Positions 1-64,000 of a stretch of 64,000 nucleotides of DNA are shown in pieces. Each line of letters begins with the position of its first letter. Within the stretch, counting starts at the first letter, position 1. The stretch covers positions 15,004,001 to 15,068,000 of the forward strand of contig CDPCPM010000037.1 in the NCBI GenBank assembly GCA_976551045.1, read 5' to 3'. The translations under genes were made by a program, and so were the position numbers. Source of the DNA: Glaucostegus cemiculus (lineage: Eukaryota). A model generated the notes under the pieces. That model did no database searches and was not told where the DNA came from. It worked only from the letters and a program-made list of their open reading frames with translations.

Positions 1-568
1 TCAAGGGATTCAGTGAGTGAGGCGATCAGATCTTAATTAATGCTGCCATTGTTTCCTTCTTGGAATGTAAAAACCATTTTATGAAAAGGCAATTCTATTT
101 TAGAAGAGCAGAGATTTGTTGCACAGGTAAATTAAATCATTTCCAAAACTATGCCAAGACCAAGAGGAATATCTCGCTGTGTATTTGGAATAATACTGCG
201 CTATAGATCAGAACATCATGCTGCAGGCTATGGCTTGAAAGATGTGTTAAAATTGCCAAAAAATTATCTTGAGACAGCTTTACTCTAAGTACATGCCACA
301 AATGATCAAGCAGCTGAGAATGCCAACAGCAAATGTTTCAATATACAAAACCAACACCCTGATGTACACCCATTTATGACTGAAACAACCAGAGTGAGGA
401 AACTTCAAATACATTGCCTACAATGGCATTATTGAATGTCAATCTTACCACATCAATTTTTTGTAAAATGATTATGCAATTAACATTCAAGTTCTCCTCT
501 GTGGAAAAAGAAAAATGACTAATGCTACTGTTCGAGCAAACTTTAGCTAGTCATATGACATGACTCAC

Positions 569-717
569 TCTTTGGGTTTCGTTGCAATCAGCACCCTCAG
601 TGGCCTTCGACTGCAATGCAACTGATTTAGAATAGTCTCTACTTCCACAAATGGCCGTAGGAAAACCAGATCTTCATTAATGGAGTAAATCTTCCGTCCA
701 ACCTGAAGACCTGCCAC
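569..717 (-). CDS. PREX1: PREX1 exon 18 (149 nt), [49 protein letters not shown](E)
   Basis: cag acceptor, gtgagt donor. Confidence 0.96.
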
Positions 718-3700
718 CTGTAGCACAAATGAAGCGCCAAATATTTGAAAACAATCCAAGTTAGATATTTTTAAGCTGATCAACTAACACCAATTTACAT
801 CTGTGATAAAATAAGAGCAAAGGTTCATGATTTTAATCAACTTAAAGTAGTAACTTGTGCACATATTTACTCCAGTATGATCAAGTTTATCCACAAACAG
901 AACACCAATACAAAACAAGATTTTATTTGGTACAACTTTCATTATAACCAGTTCATAATAAAGCATAGAAAAAAAAGCAGATTTTGTAGGTGAGTTCCAC
1001 CCTATGAGGAAAAATAAACAAGTTGAAACCAAATAATAAGTTAGATGGAAGCCAAATTACATAGTAAACAAGTTCATGTCTCAAATCAAAGCAAGCCTTT
1101 TTATTGAATAAATGAACAATATACTAATACAGATTTCTGAAGATGTCATAATTAAATTTCTCCCACTTTGCCACCCTTTTGTTTTTAAACAACCAATATC
1201 CTGGCTTACATCAAGTACATCTGCTCAGCTTTTAAACAGGACTGTTGCGTAACAATGTAGTGAGGCACCGTGACCAGAATCTTGAAAGATTCCATCGTTT
1301 ATTACCAGATTGCCAATCTGTATTTAGTATTCAAGTCTCCAGTTCACTGTGTTCACCACTGTTACTAGTGCTGCTTTGAAAGCAATCTGACAAACAGTAA
1401 TTGTCAAAGAGTTTTACTGAACATCAATTAAGAACATTTTCAGAATGCTTTTCCACATGCAGTTTTAGCATGTTACTTTAGGATGCACTTCAACAATAAG
1501 CCTTTGAGAATTTTCAGTGGGAAGCTTAAGTGATGGTTATTCACAAAAACTACAAAATGTTGATCAAACAATCAGTGATCTGTAACGTATTTATGAAGTT
1601 GGGATCTAAGATACAGATTTGCAAGAGATGCTTTAACTATGAAATCAAAGTGAGGTTTGGGGAGAAGTACAAACTAGTGTAAAATAATTACTGATGATAC
1701 CAACCATCAATTCTAACAAAATGGAAACACTGGAAGCATCATATTCACAATTTTTTTTTAAACCGCAAATTAGTAAAGGTCACACTTTTGAAGTGCACTT
1801 TAATGTACTTATGAAAGTGAATCTGCATGTATTTAAACCAACAACGACATTATTTTTCATTTGTCTTATATAAAGAGTAAAACTTGTACATTATAACTAA
1901 GTGAAAAGGCACAGCTTCTGCATCTGAATAATAAATGCAGTATGTTCCAGGAAATGTGTACATTAAGTTAAAAGGAAAATCTCAAAGCACTTCTTCTGGA
2001 TTATGGGAAAGTGCTCAAGCACAGTTTTTAGCCCCTGTGCATCACAATTAAACTAATTGACGTTTTGTTGTCTAAATACTCATACTGTGCTGGTATTGTG
2101 CAATTCCATTGTTCAAAAGAATAAAAGCATGAGAATGAAATTGCTGGACTCTGGCATTTCTACATTTGAAAAACATTTTGCAAGGTTTAACCGTAAATTC
2201 TTGTGCAGATTTCAACAAGAGTTTTGACACACCATTCTGGTTCCAAGAGGTCATCATAATCTCTGAAACCATAACAACCACTGGGTAAGACATGGTATGT
2301 TTAACTGTAAAGCTGTTAATTTTGTATAAAGGCTGCATGTAGCAATTTGAATTTCAAGTAACATTAAATTTGAAAAAAATTGTTAGGGTACCAAACACGA
2401 TTATGTAGCCCACATTTTTGATGCAATAATAGCCAATATATTTTAAAATTTGTTCAAAATATTCAGACTTTGTAACCTTAATGAATTTTGTGTCACATTT
2501 TGTCAATCACGCTTTTCACCTACATGATAACAAACCAACAATAGTTGTGCGTGTAAACTGTAAAGGTAATTAACTGGAGTCTGGAATACATTCAAGGTTA
2601 TAAACTTTCTTTTTAAAATAAACAAGCTGCTATTATTTACACTATAATACAATATTTTCGATGTTAACTCTAATAATATTTCATTGCACGTATTAGGTTC
2701 AATGGTATCTTGATTTAATGAGAAAAAAGGATTTAAACAAATCTATTCTTATATGATCACAAGCCATGTACATGAATGAAGCAGCCCAAGTAAAGGGCCA
2801 AGAAAGACGAAAGACGTACAGGTAGGTTAATTTGGGGGTTAAAAATAGGCGGCGTGGACTCGGAAGGCCGAAAGGGCCTGTTACCACGTTGTAAATAAAT
2901 TTAAATTTTAAAAAAACATGTGGAGAGACAAGCATAATTAAATCTGCAAAACCACCTACTTCTGTCTCTGATATATTATCCATTCCATCAGCTTCTGAAA
3001 ACCTCATCCACTTTTGTGTTCATTCCAGACCCGACCATTTCAGTGCTCTACTGGCCAGCTTCTATCCTCCATAAACTTGAATGCTTCCAAAAACCCGGCT
3101 CCTGCAACCTAACCCTAGCCATTACTTTCTCTCACTACATGAGTGCTGACCGACTTAAATTGGCTTTTAATCCAAAAACCCCTCAGACTGATAGCCATAA
3201 CCCTCCTGTCAAACCTTTCTACAGTCTCCTCTCTTCTAAACTCTCTTACAACCATCCAAAAAACCCAGTTCCTTAGTATCAGTGCATACCAACTTTGCCT
3301 CAACCAGTGGTCATGCATTCAGTACAGTGGTCCCCAAGCTCTGCATTTTAATTAGATAATTCAACATTTAGACCAAAAGCTATAGTAGATACATGTATGT
3401 CCAACACCTGAATGTTTTCTTGCATGGGATTCAAATATTTCATTTACTTTCCTGTTATAGAGCAAGCAACTTTGATGTACAACTTATTGGACATAAATTT
3501 CAAAAAGGCAACTGTTAAAGATGAGTTATTACCTCAGCAGAAGAGTTACTTTGTACAGATTTCACAACAATGGTCTTATTTTTCTCCTCAATTTCAAACC
3601 CATAGTTATCTTCTTCAGGGAAGATCTGTGGAAGATAAAATACCAGATTTTCTATGTGAAAACAAAAATTAAAATGAGACAGCCAAAATGCTTAAGGTAT

Positions 3701-6700
3701 TAATTCTTGGTAATTATTTTATTATTGTCACATGTACCAAGATACAGTGAAAACTTTTGTTTTGCATGCTGTCCATACAGATCATTTCAATGTTCACAGC
3801 TTGGTAAACTACATCATAAAAACAAATAAAACACATTTAACACAGGGGCAGTATATAGAACTTTACAAACAAATTGGAAAATTTTTGCATTTAAATTTGG
3901 AATCATGTTAAGTGCCATGGGGGGGGTGCAGTAGGAGGTGCATTTTTGGATTAAAACCAAATTAATAATTACCAATCAGATCAGACACATCTTAAAGCTG
4001 AACGTAAATACATTTTCAGCTGCTCTTAAGCTTGGAAAGATTAGAGTGAATCCTTAGCAGTGAATGGAAAAGAGAAATCAACCAGGGTGGCTCATGAGAA
4101 AGCAATCCATTGCTTTGTGACATCATGAGGATCAACTTCAAACCTTACATCCAATTATTTTGCCCATTGCTAATTTTTAAAGTCATTGAAAGTACTTCTT
4201 CAAAATCCAAAGATATTGCACTGTGGTAGAAAGCCTAAAGCATATGATAATTGCACAAGTCAAACACAGGGCAAAATCTCAATACTTGAAAATCATTAAC
4301 TCCTTTTTATATAGTTTAAGTCACTAATATGTGGTTTGAGTGTTACTGACTTTCCCTTGCAAATATTAAACACTTACAATGATTTAATATTACAAACAAG
4401 GGAAATAAACAATTTGCCCCCAACAGAGAGCAAAAACATGGTAATTTATAGAATTAATTCTACTCATGGAGCTTCAAGTCCTTCAACTCAAACTCATCTA
4501 ATCAGAATTCTGTCTTTATCCAGTTTCCTTTTTGTCCTTATTAGAGAACTGAGTTGGTCCAATGATGAAGCTAATGTTTCTGCATAAACCTGTTTCCTAC
4601 ATCTTATTGCCAAATCATTCCCAGCTTTTTGCACCGACTACTGCATATAGATAATTTTAGGTATTAATGCATTATGTGATGCTTTTCATGATAACAGTAC
4701 TAAACCTGCCATTATCCTGATTGCCCTGCAGTCTAAGTTAAATCCCAATAAGTGTCTACAGTTTTTTTTAAATTACTTCACATTTATCTGCAAGGCCTTT
4801 CTCGGTGCTGACCAAGTGTATTAAGCTTTTTGAAAGAGTAACACTTTCATATATGAAAGACCTTAAGTCTGTTTTAGAACCTCAGCAACTGTTCGACCGC
4901 CAGTCAATCAGACTGAAGGAAATGAAGGAAAAGCAGCAGCCAATTTGAGCAGAACAAGTCCCATAAGCAACAATGTTATAAATGACCAGATAATTAACTG
5001 TTTTAATAGAAAATTTTGGTTGTGGTGTTACAAATAGACAAGAAAACCATAGATGATTGTTGTTCTTCACTTCAAAATAAAGCCATGGAAAATTCTTCAC
5101 AGAATGTAGATGTGGAGATTCAGTTTAACATCTCAATCCTTTCAAACAAAAAACACCACCAAATTGACAACAATTTCTTTAAAAAAATGATTCTCCTTGT
5201 AATATTTCATGAATCATACTCTGTTCAATGAGGTGACTGAGTTTTTGATGGTGTACTCAGCCATAATTATCTTTCAACATCTGCCTAGCCCTGAAAACCA
5301 ATTACTTAACAATTCCAATTTCATGATTCCATGTCAGGTTTGTTAAAATAATGTCCATGAAACTTCATCTTCAACCATAATCATCACTATGTCTATTTCC
5401 CAATCTTCATTGTGCCCTTTGTAATGCATTTAAATAGTTAAAATTAGAGGTTTTACTTCCAGGTTAACTGTCTTATGTAAGTGTACAGTGTGTCTGGCAA
5501 CTCAGTTAACTCATTACTGGACATTACATAACCACCTATATATCTTGCCATCACAAGGAAGATGTAGCAGCAACTTTACTTTCTTGGAAGGTTAAGGAGG
5601 TTAGACATGTCACTGAACGCTAACAAACTTCTACAGATGCAACAGTATCCTGACTGGTTGCATCATGGTCTGGCATGGCAATTCAAATGTGCAGGAACAC
5701 AAGAAGCTGCAGAGAGTAGTAGACTCAGCCCAATACATCACTGGCACATCCCTCCCCAAAATCGGATGCATCTACAGGTGGCACTGCCTCAAGAAGGCAA
5801 CATCAAAGCTCCCCACTATCCAGGCCATGCCATATTCTCGCAGCGACCATTGGGCAGGAAGCACAGAAGCCTGAAGTCCACCACCACCAGGTTCAAGAAC
5901 AGCTTCAACCATTTGGCTCTTGAATCAACCTACACAACCCTAATGACCATCTCAGTATGGTAACACTATGACCACTTTGCACTACAATGGACTTTTGTTG
6001 TAATTGTGTTTTTTCTTGTACAACTTATGTTTTTCTTCTGAATGTTGTGTATCTGATGAGATATGCTAGTGATGTTGCTGCAAGCAAGGTTTTCATTGCA
6101 CCTGTGCATATGACTTTAAATTTGACTTTGACTTGATAATTGATGGCCAAATGAAAACAACATCAGAAGTGGCAACATCTACATCCCAGGTACTGCTAGG
6201 TCTTGGGAGGCTGCTATTGGGATCTGCAACAAGCACCACTTTGCCAAAAAAAAATGAAGCTTTTATGGGTTTAAAAGCTCAAATCTTTAAAAAAAAATTA
6301 CCATTAACTTTAAAATTTAGTTCTTTGTATATGGTCACTTCCATGTTTAAGAGAGGAAGGAGCAGAAAATTAAAAATAGAATACGGAGGAGGAAAACTGA
6401 AATTCAGAGTAAATTGAAATGATTACTGAAACTTGCAAGAGAACATTATACACAAGACTGACAGTTACTAATTAGATCCAAGCTTTGCAAAAGTTAAAGT
6501 TAGATTCATAAACTTGCAAACATTCTTAAGTCACATGAGGGAAGTTTGAAAATTGTGGGGACTGGGGTTGGAATTAACTTTAACCAATTTAACAACTTAT
6601 TAGCATGAATCTTTGAAGATTTTTTTTTAGAAAGTTTCATTGTGGGCAGGGGCTCCGGGGTCAATTGCTGTCCAACAGTCTTCTGCTGTTCAGTGTATGT

Positions 6701-9700
6701 TTAACTTCAACATCATCTGATCACCCTGTCCATCAATCGACTGACCACCGAGTCCAGTGGCGACCCTGAGAAAAACTTCAGTGCTGTGCATCCAGTTCCT
6801 CAGCTTGGTGTACAAGATTCCATTCATTTGAATGGGATTGCTAAATCTCATCAAAAGATTACACTTAGCTGAATTTTCTCATTAATTCACTAACTTTGTT
6901 TAAAATTAACAGTTGTGTTGTAACTTGCACATTTAATTTAAATAATTCTTAATACAATATTCCATTTCAACCATTTTTATATTTCTATGATGTTCCAAAC
7001 TAATTAAACAGTCCAGGATGCCATGGAAAGCAACAAGCTGTCAATAACTTCTAGGGCAATGCTGCAGTTTTGGGCTTCCTATTTCAAGGAGTAAGGCTGG
7101 TTACCACTTGCAACTCTGTTTGCTTCATGGGAGGGAACCCTCCAGCACAATGGATGACAAAGGTGGTAAATACAGCTGCAGAATTTGCATAGGGGACAAA
7201 TCTGGTCCATGAATTGGATCAAGCGTGATCAAGCCAATTGGCATCCCTAGCAAGGTCAGTATTTATTGGTTATCAAAACTGTCCTTGGGCAGATGGTGCT
7301 CTGTCACCATTTTGACTCCTGCAGTCCATCTGAAGGTACACCTATAATGCTACAGGAAAGGGAATTACATAACATGGACCCAGCAATGATGAAGGGGTGA
7401 CAATATATTCCCAGACCAGGATGATGTGCAGCTTGGAAAGAAGCTCAAGGCTGAGATGTACCCACATAACTACTGTCTTTATCTTTTTTGGTGAAAGAAG
7501 CTGCAGGCCTGGATACACACTGGAAAAACAATGGTCAACGGAGAAAAGTGTAGGGTGATGGATAGGGTACAAATTGACTGGGCTGCTGTGTCTTAAATGG
7601 TGCAGAGCTTCAGGAGCTGTTGGAAGCTCACCTCTTCCAGGTTAGTGTATACTCCGTCACACTTGTGACTTGTACCTTACAGATAAGAGAAAGGATCTAA
7701 AATATGCAGAAACAAATCCCTCACTCCAGGATATCCATCCTCTAACCTGTAGTTGGATTAACTGTAAACATCCAGAACATAGATAGTTCGGTACCCAACT
7801 ACATTAAGGTCAAAGAACATGGGGAGGTGGTTACATTCTCATCGGAGACAGTCATGAATTGCACACGAGGCCTTGCTGCAAAAGCATTACGCAAGCTGCC
7901 TCATTTTCTGAATGGCAGCAAATGGAATTGAAAATTACTTGCCTCCTTAGTATGACAATAGGGCTGGCCATTTGGCCCCCAGATCCATGCTGGATCCCAA
8001 CAAAGTAATCCCACCAGAACTATTCCCATCACTTATTTCCCCATAAATCTGCAACTTACTTCCCTCAGATGCCCATCAACTTTGCTTTGATTCTACTGCC
8101 ACTCACTCATAATAAGGTGCAATTTATAATAGCCAATTAACCTTCCAGCACCTGTTTAGGAAATAGAAACCACAGCACCTGGCAGAAACTTGTGGTCACA
8201 GGGAAAAAGTGAAAACTCAACACAAACATGACCCAAGGCCAGGAAATTGAATCTGGAGCTGAAGGCCGCAGCACCCACCACTAGGTGATCAGGCCACCCT
8301 ATACAATTTCAGTCAATGTCTCCACCTGTGAAGTAAGGAATGCCATTGATGAAGCTCATTGGCTGAAACCCTGAAAAGAACTTGGGCCCTGTACACAACT
8401 GATGAACTGCTGGGGCTGTGGAGATTGATCACCATCCATCACAGCAGTCTTCTTTTGCGCCATGGATGATTCCCCATCAGTCAAATTGCGTGCCCCCTTA
8501 CATTTATAACTCTAGATTTATAAGGGCTCCTTGATGCCACACTCAGTGAAATGTTGCCGTAATGTAAACTGCACTCACAGCTCTTGAATTCAGCACTATT
8601 GTCTATGTTTGGACCAAGGCTGCAACTTGGCAGCAGAAGAGAATTCAATGACTTTGAACTACATTCATTTTAGCAACAAAACTAATTTTGGATAATCAAA
8701 AACAATTGAATAATTTGGGATATTGCTTACAAGCACAGGCACGTGGCAAGATCTGCAGAGGAAACAAGCCAGTTATCAACCACAGGGGAACAAGTTAGTT
8801 TTTCATGCCAATTTAGCAGAAATATAATTTCTCCCTGGAAAGTTCTGGGATTTGGACAAAGATACTGAAGCATCTATTCCTATTACATTTAAATGCAGAA
8901 ATGGAAAGCTGCCAAATAATTTCTGGAAGTCATATTGCATCAATCTCATGAAAGTAAAATAATCCCTCAGCAAATTTTGATGTAGCAAAAATATTTGTTA
9001 AGACAATGATCATGGGAAACAATGGGAATACATTTCTGCCGTAGAGCAGTGAAGATAATACATTTGCACCAGAAATGCAAATAGCATTTCAAATCAGAAG
9101 CGTTTTTTCCACATTGAAAAATATCAAAATCCTTCAGGCAATTACATTGCCAATTGGAATATATATGTTTATATTTCACTTAATAGCTTTGAACAATTTC
9201 AGTTAGGCCAGCCATATGGTCTAAGTCTTAAAGCTATACAATTTATGTGAAGGCTAGCTAAATGTGAAAACAAAATAACCTATTGCAGACCCATTTACAA
9301 TGACCTCCAATCCACACCCTCCTATAGCTTTGTTTATTGAATTTAACCTGACAGCTAAACAATTAGAAAAAAGCTCTGTATGGCTAAAAGGAAAGACCTT
9401 CTGGCATTGGATGATAAAGGCCGAAAACAGTATCAGGATGGTGATATGAACATCTGTTAGGAACTTTTCATTGAAGCTGTTTAAGAACCATTCTATAAAA
9501 CTTAAGATTCTCCAGACTTTGTCTGATATTCAAATAATTATAAATTAATTATAAACCACCTGATAAGAGATTGAGAATTTAAAATTTAATTCTACAAAGC
9601 ATGCAACCAATTACACTAATGCAAGCATGATATTAGAACATTTCATATTCCCTCTTGGGAAATAACACTTTTTGTGTTTTTGTCATCAGCACTGAAGATT

Positions 9701-12700
9701 TCTCAGAACTTTACTATCCAAATTTACAGTATTACTATGTTAGTTCTTGAATGAAGGGTTTCATTTCTCAGCCTAAGTCATAATAAACAATGAATCAATT
9801 GATTTACCACAAAGTGAACAGGAGCAGAGAGCCAGCTAAAATGTCCCTTCCTTGGTAAAAGGAACTAGTGGTTGCATCCTTACAATTGTCCAATTCAAGA
9901 CTGGTTCTTTTAGTGCAAAGCAAGGATAAACCCAGCATTCTCTCTAGTCTATATCTACTTGTTCCACGTGGAACTTCACTTTTTAGTCAGACAAGTTATT
10001 ACCAGAAGATCAGTTGTAATTTTAAATTTAACATCCAACAGCTTGACATTTCTAGTTCACAATTATTTCCTCACTCTTCCTCGAAATTTGAAAATCAGCA
10101 AACTCCAATCAAATTTCTACATTTACAATTTGCATCCATCCATAGGATGAAGACTTATCTTCCTGAATTTTACTCTAACTTTAACTAGTATTGCCACTGA
10201 ACACACATGCCGAATACCTAGTGCAGTTTTTAAGAACATCTGTTTATTTTTGCAGGGCCTACCTTGAAGTATCCCTCTCCAGATTCTGTCTGAGGGCTAA
10301 TGTATTATGAAGCACAGCAATCCATGCCATGCTAATCCAAGAGACAGACATTAGTGTTGAAATTACAACCAATATTACAATGTCTCTGACTCAACCAAAA
10401 AAACTAATTTCATTAAGCACTAAAGTCTGGCAACAAATCAAGTTTCCAAAAATATATTTCAATAGTTGTGCAGCAGTGTTCAAGATGGCTGACATACCAC
10501 CAACTACCTTGCTGCAGATCCAGACTCATTCCACAGGTGGAGGTTCCAATGTTGCTTTTTGCGACATCTCAGTTAGCTAAGACCACAAAGCCAATCAAAT
10601 GCAATTTACCTACATTGGATTGATTCCAACCCCATTCTTATCATCTTATCCTGAAGCATGAAACCTTTGCCCCTGTACAATGCAAGGTTTCTTACACTTG
10701 CAATTCCACTTCAATGTAGCAATTTACTGTAACTGGACCACAATCACAAATGGCTAAAAAAAATCATTACAAGGAGGTAACCAAATGGAGGGGAGGAGTT
10801 AAAAACAAGAAAACTCGTTTAATCTAATATGTAGATGGTGGTTGGGGATGGGGAAATCAAATTTCTATTTCAAAACTCTCAGCATTTGGATCTAAATGAG
10901 CATAAGTAATGGTTTTCCTGGTCTCTTCAGTGCCAAAGCAGCAATGTGTGATTGTGTAGGCAGGGAACGAGGACTTAGAAGTCATAAAAATAATCAAAAT
11001 AGAGAAGGAAAAAAAGAATTCATTTGCAGACTTAAAACACAAGATGAATTAGGAAATCAAACACAAGCAGACTAAAACTTGCTTTCCAGTCTCACAATTG
11101 TAAATCAAATGCATCACCTTCTACAAGTTAAAATTCATATAAAGCATCAAGTATTTACAAGGTTAACTTCCTAAACAATGACCTAATCAGTCTATGTAAA
11201 GCATTTTGCTCAATTGTTTCCAATCCATCATCTGCAATACTTGGATAGCAGAATGGAAAAGTCTCCCATATCTAATGCAAAAACAATCATTTTATCTGCT
11301 TACCAGAAGGGATTTAACAAGTATGTTTTCAACCAATCTGAAGTCATTGCGCAGCTGTTTGTTTTTGGAGCTGGTCCCTTCCATTTCTTCATCAGGGTAA
11401 AAACGAAAAAACTGCGATTCATCCTTAAATTCACTTTTCTCCAACACTATTGGAATGAAAAATTAACACTGAACATTAATATTTAAACGAACATGATTAA
11501 ATAACTGAAATTTCAACACTTCAAATTGTTACTACAAAGCTTAAAATCCAACTCAGATTAAATGTAACTCAAACAAGTCACCTCAACAAGTTTGTCTAAA
11601 TGTAAGTAAGAACAGAAATAAAATTAAATTTAGCTAAAAGTGTCTCTTAACTGCAGATGGAACAGAGGACACAAGTCTTCTAGTTCAGTTCAAAACATGA
11701 AAAATGGCATTCTCCTTCTGTGGCTCAATATCTGAATTCAGCCCTATATGGACAACTCTATCAAATATGAAATAAGATTTCAACCAAAAAAGTGGAATGA
11801 CACTATATCAGAAGCACCGATTAATCAAGAGTAACATAATCACGAGCAGGATTTCATGGCTGCAGTTCTATACTGCAAAGATTGACCTGAACTAAGAATT
11901 GTCATTCTTCAGTCACAGGTCTAAATTCTGAAGTTTCCTATCTAACAATTGCTTGGTGTTACTTTTGCCAATTGGCCACTAGCAGTCAAGGTGATAGCAG
12001 GTCGTCGTCACCTTTTCAAGGGCCATGAGGGATGAGCATTAAATGCTGGCCTTGCCTGCAAAACTCACATCTCAAAAATGAAACTAAAATTACAAAAAAA
12101 AAAATCAAAGTGAACTGGTTTTAAATTCTCAACTAAACCAGGGTATAGGATAACCAGAAGTGTCAATGCATGGTCAGGAAAGACAGACAAGCAGTCAAGA
12201 GATTTGCTCAACTTGCAATTGTGGGTTTCAAAGCAATTTCAAACGATTTTTCAGGAGTTCCTAGCTAAATGCTTAAATTGAGCAGAAGTTTGTTAGCCAC
12301 TTTTAAGTGGAAGAGCACAAGGATATGACACAAACCACTTTGCCCACATCCCACCCTACTATAGTTAGTCCACAAATGAGGAAGTCCACAATCAAATCTG
12401 CTAGTGATGTGAACAAACTATTTGATGGGGAGGAGGGGAAGGAGTGTTAAAGTGCCCAAATTATAAAATATAAAGTCCAAAAAGAACAAAGAACTGTGGG
12501 ACACTCCAAGAAATGACTGTCAACTTAATTATGATGAACTCCCATTCTCACTGAAAACACATTTGTTGAAAGATTCTTTTGTTTCTTTGATTGATTACCG
12601 TGATGCATGAAGCCATTATTACACAGTCCAACACCGAGCGTGACCGCTTCCTCTCTAGTCTGGCAGTCTCCCTAGCAACAAAATGACATTTTTATATCTG

Positions 12701-15700
12701 AAGAGATTTTCTTTGTAAACCAACAGCATGCAATTGCAAATTTAAGTTTAGCAAGTGCACTCTCTTTGTTTAAACAAACTTAACAGAAACAGCATAGATC
12801 TCTGCTGTGTTTTAAAATAGTAAACTCTCAAGCTATGCATACTTGCAGTAGAAGGCAAGAGGACAAAGAAATGCATCTGGAAGCAATTATCTAAAGTTCA
12901 CTTACAACCATGATACTTGCCATAAACAAATGATTTCAGACAAACAGCTGACTTACATTTTGGTTGCTGATGCAAAGTTTATTTTTGAACAGTAGTACCC
13001 AGAATTATCCACAAGTAGTCCTTCTCTTAAACATGAGGTCATTAGGAAATTGGATGAAATAAGATACACTGGCAATTTGGAGGGTAACAGTGGAATGATG
13101 GTGTCTAAGAATAAATTCTAAATAAGTAACTAAAATCACCAAGGTATCCCAAAGCTATTTAAAAACTGATCATTAACCTTGACCAATTAACTTCACAGGA
13201 TTTCTATAATTTCTGAGCACGTCACATGAGAAAAGATGAAGCAAGTTTGGTTTTAGATTGCTGCTTCATTATTTGCGATTGCCCTTCCAAAAGATAGTGT
13301 AGAATCAGATTACATCTGACAGCGTCTCTTTTGCATTATGTTTACAAATGGCATAAATATTCTGTAAAACAGCAGCCAAAAACACAATTGAGCTTGCTGC
13401 ATTGTGGTTAAGCTGAAGTTCATTTATTCCCCAAGTAGATTGAGCACAGCAAAGTCTCCACGTGTGCAGATGCTTAGGGTCATCTCGGACCAAATACAAG
13501 TTAACAGCATTTTTTAAAAATAAAATACAAATGCCTCTACAAAATGCAGAAACACATCATTATAGGCTCTTGTGTTGTTTCACACCCCTAACAATTTCCA
13601 GATGCAGGGCATACCATTGGAAGCTCCTGACCAGAAGAGACAAGATGGAAAATATGCTGTTATCCTGGACTCCACAGAAACCTTAATTAGGATGACAAAA
13701 ATGGTTCTGCTTTCCCATTCTTTTAGGAGTGACCAAATGAGTAATCTGTGTGCAGTTTGGAAAAAAGTTCTAATACTTAAAACTTCCAATGTATTATAAA
13801 GTACACCTTAGCTCCAAGATCAGACTGGAAACAGGTAAAGTGAACGTTCACCAGCCTTCAACTTTTCCTACTTACAGTTTAGTAAGTAGTAGCACCAAAT
13901 TAGAACTATGAACTGGCCTGCGAGTACTGCATATCTGTGGTTTTCAGAATATATTCACTTGTAGGTCTGATCACAAAATTATAGGAAATTATGATACCAC
14001 AAAAATGCAAGAAAACAGAGCAGTTCATCTGGTCATTTTTGGATGTAATCTTCTTGTATCCATTTGATATTTGCCTCTGCCCCACCATGATGATGGGCAG
14101 TCCACTGTTCCCAGCTGGTAACCACCTAGTATCTGAACATTTACTGAAAATTATGCAGAGTTTGCAGATGAGCAACTACATGAGAGTGGTGGAAGATAAA
14201 AATCAATTCCTCCAGCAATCAATGTCTCTTTCTCACTGTAAACAGGAAAACTGTTTACACAAGAATAACAGCATATGCCTTTAAACCTACTTTAGCAGTA
14301 AAACCTCAATTGGCAGCCATTGAATTTCCCTCCACCTTCAACATTCCCCTCAAATTTGTCTCACAAGAAAATGTTGAACAAACTAGGCTCATGTCTTGTC
14401 AGAGTTCAGAAGTATGCAAGGACAGTTGATGGAAACATAAAAGACCTTGAGGAGTCTTGGCAATATGGACATGGAGAGCATGCTTCTGCTGGTAGAAGCG
14501 CAAATCAGGATTAACTGTTTAAAAATAAAGTGGCTACCTCTTCAAGACAGATGAGGTGAAATTTTTCCTCAGGGTTACACATTTTCAGAACTCCCAAAGG
14601 ACTATTGGGAGCAGAGTCTTTGACTGTTTTTTTTTAAGGCCAGGATAGATTCTTGATAAGCAACGGGTGAGAGGTTACCATGGGCAGACAGAAATCCAGA
14701 CTTGAGGTTACAATCACATTAGCCATGATCTCATTGAATGTGGGAGCGGGCTTTGAATCAGCTTCAAATTCATATATGACTCAAAAAATGTTTCCAGCAG
14801 ACGTTAGAGGATTTCTGGGACCTCTCCACTGTCTACTTCCAAAGCAGAGTTGACATCTTATCTATCAACAGGTGGTACTTATACCAAGATTCCCTCCAGA
14901 ATCTATACCAAGATTCTGGAGGGACTTCTGGAAGTCCCTCCAGAAGATAGTTAGGGCTGCGGAGTGGATCATAGGTGTCTCGCTTCCATCCCTCGCAGAC
15001 ATATACAAAGACCGTTGTGTGAGGAAGACCAAAAGCATAAATGGCCGACCCTTCTCACCCCTCCCACCACCTCTTCACAATTTTGCCATCAGGGAGGAGG
15101 CTTAAATGTATCAGGGCAAGAACGACCAGGCTGAACAATAGCTTCTTTCCGCAAGCCATCAGAACTGCAAACTCTCTCATCCCTCCATCTTCCTTTGTTA
15201 ACACTAAGAGATACTAGGTGCACAGAAATGCACCAGCACTTTAAATGCCCAACACCAGCCCGTTCACTTTAAGAACTATTTATTTATTTACCGGCCATTT
15301 TTAATTTAATCTGCGCATTAATTTAATTTTAACTTCCGTAGTTTTTAATGTTTAATGTTTTTTAATGTTTATTCTGTCAAGTGTGTATGTGTGTCTCTGT
15401 TGGTTGTTATTTTATGGGACGAGCACCTGAGGAAGACGGTATCTCACTCCTATGCATACTATGTATGTATATGGTTGTGACAATAAAACTGATTCTGATT
15501 CTGAAGATTCCAATGTGAAAAGAAGATCATAGCAAGTTAGAAGAAAACATTTATCGTTACCCGAGCTATTTCTTACCTGTACTAGAAGCCAATCAATCAA
15601 TTTGCTTGCTGGCACCACAGACTTGTATGTCTTCAAATGGTGATCTCGGTCTCTAAATTTAAAAATAAATTTGCTTATAAATATTGGCAGTGTAACTGAA

Positions 15701-18700
15701 ATTATTGAACTAAGTTCAAAAGTACTTGAACTCATTATGTACAAGATGTAACTATTCACCTCGCATTGACATAAAAAACAAGCAATTTAGAACTTAACAG
15801 CAAATGTCAATAGATGCACTAAAAGAATGGACTGTTATGTCAATGAAAGATAAAGTTCTCAAGAAACCCAAGATCCGCAGTCCTGTAAAATCTCTTGCGT
15901 GCTTTTCATGCTTGCAAAAAATCTATCCCAACGAAACTTAAGCGTTAGGTCCAATCTACAAGATCCTTTTGGGGAACTTGAGTACTATTCAAAAGTGCAG
16001 AGCCATCACTGCCAAATCTCTGTTTCTCAGCAGAACTAAAAAAGTTTGCTTTCGATGGGAAAAAGAATTTACAGTAATGTCAATAGTGGACCAGTAATAG
16101 TCACCTCTTCCGTCTTCAACACAATTGGTGAAGAGTGGCCACAACATATAATGTACGCTTTAGTCAGAAACAAGCAGTGTATCTAAAGTGCCTTATGTCT
16201 GCTCAGTCCTAACTAATTATGCTGTTACTTTACTGTAATCAGGATTAATACCAGATGCTTTCTCTCAAACTGTTCCAACACTTATAACAATTATAAAAAT
16301 CAATGCTTATTAAAGAATGAAAATAATCCATGCATGTGAAAATTGGACAGGAAATTAGATACACCGTCATTAGATAAAGTCTTGAGCAACATTAGACCTA
16401 TAAACTGTTGAAGAACAATGTTTGAGTACTGTAACCTTAACAAAAACGATAGGTAGCACAGTGAATTAGCTGTGATAAGTAGTTGGAATAATATCATTTA
16501 ACTGCTTGCAAAAAAAATCAGCTGGAGGAACTCTGTGGGTCTCGCAACATCTGTGGAGGGAAGTGGATGGCTGACATTCCAGGTTGAGACCTTTGATCTG
16601 AACTGAAAGAGAAAAGGGGAGATGGCCTGAATAAAGAGGTGAGAGGGAGGGGTGAGGCAATATCTGGCAAGACGTAGGTGGGTCCAGGTGAGGAGGAATT
16701 GATGGACAAATCAACCCCTCCCTCAGCTGGATCCACCTATGGCTTGCTGGCATTTGCCCACCCCTCTACGCTTTATACTGTCCATCTCCCCTCTGTTTTT
16801 TCAGTCCTGATGAAGGGTCTCGACCCAGAACGTCAATTGTCCGGTTCCCTCCACGGTTGCTGTGGAGGGAATCATACATAATGACAATCATACATTCACT
16901 CAGCCTTATCCCTCCATGACATTAAAAGAGAAATAAAACACAACTCACTTTACCACTGGCGTGAAGAGGCAGTGTAATCGACAGTACAACCTTATGCCCT
17001 GTCAAGAGGAAAAAAAAATCCTGAAAAACTTTAGCATTATGTCACTTAAAGTGTACACCCTTCATCCAAGATGAGCCAGTGGACCAATTCAAGTCACTCT
17101 CCACATCACATGCGATCAGAATTGGCTAAGTAACCCAAATTGAACAGAATGCATTTAGGGTAATGGAGTAGTACCTTAGATAAAATGTCTTCCATCTCAC
17201 TTCTGGGTTTGTAGGTTCCATCATCATACCGAAACCTGTAGAGTACCATCTCATTTTTGAAATGGTGTTTGTCTGAAACTGAAACATGAAAATATCCATT
17301 AGAGAAGCCAGGACTAGGATACTGTCTTTGACCCATTAATTCTAAAATAACTTTCAACCTTAACTGCCATCTTACGAAGGCTGCTAAGTTCTTGGTAGTA
17401 CTCAACAAATTTTGATAGATACAAAACTTGCCATGCTCTTCCCCCTTTCCAACCCACACCCCACCACCACATAAAAAATTATAACTTGACAACATGAAGT
17501 GAGAGGTGATGGGTTTTAATTGGAACAATGAGGAGGCTGCTTACTGCTCACATAATTAGAGTTCTAATGGATTAATGAAGCCAAGGGATCCAAGGGCACA
17601 CACAGACTTGTGGCAGATACTACTGAGGCTTTTGAAAAGAACAGACCAAGTGCAATGTTTTATTTCTAGAGGAACAGAGTTAAAAACGGAAGTTTGTTAA
17701 ACTTCTATGGAAGCTTGGTTAAACCACATTCGGAACACTGTAAAATGCTGCTCTGCATACAAGGTGCAAAATATAGAAGAACTGGAGGTGGTGCAATAAG
17801 GTTTCAAAAAGGAGAAGTACAAAACAGAGAACTGACTCAGGCTGAGATTTTTCACTCTGGAAAAGCAGAAGACAAGGACTGAAATATTCAATATCTCTGA
17901 AATATTATGGAGAGGGTTGAAAACAATATAAATATTTCCATTATGGGGGTCCAAAATGAGAAGACATTAACTCAAGGTAGACACTGATAAGTCCAATAGG
18001 AACTCAGGAAAAACTTCTGTTCAAAGAGCGACAACAATATTTTGCACATTCCCCCATGAGCAATCGAGATGAAAAGTACACACTTAAGTAGGAGCAAAGG
18101 AAGCACATGAAATAATGGGACTTGGTGCTGGTTTGGTTTTAACTTAGCTGGAGACAGCTTGTGTGGAACCTAAAAGCCAGAAATGACTAGTTGAGCTCAA
18201 TGAATATCATTTCAAAATATACTTCATAAGATATTCAAAAGTATGTTATCCAGAATGTTTACACCAATATCTTCATAGCAGGTTAATTCATTCCCCTGAT
18301 TTAACATATCATCTGTTATCATTTTCACACAATTTAAAAGCAAACATTCACAGCGTAGTAAAAGATTTCAACCAACATCTATGCAATGGCTTTTAAAGAA
18401 TTAAGTTATATAACAGTTTATATTTGTTAACTATAAATATTAAGTGCATCCATGAACCTTGTTTTTTCTGATTCAGATCAGTCAAGATCTCAATGAAGAC
18501 CAGTTCAAGCTTGCAGTACAACCAACTCCAGTTCCCTTACAGCCACATGAACAAGGTCATCCATCATGCAGGGATGCACAACCACCAAACTAAATAGGAT
18601 ATACTAAAACATGTTGTAACTGAAACCTAGAGATTCATGAGAAACAGCAGGTCAAGAACAACCAAAATTGCACTTCATAATCTGCAACCTACTGGTGTTC

Positions 18701-21700
18701 ATCTCTCATTCTAGCATCATCATCAAGCCAGGAACATGGCTCACTAAGATGCAGATGGGAACGCGTCAGGCAAACAATCATCTCTACCCAAAGAGGGAAA
18801 GTAACATCACAGGAACCATATGCAAGCTACAAAGGTAGAAATGCATGTAATAGAAGACTAGCACAACTGCACAGCTTTGAACTAGTGTTACACCTAATCA
18901 TGAACAGTGAAGGACAGTCAATCAATAAACACCAATAAAACCCTGCATTAATATCAACATTTTGGGACAGAGCAGAACCACATACAAGTCCAAATAATAA
19001 GGCTGAAGCACTTGAAATCAAATGATTTTGGACAATCAGAGGGTTATTCTATCACAAAACCAATTTTGTAACCATTTATTTCAATCTACATGATCTGATG
19101 TATTGGAAACAATAGAAGCTATGGCCCTCAACAAGATACCAGCTGCAGCCCTGTAAAAGGTATGACAGTCAACAAGCAATGGCTAACATTTAAAGAGTTA
19201 GCGTTTACAACAAATACATACACCAAAGGACAAAAATCAAACAGAAGAAATGGAGCACATCTGGCTACCATGAGATTAAAGTGTTACATCAAAGGAAAAG
19301 GCTAATAACATTGTCAAAATAAAAACAGTAACACTGAGGATTGGAAAAAAAATCAGAACTTCAAAAGGAATTGAAAAGGAAAAAGAAAGCAGAATACAAG
19401 AGCAGTCTAGCAAGGAACAAAAAGAGGCAGGGAGCTACTATGATTAGCTGAAAGGGAAAAGACTGCCATAAGTTAATATGGATCCCTAACACTAGAGAAG
19501 TTACACAGATAAAGTACCTGCAGAGAAATTAAGGACCCATGTTTTGTGCCAGTCTTCATGCAAATCATGTTTGACAAATTCCTTCACTTTTTTTTGAGCA
19601 ACCAGCAGAATGGATAAGGGGAAAGCAGTTGATTTGGTTTACTTAGGTTTAAAGAAGGCCTTTAATGAGATGCCACAAAACAAGATTGTGCCACACAGCT
19701 TTGGAGGTAAAATACTGGTGTGGATTGAGAACAGTCAGAAAACATTTGGAATAAATGGGTCATTTTCAGTTTGGGAGACTGACCAGTGGAATGTCAAAGA
19801 GATTGTCCCAAGGAACCGGCAGTTCACAATTTCTATCAGTAATTTGCATCAGAGGATTAAGACATCCTTCTGTCACGTGTACATTAAAACATAGTGAAAT
19901 GCATCTTTGCGCAGACTGTTCTGGGGACAGCCCGCAAGTGTCGCCACGCTTCTGGCATCAACATAACATGCCCACAACTTCCTAACCCTTACGTCTTTGG
20001 AATGTGGAGGAAACCGGAGCACCCGGAGGAAACCCACACAGACACGGGTAGAATGTACAAACTCCTCACAGACAGCAGCTGGAATTGAACCCGGGTCACT
20101 GGCACTGCACTATCGTGCCTGCCACACCAGGTGTGACGTATCCAAGTTTCCTGGTAATACAAAATGAATTGACTGTGTGGACTGTGAAGAGCATACAGAG
20201 GGGCTAAGAGAATGAGTGAGTGCACTACACGTGGATTTTTCAAAAAATGTTAATCTCACCCACTTTTGTTACTAAAATTACAAAGACAGAAGTTTTTAAA
20301 ATGGAGAGATTGAAGTGTGCTGTGTTCAGAGGGACCTGGTGTTGTATACTAATCAAAGTTAACATGCTGGGAAAACAAGCAATTAGGAAAGCAAATGGTA
20401 CCTTGGCCTTTATTTCAAGGTGTATTTAAATACAGAAATGGAGACATCTAGCTCAAATTATACAGGGCCTGGTGAGATCGCATCGAGAAAGTGGATAGGT
20501 CTGATTTACCTACCCAAGGATGGATACACTTGCATACAGTGAAGGTTCAGCACATTGATTCCCGTTTGTCATACAAGGAGAGATTATGCAGACTTATCTC
20601 CCCAAATTTTGAAAAACAAGTGGAGAACTCTTTGAAGCACACAAAATTCTGTGCGGCTCTACAGGGATGATATTTTCCCTGGCAGGGGTATCTATGCTCT
20701 GAGATCAAAATCCCTCTGAAAGAGAGCTGGCACCAAATGGCCTCCTTTTTGTTGTAGCCATTCAAGACCCACCATCCAGGACAGAGGTAGAAGGAAACAT
20801 CTTCACTCAGAGGTGAGTGAATCTTTGGGAGTTTCTACCCAAGGCAGACAGAGGTTCAGCCACCAAGTAAACCCAAGACACAAATCTAAAGGTTTTTAGA
20901 TATTACCTAATCAAAGATTGGTGTCAGTGAAGAAAACTGCCGACGAGCCACGATCTCATTGAATGGCAGAATTGGCTTGAGAGGCTCAGTGATCTACTCC
21001 TGCTAGTATTTCTTATGTTTTATGCTCCTAAGGTCAGAAATGGGAATGCTTACTGATCAATGCACAATTTATTTCATTCATAACTTCTCAGGAAATAAAG
21101 CAGTCATTGCCTGCATGCAGCAAGGTGTGGACCATGCTTGGGCATGGATTGTTAAATAGCCTTTAACATGATGACAGAAACAGTTGTGTATTTGTCCATT
21201 TACATACTGTTGTCTCCACTGACCAGAAAATTGGAACAGGCACATAAGTATAAAGACTACAAAACCAGGTGAAGGATTGGTATCCAACAGACTGTAACTT
21301 GCCACCACCCACAAAGCAAGTCAGGAGCATAGAGGACTTCCCTACAATTGCCAGATGAATGCAATCCCAACATAAGCAGCTCAACAACATCCCATTCCAA
21401 GCAATCCCTCTGACTGGCATGCACAACTTCATTCACAAGGGAAATTCAGATCTGGACACAAATGCTCACCTTGGCAGCAAAGTTGACTCTGCAGTTAAAG
21501 CAATAGAATTAAATCATCATGGATCCTGGAATCAAAGTCTAATTTCATTACAATTGAATGGTTTCCACTATTGCTCACTTTTACTGCCAAGCTATGGCTT
21601 TTTAGGTTTGTCCCAGCAGTCCTATTAATAATTCATTGCTATTCCGTAACATTAGCTTGTAGTTCTTGTCTTTTCATTCCACTGCTGCAGTAATCCAATA

Positions 21701-24700
21701 TTTGAAGGAGACAAGTGTGTAATAATTCAGAACATCTGGGAGACAGCCAGGGCAAAAGATACAACTTGTAGATCTTTGAAGGATCTCTTTTCCCCATTAA
21801 AGTTAGCTCCAATTTAATCTTCAAGCCAATGTCTCAGCGGGGAAAGTGATCCCATGTGGATCAACAGTCACCAGTTCCATCAGTCTGTGGGGTTTGAGCT
21901 GGTTCAACTTCACTAGTCATCTTATCCACAATTGATGATCCACATGCAAATTGTTTGGTAACGTAGCTTGGAGTTTCCACAGAATGAAGGTTTAAACTAG
22001 TTTGGAAGTGGCATAGTAACTGAGCTGCAGTTTTAGAAAAGACGATCATTAAAACTGGGTGCAAAAGGCAGAGATTTAGTACATGAGCATAGAAGACAAA
22101 TAAACAATTGTTGGAAAAAAACAAAAAAATTGGCAGTGCTTATTGTTGATGATATAATGAAAGGTGTATTTTAAATTAAGGCAACATACTGGTGTGGAAA
22201 TTTGATGTCAATCCGTGCCATGACTGAAACATAGTTAAAAAGATGGGCTGGGATGGCCACTTGACATTAAATTCAACTCGAGCATTTACATTTGTAAGGC
22301 AGCACGCAACGAGTTTACATAGTGCTTGTCGCAGGTTTGATAATACATTGGTGATTACTCTGAATGTAGTGCCCATGAGTGATTGTCAATCATGCCAAAA
22401 TTGAAAGTGAATCGCTAGTGAGAAAAGTCTTAGGTTGCATTAAAAGGTATTAATGAGCTAATTCAATAGCAGAAAAATGCCAAATGATATTCAGTCTGGA
22501 AATCTGCAAGGTACTGCACTTGAGGGGGAAAAAGGTAAAACACATAATAACTGGCAGACACAGAAATATAGAAGAGTGAAGTGGTCTGGGAGAGCAGGGA
22601 CACAGATCCCTGAAGGCAGTGAGACAGGTCAATCAGATGTTTGTTTTTTTAAAAAAAGGTAGTATATAGTATACCAGAATAAAAAGCAGTGTGATTAAGT
22701 CAGAATTGTATTACCCCAGATCAACCACATCTAGAGAATTATATTGTTCACTGTACCACAACAAGGATGTGATAACATTATATTGTGTAGAAGAAATTTA
22801 TGAAAATGTTGCCAGGTCTCAAAATTACTGTTAAGAAAAGACTCATTAAATTGACTTGAGTTTACTTTGAAGCAACAGAAACAAAAAGGAAATTTAAATG
22901 AAGTGCATAAAATTATAGAGAGGCTTAAATAGGGTTATCGACCACTACCAATTTTCCTTGGCAAAGGGGTCAAGTTGGTAGGATTACAAGAGGGTATTTG
23001 AGCGGGAAAAGTAAGAAAATCAGAGAAGTTGTGGAGATTTGGAGATCACCATTTTAAATGGTGGTAGAGGCAGACACCATGTTTGGATGAGCTCCTGAAT
23101 AGCCATATTCTACAAGACCACTGAAAGTGAGAGTAATTTAGCAAGCTCCATTTTTAGCTCATCTGATCTGAATGGACCTGCTCCAGAAATGCTGTTTCTA
23201 CTGTGGATGTTAGCACACAGACTTCCGAAACAAAGATCTCAGTGTTATTCGGCTCTTTTCATGGACAATCACATCATTAAGATTTGATACAGTAAGTCAT
23301 TGCTTTTAACTAGAGGTCATACAACAATTGGTCCAATAATACATTCAGTACAAAATGAAGGACAGCTTACTCCGGTGCAGCATTGAAGCTCTGTTGATGT
23401 ATTAATGCACAACTTTCCAGGAAGATCTATTCAAAAAGATCTCCCAGGTTGATGCAGAAGATCTCCTGGCACCATTTTGAAGAGTAGAGCTATATTTCTG
23501 AACCAGACTATCTGGTCATATTAATGATTACATTGCTACTCAGAGTTTGCTCAGCCCAAATTGACAGTTGTTTTTCCAAACAGTGACTACTTTGCATTAA
23601 TATTTCATTTTTTGCTGAGCACTGCTGGATGTCCCGAGTTGTTGAAAAGTGTTGTTTCAATTCCCATTTCTTCTTCAATCTTGAAAATCTCTCTCAAGTC
23701 ATCCTTCAGCAAATTCAACCTGAAATTTGCATTTCCCATTTCCAATACGAATATACAACAAAACCTAATATGTATCATTTCAAAATTTAAAGTAGAAAAC
23801 TACTTTACAGTAGCTACCATCTGTATCAACAATTGTTGCACAATATCTCTGTATGAAACTATAAACACTAAATAGCTAAAAATAAAAGCAGGCAAAGCAA
23901 AACATCAAGGACTAGAAATGTGATGACCGATTAGGACTCTGGGTGGGAAATCCTCAATATTCCTTGATTAACCAAGTTTAATTTTTCATTCTTCACCTGC
24001 AAAATATGCAGCTGTCATCTGCTACTCAGAAAAAACTAAAAATGTACAATGCACCAGATTCAGTTTGAACTCCGGTAGTCATTGTCCTTTAAATGTTTTT
24101 TTGAAATCAATGGAAAATAAAATTAAGTGGTAAGCAGAGTGTAAAATGGAAGGGCAATTAAACAAGACAATTTTCTAGCAGGTAGTCAAGATAAAATTTT
24201 ACCATATTGCCAGTGCTCCAGTCATGTGATCCTGCTTTGTACAAAGATGTTCATTGGGGGAGGGGGAGGGGAATTTCAATAGCCCATATGCACATTGTGC
24301 AAGTCACTGTTAACTGCACTGAGAAACAAATGGTGATCTATCTGATAAAGAGTAAAACACCAGATATATATACACCATAAGACAATATGGTGTGATCAAA
24401 GTTATCTTGTTGCAATATAGTGCATGGTCATGTTCCATATCATGAAGAACATGATTTGTTAAAAAAAATGCAGATAAATTAAATGAATCTGACAACGGAT
24501 GTTAATAAACTTCATCTTTAGGTGCAGCCCTGTTCACACCAGTTGCCAGAAAATGTATTCATTCATTTGAGATGGATGATTTCATGGCTCATCATTGACA
24601 GCTGCCTCAGATCTAGAAGGAAGAAAGTACAGCCTTCCTTTTCAGTGTATGTTCCAAGATTGCCTGAATATACTCACCATGATGAATAATGCCATTCTCA

Positions 24701-27700
24701 AGCAAGGCTTGACCCAGATTCACTCCTTCTTCGGCTTTACTGATCTCCCCTATTTCCATCAGCCAGGAAACAAATTCACTGGAAACAGAATATTAAACAG
24801 AAATTTCAGTTCGTATACACCACAAAACAAACCATTGTCTCTAAATAGTCTAATTAGCACTGTTTACTGAAAAAAAATACAAAAACTTTAGTCTGAATCT
24901 TGATCTTCTGAAAACCAGCAAAAAATCTTCCAGAAACGTCAAGGAATTATCACAACAAATATTATAGTACATTATTCTTTAAAAGAAAATATCCTTAATT
25001 AAATGTCAAGCTGCTGTAGAGAGAAAGCAAGATTTTTGTTTTAAGCTGCATATTCATTTCCTGATACTAGCTGCCATCTAAAGTACACAAATCCAAGAGT
25101 TACTTTGGCACAATTCATAAGCTCCAACAAGTGCCTAATTATGAAACTGGGCTTCTAGATTGAATTTGACCTGTAGCCAGGCAGCAGCCTTTTCAATAGC
25201 CAGAAAAAAAACCAGGTTTTCCATCAACTCAAATATCACTCCTATATACCCAGCTGCCAATAACCAACAAGAATTCCAATCATATATAAACTAAATGCAA
25301 ACAATTCAGATTGTCATATTTAATGTTTCATGAAACATCCTTTCAGCATTGCTGCAATTAATACAAACTAAATAGAGGCATTTAAAATTAAAATGGGAAT
25401 TGGTCTTTATTACCAGTGTTATTATACAGAAGATACTGTCACTGATGTAATAAAGCTGAGGATATACCATATTTAGCTAACATCAAAACAAGATGTTTGC
25501 ATTGTAACCATTGGTAGTATCTACAGCTGGTGCTGCCTCAAGAAGGCAACATCCATCAAAGATCCCCACCATTGGGGCCATGCCATCTTTTCGCAGCTAC
25601 CATCAGACAGGAGGTGCAGAAGCCTGAAGTCCCACACCACCAGGTTCCAGAAGCTACTTCCCTTTAACCATTCAGTTCTTGGACCAACCAGCAAAACCTG
25701 AATCGCTACATTCTCACAACACCATGACCAATTTGATCACTTTGCACTGAAATGGACTTTGTTTTATTCATTGTAATTGTGTTCATTTTTGTAAAACTTG
25801 TGTGTAATTTGTGTTTAATTTATGCTTTTTCTTGTGAATGCTGCTTATATGATGCCGTGTGCCTGTGATATTGCGTCAAGTAATTTTTTTCATTGCACCT
25901 GTGTACATGACAATAAACTTGACTTTCACTTTGCTGGATTGTTTAATATACTTGTGTTACTTTTAGAAGGAGCAGCAGCTTGTATTCACCTGTAGGCAAA
26001 GCAATTGAAACCCACATCCATTTTTTCATTATCTTGATGCAAGAGATCATTAATTAAGAGCAAGGGTGACTGCAAACTGCAAGGGTACCAGCTACATAAT
26101 TCTATTAATTTATATTAGCAGCATTGGTCATTCAATTCTTTGAACATTTTCTCAAATAAAATTGAAAGATACCTTGACAATTAGTACCAGAAAAAAGCAA
26201 AATTTCTGAGCACTCATTTCAAGTTCCTGCAAAATAATTAGATCACTGTTGATGCAATTCCAAGTGTATTTTCCACTTGTGCAAAAGACGACCATAACTT
26301 GCTATCTACAGTGACTACAAGGGATCATTCATACATTGAATTCAAACGCTATTGGCAGGATACTCTCTATGCAACATGTACTTTTCAAAGCAAATACAGA
26401 AAACAAATTACCATATTCAGCAGAACACATGCATTCAAAAGCAAGTTGAATTTATGATGCCATTTGTCTGTAATCATTGCACAAGTATAATTTACAATGG
26501 AATGTAGTGGGATTAATGAAAGTTAAGGTAACACACAAGCTGTGTGCATAATAAACATTAAAAACAGATGTATTTATCTTACATTTATTTGTGTTCACTT
26601 CAATTTTTAAATTTTGGAAAATTCATTCAGCACCCATTTAAAACAAAAACTTGATTAATTACTGTTACTTAAATAACATGAGGACCCACAAAGTCTATCT
26701 GATTTGGCAAATAATATTAAAGTCTACAGGAAATCCAATGTTTAGCTTTTCTAGTTACATGAATAGGGCATGAAAATTGATGAGGCCTTACTTGCCAAAA
26801 AAGCACTTAGGGACTATAGACAACTTTCTCCTCCTGTCCTTGATAAGATTTGCTTTCTTGTTCATCATCATGTGGTAGAGTTTCTCTCCTTTCTCCGAGA
26901 TCATGACATACGCATCACGCTCCATGCCCAATTTCAGACCTAAAGAATGAAGTTGAGAGATATGCAAGAAATTCATAGAAAATTCTTGGAAGTATTCTGC
27001 TGCATGCATTACTTGAAACTAAAAGCACAACTATTTGAATTAAACCAAATTAAGCTGTTTAGTGCTGCTTTGTCCATGAAGGCACACCAACATTGAACAT
27101 ACTCTCACAGGGGCTAGGTAAAAAATCACAAGCGAAATGGAGGGTGAAGCTCCCCTTGCACTTCCAGATTTGTCATTCAAACAACAAACTATACTTTACC
27201 CACACAATTATACACACGAAAAAATTGTCATTAAAATGTGGCTTTTCAAACAAACCCAGGTGGATCCTCTTCATGACTGTGGCCTCCAAAGTATGAGATG
27301 CTAAGGTTTTCTCTGACTTTAAATGACATACAGGATCTGACAGCTACATCATGAAAATACAAGGGCAGCAAGAAAAAGACAAGGAGAGACTGCAGATGCT
27401 GGAAATCTGGAGCAACACACACGAAATGCTGAAGGAACTTAGCGGGTCCTGATGAAGGGTTTCAGCCCGAACTTCAACTGTTCATTTTCCTCCAGAGGTG
27501 CTGCTTGACCTACTGAGTTCCTCCAGCATTTTGTGTGCGTGAAGCTAGAAAAAGTCAGCTTTGAAATTTTTCAGCAGAACCTGAAGTGAGCTTTTTGCTG
27601 TCAACTAATCATGATATGGAGCAGTGAACTCAACTGTTCAAAACATCAATGATCCTTAGAACAGGCTCCAAGTACATTCCCATTAAAACTGGCAATAATA

Positions 27701-30700
27701 ACTGAGGAACCTTATTTAGCACAAAGGCTGCAGCAAGGTTCTACCTGCAGTCCAGGTGTGAACATACACTCAAACTATACATGTGACTATTATAATACAA
27801 GTCACAGTATTTTCACACAACCAATGTAAAATTCAATGGACCAAAAAGCTGGAAACATTATCTGCAATAAGGATATAACAATTAGAGAAGTAAAAGCAAA
27901 GCACTTGCATAATTTGCTGAGAGCTGTTTTCACTGATCAGGGATATTTCTAGTAGCTTATCTCCACCTGATATAGCCCTAATTTTTCACCTACCAAGTGT
28001 TTGTCGAGCTCGTGAAAATCCTTGGCTCAGGTGATACTCTTATGTATCCTTAAGGCTATCACTTATCTTCCTAAGTAGCCTTAAGAGTATCAATCCTTGG
28101 GAGATACTCTTAAGTTTCAGTACCAATGCAATAGGCGCCCATAGGAAGAATGTTCATTAAAATGTGAAAACTTAGAGAAAGACTAAAAAGCAAAATATCA
28201 CTGTTTCATATTTCTGCCAGCACTGATGCTATGTTTAATGCTGTCAAGATCATTCTGTTTCAATGTATAGACCTGTGACAGAGGTCAGCCTCTTCAAATG
28301 AATTCCACCGTGAAAGGAATGTTCCGTATCCATTGCTTTGAAATAGCTGGGGCTTAGTGGTATCAGCAACAGTCACTAGTTTGTGCTTTGGACATTTCAT
28401 CCTTCACTGTCCAATTGAAACCACAGTCATTGGAAGCCAAAGTTAATTACAGGAAATTGTTCATTTATGAGACAATTTTGTAAAGATACATTTCTTAACT
28501 CATCAATATAGGTCAAGTGGAATGCAATATATATTCTTTTAATTTTCATTGTTTATTCTAGTAAATGGTAGTCTATGGCATGCCCAGCAAATACTCTGTC
28601 CAGTTATTAAAAATCCCATGTTGTAATTTGACATACTGTCATGCCCCACTGTATTTTACCTTGTTCTGGGTTCTAACCACAATGCAACCAAGTCAACCAC
28701 AGGTTTATGTTTGCAAAAGATATGGAAGGTGGAGGCAATAAATGATATTCTAACTCCCCTTTTATCCAATCCAAGTTCTTACATGTTTCTAAGAGGAAAG
28801 TAATTTTTTTCCCTCATTGTCCTTCTGCACATCTATAATTTGTAGGGTCAGCTTTTTCATTGTGCTCTTTCGACAAATTTGCTTTCTTAAATCCTTGAAT
28901 ACGACAAGCAATTAACCAGAGGTGCAGATTTTTGAGAAAGGCAGCTGTTTGGTCACTTCTGAGACTCCATTCTATACCTTAGTACATAACACATAGGTTC
29001 TTAACCTAATCAAATTTGTTCCACAAGGTGTTACATTCTAAGAGGCTTACAGTCAAGTGTAAGCCATTTATTGCAATGCACTTCTTTCAACTGTTAGACT
29101 AGCCAGGAACTGTACATTCATTCAGTTTTATGCTCCTTTGAATTCCCCACAGCCTCCATACATGACTCAACTCCTTACTTTACAACTACTAAGTATCAGT
29201 CTATTTGGCAAAACAAGTCACATTTCCAAACGTCATCAATGTGGTCAAGCTCCCTCATGTCATATGGCAAGCCAAATACAATCTAATTAAACATGGAACT
29301 GTACTGTGCAAATTCATTCAAATACTTAAAATTGACAATTATTGGGACAGAATGCACATGTGGTGATCACTTATGCAATACCTCATCTGATCAAGTTGAA
29401 GGCCCTCGGAACATGAATTACAACTAATACCTCTTACTTAAAACACCTTTAATTTAAAATAGTTAACAAAAGGAAATTTGCTCATCTGACGATCACACTG
29501 ATCACAATCTCGTCATAAACTATTCTGTGTGGGTTTCCTCCAAGTGTTCTGGTTTCTTCCCACATTCTACAGATGTATGGTTTAGTGGGTTAAACCATCA
29601 CTGTACGTTGCCCCTGGTGTGTTGGTGAGTAGTAGAAACTGGGAGGAGATTATGGGAATGTGGTTGAGAAGAAAAATAATGGGATTAGTCTATTTATCAT
29701 TAATGGTCAGCATGGATTCAGTGGGCCAAAACAGCCTGTTGCCATGATGTAAGAATCCATGACCAAACCAGCTCAACCTTTCTTCATACATCAACTTCTT
29801 CATCCCAGGAATCAGCCAACTGAATGTTCTCTGCATTGCCTACAATGTAAGCATTCCCTTCCTGCAAAGTGAAGGCCAAAACTATACAAGGTACTCCAGG
29901 GGCAGTCTTACCAGCATCATGGCAAGTTGCATTAAAATTTTCCATTAGGTCAACATTCCATTAGTCATCCCAGTTACTGTTTGCTAATTTTTTGTGTTTC
30001 AAGTACCAGGACCCCCACATCCCTTTATACTGTCAAGTTTCATAGTCTCAATACATTTACATAATAATTTGCTTTTTCATCCAAGTCATCATTGTAAATA
30101 ATAAATAGTTCAAGGCCCAGCACTGATCACTGTGGCACCCAACTAGTTGCCAATTATCAATCCAAAAATAACCCATTTGTCCCAATTTTGTTTTGCATTT
30201 ATTCACCATTACCCTATCCAAGCCAATACATTTCCCCAATCTCATTTTGTGCAATTACCTTTTATGCCTTCCAGAAATCCAAATACACTAAATCTACTAA
30301 TTCACTTTTATCCATGCTGTTACATCTGCAAAAGAACTCAAGCAAATTTGTTAAACAAGATTTCCCTTCCTCAAAAACACGTTGACTCTGCCTAATTGTC
30401 TTTTGATTTTCCATATGCCTTACCATTACCCCTTAATAATAGATTCCATCAACTTCCCAATGACTGACATTGGATTAATTATTTTCTTATTTCCTCAGGC
30501 CATACCTGAGAGTGCAACCCAGTATTATATTTGACTAAGTAAAGCTCCAAATAGCTTTACAACCATCACAAGTGTTTACTTCTGCCGCACTACACACTTC
30601 ATTTTGCAACCATACTTATTACAACACAGCAGGAAGCTATTTTGCCTGAGAAGGTCCACAATGGGTCTCAGTCCTATTCCCTCATTCATTACTGCTGCAT

Positions 30701-33700
30701 AAATGTCACTGAAACTCATCCCAAGCTTCTGCTAAATCTTTAGATATTGCACAGAACTTATGTCGATATAAACCATTCTACTAGCATCAAATTGAACACT
30801 GACAGATGCATTCTGTAGATTGCCTTTCCAGTGCCATCCTGCTCCTTAATTCAGTGTTCAGTCTTGCTTACCATTTCACACCCCATTATCACTCTGTACA
30901 CATGAAGGCTTTCAGCAAAGACCATGAGCATCATGCTTCTGATTTTGTCCTTCTATCTGTAAAACATTGAGATAAAAGCCTCTGCTTTATAACTCCATCT
31001 TTGATCTTCAAGTTTCTACGTTCCTCCTGGATTTTAACAGCTTTTCCAAATTTTCATTTCTGCTTTCAGTTGTCCTGTTTGCACCTCGTGCTATCATTCA
31101 TCATTCACAGTGCCCTACATGCAGCAAATTAAGATCTTCATGACATTGAAAAAAGTGCAATTTAAATCAAAGTTACCATTGGTGCACATTCAGGACATCT
31201 ATACCATCTTCTGAATACATCATTGATAACTTTGCAGAGCTTATTCTCTGTTCAACATACACATACCCAGCTAAACAGTTCAACATGTTCACAACTCTAA
31301 GTGACTGCTGCATTTAAACAGTCACAGATGCAAAATAAAATACAAGCTATCAAGAAAAAGGAACTTCATTTTCAAAGATCAACCAAGGTTAACACATTAC
31401 TCAGACAGAAAGCTGTGCAAGCTCTAAACTATTTCAAGCACTATTGACAAATTCACCATGCAATTCACTTCATGCACATAAGAATGCAGCATTTCAGCCA
31501 CTCTTACAGCAGGTTAACTTCCATGTGGATAGCTTCCCATTACAAAAAGAGCCCCTGGTTTAATACATCACATCAAATATTTCAACTCATTTTACTGGAT
31601 ATTGTTTCCTACCTCTGACCACATCAAGTTGGTAGGCCGATGTTTGATGTCATGAAAATACATAATTAATTCTCATTACAAATGTCATGGCTTAGTTTTG
31701 AACATTTGCACAAGTCTATTAAATTCCCAAATACTCGAAAGTTTGTGGTCTGAAAGCACTGTAGGTGCTGGCGGTGAGGGTGGCGGAGGGATGGGGGGGT
31801 AGATAAAGAAATGGGCTAACACAGTGAACACATTCACAACTTCACGCATTTCCAATAATTTTGCAAGACCTGCAGGCCATTCACTTTTGTTAGTTCCCCT
31901 CCCTAGGGGAATTCAAAAACTATTCACAAAGGCATACAGCATGCTTGAAAATTAAAATGCAAAGCAAAAGCTGAGGAATATTATACTGGTCTTGATTGAA
32001 GTTTCCTGGAGTAATATGCTAATTGTTCAATATGGAACTGCTGATTCCCCAGGATTGCTTTCCAAGTGAGACACTTCAGTTTTATAGAACGAGGTGCTAA
32101 GTTAATGAAAATTCTCTTCAGTGTCTGGTCAGCTACTTTTGGTTTCAGTCCTCAACCCATTTCTCTTCAATCAAACAACATTAATGCAGATTATCTGGTC
32201 AATTTGTCTCATTGGCATGTGCAGAATGAATATATTCATTAATGTTCCTGTTATACATTTCATCAATTTGTTGTCAAGTAATTTTGATTGTTCCTTGGGT
32301 CTGAAATTCACTGCATAAATGCATTCAATTGTTGAGCAAATAAACTTAGAGCAACAAAAAGAGAAAATATTAATATTTTCAGTCAAACTGAAAGCTTTTC
32401 CCCAAGTCAAAGAGGCACAGCTATATCCAGAGCTCTTCAGACATATTGAGAAGCTCATTTTGATGATGGGATCAGGTGCAATATGCACAATTTACTGATG
32501 ACAGAATTCTAGATGGCAGTGTGGGCATCAAGGAGATTGCAGATGCCCTTCAGAGGGATTTTGACAGGTATAGAGCCATAGAGTTACACAGAACAAAAAC
32601 AGGCCCTTCAGTCCAACTCATCCATGATTACCAAGATACCCATTTACCTATCCAAATATCTTTTAAATATTGTAATTGTACCTTCGTCTACAGCTTCCTC
32701 TAGCAGCTCATTCCACGTACCCACCACCCTGTGACAAAGTTGCCCCTCACGTCCTTTTTAAATCATTCCCCGATCACCTTAAATTTATGTCCTCTAGTTT
32801 TAGACTCCCTGGGAAAAAGACTGACCTCCACCTTATCCATATCCTTTATAATTTTATATACCACATCCTTAAGAACTAGCAATTCAAGTGGCAGATGGGA
32901 TTGGAGGTGGAATAATGCCCTGCAGAATGTTGTAGAACAGAGACAGAGACATTCAGGTGTACAAGTACAGAGTTTCCTGAGAGTGGCAGCGCAGGTGGAC
33001 AGGGTAGTGAAGGTGATATTTGGCACACTCGCCTTCATCGGTGAGGGCACAGAGTTCCAGAGTTGGGTCATCTCTTTACAGCTGTACAAGGCGTGGGTGA
33101 GACTGCATCCAAAATATCGCATGCAGTTCTGGTTGCCAGCTATAGAAAGGATACCATTAAGCTGGAAACTGTGCAGTAAAGATTCTCAAGAATGTCACCA
33201 GGACTGAAGGGCATGTGTTATAAGGTGAGACTGGATAGGCTGGAGCATAGGAGGCTGAGATGTGACCTTACGGAGGTAAATAAAATCAAGAGGGGCATAG
33301 ATGGGAATCTAAAACTAGAGGTCATAGATTTAAGGGGAAAGATTTAAAGGGGACACAAGAGGCAAATTCCCTCATTCAAATCGTCAGTCTTTTTCCTCCT
33401 CTGAAAACTAGGAGGACATAAATTTAAGGTGATAGGGGAATGATTTAAAAAGGACCTGAGGGGCAACTTTGTCGCACAAGGGTGGTGGGTATATGGAATG
33501 AGCTGCCAGAGGAAGTGGTAGAGGCAGGTACAATTAAATGTTTAAACAACATTTAGACAGGGACATGGCTAGGAAAGGTTCAGAGGAATATGGGCCAAAC
33601 CACAGGCAAAAGAGACTAGCTCAGCTAGATACCTTGTTTGGCATGGACGAGATGGGCTGAGGGGCCTGTTTCCATGACTCTACACTCTACAACTATGACT

Positions 33701-36700
33701 CTACAAATGATATCAAGTCAGCTCAGAAGACAGCAAGAGCTGATACATTTTTCATTCAACAGAATGTAAAGGGTTATAAGACCAATTGTTGCCTTCAACA
33801 AAATCTTCAGTTCTTTAATAACTTGCATTAGGATTGCACTTCCTGACCACAAAACCATGATTGCCAATTTCCCAATGACTGGATTCTTGGTCAAACGTTA
33901 AATCAATATTTTATACAATAAATACCACAATGAAAGAAATTTTCCAAGATCAGCTATGAGAGAGTCCATTTCCAGTTCCAGCACCATGAACAGAAATTTC
34001 TATCGTTATTTCTTCAAAGACTGAATTTGGTGAATGCCTTATCACATCCAAACTAACTACGCTCTTCCAAGATGAGTATTAGGTTCAGCACAAGTAAAAT
34101 GAATCCTACTACCGCAATATAATTATGACACCCAATATTTCTAAACAATTTTTTATTTGTTTTCATTACATTTGAGGAGGTTGATGCTCCAAGGTTATAC
34201 TGGCCTTGGAAATCTGCATCAAGTGGCACTTGCTTACTAATAAACATGGCTTTGTCATGACAGGTAGGATTTGTATCCATGTACAGCAGGTTTATTTCCA
34301 GTTAAACTGCAAATCCTGCAATGCTACTTGGGTGGGGGCCTAGAAACACAGTAGCTGTTAACAGTTGATCCAGGTATGTTCGCTGAACTAAAAAAAGTAT
34401 ATTCAAACTAATCTTCCAAGATGATTACAAAATACATCAGAGACTAAAAGTACATTCTGAGGAACTTTCTTCTCAATGTTGGGCTTCCACACTTAAATGA
34501 AATGCAACCTTGTTGGATAATTTTTAAAAGCACTGAACAACAATTATGTAAAACTGCTTTTACAAGTTATGTCACCCCAAGAATTCAAGAATTGACTCAA
34601 ACCAAGGAAGTGGTCAAGAATACATATATCAATAATTCAAATTTGTCTTGCAGCAGGAGGTGATTAATAATTCTACTTTCATAAAATATAGTAATAATGA
34701 TTACAAATTACTCACTCTCTCTCTGTTCCCGTTCCTTCAGAATTGCATCCAGCCATTTCTGCTTCTCATCAGCAGTTTTGGCCATTAAAACAAACCATTT
34801 GTTTTTGGCAGTGTTGTGGATCTTCCAGCCATTTGTCACAGTATAGCCATTGCTGTGGTAATCAGCTATAAATAAGGACACAGGCAAATGAAGAATGTTA
34901 AAATGTACCCACTAACAAAAATTTAATCACACACTGATTTTGGTGCCAATTTTCCAGCTGTACTAAAGCAGCCATATGCCAGTCCAACACCATATGTGAT
35001 GGTGCTATCTGCCTGATGGTAATTATGCTACAGTATATGCACGTGATGCTGCTGCAAGTAAGACTTACTTTATTGCATCTGTGCATACACGTACTTGTGC
35101 ATATGACAAGGAACTCAACTTCAACATTGCTCATTGCTGTGGATGTTTGTTGTATTACACAACTGCTGGGGAAGTGAAGGATATTGGTCAATGGAACTGG
35201 GCTCTTAAGTGACAGAAAATCCTCCACTCTGGTAGATTTTGCCAAGAATGACAAAATTTTGCTCTTGCCGTTTTAGTAAACCACATTCTCCACAGAGCAG
35301 AAGCAACAGCAACACGAGTTCACCAGTGTTCCTATGTGAGCAACAGGTTGCTAAGACAGGCGGAAATACCATTTTTCCAGGGCACACATGATTAACATGA
35401 TTAAGGCAGAAAAATCCCAAATGGCCCAGGTTTTGCTGAGTGGGACCTTGCAGCCAATCCCTCCTGTTAAGATGTGCGATTCTCTCAAAACAAACCCATG
35501 AACGAGAACCTATATGGGGCCAGTGCTTGGACAATAAAACCTGATCGCGTGGCCATTTTAGGAGCTGCACTGCTAATGAAATGGCTGAGAATAAATGACA
35601 GCAAACCCATCCCCAACTTCATCTATTATAGCAATTTAAACAAAAAAAATCACAAGCATCATCCATTAAAATTATTAAAAATGCCTGAATTAAAGAACCT
35701 AAAAGATACATAAAGTATAACAAAAGAAGAAAATTACTTCAAACAAAAATAATTAAGATCATTATCTAACCTGTTTATATTTTCTTACAACATAGGATGT
35801 GGCCATTTGACCTACTGAGTCTATGCTGGTTTTTAGAGCAACCCCTTCAATCCCCTTCCCCACTTATTTCTCTTTAACCTACTTCTCTCATCTCTCTTAA
35901 ACTTTCTTTCCTTCACAGCCATAGATGTGAATTGTCTCATGTATCCTGTGCCACTACATGAACAAGTTGCTCAGTGTAAATAGTGAATAACTCTTAACAG
36001 GTTTCTGTACCACCACTAGAAACATTACTTCAAACATGTTTCTGTAGCAAGGGTCTGTAGCAATGTGGCTGGAAAAGTTGTTTTCCTAACTCACAGGCAA
36101 TTTAGGAACTTGTGGATGTCCTGAACCCATTGGCACTTGAGGGTTTCATGTGCAACAACTATCCAAACTGAGCAAAATCCAGGCCATTTTTGCTTCAGCT
36201 ATGATGCAAAATTGGGATGAACAGCCTCTAATGAAGATTACAATCAAAACCTCAATTAGTTTCTCAGTAAACTGTACTAAATATAAGCAGAGAAGCAACC
36301 TGCAATGGATTATTTGGCAGAGGAATGGAAGGAAAGATACAAGTTCCATTGTAAAGTCAACTGGTCACCAAAGGTAAATCTAAATATAGCTTCAAACCTT
36401 GAGTTATACTATATTGAGCCCCAGCTTTGACACTGTACTCCAATTCAGTGGAATATGCAAATGAGTATAGTATTTAGATCCTTAAATCAAAGTGATTAAT
36501 CCACATCCCATATATATGGACAGTAAACTCATAAGATCTAATCCTTTCATCAGCCACACAAGCATAGAATTAGCTGTTTGCCTTGTGCACAGCTGTTAAG
36601 CAGCAAATAAACCAACACAAAGATCTTAAAAGCTGTACTTCAAAAACATTAGATTCCCACTTGCCAACATTGTGTAGAAAATAGTAAATCTTTAAACACT

Positions 36701-39700
36701 AGACAGTAAAATTGTACAAACTAAAACCCCTTCAATACCTCAACTCTTAATTAGTTTCCAACTCTTGCTTCATCCATCAGCACACTGACGATTAAAGGAT
36801 TTGAATCACTCATGTATTGTCCAGATGGTAATGAATTTTTTTTTTGCTCCTTGGAGCAGAGTATTTGTTGAAGAGATAGAATGAAATAATCTAATTCAAA
36901 TTAGCAGTAAATTTAGCACTGTGATTAAAGCTATAATCACAGTGCAAATTCCAGGAATTCAAATCAGAACATGCCAAGAAGTTGATTACAAGATAAACTT
37001 TTAAAGTTACAGTTGATGACAATTTTCATTTGTTCAACTTTCTGCAATTATGAGGAGCAGACATTTCTGTTAAAAAAGTGATTACTAGTAGCTGCAAATT
37101 ACATTTGGAAAGGGCATCACCTTTTCAGCCAGTACTAACATGTTAATGAACAATCAGCTGATGTGCTGAAAGAATCCCTCACATTGGCACACTATTTTTG
37201 ATTACAGAACCTTTAGTGGTTGGAACATTTGATGCTAAAGTACTGAATAGAAAGATGCAACTTCATTGAGTGCCCAATCAACTTCTACAGCTTTGATCTG
37301 AAAGCATGTTTAAAGCTTGAAAGTAATCAACAGCAGAAGCAAATTTTATCATCTACATTTGTTTTATTAACCACTGAGAGGAACAAAGATTTGTAATCAA
37401 CGAGGCAACTATGGCCACAGATGGGAAACGACGCACTAGTTCAAACTGCTGCATCCAATGGACACAACAGGGCATTGCTCCGTGTCCACAGAATTGTTCA
37501 GAATGGGGTACAATCAGAAGACATTCAGACTATTTGGTGAAGGTTTACATTTAAATCAAAAAGATTCAGTAACTGACATGGAGAAAATCCTAGCAAGCTC
37601 TAATCATCTTCACAGAATCATGAAGGGAAAGGGGCAACTGAACAGCAAGATGCAAAATAAAATGTTACCTGTCCCATCTTCAACATGCTCCACTTCCATC
37701 ACCTCCGTACTGATTCTTCCGCGGAAAATATACTGGGCACCATTCATAGACTTGGTGCGCTTAGTTGACTTTTTACCAGAAACCCTAAAACAAGAAAGGA
37801 AACGTGCATTTCCAGACATGATAACTCATTTCAATCATCAAGCTTAAAAATATAAATGTGGTGAATTCAAATGTTTAGCATGAGGGACAAGAGGAATACA
37901 GAGCTTCAGCTGGCCAAAATGCCTACTTTGATGTTGCTTCCAATTGGCTTGAAGCTTACCACAAGTTAAGCAACTGGTAATCAGAACTCAAGCTTTATAC
38001 GAGGGAAAATAAAAACCTCAAGTATTTCAAAAGGCATCAAAAAACATAGTACCCAATTCACAAACATGATTTCTTATCTCCATTAAGGCCATCAAACGTT
38101 CAAAAATCTCACTGAATGGCATTACCAACAAATCTAGAATTTGACAATATAAAGCCACTCAAGCACCTCCTTCCTAATACCCGCCTATGGCAAATCTTTA
38201 CTAGAGTATGCAGATCACGTTCATCAATTTTCCTTTATTGCTCATCAAGAATCTTCTAATACACCCGCATCTTCTACTCAAAGACAATTTAAATGAAACC
38301 CCTGGTTAATGGATGGTTCTTATCAATTTTATCACTTCACAGACATGAAATAAAATCATTCATTAATTGGACAATGCACAGGCAATTCATAATAACAACC
38401 ACTCAGAAATATCAAACATTCCAATGCACAATGTGCACCTTGGTTCGATGAGGCAACAATGCCTTTTGCTGGCAATATGTCAGAAGGAAATAGGAAAGGA
38501 TCAGCTGATCTTGCATAGATTGAGAAACAAAAGCCACATCAGCACAGCTGAAAATGTAGGGAAGTTCCCAATTTTCATTTCCAAGTCCTGTAAATGGTGA
38601 CGCAACTCGAAACTACGTTTCCTTCCTTCTATGATGATTCACAGCGCTTTCACCAAAAATGAAATAAGTGCCTTTCACTAGACAAAGCCATTAATTTACC
38701 AAGACAATCATGCACTTCATGATCACCGATCTCACAACTTGATGCACAACCCCAGGATCAGCATCTCCTGACTGAAGGGAACCTACAATTTCCCTCTGAT
38801 GGAACAGGACACATTCATGATATGTCACAGTAGGAACATTGGAAAAAAAATTATATCCCTGAGCTTCTAATGATATTTTATAACATACCGGCTGATCTAC
38901 ACTCACCTTTATCACATAGGCCTTAATAAATTTGGTTGATATAGATCTATCAGAGATCTAAAATTAATTGAATTGCCATCAACTGTCATGGGGGCAAAGG
39001 GTCCCAAATTCCTATAACCCTCGACACTCAAGTGTTTGTCAGCTTAAAATCTTTATCAAAATATTTAAACAATAAGCCCATCATTCTGAGATTCCACCAA
39101 AAATACATGTCTATTATCCACTTTCTATTCCACATAACAAATCAGCTAAAGTCCAAGAAATATGGATGTGTAATCTCCCCTCATAATTTAATATGTGGAG
39201 TCCCAATATCATTCCAAGTGTATTTTTCTCTTCTGTCAAGCTGATAAATCCTTCCAGTGCCCTAATCTCCAAGTATGGCCTGACCAGGGCTGACAGGCTG
39301 CATCACTAGATGTCACTCTCTTAAATAGGACAGCTAATGCACAAAATAATGAAATCTAAACTGCAGAATTGTGTTGCTGACTATACAAGCTGAACAGAAT
39401 TAATTTCATTATAATGTCAAAAAGTTAGCAATTCTTGCAATATTTCATGTTGTTATTTGACAAAGCTCAATCATGCCTTACCTGGACTTCCTTTTGCAGT
39501 ACACTAGCAAGTTATCAAACAAGAAGAACACACGTTCTTGAATGTTTCCAGCTGAGATTTTCAACAACGGACCTTGCTGCAGTAGCTCAGTACAAATATC
39601 TGTCAGATTTGAACCCTGGCCAAAATAAAATGAGAAATACCTCATAATTTTGATCTCACAACAGCTTATATGTAGTTATCAATATCTACATGGTGAAAAC

Positions 39701-42700
39701 CTGGAGCAAGTAGAATTGTCCAATTAACTTATTTTTTTTCCTTGCATTAATAGCAACTGAAAGGAACTTTCAAGAGGAAGCATATAATTGAATTTTCTCA
39801 ACCATAATCCTCAGCTAAACACCAACTTGCAATTTTTATATTTGGAAGATAAGGAAGAATGTGGCTAAGTTGCAAAATCCTCAGTCCCCTCTGAGTAAAC
39901 CCTGAAAATGGTACAACTAATTGCAGTATTTAAAAAAAAACCTGTGATATTTTAAATAATTTTGTTATCAATCCCGAAATCCTTCTGGAGAAAAAGAAGA
40001 TAAACAGATGGCCAAGACAACATTGTATTCTGCAGTTCCATTAAACAGGAAAGAATCACAGGCCTATATTGCATACTGTATGTATCTAAGACAATGGCCT
40101 GAATGTAAATATGGCATATACACGAGTTTTTAAACTATGAGCCACGCTGTGCATGCTACATATTAACATATGAATCTTCAGTTTCTCTTTTTCCAGTTAT
40201 GTCTTTTTAATTCATGAAACTTCAAGCTAATGACATAATAAACTTGTCAAAGGTCGTAATACTTAGTATTATGCTTCACCATTGTGACGACACTTTGCAA
40301 ATTTGAGCTCATCTAAAATGCTGCTGCCTACATCCCAAAACCTGTTCACTTATCACCCAAGATCTTGATCAGATAATACCTCAAATTCTAAAATTTGATA
40401 CTAATTTTCAAATCCTTCCAAGGCCTCACTTATTTCACCTCATGAATTGCAGCTTTCACTACTTCACCTTTAGCTATTGAGGTTTCAGTTGTTAAATTGT
40501 ACTGCATATCCTTTGTGAAGTGGGATGGCACAGCAAGACAGTGTTGCCATAGCACGGCTACAGCAGCTCAGGTTTAATCCTGACCACCAGTGCTGTGGTA
40601 TTTGCCATCTGCATGTTCTCTATGAACTGTGTAGATTTCCATTTGGTGTTCTAGTTCCCTCCCACATCCCAAAAATGTGCAGGTTGGTACAATACTTAGC
40701 CACGGTAAACTGCCCCTAGTGTGTAGTCGAATGAAAGAATCTGGAAGGAGTTGATGAGAACATGGAAAGAATAAAATGACTCCTTGATGGTCAGCAGAAC
40801 TGAAGGGCCAAATGGTCTGCTTCTGTTCTATGCAACTCTATGACAGGCAAATTACTGATGTTCTTTGCACCCGAGCACATTGCTCTTCTGCTTTTCCAAC
40901 TTACTCTACACCTTTAAAATGTTCCTTGAAATCCATCTCTCAGTACTTCTACAATATTTTATGTGGCTCAGTGATGACAATGCACAAAGAACTCTGAAGT
41001 GTTTTATGATTGGGACACCATACACATTAATGTAATCTTTGATTAATACATCTCACCACTTCTCATTTTTTCTTATACTTCATTTTTCTTGAGAAATGAG
41101 CTCATTATCTGGTTTTGATATGTTTCAATGCTATTCAATTTCAATTTGCCAGGAATAGAATAAGAGGGCTACATAACATTCTTATTATTTGAGAGGAAAA
41201 CTGAAATTCCAAAGGTTGTCAAATTTCTGTTGGCCTTAACACTTCTTGAAAGGCATGGGTTAATAAAAATAGCATCAATTACTATAGATTTGGGACCACA
41301 TCAAACCTCACTGCATTAAATTAATAAAACAATCAGGGCTTCAAATTTTCAGCTTTTGTTAGTTTTACTTTTTGCTGATCATCATATACCATGTATTTGG
41401 TCATTTGAAAGTATATTCAATTTTTAGCTTCTATAATAATTAAGTATTGATATCATTAACAATAATACCTGCACATTCAAAGGCAGTAACTGCTACCTCA
41501 TTTTTAATATCCTCGGCTCTACCCCCCCCACCCCAAGTTATTCCAACTGTGTCACTGATCAGTATATTCTAATATGACATGATGATAAACAAATGCATTG
41601 TCCATTACCCATGTATAATAGATGCATTTTGAAGGCAATACTGCTAAAATAAATGCTTAATTGATATTTCAAAATGTATTTTACACCAATAAAACTGGGT
41701 TCAGGCAAAAATTCATCTTTTGGATGAATTGTTTCCAGTTATTATTTGTTAAGCCTGAAGCAATCATCAACTGAAAGCAGTGGCTTCCACATGGTGTGTG
41801 ACTAAGTGAATCTGGTCAGCCTCAAAATACTCAGCATGATATTTTGCTGTCTGGTACTTATTCAAGACATTAGGCACTTCCTCCAGTCAGACAGTTACAT
41901 CATTTTTGCAGATGCTGCTAAGCAAAGGAACCAGCTGAAACATCAAAGGATTCCATTGTTTTGACAACAGAACATGAACAGCAGGATTAATAACTTTTCA
42001 GAAATAACTTCTACAAAAGCAAGGTACAAGTGCATTCACCTTGCTACTTTAAGACTGCATATTAATAACACATTGGCCCATGACAGTGCTGCACCTCAGG
42101 AATGTTGGGGAAGAACAACATTGAATATCAAGCTGATAGTAATATATAGCTAAAATTAATGTATTTAAGGTGCTGAAAGTTAAACATTTCCAAAGATAGT
42201 TTGAATTAGCAAGACAATGGCCAAGACAGTGGATGGAATCAAGTTAGTGACAGGGGAGTAGAACTAATGGCATTGCTCTCTGGGAACTGACATGGACCTA
42301 CAAGAGACTCAGATGCTCTAAACTGGAGCAAAATAAATTGTTGGAGGAACTCAGTGGGTCAGGCAGCATCTGTGAAGGCAAAGGGATGGTCAATATTTCA
42401 GGTCCTGATGCAGGATCTTGACCCAAAACGTCAACCTCCACAGATGCTACCTGACCCAATGGGTTCCTCTAGCAGTTTGTTTTATGGACCCTGTGGACCC
42501 AGTAGCATCTTTCTGGATCATTAAAAGAAATTTCTTCATTAAATCTACTTTAAAAAAAAAAGTGTTTTTTGTTTGGTATATGGTGAAATCCATCAGACGA
42601 GGCAGCAAGGACAGGACTTGCAAAAAGAAACTCTCATCCTGTCAGCCTAATTGTAGAGTTTTCACTAGAGCAACTGCACGTATTGAGTTTTTGTTCGGGA

Positions 42701-45700
42701 AAAAAAGCTGTAAAAATAAATACATGATTCAGAAAGGATTTCCCAAGTTAGAATGCAAGTATGTCTACAATTACAAGAATTAGGCACTTCTTTCTGCACA
42801 TCAGAACAACTTGGAAAATGGACTGTTAAACATATCAAAATGAAATCCTTTAACAAGGCTCTGTCATCTCCTCAGCCTTCCTAATCATACCTCCCATCCT
42901 TCAATTGATGACTGCAAGTGTTCCAAAGCTTCAAGTTTCTCCATCTGCCTCTTTGTTTCATTAATATTTGTACACACAGCTTTCATTGCTTGCAAGGCCT
43001 TCTCTACTGCCATGTTATCGCTGTGTTTTTTTGGAGTCCGTTTCAGCAGCTCCTGCAAAAATATAAACATTTTAATCAGAGACCAACACTTCTGAACATC
43101 ACAATTTAAAAAGAACACTGACAATTGTTTGAGAGATTTCTATTTGGATAATTTTCAGATTAAAGATGAGATCCAAGTTCATTAACAAATTCCATAGTAT
43201 TGATCAAGGGCAACATTTCTCATTGGTTCCACCAATTCTCCTTTTCGTTTCTTCAATCAGTTCAGTTTGCCCTCTTTTTTAAAAAAATATATTTTAGCTC
43301 ATTTCCATGCATTTACAATCACCAACAAAATGAAAGAAAATGAAATCAAAGTTTATAACTTTGAAATAAAAACTTATTTAAAGAGTCATCCTGGCATGTA
43401 CATGGAAGTCCCTCATCCAGAGGATGAATCTACCTACAAACAAGTCTCATAATATAGATGTCTATTTACTGGAACATAGAACCATAAACAAAACCCTGCA
43501 GTTTGTTGCCCAGTCCTAAATCAACACGGTCTTGCAACTATGTATGTGTTTTCAACATTCTGTACCACCTCCTTCTGTTTCCCCCACACATTTTGCAGGA
43601 AATAGTCTATGTATACAAGTTCAAGTTAGAGGGTCTTTGGAATTTGGAACCTATTTTGCGGGATCACTTTTCAATTGTTCCAAGAATACTGACTTAGAAT
43701 CAGAGGGAACCAGTTTAAAACAGAGATGAGGAGAAATTACTTTAGTCAGAGGGTGGTGGAGTTGTGGAATTCTCTGCCACATACAGCTGTGGAGGCTCAG
43801 TCAGTGGGGGCATTTAAAGGGGAGTTGGATAGGTACCTAATTAATCAAGGTATCAAGGGATATGGGGATAAGGCTGGAAATTGGGGATAGATATGTTATC
43901 TTTTCTCTTCTCATGGAGCAGACTCGAAGGGCTGAATGGCCTACTTCTGCTCCCTTGTCTTGTGATCTTGTGAATGTTTAGACCAGCTATTTCTTCTCCA
44001 AGGTACTCAAACATGGGGTCCTCCACTTTTACATTTCTGTTATTTTGAAGCTTGATTTAGCATTTCTCCTTTTATTTTTAAATAGAAGGCTTGATATCCT
44101 TGATATATTAGGACCAGAAATGGGCACGATATTTTATGGATGGTCAACAAGACAATCAAAACACAAGTAGACTACCTGGACCCTTGAGCCTACCTGTCAT
44201 TCAACATGATCTTGGCTGAACAGGCCAGGCCTCTACTCCTTTTCTTATATAGAGATCTTACAACTTCAAATGATTTATGACACAGCTAATTCCAAGAAAT
44301 TTTCTTTTCTCACCACGTTTCAAACTTTAATTAACTTTCCACTGTTCAGCTCAATGCCTGCATCGCAACCGAGACTCACTTACAGCCTGATTATTTATTT
44401 ACCTCCTCTAGCTATTAGCTTACAGTTGTTGTAATTAGGTGTCACTTACTGATCATTAAATCACATTTGCAAGTCAGTCCTAATTGTTCTGCATCTGGTT
44501 TGCCCATTTTATTGTCCATTCATTTTTTAATTTCTGTATTAAATTTGCAGTTGACATTCTGACCCAAGCCTCAAAATTCTCATATTGCAAACTACAAAAC
44601 ACCTAGCAGACAGTAAGTTCAGGTGAAACTAGATCTTTCCAGAAAAGGCAAGCCATGTCTGGTGTATTTGGAAGAGGCAGTGCAAATGTCCCCATGTGCC
44701 CACCTTTGGAACAAACAGACAATCATTTCAGGGTCTTTTTAGATGTGAATGGATGAAAATATCAAAACAAGTTCCTGATTTAGATCATGGGTTAGGTGGT
44801 GGGCAGGAATGCGTCTCCTCCTCCTTTGTGAAATCCATTGTAGCAATCTACAGTAATGTTTATCCAAATTAGAACGTGCACACTAATATTGAAAAAATAA
44901 TCAATAGGGAGGGAGGATGTCATCCTCTACATTGCAGAATATTGGAAGTGTTGTATACAAATGAAACAACTCTCCAGCATTTTTATTCTTGAATTTAGTT
45001 GCCACCTCACTGTTAAATAGAATACGATGAAACTGAACTATCTGCCATCCTGAAACAGTAGCCAGAAGACCGAATGCACACTCAATATTAACTCACTGAG
45101 GTGAAATTAGATCATACATTACAAAATGTGTGCATGAATGAAGGTTTGACATCGACCACATTGAAAGCTTTTCACAGGCCTATCTGAAGTTCCAACATCC
45201 TAGAGCTGTAGGTTGATCTAGATAGGATTTTTCAAAGCAATGAGAATCTTAGCCTTTAGCAAATACAGATCAGGAAAAATATCCAATACAAAGCTGGGGC
45301 ATTGTTTAAGATGCAAATGTATATGTTTGAGGATGGGGAAACAGTTTTCAAGAAAAAAGAAACTAGAACCAACTCAGCAGCTTTGGCAATTACCTTTTCA
45401 GTAAACTGTTAGTTGATGAACTTTAAAGGGTTAGTTATGTCCAGTAGAGCTTGCAGCAAGCTCTATAGATTTTAATGACCACCAGCTGCAAACAGCTGAG
45501 AAACAAAACCATTGCCTCTTCTGCCAAAATTACTAAAGACTAATCATACAATATTCAGCAAAACCTGGCACTGCAGTCCAGGGTTAAATAATTAAAAGGA
45601 GCCAACAGTTGCTGGCCCTGGGACATGTTATTTTGGGAAGCTCATGAACGCCGTCATCAGAGTGCCTCTTCACAGTTCGAAATCAAATTCATGATTTTCT

Positions 45701-48700
45701 GCTTAATTACAGATAAAGGAACTCAGCAGCAACTGAATTCAAACACAACATAAAAGCCAGAGAGTTGGTTTATTTATACAACACTTATAATATTTCCAAA
45801 ACCATCAGATGCTTCTACAATTATAAGCAGAATACCATGAAACCTCTGCGTGAGATTTGTTATACTTTAAGCATTACATTTCTGCCATAGTTTTCTAAAT
45901 GAGCTGCACTGAATGCACAAAAACTTGAAAGGGAAATAAAAATATTGCTTAACCCATTAGAAATAAGAGCTAACTGGCAAGTAATCTAAAGGCTTCAAAT
46001 GAATACCGATCAGCAGCTTTTTTTGGATATTTCAATTACACAAAGACTACATTAGAACCCAAATAAGGTCAGGGTGTTTGATAAAATACAGACAAAGTTT
46101 AGCACAAAATTATATTTTAAATGTTCCTGCTAAAGGAAATGCTTACAACTTAAAAGAAATTAATATTATTTTTTTGTTTTTCCAAGCAGCCATGAGATTC
46201 ACTTCCAATATGCTAACCCTGCTTCAGGAATGTGCAAGACAGAAGAATAAACCACAAAACTTAATCCTGTATTCTCAATAGCAACCGACTTGAAACTCAC
46301 CCAAAAGCTTATGCAGAATAACTATACCCACTTCAGGTTTCCTGTGACGTGCAAGTGTCACACTCAAATCCAGATGCTACTCGTGAAGTTTGAAATATAA
46401 ACTGTAAATACATTTCACTAAATTAACTACTGGGAGTCCTCATATCATGTAGGTGCTGACATCATATACCTTCTTCAATAGTAATGCAGATTTTGGAAGA
46501 ATATTTCCAATTGTTAATTCATTCTACAATCTTTACAAATTAATGAGTTCAAAGTAACTTCACTGGTCAGAGCACCAAGTATAAAACTTCTGAAGTCATG
46601 TTACAGTTGTGTATGTATGTATGTAAAAATTTGCTTTAGCCAAATTTACAGTAGTTCTGGTCACTGCATTACAGGAACAATATGGAGGCTTTGGAGAGGA
46701 TGCAGAAGAGGTTCACCATTTGTTGTCTGCAATAGAGAGGATTAGTTTTAAGGAGAGGTGAGACAGATTGTTTTCCCTGGAGTGGAGGCTGAGAGGTGAC
46801 CAGAAAGGAGTATATATTCATGGATAGGACCGACGGTCAGAATCTTTTCTTCCTCAGGATGGAAATGTCAAATACGAGAGAGTGCTCAAGTTGAGTGAGA
46901 AAATTTAAAGGTGATACAATAGCAACCTTTAAGAAACACTAAGACAGGTGCATGACTTTGTGCAGGCAAATGGTACAGTTTAGATTGTCATTGTGGTTGG
47001 CATAAACATTGTAGGCCAAAGGGCCATTTCCTGTGCTGTACTGTTCTATGTCCTATAACATTATTTTGCATTGCTAAGGCATTCTTATCAAGAAAATACC
47101 GATGCAGGTTAGCCTTTAATCAGGGAAGTGGGGAAAAAAACCCAAACAGGTTACTTGAACAGAGCTATTTTTTGAAGACACCTCATTTCCTGGATGTTAG
47201 CAGGTAGTATAGTTCAGCTGAATGAAACCAAGCTTACTCTGGACTTAATTCCCAAATTTTACTGCATCAAGAAACACCATACAAGCTGATAACCTCAAAC
47301 AGATGGTTGCTATTTGGTGAATTAGAAGTTCCACTTTTAATAATGAAGCAAAAAAAATGCACAGGTGGCATTAATTATGAATTACAAAAATCCTTGGCGC
47401 ATAGCATAAAGTTGTGTCCTCAACAATGAAAGCTTCACATTTCATTCTCCAGTCAAAAGTGAAAGCAATCTGACCTTCCAACAGCATCACTTTGAAGCTG
47501 AACCTCATCCCTGTTCTTCATTAATTAATGCCCCATTAAGCATTTAATGCTTCAGAAAAAACACAGAAGTGAAATAAACTACCCCTACAAGGGAAAGAGG
47601 GGTCAAACTCATCCACTTTTGCTATTTAGATTTTCATTACATTAGCCTACTACCTACACGACTAACCTGCTCCACAAGTATATGGAGTCGTGTTGGGGGT
47701 CAGAAAAATGAAGTAATTTTCGATAAACAAACATGAAGGACAGAAAAAGAAAAAAAAACTGTAAATGCAACACAAAGTATCAAAGATAACTTGGAATTTG
47801 GCATTGACTATAGACATAATAAAATTCCTTCTACACCAATTTTCAACACAGATATGCACAGCTAACTGCTCAAATAAGAATTGGAGCAACATTCTTTGGG
47901 TTTCCTTTAAAATGGTAGACCCAACTTGAACCATCAGCAAGCACCTCAACAGTACAAGATATTTCCCTCAGTGAAACATTAATTGAGAGAAACCTGGAAT
48001 CAAAGATATAGGGGTACCAATTGTAGAAGTCCTTTAACTTAATACAACTGGGAATAGTATGCATTCCTCACATTCTTGTGTTATATCAATACACCATGTA
48101 GAAACTTCAAATCACAGTGGGCTATATATCTGAATAATATTTCAGTAACAAAGAAATCACCCAATTAATCTCATCATAAATGTATTAACATCCCTAATTA
48201 TTGTTTCATCTCATGAGTACAGATAATGACTTACATTTGTCTTTCACCCTTTGTGTTGGCATGATTCTAGATTCAGGCAGGCAAACATTTTTAATGTCAA
48301 CTGGTGTGTTCTAGAAAAGGGTTACCAGAAGACACAAGGTAACTTTCTATGCTGTAATATATTGGAAAAAATTAAATCTAGTTTCTTGAGGCAAGAATCA
48401 ACTGTTACTTCAACTGCACCCAGACCAATTGTTACCCACAAACCAGATATGTATTCCTCTTTATAATCCATTTTCTCAGAGGGTTAGGTTGCTACAGGAA
48501 GTGCACATCTTTTGGTAACAAAGAAAAGCTGTTTCCTGATGCAAAGGTGCACCATTTAAAAAAAGACCTAAATTTTCTCTTTGCTTCTGAGAATTAAAAT
48601 TTTTCCTGAACTTTGATTTCTGAATGTTTGCAAGTTACCTGGATAGTAAAGTGCAAGCAACCATCGATAACAGATTCCAGCACCAATAGTAAATCATGCC

Positions 48701-51700
48701 CAAAGTACACATCAAGAATGAACAGTCAGCTTCTGTTTGGAAATGAAAAAAAAACCCGCTTTAAAATTTGCCTGTAGCCCACAGTGATTGTGAAATTCAG
48801 TTTTGCGGTGTTAAAATTACGTTGTACGATAAATTTCATCTGAAGTTAAACAGTGTGCCCTTGTCCAAAAGGAACTGGAGAAAGAATATTTAAAATGCTT
48901 TTTAGATATTACTTCCCAAACCAGAGCTGTTGCATAATCTATTATTGGTACTCTATGTCCAACACAATTAATTTAAAGTGCCAAGTTTTATTGCCAAATC
49001 AGAAAAGGTCATACTGAAACTGTATTTTTTTTTTTAAATCCTCAGCTGGTCACACATTTTTTCTGGTAATCCATCAATTTCAAAATTGGGCAAAGGAGAA
49101 AGTCAGAATCATATTACAGCACAGAAACAGGCCCTTTGGCCTAACTCGTCCATGCTGAGCAAGTAGCCTAATTGAACTAGGCCCACTTGCCCGTGTTTGG
49201 CCCATAACCTTTCCTATCCACGTACCCATCTTGTCTTTTACCCATCTTAATTGTACCCCCCACTACTATGTCCCCTGGCAGCTCATCCCATATGTGTACC
49301 ACAAGGCTGCCCTTCAGATCCCTTTTAAATCTTTCCCCTCTTTCTTTAAATGTAGCCTCTCCAACATCTTGTACAGCTGCAACATGAAGGCCCAAGTCCT
49401 GTTCTCATCCTGACTGATGAAGTCAAGCATGCCAAATACTTTCTCCACCATCCTGTCTACCTGTGTCACCAAACATTATAATTGTACATGCCTCTACATC
49501 TTCTTCTGGCAGTTCCTTCCGCCCTGTACCTCAGATCCCTTTTAAATCTTTCCCCTCTCAGTTTAAATCTATATCCTCTAGTTTTAAGCTCCCCTACTCT
49601 GGGGGAAAAGATACAATCATAAAATAATCATCACAATGCATGATAAAAATCAATAGAGAAACCACTTTCCTAGCACATGCTCCACCCTCCACTCCTGCAC
49701 TAAGAATTAGTTCTTCCCAATCTTTCTGATCTCCATAACTTTCACTGATCCATCCACTCCCTACTGTCCTGATCGTTCCCTTCATTCTCCTCTGCTTGGC
49801 TCACCTCATTCCCCATCTGAATCTAATTTTGCCTTCTAAGTGTGCTCAACTCTAAGACCATACTTGGTTCTGACTCCCCAGCAGCAATACCATGGAAGAT
49901 CAAGTAATGAATTTAATTTATTTTTCTTCTGGGAGCATTTGGCTAAGACCAAGAAGTAAAGGGCAAAAGCAGAAGTTGAGGAATAGAGTGCAGCCAGCCT
50001 CATTTGACGAACCTAGGTTCATTTACACTGCAAACTTGGATGAACCAGCAAAATCACAGCTGTAAAAAAAAAAACTTCATTTTTTTCTAAGTGACTGACA
50101 GTCCAAGAATTAAGAATAAGGCTCCAAATAATAATGATAAATTGAATAATATTATGAAATGTATTCATTATATTTTGTTTGATTCTAGCAAGAATTAACT
50201 GGGGGAAAATAGATCTGATTTTACATATTAACAACAACTGTGGAAAAACATACAGACAATAAAGAGATTAATTTTGTTTCATTCAATAGTTTTTGTACCT
50301 TCAGCAGTAGAGGATATTTACAGATTCTTTGTATTGGAGTGAGCAAATAGCCTTCCAGCGGAATATCAGTGGTCTTCATTCCTCCCAATACCATGCAATT
50401 CTAAGTGAAATTAAAATTGTTAGGACAAGTACATTTTCTATTTAAAACAAACACCTTTGAATGACATATTCAGAAAGCGGCATCACAGGTAGACAGGATG
50501 GTGAAGGCAGTGTTTGGCATGCTGGCCTTCGTCAGTCAGGGCACTGAGTATAGGAGTTGGGATGTTATGTTGCAGTTGTACAAGATACTGGAAAGACCTG
50601 GAGTATTGTGAACAGCTTTAGTTACCCTAATAGGAAAGGCATCATTTAGCTTGAAAGAGTGCATAGAAATTTCTCAAGGACATTGCCAGGACTCAAAGGT
50701 CTGAGTTACAGGGAGGCTTGGACTTTATTGCTTGAAAACATTGGAGACTGAGGGGTGATCCTATCGAGCTGCATAAAAGCATGAGGAACATAGACTGGGT
50801 GAATGCACTGAGTCTTTTTACTAGAGAAAGGGAATCAAAAAATAGAGGTTTAAGATGAGAGAGGAACAATTTAAAAGGGAGTGGAGGGGCAAGTCATTCA
50901 CACAGAGGGTGGTGTGTATATGGAACAAGCTGCCAGAGGAAGTGGTTGGGGCAGGTACAATAACAACATTGCAAGGACAGTTGGATATATACATGGATAT
51001 AAAAGATTAAGTTTAGATATAGGAAGGATTATGTCCAGAGTAAGGATGAGCTACTTGGAATTTTTAAATATTTGAACTTTCCACAAACAAGACTATAGAA
51101 AAGAACCACATGTTATAGACATCCAAATGAATGAAGATTGATTACACCATCTTCATTTGCAAGCATTTCGACCAAACTCCTTCAAGGAAATGTAGTCTCC
51201 TGCATACAAATTGTATGGTTATAAAAATCTTTATTTGCTTCTAATTAGGTAACAATATTCAAAAGTTATTACTAATCAAATGCTGGCCTTGGACATAAAA
51301 GTGAAGAACTAGACAAAAGTTTGAAATATTTGATGCCTTTAACCAAGGTCTCAGAAAACTGGAGTAAAATAAAGCTAGTAATTTCATCTTTACTGGCTAA
51401 TTTAGTTTGTCTGCTGAATGACATTTATAGGAAAGGCAAAAAAACCAAAAAAAAACAGTCATTTCATCACATGCTGCAAATCTACTTCAACAAATACACA
51501 GACATACATCTTAATTTTTGTGTGATATCCCAAACATACCAAAAGCATAGCCCGCACTTCAGGTATTTTGTTCAATTCCATTAAAAGTCTCAAAGCCTTT
51601 TCGTGGTTGCTACAATATTCTTGATAGACGCAAAATCGATCTTTCTGCAACACAAAGATAATATACATACATAAATTCTGCACTGTGTTACCGTCAGCTT

Positions 51701-54700
51701 CGGATGAAGTGTATTTGGCAGAAGAGAGATATAGGAGGGAATGTATGGAAACAATTATTTAACAAGAAAAGCCAATGGGCAGTTAGAGAGACCAATGATC
51801 GAGATTACAGCATGTTACAAATTGGACAAGGATAAAGAGATTTTATTCAACTAGCCCTTTTCATTATCATGAGAACATCAACAGTAACTAGTCTGTACAA
51901 TAAAATATTTCACTTGGCAAAAATAACAAGAGATTTCAACAGCAAGTTATGATCATCTCATATGTCTTCTTGGAGAAACTAATGGAATTGTAGGAGAACT
52001 AGGGAAAAAAATTTTTCCAGGATTTTGGTGAAAGAGGAGGGAATTAATTAGACAGGATTTCAGAGTTGACACAAGGCCAAAGTTGCAAATGCTCTCATCC
52101 TGTGAGGTACAATTCATCTATCATCTCATCAACCCAAATTAGAATTGTATTTAGTAGTACATACTCAGATCTGTACATGAGCCGTGATGACAGTTCCTTT
52201 ATAAAACTGGCACTTTGGAAAAACTAGCAACATAGAGAAGGTAGCACTGTAATACAACATAAAACAGTTCCAATACCTCACAGAGAAATACAACATCTAA
52301 TGATTTGCTGCACCTTAATGAAATGCCATAATATGGAGGTCAATTATCACACATCACTTCTTCTGGACAAAATGAACCCAACCATGGAATATTACTTGAT
52401 CCAGAGCTGGAAATTAATTTACCATAGCTTCCATCTGGCTGTTGAAAACACATGGCACATAAAGATCCAGGGAAACAGGAAGGAAAATAATAATCCTTTG
52501 AAGTGCAGCACAGTTGCTTTTAAAGACAACTGTCATGACCAAGTGCATTTTTCATACAATTATGTCAACAAAAAATGTTCAGATTTCAGCACTACCTTTA
52601 AGTCCAATCCACATTTGGCAGCTGATAAAATAAACATGAACTTTTTATCCAAACCAATTTGACTCCACTTTAAACTACTCACATTGAAGTTAAATTAAAT
52701 TGAAGCAAATTTTGTTTCTATTGTTTGTGGCTCTGGAGTCCAAAAAGTATTTACTCTCCTGTGAATTACTCAAGTGTCCCCAGAAAATGGAGATCAAATT
52801 TGACCCTCTATTTCAAACAAGATTTAGTAAGTGCCAAGTCCCTGGAATATCTTTATGTGGTACAGTTATGGAGTAAAAATCTGTTAGGTTTTCCACTGGA
52901 GAGCTTCAAAGTACAACAGAAGGAATAAGTCTGTACAAGCAAGACTTACAGTGGAACTTCATCCTAAATTATGTAAAAGATTCGTCAATAGTCAAAGTAA
53001 TCTGATATTTAAAGGCAAAACTTCAAAGCACATGTCCATCTGTGGACTGGTCAAAAACCAGTTTCGTGATTTCTGCAAATTCATGTCAAGCTTTGAACTG
53101 ATGGAATACATTTTTCCCTCCAAACAAAATAGTAACTGAACAATTATGATTAAAGTTGCTGAGAGAGAAAAGGCCTTGCATGTGCAATAAAGCAATATTA
53201 AAACCTTACTTAGTTTATAATTGGCTGAATTAGCCAATTCTTGCAGGCAAAATAATTATCTTCGCCTACTGAGCTACCCTAGCTTTTGATCCCGTATTAG
53301 TTGTACTTCAGTGCTTTCGAAATCACAAATCTAAATCCTTGCCTCCCTAGCCAAGGGAAATATGATTTAACAGAAAACAAACTTTGCAAACCAAATCCAC
53401 AATGTATTTTATAATTCTAATTTCTTATTTAATTCCAGAAAAATCAACCAGACACATCAATGGTTCAGAGGATACAAGCACTTTCTTTAACATCACAATT
53501 TATTATATTTTAATATCCTTCCTCTTTTCAATTTCTCTATTAAACCTTAGAAGTTTCACATTGAGAAATCAACTGCCATTATCAATTATACTTGGTAAAA
53601 TGGCTACAATGAATTTATATCTACACGAGGAAAGGTGCTGAACACAAGGAAGAAAAATAAATCTGTCAGTTCTTAGTCTTGGATTAAACCCAATTTATTT
53701 GTATGAGATTAAGTAACTATTTCTACCAATTCAGTTTTTCATTATCAACACTATTACCAGTAGTTCATATATTTTTAGCTTGCACTGGGAAGGGGGAGTT
53801 GATTAGTTATTAATCATGGGCAAGCAAGTCACAAAGTAATAAGATGCATAATATTTCAAGCAATTTAAAATGGGGGCAAGGCTGAGAACCAAGCATTGAT
53901 ACAAATAACTAATGCAATATATAAACCAATGTCTGTTCCTCACATTCATAGTTCAGATTAATTTAAAAAGTATTTGCTTTGCAACTCCTTTCCTCAGGAT
54001 ACCTCATCATACTTCAAACTTGGCTAAGTCTTAATACTTCATATCCAAAAAACAAGTGGACAGACCCAACAATCAACCTAACAGTAATCAAGTCTAAATT
54101 GTATTATTTACATTAAAGCTTAAAAAGGTAATAGATGTCTTAGCAACAATAAAAGTAGTTAAGTCATCAGTGCTTGATGAGACATATCCTCGGCTGCTAC
54201 AGGAGGGAAGGGAGAAAATAGCTGGAGGCTGACTTAAATAGGTATTTAGATCATTACTGGCCAGAACTGAGGTGCCACATAAATGGAAGACGGCAAATAT
54301 GGTTCCTTATTCAAGGAAGGTAAGGAGGGATAATCTGTATAATTATGTCACTGAATGCAGGGAAATGGTAGGGAAATTACTGGAAAAAATTGAGGGACAG
54401 GATTAATTGACACTTGGAAAGGCAGAGATTGATCAGGAATCATTAGCATGGGCTTGTCGGTGGAAAATCCTGTATGACTCAAGTAATTAGAGGTTTTTTT
54501 TAACAGCTAACAAAATATATTGATGAGGGGAATATAGTTGATGTGCTTTACATGGACTTAGGCAAAAATCACAGATGAAAGGCTGGTCCAAAAGGATAGA
54601 GCCCATCAGATCCAAGGAAAATTGGATCCAAAATTGGCTTGATAATAGAAGACAGACAGTAATGGTGGAAGGTTGATTTTGTCATTGGAAACCTGTGACC

Positions 54701-57700
54701 AGTGGTGTACCACAGGGAACCATGATAGTTCCTTTTCAGTTTGTTATATACATGAATGAGTTTGACGCAAATGTAGGGAGTATGATTAGTATGTTTGCAG
54801 ATGTCTGAAATTGATGGCAGTGTTGATAGTGATACTTCTCCAGTAGCCTTAGGCTACATGACGCCATCAATCACCTCTGAACTTGGGCAGGGCAGCAGCA
54901 GCAGCAGATGGAACAAACTGATAAGTGCAAGATGATTTTTTTTTTTGCAGGGGTGGGGTGTCAAATAAGGGTAGGACATGTATCATGAATGATGGGTCTT
55001 AGGTGTCAAATCCAAAGATCATAACAGATGGACTTAGTGGTAAAGAAAGCACATGGGATGCTTGCCTTCATTATCTGGGGCAAAGAATATAACAGCAGAG
55101 AGGTTTTGGTACAACTTTATAAAACACTAGTTAGGCCACTGCAGGAATATTGCGTTAAGTTCTGGCCACCACACTGTAGGAAGGACACGATTATGTAGTA
55201 GAGTGTGCAGAGAAGATTCACCAGAATGTTGCTTGGGATAGAATGTTTTAGTTATGAGGAGACACTGGATAGGCTGGGCTTATTTTCCTTGGAGCAGAGC
55301 AAGGCAAGGTTTGAACTGACAGAGGTATGCAAAATTATGAGAGCATGGATTGGGGAGGTAATAAGAAACATTTTCCAATGGCAAAGTCGTCTAAGAAAAG
55401 AGCGCAGGCTTAAAGTGAAAGGATGAAGCTTAAAGGAGATCCAAGGAAGAATTTTTTCACCCAGAGGGTGGTTGCAATCTGGAATGCACTGCCGGAGAAG
55501 GTGATGGAAGCAGAAGCTCTCACAACATTTAAGAAGCATCTGGATAAGCATTGGAATTGCCAGGGCATAGTAGACTGCAGACTGATAAATAGGATTAATA
55601 CAAATAGATATTTTGTCAGCCTGGACATGGTGGACCAAAGGGCTTTCACTGTGCTCAGTGGTTCTATGACTATTTGTTCACTTCATGGATCAAAAGAACT
55701 AACGCAAATTGCAGGCACAAAATTATTTTCCAAGAGTCTGACTCCTCATAAAGTAACCATGTTTTTCCAATGTGTCAAGTTAAAATAATCCCTCAGTCAG
55801 ATTATCTGACATGTCTGGAGGACAGCATCAGGTGAGCTCCTGGGAAGACAGTGAATTGTTATGTAATACATTTCACGTCAGGGATAAACGAACAAAAAAT
55901 TTCTTGGGGTCTTCTGTCCCGATTCCCACTCAAGCTTTTATTTTCATGTCTGAATAAAGACAATATTCCACTCAATGTGAACATAGTACCCAATGACTAA
56001 CTATTACCTCAACTGATCAAAGCAAAGCACGAGAATCATGATCAAACTAACTGCTTATGGAAAAGTACTATTGGTTCATAGCCTCTGTGTCACGAGGACC
56101 ACAGGTTCTTGTTCCACTCTGGAGATCAGAGAACAAATATGCCAATAATTCAATCCAATTGGGAGGAAAAGATCTATTCCTGGAGGCTCAATCTTTTAGA
56201 TAAAATGTTAAACAAAGCCACCATCTGCCTTTTCAGATGACTTCACAAAGATCCCCAAAGTCAACTTGAATAGCAATTGTTCTTTCTTGTTATCCATCCC
56301 ACCTATGCTCCAACCACCAATGCTTAACTCATTGCTTAGTGCAACTTTTTACTGCTGACTTGACAGAAGTGACAGCATTTCAGAAACAATTCATGAGCTC
56401 CAGGTTAGTCTTTGGTAACATCAGAACACACTAAAGCATTTTACAGTTAAAGTCATGTGAAAAATGCACAAGGTCCCACAAAAAAGATGAAAAAATGAAC
56501 AAATTGTCAATTTGATGGTTCTAAGGGTTACAGATAGGCTGGAATTCATGGAGAACGCTAACTATTGTTTGAACACAGCTGTGAGACCTTTAATAGTCAC
56601 CTGAATGGGCCTCTATTTTAATGGATGCAAGTTGTCATTTTCCCTTTAGGGATGGCATAATGTCACAAAATTAGTGACTGCAGCCTTGTTTCAAACCACT
56701 GAGGTGAATGTTGATTATACAGCACGATTCTGTGGGGTTGCTGGTGGCTGGCTCAGAAAGAGTATTCAAAGCTCTTTGGGAAAATACAAGTCTAATCAGT
56801 TCAAAATTTACCAAGGAGAAACAACTTTTCTCCTCAACAGTTGTGCTTCTCAATGTGGATTTCAACATCTCAGATTTTCAAGATGTTACAAAAACATTCA
56901 TATGTTGAAATGGCAGAGAACTTTCTGGTTTCACTAACCAAATAACAGCTTTTGCAGATTCCCAAAGTCTAAATTCAGAACAGAAAAAAAAGAACTGCCA
57001 CATCTATGGGACTGAAGTCAAATTCAAAGAAAAATGAAATACCAATGAACTCTACTCACAAACTGAAGGAAGGTATTTCCAAGTTCATGTTGAGGTTGTG
57101 GTTCTGGTTGTAAACGGCACTCAAGAGCTTCAAGGAACATCATGTGGACATCAAGTATCTCTTCAATATTAGAAAACAAAATCTGAAAAAAAGAGCAGAA
57201 CCACAACCAGAAAATAAATCATGTTAAGCCATCAATCTGCTTTCAGGTGCATTCAGGAGAACACAAATTCATGAACAAACATTAAAGTACAGAGAAGCAT
57301 ATAATAATCCACCCCACTTCCTAGATTTGAAAGCCATTGGGAACAGCTGTAAAAGCTGGGAAGAACGCTCATCACACTGAGGAATGAAGAATCAACAACC
57401 ACAACTTGGGTCTGCTCCAAAAAAAGTACAAAATTCCTTGATTTTAAACCAAATCTTAATCACTCATTTTCATTGGGTATGTGCTCCTGATTTTACAGGT
57501 AAACCAGAATTAAACTTATTTATGATTATTATTGCCCCATTTCATGGTAATAGGAATGGGCAGAATTGTAACATTGCACAGAATTGTAAAGTTGCTGCAC
57601 ATAATCAAGATCACTACTTCAAACCATTCTGGCAAATGCTTCAGGAAACCTGACACCTCTCTATAAAGGAGCAAAGGGAGAAAGAAAAGGACAAGCACAG

Positions 57701-58852
57701 TAAGAATAACTGGCAATTACCTTAGTTGAACACTGAAGAAAAATAATAAGCCATTTATTATGTACCAAACAGAGGTGGTCCCAGGGTTACCTTAGCGTTC
57801 CATTCCTGAAAACAATCTGCAAACTGTATTTTCTGCAAGTTGGAAATGAGTGATTTCCCCCACAATTGTAATACGAGATCTTAAGCCTAGACAGCCTTTG
57901 GAGATTGATTTGCAAAGAAGGTCTGCACAGCTGATAGGAGATGTTACCAGCAAGTGAACTGCGACAACTGTTTGTCTGAGTGCAACTCAGGTGGAGTGGT
58001 GGGATAGGGAAGAACCTGATCTCTGATCAATAAGAAGAAACTTGTACATTAATGAGAAGTTGTTCAGGGTTCATAATATTTGACCTTAGCTGAAGCAGAG
58101 TTCTAAAGAGAGCATTGGCTTTTTCTATGGGCAACCTCTGCATAGTTTCCAGGTGAAGAAGTTCAAGTATTATACCTGATAGCAGAGTCTGGGAGAATTT
58201 GCATAAAGTCGTATCTTCACAAGTCAGATCTTCTGTAACCCAGGGACCCCCTGTATTGGGATCTGTAGGTATGCTTGTTCTGCCACAGAATAAGATTATG
58301 GCAGAACTGGTTGTAATTCTTATGTTGCATTCCTGCCTACACATTTCACCCCCTTACTTATCAAGATACAGAGCCATGCTAACTACTCAGAGCACATCCA
58401 CGTGCCGGGGTCAGCCTGGGGTGTGACTGGGGTCAGAACAACACACACAGCATCAATACATGCAAATAGCAAGCGCAAGACTGCTATCATCCTAGTGAAG
58501 GCAAGCCAAGGAATAAACTCACTCATTCCAGCATTAGCCTTAGTTTTTTTTCCACCCAAGCAGACCTCTGCACTTATTGTTAACTTGAAAACGTCGTGAG
58601 GCAAAGGGGGAAATAAAGTGAAAACAGCTGACCAAATACTTTTAGGAACACACCAGGTTTGACGTGTAATATAAAAGTATTCAATTACCACTCAATGTGC
58701 ACTATTGTTAATTATTCCAGAATAAGTCCAATGGGGCAATAAATATTTAATATTAAAACTTATCCATATTGAAGTCATACCTTGAGATCTTCATCAGTGA
58801 TCTGCTTTCCTGACTTTCCTCCATCATTCTGATGATTTCTATGTAGGAATGA
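569..58852 (-). CDS. PREX1: PREX1 gene, partial (coding exons 2-18; DH, PH, DEP1, DEP2, PDZ1)
   Basis: 17 exons join in frame (1901 nt) with GT-AG sites. Peptides [31 protein letters not shown] and [17 protein letters not shown] match recalled P-Rex1 rather than P-Rex2. Confidence 0.95.
2808..2902 (+). mobile_element. 3' fragment of a V-SINE/HE1-like SINE with CR1-type tail
   Basis: aaagacgtacaggtaggttaatt followed by ggactcggaaggccgaaagggcctgtt. Locally CpG-rich, so probably young. Confidence 0.65.
3010..3330 (+). mobile_element. Old L2-like LINE 3' fragment
   Basis: Degenerate SRLDY.N.LLAG...LHKLE..QN peptide (tccagacccgacc...ctccataaacttgaatgcttccaaaa). Confidence 0.55.
3533..3625 (-). 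CDS. PREX1: PREX1 exon 17 (93 nt), [34 protein letters not shown]1
   Basis: cag acceptor, gtaata donor, PDZ carboxylate loop YGF. Confidence 0.95.
3715..3790 (-). mobile_element. Isolated Rex1-type 3' tail
   Basis: The reverse complement ends tttcactgtatcttggtacatgtgacaataataaa, like the Rex1 tails elsewhere in the window. Confidence 0.55.
5540..6136 (+). mobile_element. Rex1/Babar-type non-LTR retrotransposon, 5'-truncated
   Basis: Frameshifted QQLYFL.RLRR / [13 protein letters not shown] / [19 protein letters not shown] / PGHAIFS...[18 protein letters not shown], then a 3' UTR and short tandem (ttgact) tail. Confidence 0.85.
7350..8640 (-). mobile_element. Old CR1/L2-group LINE RT fragment, interrupted by a V-SINE
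   Basis: Minus-strand peptide [14 protein letters not shown] near 8510-8560 resembles the RT motif AAFDRVWHQGAL.KL. Confidence 0.6.
7955..8298 (-). mobile_element. V-SINE, degenerate, near full length
   Basis: Reverse complement of the V-domain (gaaaccacagcacctggcagaaac...gtcacagggaaaaagtgaaaactcaacaca) plus a CR1-type tail. Confidence 0.7.
11304..11446 (-). CDS. PREX1: PREX1 exon 16 (143 nt), (V)[47 protein letters not shown]
   Basis: tag acceptor, gtaagc donor. Translated by hand. Confidence 0.96.
11885..12085 (+). mobile_element. 3' end of the old CR1/L2-group LINE
   Basis: caccttttcaagggccatgagggatgagcattaaatgctggccttgcc...cacatc, a recurrent chondrichthyan LINE terminus (recalled). 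Confidence 0.65.
12599..12671 (-). CDS. PREX1: PREX1 exon 15 (73 nt), [24 protein letters not shown]
   Basis: tag acceptor, gtaatc donor. Translated by hand. Confidence 0.96.
14400..14770 (+). mobile_element. CR1 LINE 3' fragment
   Basis: aagacagatgaggtgaaatttttcctcagggtt...tagattcttgata...agccatgatctcattgaatg. Confidence 0.75.
14929..15504 (+). mobile_element. Young Rex1/Babar element, 5'-truncated, with candidate TSD
   Basis: [33 protein letters not shown], one frameshift, then [39 protein letters not shown]. Ends aataaaa(ctgatt)n. aagattcc occurs at 14886-14893 and 15504-15511. Confidence 0.9.
15577..15652 (-). CDS. PREX1: PREX1 exon 14 (76 nt), [28 protein letters not shown]2
   Basis: tag acceptor, gtaaga donor. 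Confidence 0.96.
16510..16863. mobile_element. Penelope-type fold-back element, about 350 bp imperfect palindrome, with a hammerhead-like motif
   Basis: The left arm (~16545-16697) is the reverse complement of the right arm (~16716-16862). The right arm contains cagtcCTGATGAagggtctcgaccc-agaac-GTC. Confidence 0.8.
16949..16998 (-). CDS. PREX1: PREX1 exon 13 (50 nt), [16 protein letters not shown](K)
   Basis: cag acceptor after a pyrimidine tract, gtgagt donor. The preceding intron is only 176 nt. Confidence 0.94.
17175..17278 (-). CDS. PREX1: PREX1 exon 12 (104 nt), (V)[34 protein letters not shown]
   Basis: cag acceptor, gtacta donor. Confidence 0.96.
17585..18200 (+). mobile_element. Degenerate CR1 LINE 3' fragment
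   Basis: FISRGTE...[15 protein letters not shown] resembles CR1 FISRGIEY...[13 protein letters not shown]. Confidence 0.75.
19160..21022 (+). mobile_element. CR1 LINE, about 1.6 kb of ORF2 relic plus 3' tail, interrupted by a V-SINE
   Basis: [22 protein letters not shown] (RT), SKFPGNTK (SKFADDTK-like), [16 protein letters not shown], and tail ctactcctgctagtatttcttatgttttatg. Confidence 0.85.
19868..20130 (-). mobile_element. V-SINE with Rex1-like tail, well preserved
   Basis: Clear V-domain (tgtggaggaaaccggagcacccggaggaaacccacacagacacgggtagaatgtacaaactcc) and a tRNA B-box (ggttcaattcc on the minus strand). Confidence 0.88.
21030..21430 (+). mobile_element. Old CR1/L2-group LINE RT fragment
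   Basis: [13 protein letters not shown] resembles RSEVGMFADDCT. Downstream aaagcaagtcaggagcatagagg resembles KAQVRSVMEY. Confidence 0.6.
22470..23190 (+). mobile_element. Highly degenerate CR1 fragment
   Basis: Residual HLE.....RRNL.KMLPGL and gaagtgcataaaattat motifs. Confidence 0.6.
23370..23660 (+). mobile_element. DeuSINE (SacSINE1-like) fragment
   Basis: Deu-domain-like gatgcagaagatctcctggcaccattttgaagag and cagactatctggtcat, with tail aacagtgactactttgc...ggatgtcccgagttgttgaaaag. Confidence 0.65.
24678..24778 (-). CDS. PREX1: PREX1 exon 11 (101 nt), [33 protein letters not shown]
   Basis: cag acceptor, gtgagt donor, DEP core. Translated by hand. Confidence 0.96.
25517..25932 (+). mobile_element. 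Rex1/Babar 3' fragment, same subfamily as 5540-6136
   Basis: Shares ctgcctcaagaaggcaacatc, ggccatgccat and cagaagcctgaagtcc with the 5.5 kb copy. Ends tgacaataaacttgactt. Confidence 0.85.
26792..26939 (-). CDS. PREX1: PREX1 exon 10 (148 nt), (S)[48 protein letters not shown], start of DEP1
   Basis: tag acceptor, gtaagg donor. Confidence 0.96.
27386..27540. mobile_element. Short Penelope-type fold-back element with a hammerhead-like motif in the loop
   Basis: cacacacgaaatgctgaaggaacttagcgggtc pairs with gacctactgagttcctccagcattttgtgtg. CTGATGA at 27449-27455. Confidence 0.8.
29520..29765 (+). mobile_element. V-SINE, 5'-truncated, CR1-type tail
   Basis: tgtgtgggtttcctccaagtgttctggtttcttcccacatt...gtgggccaaaacagcctgtt. 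Confidence 0.8.
29770..30490 (-). mobile_element. CR1 LINE RT fragment
   Basis: Minus-strand relics [36 protein letters not shown] and [10 protein letters not shown]. Confidence 0.75.
32470..33705 (+). mobile_element. CR1 LINE cluster (RT C-terminus and 3' tail) with an internal partial duplication
   Basis: [11 protein letters not shown]...[28 protein letters not shown]...[11 protein letters not shown], and tail gggctgaggggcctgtttcc...ctatgactcta. Confidence 0.88.
32570..32860 (-). mobile_element. CR1 3' end inserted in the opposite orientation
   Basis: Reverse-complement tail (aaacaggcccttcagtccaactcatccatg) and peptide [14 protein letters not shown]. Confidence 0.85.
34716..34865 (-). CDS. 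PREX1: PREX1 exon 9 (150 nt), (A)[49 protein letters not shown]
   Basis: tag acceptor, gtgagt donor, PH C-terminal helix containing the conserved Trp. Confidence 0.96.
35025..35125 (+). mobile_element. Rex1-type 3' tail
   Basis: gtgatgctgctgcaagtaag...ttgcatctgtgcata...tatgacaag matches the tails at 6070-6136 and 25865-25932. Confidence 0.7.
35790..35900 (-). mobile_element. SINE/CR1-type 3' tail fragment
   Basis: ggccatttgacctactgagtctatgctgg...cccacttatttc resembles 7965-8050. Confidence 0.55.
37669..37784 (-). CDS. PREX1: PREX1 exon 8 (116 nt), [38 protein letters not shown]
   Basis: tag acceptor, gtaaca donor, phase 2-1 compatible with neighbours. Confidence 0.96.
38860..39340 (-). mobile_element. 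Very degenerate CR1 fragment
   Basis: caaagggtcccaaattcctataaccctc and ccaagtatggcctgaccagggc (reverse of ALVRPYL). Confidence 0.5.
39482..39615 (-). CDS. PREX1: PREX1 exon 7 (134 nt), [44 protein letters not shown](R), PH domain
   Basis: cag acceptor, gtaagg donor. Translated by hand. Confidence 0.96.
40275..41010 (+). mobile_element. Old L2-like fragment split by a V-SINE
   Basis: aaatttgagctcatctaaaatgctgctgcc...ttcaaatccttccaaggcctcac on the left and cctttaaaatgttccttgaaatccatctct...ttatgtggctcagtg on the right. Confidence 0.5.
40521..40844 (+). mobile_element. V-SINE, near full length, CR1-type tail
   Basis: tRNA-like head (gggatggcacag...ggtttaatcctgacc), V-domain, and tail gggccaaatggtctgcttctgttctatgcaactctatgac. 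Confidence 0.8.
42303..42485. mobile_element. Penelope-type fold-back element with a degenerate hammerhead-like motif
   Basis: aaattgttggaggaactcagtgggtcaggcagcatctgtgaagg pairs with cctccacagatgctacctgacccaatgggttcctctagcagttt. CTGATGC...aaaacGTC at 42405-42432. Confidence 0.8.
42891..43052 (-). CDS. PREX1: PREX1 exon 6 (162 nt), [10 protein letters not shown]...[26 protein letters not shown]
   Basis: cag acceptor, gtatga donor, end of DH domain (NINETKR). Confidence 0.96.
43692..43973 (+). mobile_element. Young CR1 3' end with an intact reading frame
   Basis: 43693-43890 reads [65 protein letters not shown], followed by the tail and (tcttgtga)2. Confidence 0.9.
44155..44250 (-). mobile_element. 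CR1 3' tail fragment
   Basis: cccttgagcctacctgtcattcaacatgatcttggctga is the reverse of tcagccatgatc..attgaatgg. Confidence 0.6.
46520..47055 (+). mobile_element. CR1 3' fragment with internal deletions
   Basis: [21 protein letters not shown] and tail ggccaaagggccatttcctgtgctgtactgttctatg. Confidence 0.82.
49105..49625 (-). mobile_element. CR1 3' fragments, rearranged or duplicated
   Basis: Reverse tail acagcacagaaacaggccctttggcc and peptide [11 protein letters not shown]...HIWDELPG. cagatcccttttaaatctttcccctc occurs twice. Confidence 0.85.
50299..50400 (-). CDS. PREX1: PREX1 exon 5 (102 nt), [34 protein letters not shown]
   Basis: tag acceptor, gtacaa donor, DH conserved-region motif [12 protein letters not shown]. 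Translated by hand. Confidence 0.96.
50470..51005 (+). mobile_element. CR1 RT C-terminal fragment
   Basis: [35 protein letters not shown] and [17 protein letters not shown]. Confidence 0.88.
51540..51644 (-). CDS. PREX1: PREX1 exon 4 (105 nt), [35 protein letters not shown]
   Basis: cag acceptor, gtatgt donor, DH motif YCSNHEKA. Confidence 0.96.
54150..55670 (+). mobile_element. CR1 LINE, about 1.5 kb RT relic plus 3' tail
   Basis: [39 protein letters not shown]...[34 protein letters not shown]. Confidence 0.92.
56060..56450 (+). mobile_element. DeuSINE (SacSINE1-like), degenerate
   Basis: tRNA-like head (ggttcttgttccactctggaga) and tcttttagataaaatgttaaacaaagcc...aaagatcccc Deu-like core. 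Confidence 0.6.
56465..56660 (-). mobile_element. DeuSINE fragment, opposite orientation
   Basis: caaggtcccacaaa...ggagaacgc...gtgagacctttaatagtcacctga...gggcctctatttaat resembles the reverse complement of the Deu domain. Confidence 0.5.
57060..57182 (-). CDS. PREX1: PREX1 exon 3 (123 nt), [13 protein letters not shown]...[11 protein letters not shown]
   Basis: cag acceptor, gtgagt donor, DH motif LFSNIEEI. Confidence 0.96.
58781..58852 (-). CDS. PREX1: PREX1 exon 2 (72 nt), [26 protein letters not shown] domain
   Basis: Acceptor ttttttccttgtgtctag, donor gtatga, phase 0-0. Length and the FLHR..QN......K.IT.E..K pattern match exon 2. Not in the ORF track. Confidence 0.88.
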
Positions 58853-59484
58853 CTAGACACAAGGAAAAAAGGACACATTATATTTGTGCAAGGGGTAGAT
58901 GCATGGAAATTTACATCAGCACACAAAATAGTTTAAAAAAATACCTTGCGCTTCACATTTTTTTTTTAAATCACCAAATTTGTTATCAGCAAGGATCAGC
59001 ATTCAAGGAAAAAACAGGAAGTGCAACGTTTAAAGCTGAAGTGTTTTCAGTGACAGCTTTCAAGTTTAAACCTGCCCAGGACGTGATGACAATATCAGTT
59101 AAAGAAGAGCTTGTTGACTGAAATTCTGTTTATATAGTTTAATAGCAATTTCAATTCATGAAATTCAATACCAAAAAAAGGTTTTGCCTGTCAATAACAG
59201 GCATGATCTTTACAAGATGAAAAATAATGTACAAAGCAGCACCAACCACCATGCATTGGCTTCCACCAACTTCTCAAAAGCCTTCCATTCCAAGAACAGG
59301 GAAGCGCTATTTGACAACGTACAAGCCATTACCATAACCAACAGGTTCACTATGGAACTGTTATATGCAGGTAGCAGGCAGCCAAAACTTTGGTCACCAT
59401 AGCCACGGATAAATCTGCCCACATAACCAAGATACAATGAATTAATTCCTGAGATAAAAAGAGTCCTTTCTATCAACAGAAAGC

Positions 59485-59875
59485 ACCTATACTTGAGTTT
59501 AGAAGAATGAGGGGAGATACCCTTAATATATTCTCAGTGATCCTACTGGAATTTATAATCATTAACAGTGGCTATTTCCTCAGATTCAACAGTACAAATT
59601 GAGGGGATGGTGCCTCAAAATAATAGTTGCCATGTACGACTCATGGAAAGAAATTCCCTCATGTTCAAGGCTGTGAATTTTAAGAGTTCGCAACCTCAGG
59701 TTGCTCAGAGAGCACATGCAAGACAGAAATATCCACAGGCAGCAAGACAATCAAGGGGCGGGGGCAGAGGATCAAAAATAAAAATAAGTTAGCAAAATGA
59801 ATCAGGACGAGCGTAGTGACAATTCATTTGAAGTGGGCCACCTCCTTTGTTTTGCTCTTATTTCTTATATTCTTA
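59485..59875 (+). mobile_element. Degenerate CR1 3' fragment
   Basis: ttgagtttagaagaatgaggggagat (EFRRMRGD) and tail gctcttatttcttatattctta. Confidence 0.65.
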
Positions 59876-60604
59876 ATATAGCAATTGGTAATTACAGAAC
59901 AAAATGCACATGAAATTTAAGATTAACTACCAAACTCATCACAGACCATGAAACAAGCACAAGTGTTTCTTCATTGTACTGCCTCCAAACTGTATCACAG
60001 CAGACACCAATCACTTGGACAGAATGCAACTTAAATTAACAAGCACATAAATTGAATTTTAATATATGTTTTGTTTAAAGCTAAAACTTCTAAGACTTGA
60101 TTTGGCAAAGTTTGGTTGTGGCCAGCTGAGTATTCATAGACAGAGGTGCAAATTGGAGGCAAATACAAGTTCAAGTACATAGAAACTGCTTAGAAGGCTT
60201 GACAGAACACATGCAGGGATTTTGTCCTCTCTGGCTGCATTACCTGGAGCCTTTCTGCCCCAAAACAATTATTTTAAATTTACAAATTTACTTAAATTTA
60301 CTTTAAACTTAATTTTATTTCACTTTCTGTAGTTGCTACGGATAGCAACTGTACTTGTAACAGTTGCTGGGAGCAACACCAATTTGTACTTCCCACAATG
60401 TAAGCTAAACTATAAAACGGTTTATGTTCTTCAACCATATTTTTATAAAAAGTGCTGACAATCACTATGCATCAGATTAAAAGATTTGAAAACCAAAGAA
60501 ATAGACTGAAGTTGAGATAGTAAGGCTGTTAGAGCTTGGCGATGCTGCTGTATGGCTTCATTCTTGTGCAACTTTCAGCAAGGTCAGCAGAATCCAAAGT
60601 CATC

Positions 60605-61010
60605 GACAGGAGACGATGTTCCAGGAAGGTCATATCCATCATTGGGGACCCTCACCATCCTGGCCATAACCCCTTCTCAATGATGCCATCAGGCACAAGG
60701 TACAGGAGCTGGAGGACCCACACCACAAGGTTCAACAAAAGCTTCTTCCCCACTGCCATCAGGTTCTTGAACCGACCTGAGAAACCCTAATACTACCTCA
60801 GACTATATTTCTTTATCCCTCTCAACCTGCACTAGCATCATTGTGTTTGTTATTTATTTTTGTGCACTGATAAGTATAATATGTTAAGTTTATGTTAACT
60901 TAGGTTTGTATGTACTGTGCACATACAATGTACTCTGCTGCTGCTACAAAAAGCTAACTTCCATGGCATTTATAGTCTATGTATTATGCCTACGACAATA
61001 AACTTGAATC
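60605..61010 (+). mobile_element. Rex1/Babar 3' fragment with intact terminal frame
   Basis: RRCSRKVISIIGDPHHPGHNPFSMMPSGTRYRSWRTHTTRFNKSFFPTAIRFLN, with tail acgacaataaacttgaa. Confidence 0.88.
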
Positions 61011-62191
61011 TCATCAGACACTGATGAAAAGATTGGACCCAAATTCCACTGCTGATTTTCCAAGTTTATAAAGACTTTCCCTTGCATGATTACTTGACCA
61101 CCATCATCTACAAGCTTCAGGAATATGGCCCATGTAAAAAAGAGAATTAATACCATTACAGTCAAGCTATTTTTTCAGAGCAGTTCAAAAAGGAAACAGA
61201 AATACACCAAGTAGCTGGTGCACAGTTTTTTTTTCACCTCAGAAGCACAAAGTACATTTACTGTACCTCTTCAGACTTGAGGAAAGGTTACAAACAAAAC
61301 ACTATTTTGTCATTCCTTCTGCACATGTTGAATGAGCAATTGTACATCAAGTACTTTTTGGAACATCTGGTGGCAATACTTGGTATGCCATCAGTTCAAA
61401 AGCAGACTTCCAATGCCAAGAAGGTCAAATGCTCATTGATTCCATCGAAAGGACTGATAGCCATAATGGTCCCAACTCTGTTTTGGGGTCATCCAATATT
61501 GTATTTAGGATTTTGAGACATTAAGTGGTTCAGGAAACTCAAAAGGAATCACATTTCTTCAGTTGTCAAAACTACTTCTTTCAGATTGCTGCACTTAAGT
61601 TAGAACAATTTTTAGTTTAAAACTCTTCAATCTCTTTGAACACCAATTTGCTTTTTACTTCCAATTGCAACACTGGCCAATCTCACCAGTGTTTTGAGAA
61701 GCATGCTTTGGGTTTTAAAAATGTCAATTTAAATTTCAAAAGTTTAGCCTAAAATAACTTAGATTTAAAAACAGCTCCATAATTACCAACTAAAAACATG
61801 ACCTTCATTGCATTTAATCTCTAGATCACATACTCCAGTCTGTGTCTTGGCTGTGGTTTCAGCCACGCCTGTCTAACTGAAAGACCAAACACTAAAGCAA
61901 ACCGAACAGCTTTTGCAAACTCTTGTAATCACTGAGACAGTATTACCTAGCCCCTCATTGTTCGTGTTTTTCTGAAATCTAACTTCAAACTCCAAAAAGA
62001 CCACAACAGTTTGTTGAAAGCAACTGAGTTTATTTGCAATTCAGCAAAATCTCTTAAATTTCATATACATTGAACTGAGTCTCACTTAAGGAAAAAAGTC
62101 ACTTTATTACTTCAACATCTTTCTATCTGCAGGAATCAATATATTTTTATTAATTCAACTCCTGTCCACAATCTGCCAATAACAAACCTCT

Positions 62192-62525
62192 CAGAACATA
62201 ACAGCACAGCAACAGACCCCTTAGCCACAATGTCTGCACAGCACACAATGCTGAATTAAACTGAATCTCTTCTGCCTGTATAATGATCCATATCCCTGCA
62301 GATTCCTATGTCTGCCTAATGCTACAATCATATCTGCTTCCACTGCTACCTTGGCAGCCTATTCCAAGCACCTAGCACACACTATGGAAAAATAAACTTG
62401 CCCCACACATCTCCTTTAAACTTTCTCCCTCTCACCCGAAATGCATGCCCTTTTGTACTTGTTATTTCTACCCTGGGGATAAAGATTCTGACTGTCTACC
62501 TTATATTTGCCTCTTAATTTCATAA
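62192..62525 (-). mobile_element. CR1 3' fragment
   Basis: agaacataacagcacagcaacagacccctt...cacatctcctttaaactttctccctctcacc. Confidence 0.8.
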
Positions 62526-63159
62526 ATCTGTCCTAACGTGAGCAAAGATGATGGACAGGGAAGTTGTTCTCTAGTCTTAAGTTAGACATGTTATTGGCCC
62601 AAGGAATAAGCAAGCTGTACCTGGAATCTCTGTTCAGTTGAACAGAAATGAACATGATTTTACTCAAATGGAATCTTTGGTTTAAGTTACATTTTTGATA
62701 TGACCATGTTTGGAATCTTAATTCTTAACAGAATACATTCCACATATTTTGTTCACCAAAAATGTGTTGCCACCTGACAGAAGAGAATAAAGTATGAGTG
62801 AATTATCCTGTGAAGAGATGGGCAACACTGTCATATACATGTCAGATAATAGATACATTAACAAATAGCAGTACATGTTCACATGGCAGGAGTTAGGTGG
62901 CAAGCATCTATTTCTGAAGAGTAACATCTAATTTGAGCAGCACTTTAACCAGTCAATACCAAGTCAGTGCCAGGGAAGGTCTCATCAACCTTTTCCCTAC
63001 TTGTACAGCCAAGATCGAACATTCAACCCCATGGATCCTATATTTCTTTTCAAGAATACACTACATGCACAAAGTAAACTATTATACAATGCAGGATATA
63101 GCCTTGTCTTGATTCACTGTACCAAGTGTATTATTAAATTCACAAACCATACTTATGTC

Positions 63160-63555
63160 AACATGGCATCAATTCTACATTCCCAAACATTCCATTGGCT
63201 AGAGACACTATTGCACAGATCCCAATCCCTCAGTGTTTGGTGGCAGGAGGTCCTATACTGTGGTCGTTCCCCATAAGCAGGTGCAGTAGATGCACCAAGC
63301 TTCAACATGCCCCTTAGCATGCCAATCAGTGTTTTGTTGAAGACAACTTGCACTGAAAGACAAGCAAGTTTTGGGCATACCAAAGTGCATATTTCAGACT
63401 TGATGATCTTCCAGCAAACTAATATTTGACTCAGTGTGCATCCAAGGAATAGCCAATGGAGAACAAGCATCCAATGTTAAGCAGCTCCCACCACCTCAGC
63501 TCATTGTTCTGGGTGGTGACTTCAAATGCATCAACAATGCTGCTTGACAATTTGG
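63160..63555 (+). mobile_element. Possible Tx1/L1-clade endonuclease relic
   Basis: LIVLGGDFKCINNAA near 63500-63545 resembles the GGDFNC motif. Upstream QEVLYCGR..VDA...NMPL resembles EVV.GRLL.AD...N.PLRLINVY. Confidence 0.45.
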
Positions 63556-64000
63556 TGAATGTTCCAAAAATTCACACATCTGTCAACATGGTGCTCGTGG
63601 TCATCTGTCCACTGCCTCCTGCTAACCAAATGTCACCTACATAAGGACCAGAATGTTGCAGAAGTACACGGTGGTTGAATGTGAACATGCCAACTCCAGA
63701 AAAGTACATTGAGTTTAAAAGGGATTACATAGGTTGCTTCTCCCATACACTGAAGGGAAGTGATCAATGTGAATATAAAGGTTCCTCATCATTAAATAGC
63801 GTTCAAAAAGCAAGACTGATTCAAAGACAAATATGAACTCTAGTGCCCATCCATCACAATTAACAGTTTATTACAACTTTTGTTCCTAAAGTAGCAACTC
63901 ACAATAAAAGCAGGAAAAGAAGATATTCTGGGCAAACAAAAAAAAGCACCCAATAGGGAAGAAAAACACCAAAGAATTTCACTCAATCATTTCAGCTGTC

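What the first reader, a model, noticed from the sequence alone, without database searches (positions are those of the whole stretch)
16802..16839. Minimal hammerhead ribozyme motif in a Penelope-type terminus (best of three copies)
Seen: cagt-c-CTGATGA-a-gggtc-tc-gaccc-agaac-GTC-a-attg. This gives helix I (cagt/attg), the CUGAUGA core, helix II (gggtc/gaccc), a mutated GAAA, a self-complementary ACGT helix III and a GUC cleavage triplet. Established: Penelope-like retroelements carry minimal type I hammerheads with a palindromic helix III, proposed to act as dimers. Inference: this genome hosts an abundant hammerhead-bearing family. This copy has AGAA in place of GAAA, so it is probably inactive.
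Basis: partly seen in the sequence, partly recalled or inferred. Interest (0 to 1): 0.7.

Follow-up and report, generated by a model that had tools for sequence, protein, structure and literature searches.

The report
Dead Penelope hammerhead; altered-core sister lineages
This is a worn, likely inactive copy of the small self-cutting RNA motif that Penelope-type jumping genes are known to carry, lying backwards in an intron of what is likely a shark or ray; it is ordinary, except that its nearest relatives likely spread with a changed catalytic letter.

Summary
The motif is real. It lies in the 3' pseudo-LTR of a very abundant Penelope-like element (RT, CX4CX2C linker, GIY-YIG, so Neptune-type). 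Copies picked by their endonuclease, not by the motif, give a majority with a complete minimal hammerhead core about 370 nt after the ORF. 8,277 genomic places keep the core, against 98 in the control. This copy is almost certainly dead: G12 is A, A13 is G, and the helix I pair next to the core is a C-A mismatch. It is the right arm of a 5'-to-5' inverted pair, the usual Penelope insertion form, and lies antisense in an intron of a P-Rex-like gene. The scan has reported this same family several times, in this genome and in others. One extra: two lineages amplified with a changed core, U4-to-A (2,205 places) and A9-to-C (2,390), against 169 for a neutral control change. This insertion falls in the U4A clade, so its canonical CUGA may be a back-mutation. 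Verdict: new member of a known kind, low interest.

The parts
16802..16839 (+). Decayed minimal type I hammerhead: helix I 5' strand 16802-16806, CUGAUGA 16807-16813, extra A 16814, helix II 16815-16818 with 16823-16826 (loop 16819-16822), positions 12-13 broken at 16827-16828, ACGU palindrome 16830-16833, C17 at 16834, helix I 3' strand 16835-16839 with a mismatch at 16835
16709..16862 (+). Right arm: 5'-truncated 3' pseudo-LTR of the Penelope-like element, about 16% diverged from its subfamily majority, 3' end lost about 25 nt after the motif
16507..16711 (-). Left arm: inverted 5'-truncated pseudo-LTR copy joined 5'-to-5' to the right arm near 16710, about 19% diverged, ending without the tail extension
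16568..16605 (-). Hammerhead remnant of the left arm, sense to the host pre-mRNA; A at position 4, C at position 8, further changes; no intact core
16838..16878 (.). Short fold-back at the broken right end (17-nt arms, 82% complementary); a remnant of a further inverted piece or a later local rearrangement (inferred)
   Evidence: I4
27410..27538 (+). Second family copy with an inverted stub; CUGAUGA present, GAAA box and palindrome broken
42328..42483 (.). Third insertion, a short inverted pair; the + arm carries C at position 9, the second altered-core lineage
15576..15652 (-). Host exon (DEP domain, P-Rex1/2-like); closes the 1.3-kb intron that holds the element
16949..16997 (-). Host exon upstream of the intron holding the element (spliced reads in 2 of 3 runs)
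17174..17279 (-). Next host exon upstream

Best explanation
The motif is a decayed, likely non-cleaving copy of the minimal type I hammerhead in the 3' pseudo-LTR of an abundant Penelope-like retrotransposon, likely of the Neptune clade, and it lies as one arm of an inverted pair antisense in a host intron. Mechanism. Shown: parent elements have the order pLTR, RT, CX4CX2C linker, GIY-YIG endonuclease, pLTR, with the motif on the ORF strand. Inferred from the literature: the element's protein nicked DNA and reverse-transcribed the RNA from just downstream of the motif. Inferred: two opposed, early-terminating copies left two stumps of about 150-200 nt joined at their 5' ends. Inferred: in active masters the motif folds as a double hammerhead, two ACGU palindromes pairing as helix III, and cuts after C17, probably with help from the element's protein. 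Shown: after insertion the copies decay like neutral DNA, fastest at the four CpG sites, which include G12, the palindrome and the cleavage site. This copy lost G12, A13 and the 1.1-2.1 pair. It has no role at this locus (inferred).
For: ORF linkage: 28 of 30 endonuclease-picked loci have the pLTR flank downstream on the same strand, 26 of them 331-392 nt after the stop; one of the 28 is the query locus itself. Of 12 RT-picked loci, 10 show the endonuclease, 9 a same-strand pLTR after it and 4 an inverted pLTR before the RT. The RT relative P0001 passes Pfam RVT_1; the genome's own 382-aa frame hits it below the cut-off. Motifs in 50 endonuclease-picked loci: CX4CX2C 22, xIY-CxxC-YIG 34, HFN...H 38. 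Core: complete majority; counts 8,277 vs 98 and 1,531 vs 98. Helices were not fixed by the search patterns yet pair in 77% of cells against 17-41% when slid; the core-closing pair is C-G in 22 and U-A in 18 of 53 rows. Inverted geometry: 19 of 31 neighbour pairs are 5'-to-5', 2 are 3'-to-3'; 26 of 36 tight pairs have the tail on one arm only (p=0.005). Neutral decay: core 0.90 (0.93 without CpG), flank 0.93, CpG sites 0.71; 0 of 106 sampled copies keep the strict core and 7 a loose one. This copy; G12A slows cleavage more than 500-fold in minimal and about 10^6-fold in full-length hammerheads (PMC2553840, passages). Antisense intronic position.
Against: No cleavage was measured. Covariation rests on one pair and probably one event between subfamilies; two of the shuffle measures were not exceeded (202/500 and 70/500). 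Rfam does not recognise the motif. Pfam gives no GIY-YIG hit on the endonuclease fragments, so that domain is called from motifs. The Neptune label rests on the linker motif, not on an RT tree, and Nematis also has a linker finger. No intact ORF was found, but only 68 of 46,170 candidates were scored. The double-hammerhead fold is not the predicted minimum even for an intact copy (-19.3 vs -34.9 kcal/mol). The tail cut-off was chosen after seeing the data and that set includes motif-picked loci. No target-site duplication was found, as the right end is damaged.
Confidence: 0.92

Rival explanations
1. The canonical CUGA box of this copy is not inherited. The insertion came from the lineage whose master had A at position 4, and the right arm mutated back or was converted, so the copy was never a canonical hammerhead. 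This refines the best explanation rather than replacing it.
For: The left arm of the same insertion has A4; 20 of the 29 closest relatives have A4. Both arms carry the clade's diagnostic letters (scores 0.84 and 0.88). In that clade 35 of 55 copies have A4, 11 have C9 without A4, 8 are canonical and 1 has G4. With positions 4 and 9 masked both arms fit the A4 group best (right arm -90.8 vs -94.1).
Against: Canonical copies make up 8 of 55 in the clade, more than back-mutation alone would give, so a canonical sister lineage likely exists. The classifier assigns 12 of 33 canonical copies to the A4 group. The relatives were picked by likeness to the left arm. Arms of neighbouring inverted copies disagree at position 4 in 7 of 24 cases, several of them far enough apart to be separate insertions.
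Confidence: 0.6
2. The copy is a working ribozyme variant that cuts the host pre-mRNA or an antisense RNA.
For: It lies in an intron of an expressed gene and keeps CUGAUGA, helix II, the palindrome and GUC.
Against: It is on the strand opposite to the spliced RNA. G12, A13 and the 1.1-2.1 pair are lost. AGAA occurs at near-control frequency (139 vs 93). In the full fold-back the motif pairs with its own antisense arm. Reads over it fit only in part and carry letters of other copies, the flanking intron has no depth, and no read ends pile up.
Confidence: 0.02
3. It is an independent short non-autonomous element (a fold-back SINE- or MITE-like unit, or a non-LTR retrozyme) rather than a stump of the full element.
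For: Most genomic copies are short, and 39 of 94 sampled copies begin close to the front edge of the motif. Retrozymes are proposed to derive from pLTRs (10.64898/2026.07.22.740005).
Against: Copies extend upstream by continuously varying lengths into the endonuclease and RT. Close relatives of this insertion have the endonuclease upstream at the usual distance. Junctions of inverted pairs differ from copy to copy. There is no tandem array here.
Confidence: 0.05
4. Chance match to a loose pattern.
For: The CTGATGA box is at chance level in the window and Rfam finds nothing.
Confidence: 0.01

Closest known systems
Minimal hammerheads (min-HHR) in pLTRs of metazoan Penelope-like elements (Cervera and de la Pena 2014, PMC4209133; parts 1-2 of 4 read)
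   Same: [quoted passage not shown]
   Different: Helix II is only 4 bp plus loop (7-8 bp in Schistosoma). Cartilaginous fishes are not named in the parts read. The core variant reported there is U3-A8; U4-to-A and A9-to-C lineages are not mentioned in the parts read. Its supplementary alignments were not seen and may hold them.
Neptune clade of endonuclease-positive Penelope-like elements (Craig et al., 10.1101/2021.04.23.441226; passages read)
   Same: C-terminal GIY-YIG with two cysteines between GIY and YIG, CX2-5CxxC linker, DKG motif in the close relative P0001, 5' truncation, adjacent inverted 5'-truncated copy, 30-40-bp tail on one end.
   Different: Clade not confirmed by an RT tree; microsatellite targeting not tested.
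Poseidon element PAc of Anolis (Frangieh et al. 2024, PMC11167929; parts 1-2 of 4 read)
   Same: Hammerhead in the pLTR; genomic 3' ends lie downstream of the cleavage site, with two end positions; no read ends at the cleavage site in RNA-seq.
   Different: PAc is a Poseidon and was assayed: its hammerhead cuts only with protein, and cleavage was not needed for insertion in vitro. Nothing was assayed here.
Non-LTR retrozymes (Li, Clavereau, Pollet 2026, 10.64898/2026.07.22.740005; parts 1-3 of 5 read)
   Same: Type I hammerhead, pLTR-related, found in one chondrichthyan genome.
   Different: Defined as tandem repeats with a motif in each unit; this locus is an inverted pair, not a tandem.

Membership tests
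PLE minimal hammerhead (family level) | Core C3 U4 G5 A6 N7 G8 A9 ... G12 A13 A14 A15.1 ... U16.1 H17 | tested here: met
   Majority of 28 endonuclease-picked copies; 8,277 vs 98
PLE minimal hammerhead (family level) | Helices I and II with compensatory change | tested here: met
   77% paired vs 17-41% slid; pair 2.1-1.1 C-G 22, U-A 18 of 53; only this pair covaries strongly
PLE minimal hammerhead (family level) | Extra nucleotide after A9, palindromic 15.1-16.1, no loop 3 | tested here: met
PLE minimal hammerhead (family level) | Located in the pLTR of an RT/GIY-YIG element, same strand | tested here: met
PLE minimal hammerhead (family level) | Self-cleavage as a dimer or with protein | not testable with these tools
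   No assay; RNA-seq shows no pile of read ends, a weak test
Functional hammerhead (this copy) | Intact core and paired 1.1-2.1, 10.1-11.1, 15.1-16.1 (rejection criteria of PMC3088659, passage) | tested here: not met
   G12 is A, A13 is G, 1.1-2.1 is C-A
Rfam hammerhead families | Score at a hammerhead model | tested here: not met
   No hit in the window or in 4 loci, two of them core-intact family copies
EN+ Penelope-like element | Single ORF with RT followed by GIY-YIG with CCHH | tested here: met
   Broken copies show the order and motifs; RVT_1; Pfam GIY-YIG not hit
EN+ Penelope-like element | Inverted 5'-truncated copy and one-sided 30-40-bp tail | tested here: met
   19 of 31 pairs 5'-to-5'; 26 of 36 one-sided tail
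Neptune clade | CX2-5CxxC linker between RT and endonuclease | tested here: met
   22 of 50 loci; examples
Neptune clade | Placement in an RT tree | not tested
   No reference PLE set was on hand
Non-LTR retrozyme | Tandem units each with a complete motif | tested here: not met
   Inverted pair, no intact core in the window

The most novel reading that the evidence does not exclude
Two lineages of this Penelope-like element, one with U4 changed to A and one with A9 changed to C, each spread to about a fifth of all copies while still linked to the coding region. If these cores are dead, the genome records a natural experiment showing that hammerhead cleavage is dispensable for Penelope retrotransposition in vivo. 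If they cut, they are two natural core variants not found in the papers read. This insertion belongs to the U4A clade.
Probability: 0.55. Interest if true: 0.45.

Novelty: new member of a known kind. Interest (0 to 1): 0.22.

Why it matters
The copy itself does not matter: it is one of roughly half a million decayed ends (177 per Mb in a 600-kb sample; a rough extrapolation). The role of the hammerhead in Penelope-like elements is an open question (stated in 10.1101/2021.04.23.441226), and in vitro it was not needed for insertion (PMC11167929). The family offers a cheap test: canonical, U4A and A9C lineages can be assayed side by side. If the altered cores do not cut, cleavage was not needed for at least two large bursts of transposition.

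Tried and rejected
Rfam scans found no hammerhead. Pfam gave no GIY-YIG hit on fragments. ADAR-type editing of the hairpin (a lead from e1-9141068): A-to-G on the + strand 11 and on the - strand 3, expected 9.2 and 7.6, p=0.11; not supported. AGAA as a family variant: rejected. Cleavage-defined 5' ends: only 3 of 94 sampled copies start within +25 to +34 of U4, where the cleavage site lies; rejected (profile ends are fuzzy). Target-site duplication: none seen by eye. Intact autonomous ORF: none among 71 listed matches, a shallow search. Run search: no RNA holder listed. Family-wide read laying gave thousands of reads on both strands and no place where many molecules begin or end; fragmented libraries make this a weak test. 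The majority print-out was mis-indexed and was redone. Loci L031-L060 were picked by a perfect motif and were not used to judge conservation of the motif. Literature searches for a U4A natural variant (no hammerhead paper holds the term), for Penelope elements in cartilaginous fishes and for pLTR/Neptune/hammerhead showed no description of these lineages; the library lacks most subscription journals and Repbase/Dfam were not available.

Full report
Observation. The 38 letters are at 16802-16839 as described. The box CTGATGA is not enriched in the window (17 vs 13.5) and Rfam reports no hammerhead. Self-comparison shows that the motif lies in the right arm of an imperfect palindrome, about 16507-16862, made of two opposed copies of one repeat, with further copies near 27446 and 42396. 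The window lies in a 2.85-Gb genome in which the element has at least 4,664 candidates. A close RT relative comes from a bamboo shark, so the host is likely a cartilaginous fish.

Parent element. Upstream of intact motifs lies a broken frame ending in a GIY-YIG-type endonuclease. That fragment has 53,931 candidates in the genome, of which 150 were scored. Of the 30 best loci, 28 have the repeat's 3' flank downstream on the same strand, 26 of them 331-392 nt after the stop. Longer copies reach into an RT with YIDD and MG(T/S) motifs and a CX4CX2C linker. Among 12 RT-picked loci, L263 has direct pLTRs around the ORF and four have an inverted pLTR before it. These features match the description of canonical endonuclease-positive Penelope-like elements, and the linker points to Neptune (passages of 10.1101/2021.04.23.441226). 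No tree was built. Every ORF match was broken or partial.

Family hammerhead. The 28 endonuclease-picked copies, 27 of them chosen without regard to the motif, give a majority with the full core, an extra A after position 9, a 4-bp helix II, the ACGU palindrome without loop 3, C17 and a 5-bp helix I. This is the min-HHR of PMC4209133. Whole-genome counts of the core, with helices left free, are 8,277 for 13-nt spacing and 1,531 for 14-nt spacing, each against 98. I aligned the window copy with 52 of the 60 loci from these two searches; I left out six near-duplicates, one chance match and one shifted register. The helices pair in 77.4% of cells, against 75.0% after shuffling and 17-41% after sliding. 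The core-closing pair is C-G in 22 rows and U-A in 18. That is one compensatory change between subfamilies, so the evidence for selection on structure is real but thin.

This copy. Against natural copy L043 it has A for G12, G for A13, A for G1.1 and U for C1.3. G12 is the general base; G12A costs more than 500-fold in minimal and about 10^6-fold in full-length ribozymes (PMC2553840). The double-hammerhead fold scores -8.3 kcal/mol here and -19.3 for L043. AGAA is not a lineage (139 vs 93). Two of the four changes are at CpG sites. The motif holds four CpGs, and these decay fastest (0.71 conserved against 0.93 for other core and flank sites). Only 6 of 28 endonuclease-picked copies keep the core and adjacent pairs, and 0 of 106 copies in 60 sampled stretches keep the strict core (8 of the stretches adjoin the window).

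Setting. The arms are 16% and 19% from their subfamily majority and 25% from each other. The 5'-to-5' form is the commonest neighbour arrangement (19 of 31), and the tail is one-sided in 26 of 36 tight pairs. RNA reads in two of three runs splice 16949 to 15652 and 17174 to 16997 on the minus strand. The joined exons read as a P-Rex-like DEP region. The motif is therefore antisense in a 1.3-kb intron; the sense-strand remnant in the left arm is more damaged. No reads specific to this copy and no pile of read ends were seen.

Altered-core lineages. Twenty of the 29 closest relatives have A at position 4. Genome-wide, the core with A4 occurs 2,205 times (control 122) and with C9 2,390 times (control 9); a comparable neutral change, T at position 6, occurs 169 times (control 128). 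In the random sample A4 is in 11 of 50 copies and C9 in 11 of 58, while A6 is kept in 49 of 53. On a tree with position 4 masked the A4 label needs 20 changes against at least 36 when shuffled; kin share labels, so this shows only that A4 is largely inherited. A4 copies L012, L027 and L277 and C9 copies L017, L029, L308 and L322 have the endonuclease upstream on the same strand, so both lineages were tied to the coding region. Whether these cores cut is unknown. A natural U4C variant lowers activity strongly yet supports a viroid (PMC3088659, passage); U4A and A9C are not among the variants in the section read.

How it works. Shown: structure of the parent, position and strand of the motif, inverted form, neutral decay. 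Taken from PMC11167929 for a different clade: reverse transcription starts inside the RNA downstream of the hammerhead, two start sites give the tail, the hammerhead cuts only with the protein, and cleavage was not needed for insertion. This fits the copies here, which run 60-95 nt past C17 and seldom start at it. Inferred: this insertion arose from two opposed, early-terminating copies and has been inert since.

Verdict. A dead copy of a known motif in a known class of element, new only as to host and family. The scan has reported this family repeatedly, once with a note of a shared core change. Interest 0.22; the altered-core lineages would merit about 0.45 if assays bear them out.

Noticed in passing
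G000:C4 about 8,700-119,000 (loci L209-L220); related copies on C1 (L191-L204): A separate hammerhead family with different helices (helix I UUCCC/GGGAA, helix II GCUC/GAGC, 6-nt loop, same ACGU palindrome, GUU triplet) sits in a long tandem array of 1.1-1.35-kb units with near-identical motifs near a contig end. The 15-nt-spacing pattern has 10,553 matches against 127, and this family made up nearly all of the 100 listed. It looks like a young non-LTR retrozyme or satellite with an intact core; units also hold 18-, 23- and 111-bp sub-repeats. A better candidate for activity than this finding. Copies spaced about 70-85 kb apart on C1 carry a G-G mismatch at the first helix II pair.
   Followed up: partly
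genome-wide; window 42396-42440: A9-to-C lineage: 2,390 core matches against 9 control; helix I often only 3 bp.
   Followed up: partly
genome-wide: 5' ends of short copies cluster at the front edge of helix I (39 of 94 within -15 to +4 of U4), and RNA reads show many loose ends at that place, not at the cleavage site.
   Followed up: partly
window 15576-17279, minus strand: Three spliced exons of a P-Rex1/2-like gene; reads differ from the assembly at 4 exon places in all covering reads, likely alleles or another strain.
   Followed up: partly
window 5568-5963, 32704-33207, 55414-55788: Frames that look like LINE (CR1/L2-type) remnants; the label is recalled, not tested.
   Followed up: no
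window 16621-16788 and 42338-42475: Weak Rfam microRNA hits far below gathering score are the inverted Penelope arms.
   Followed up: yes
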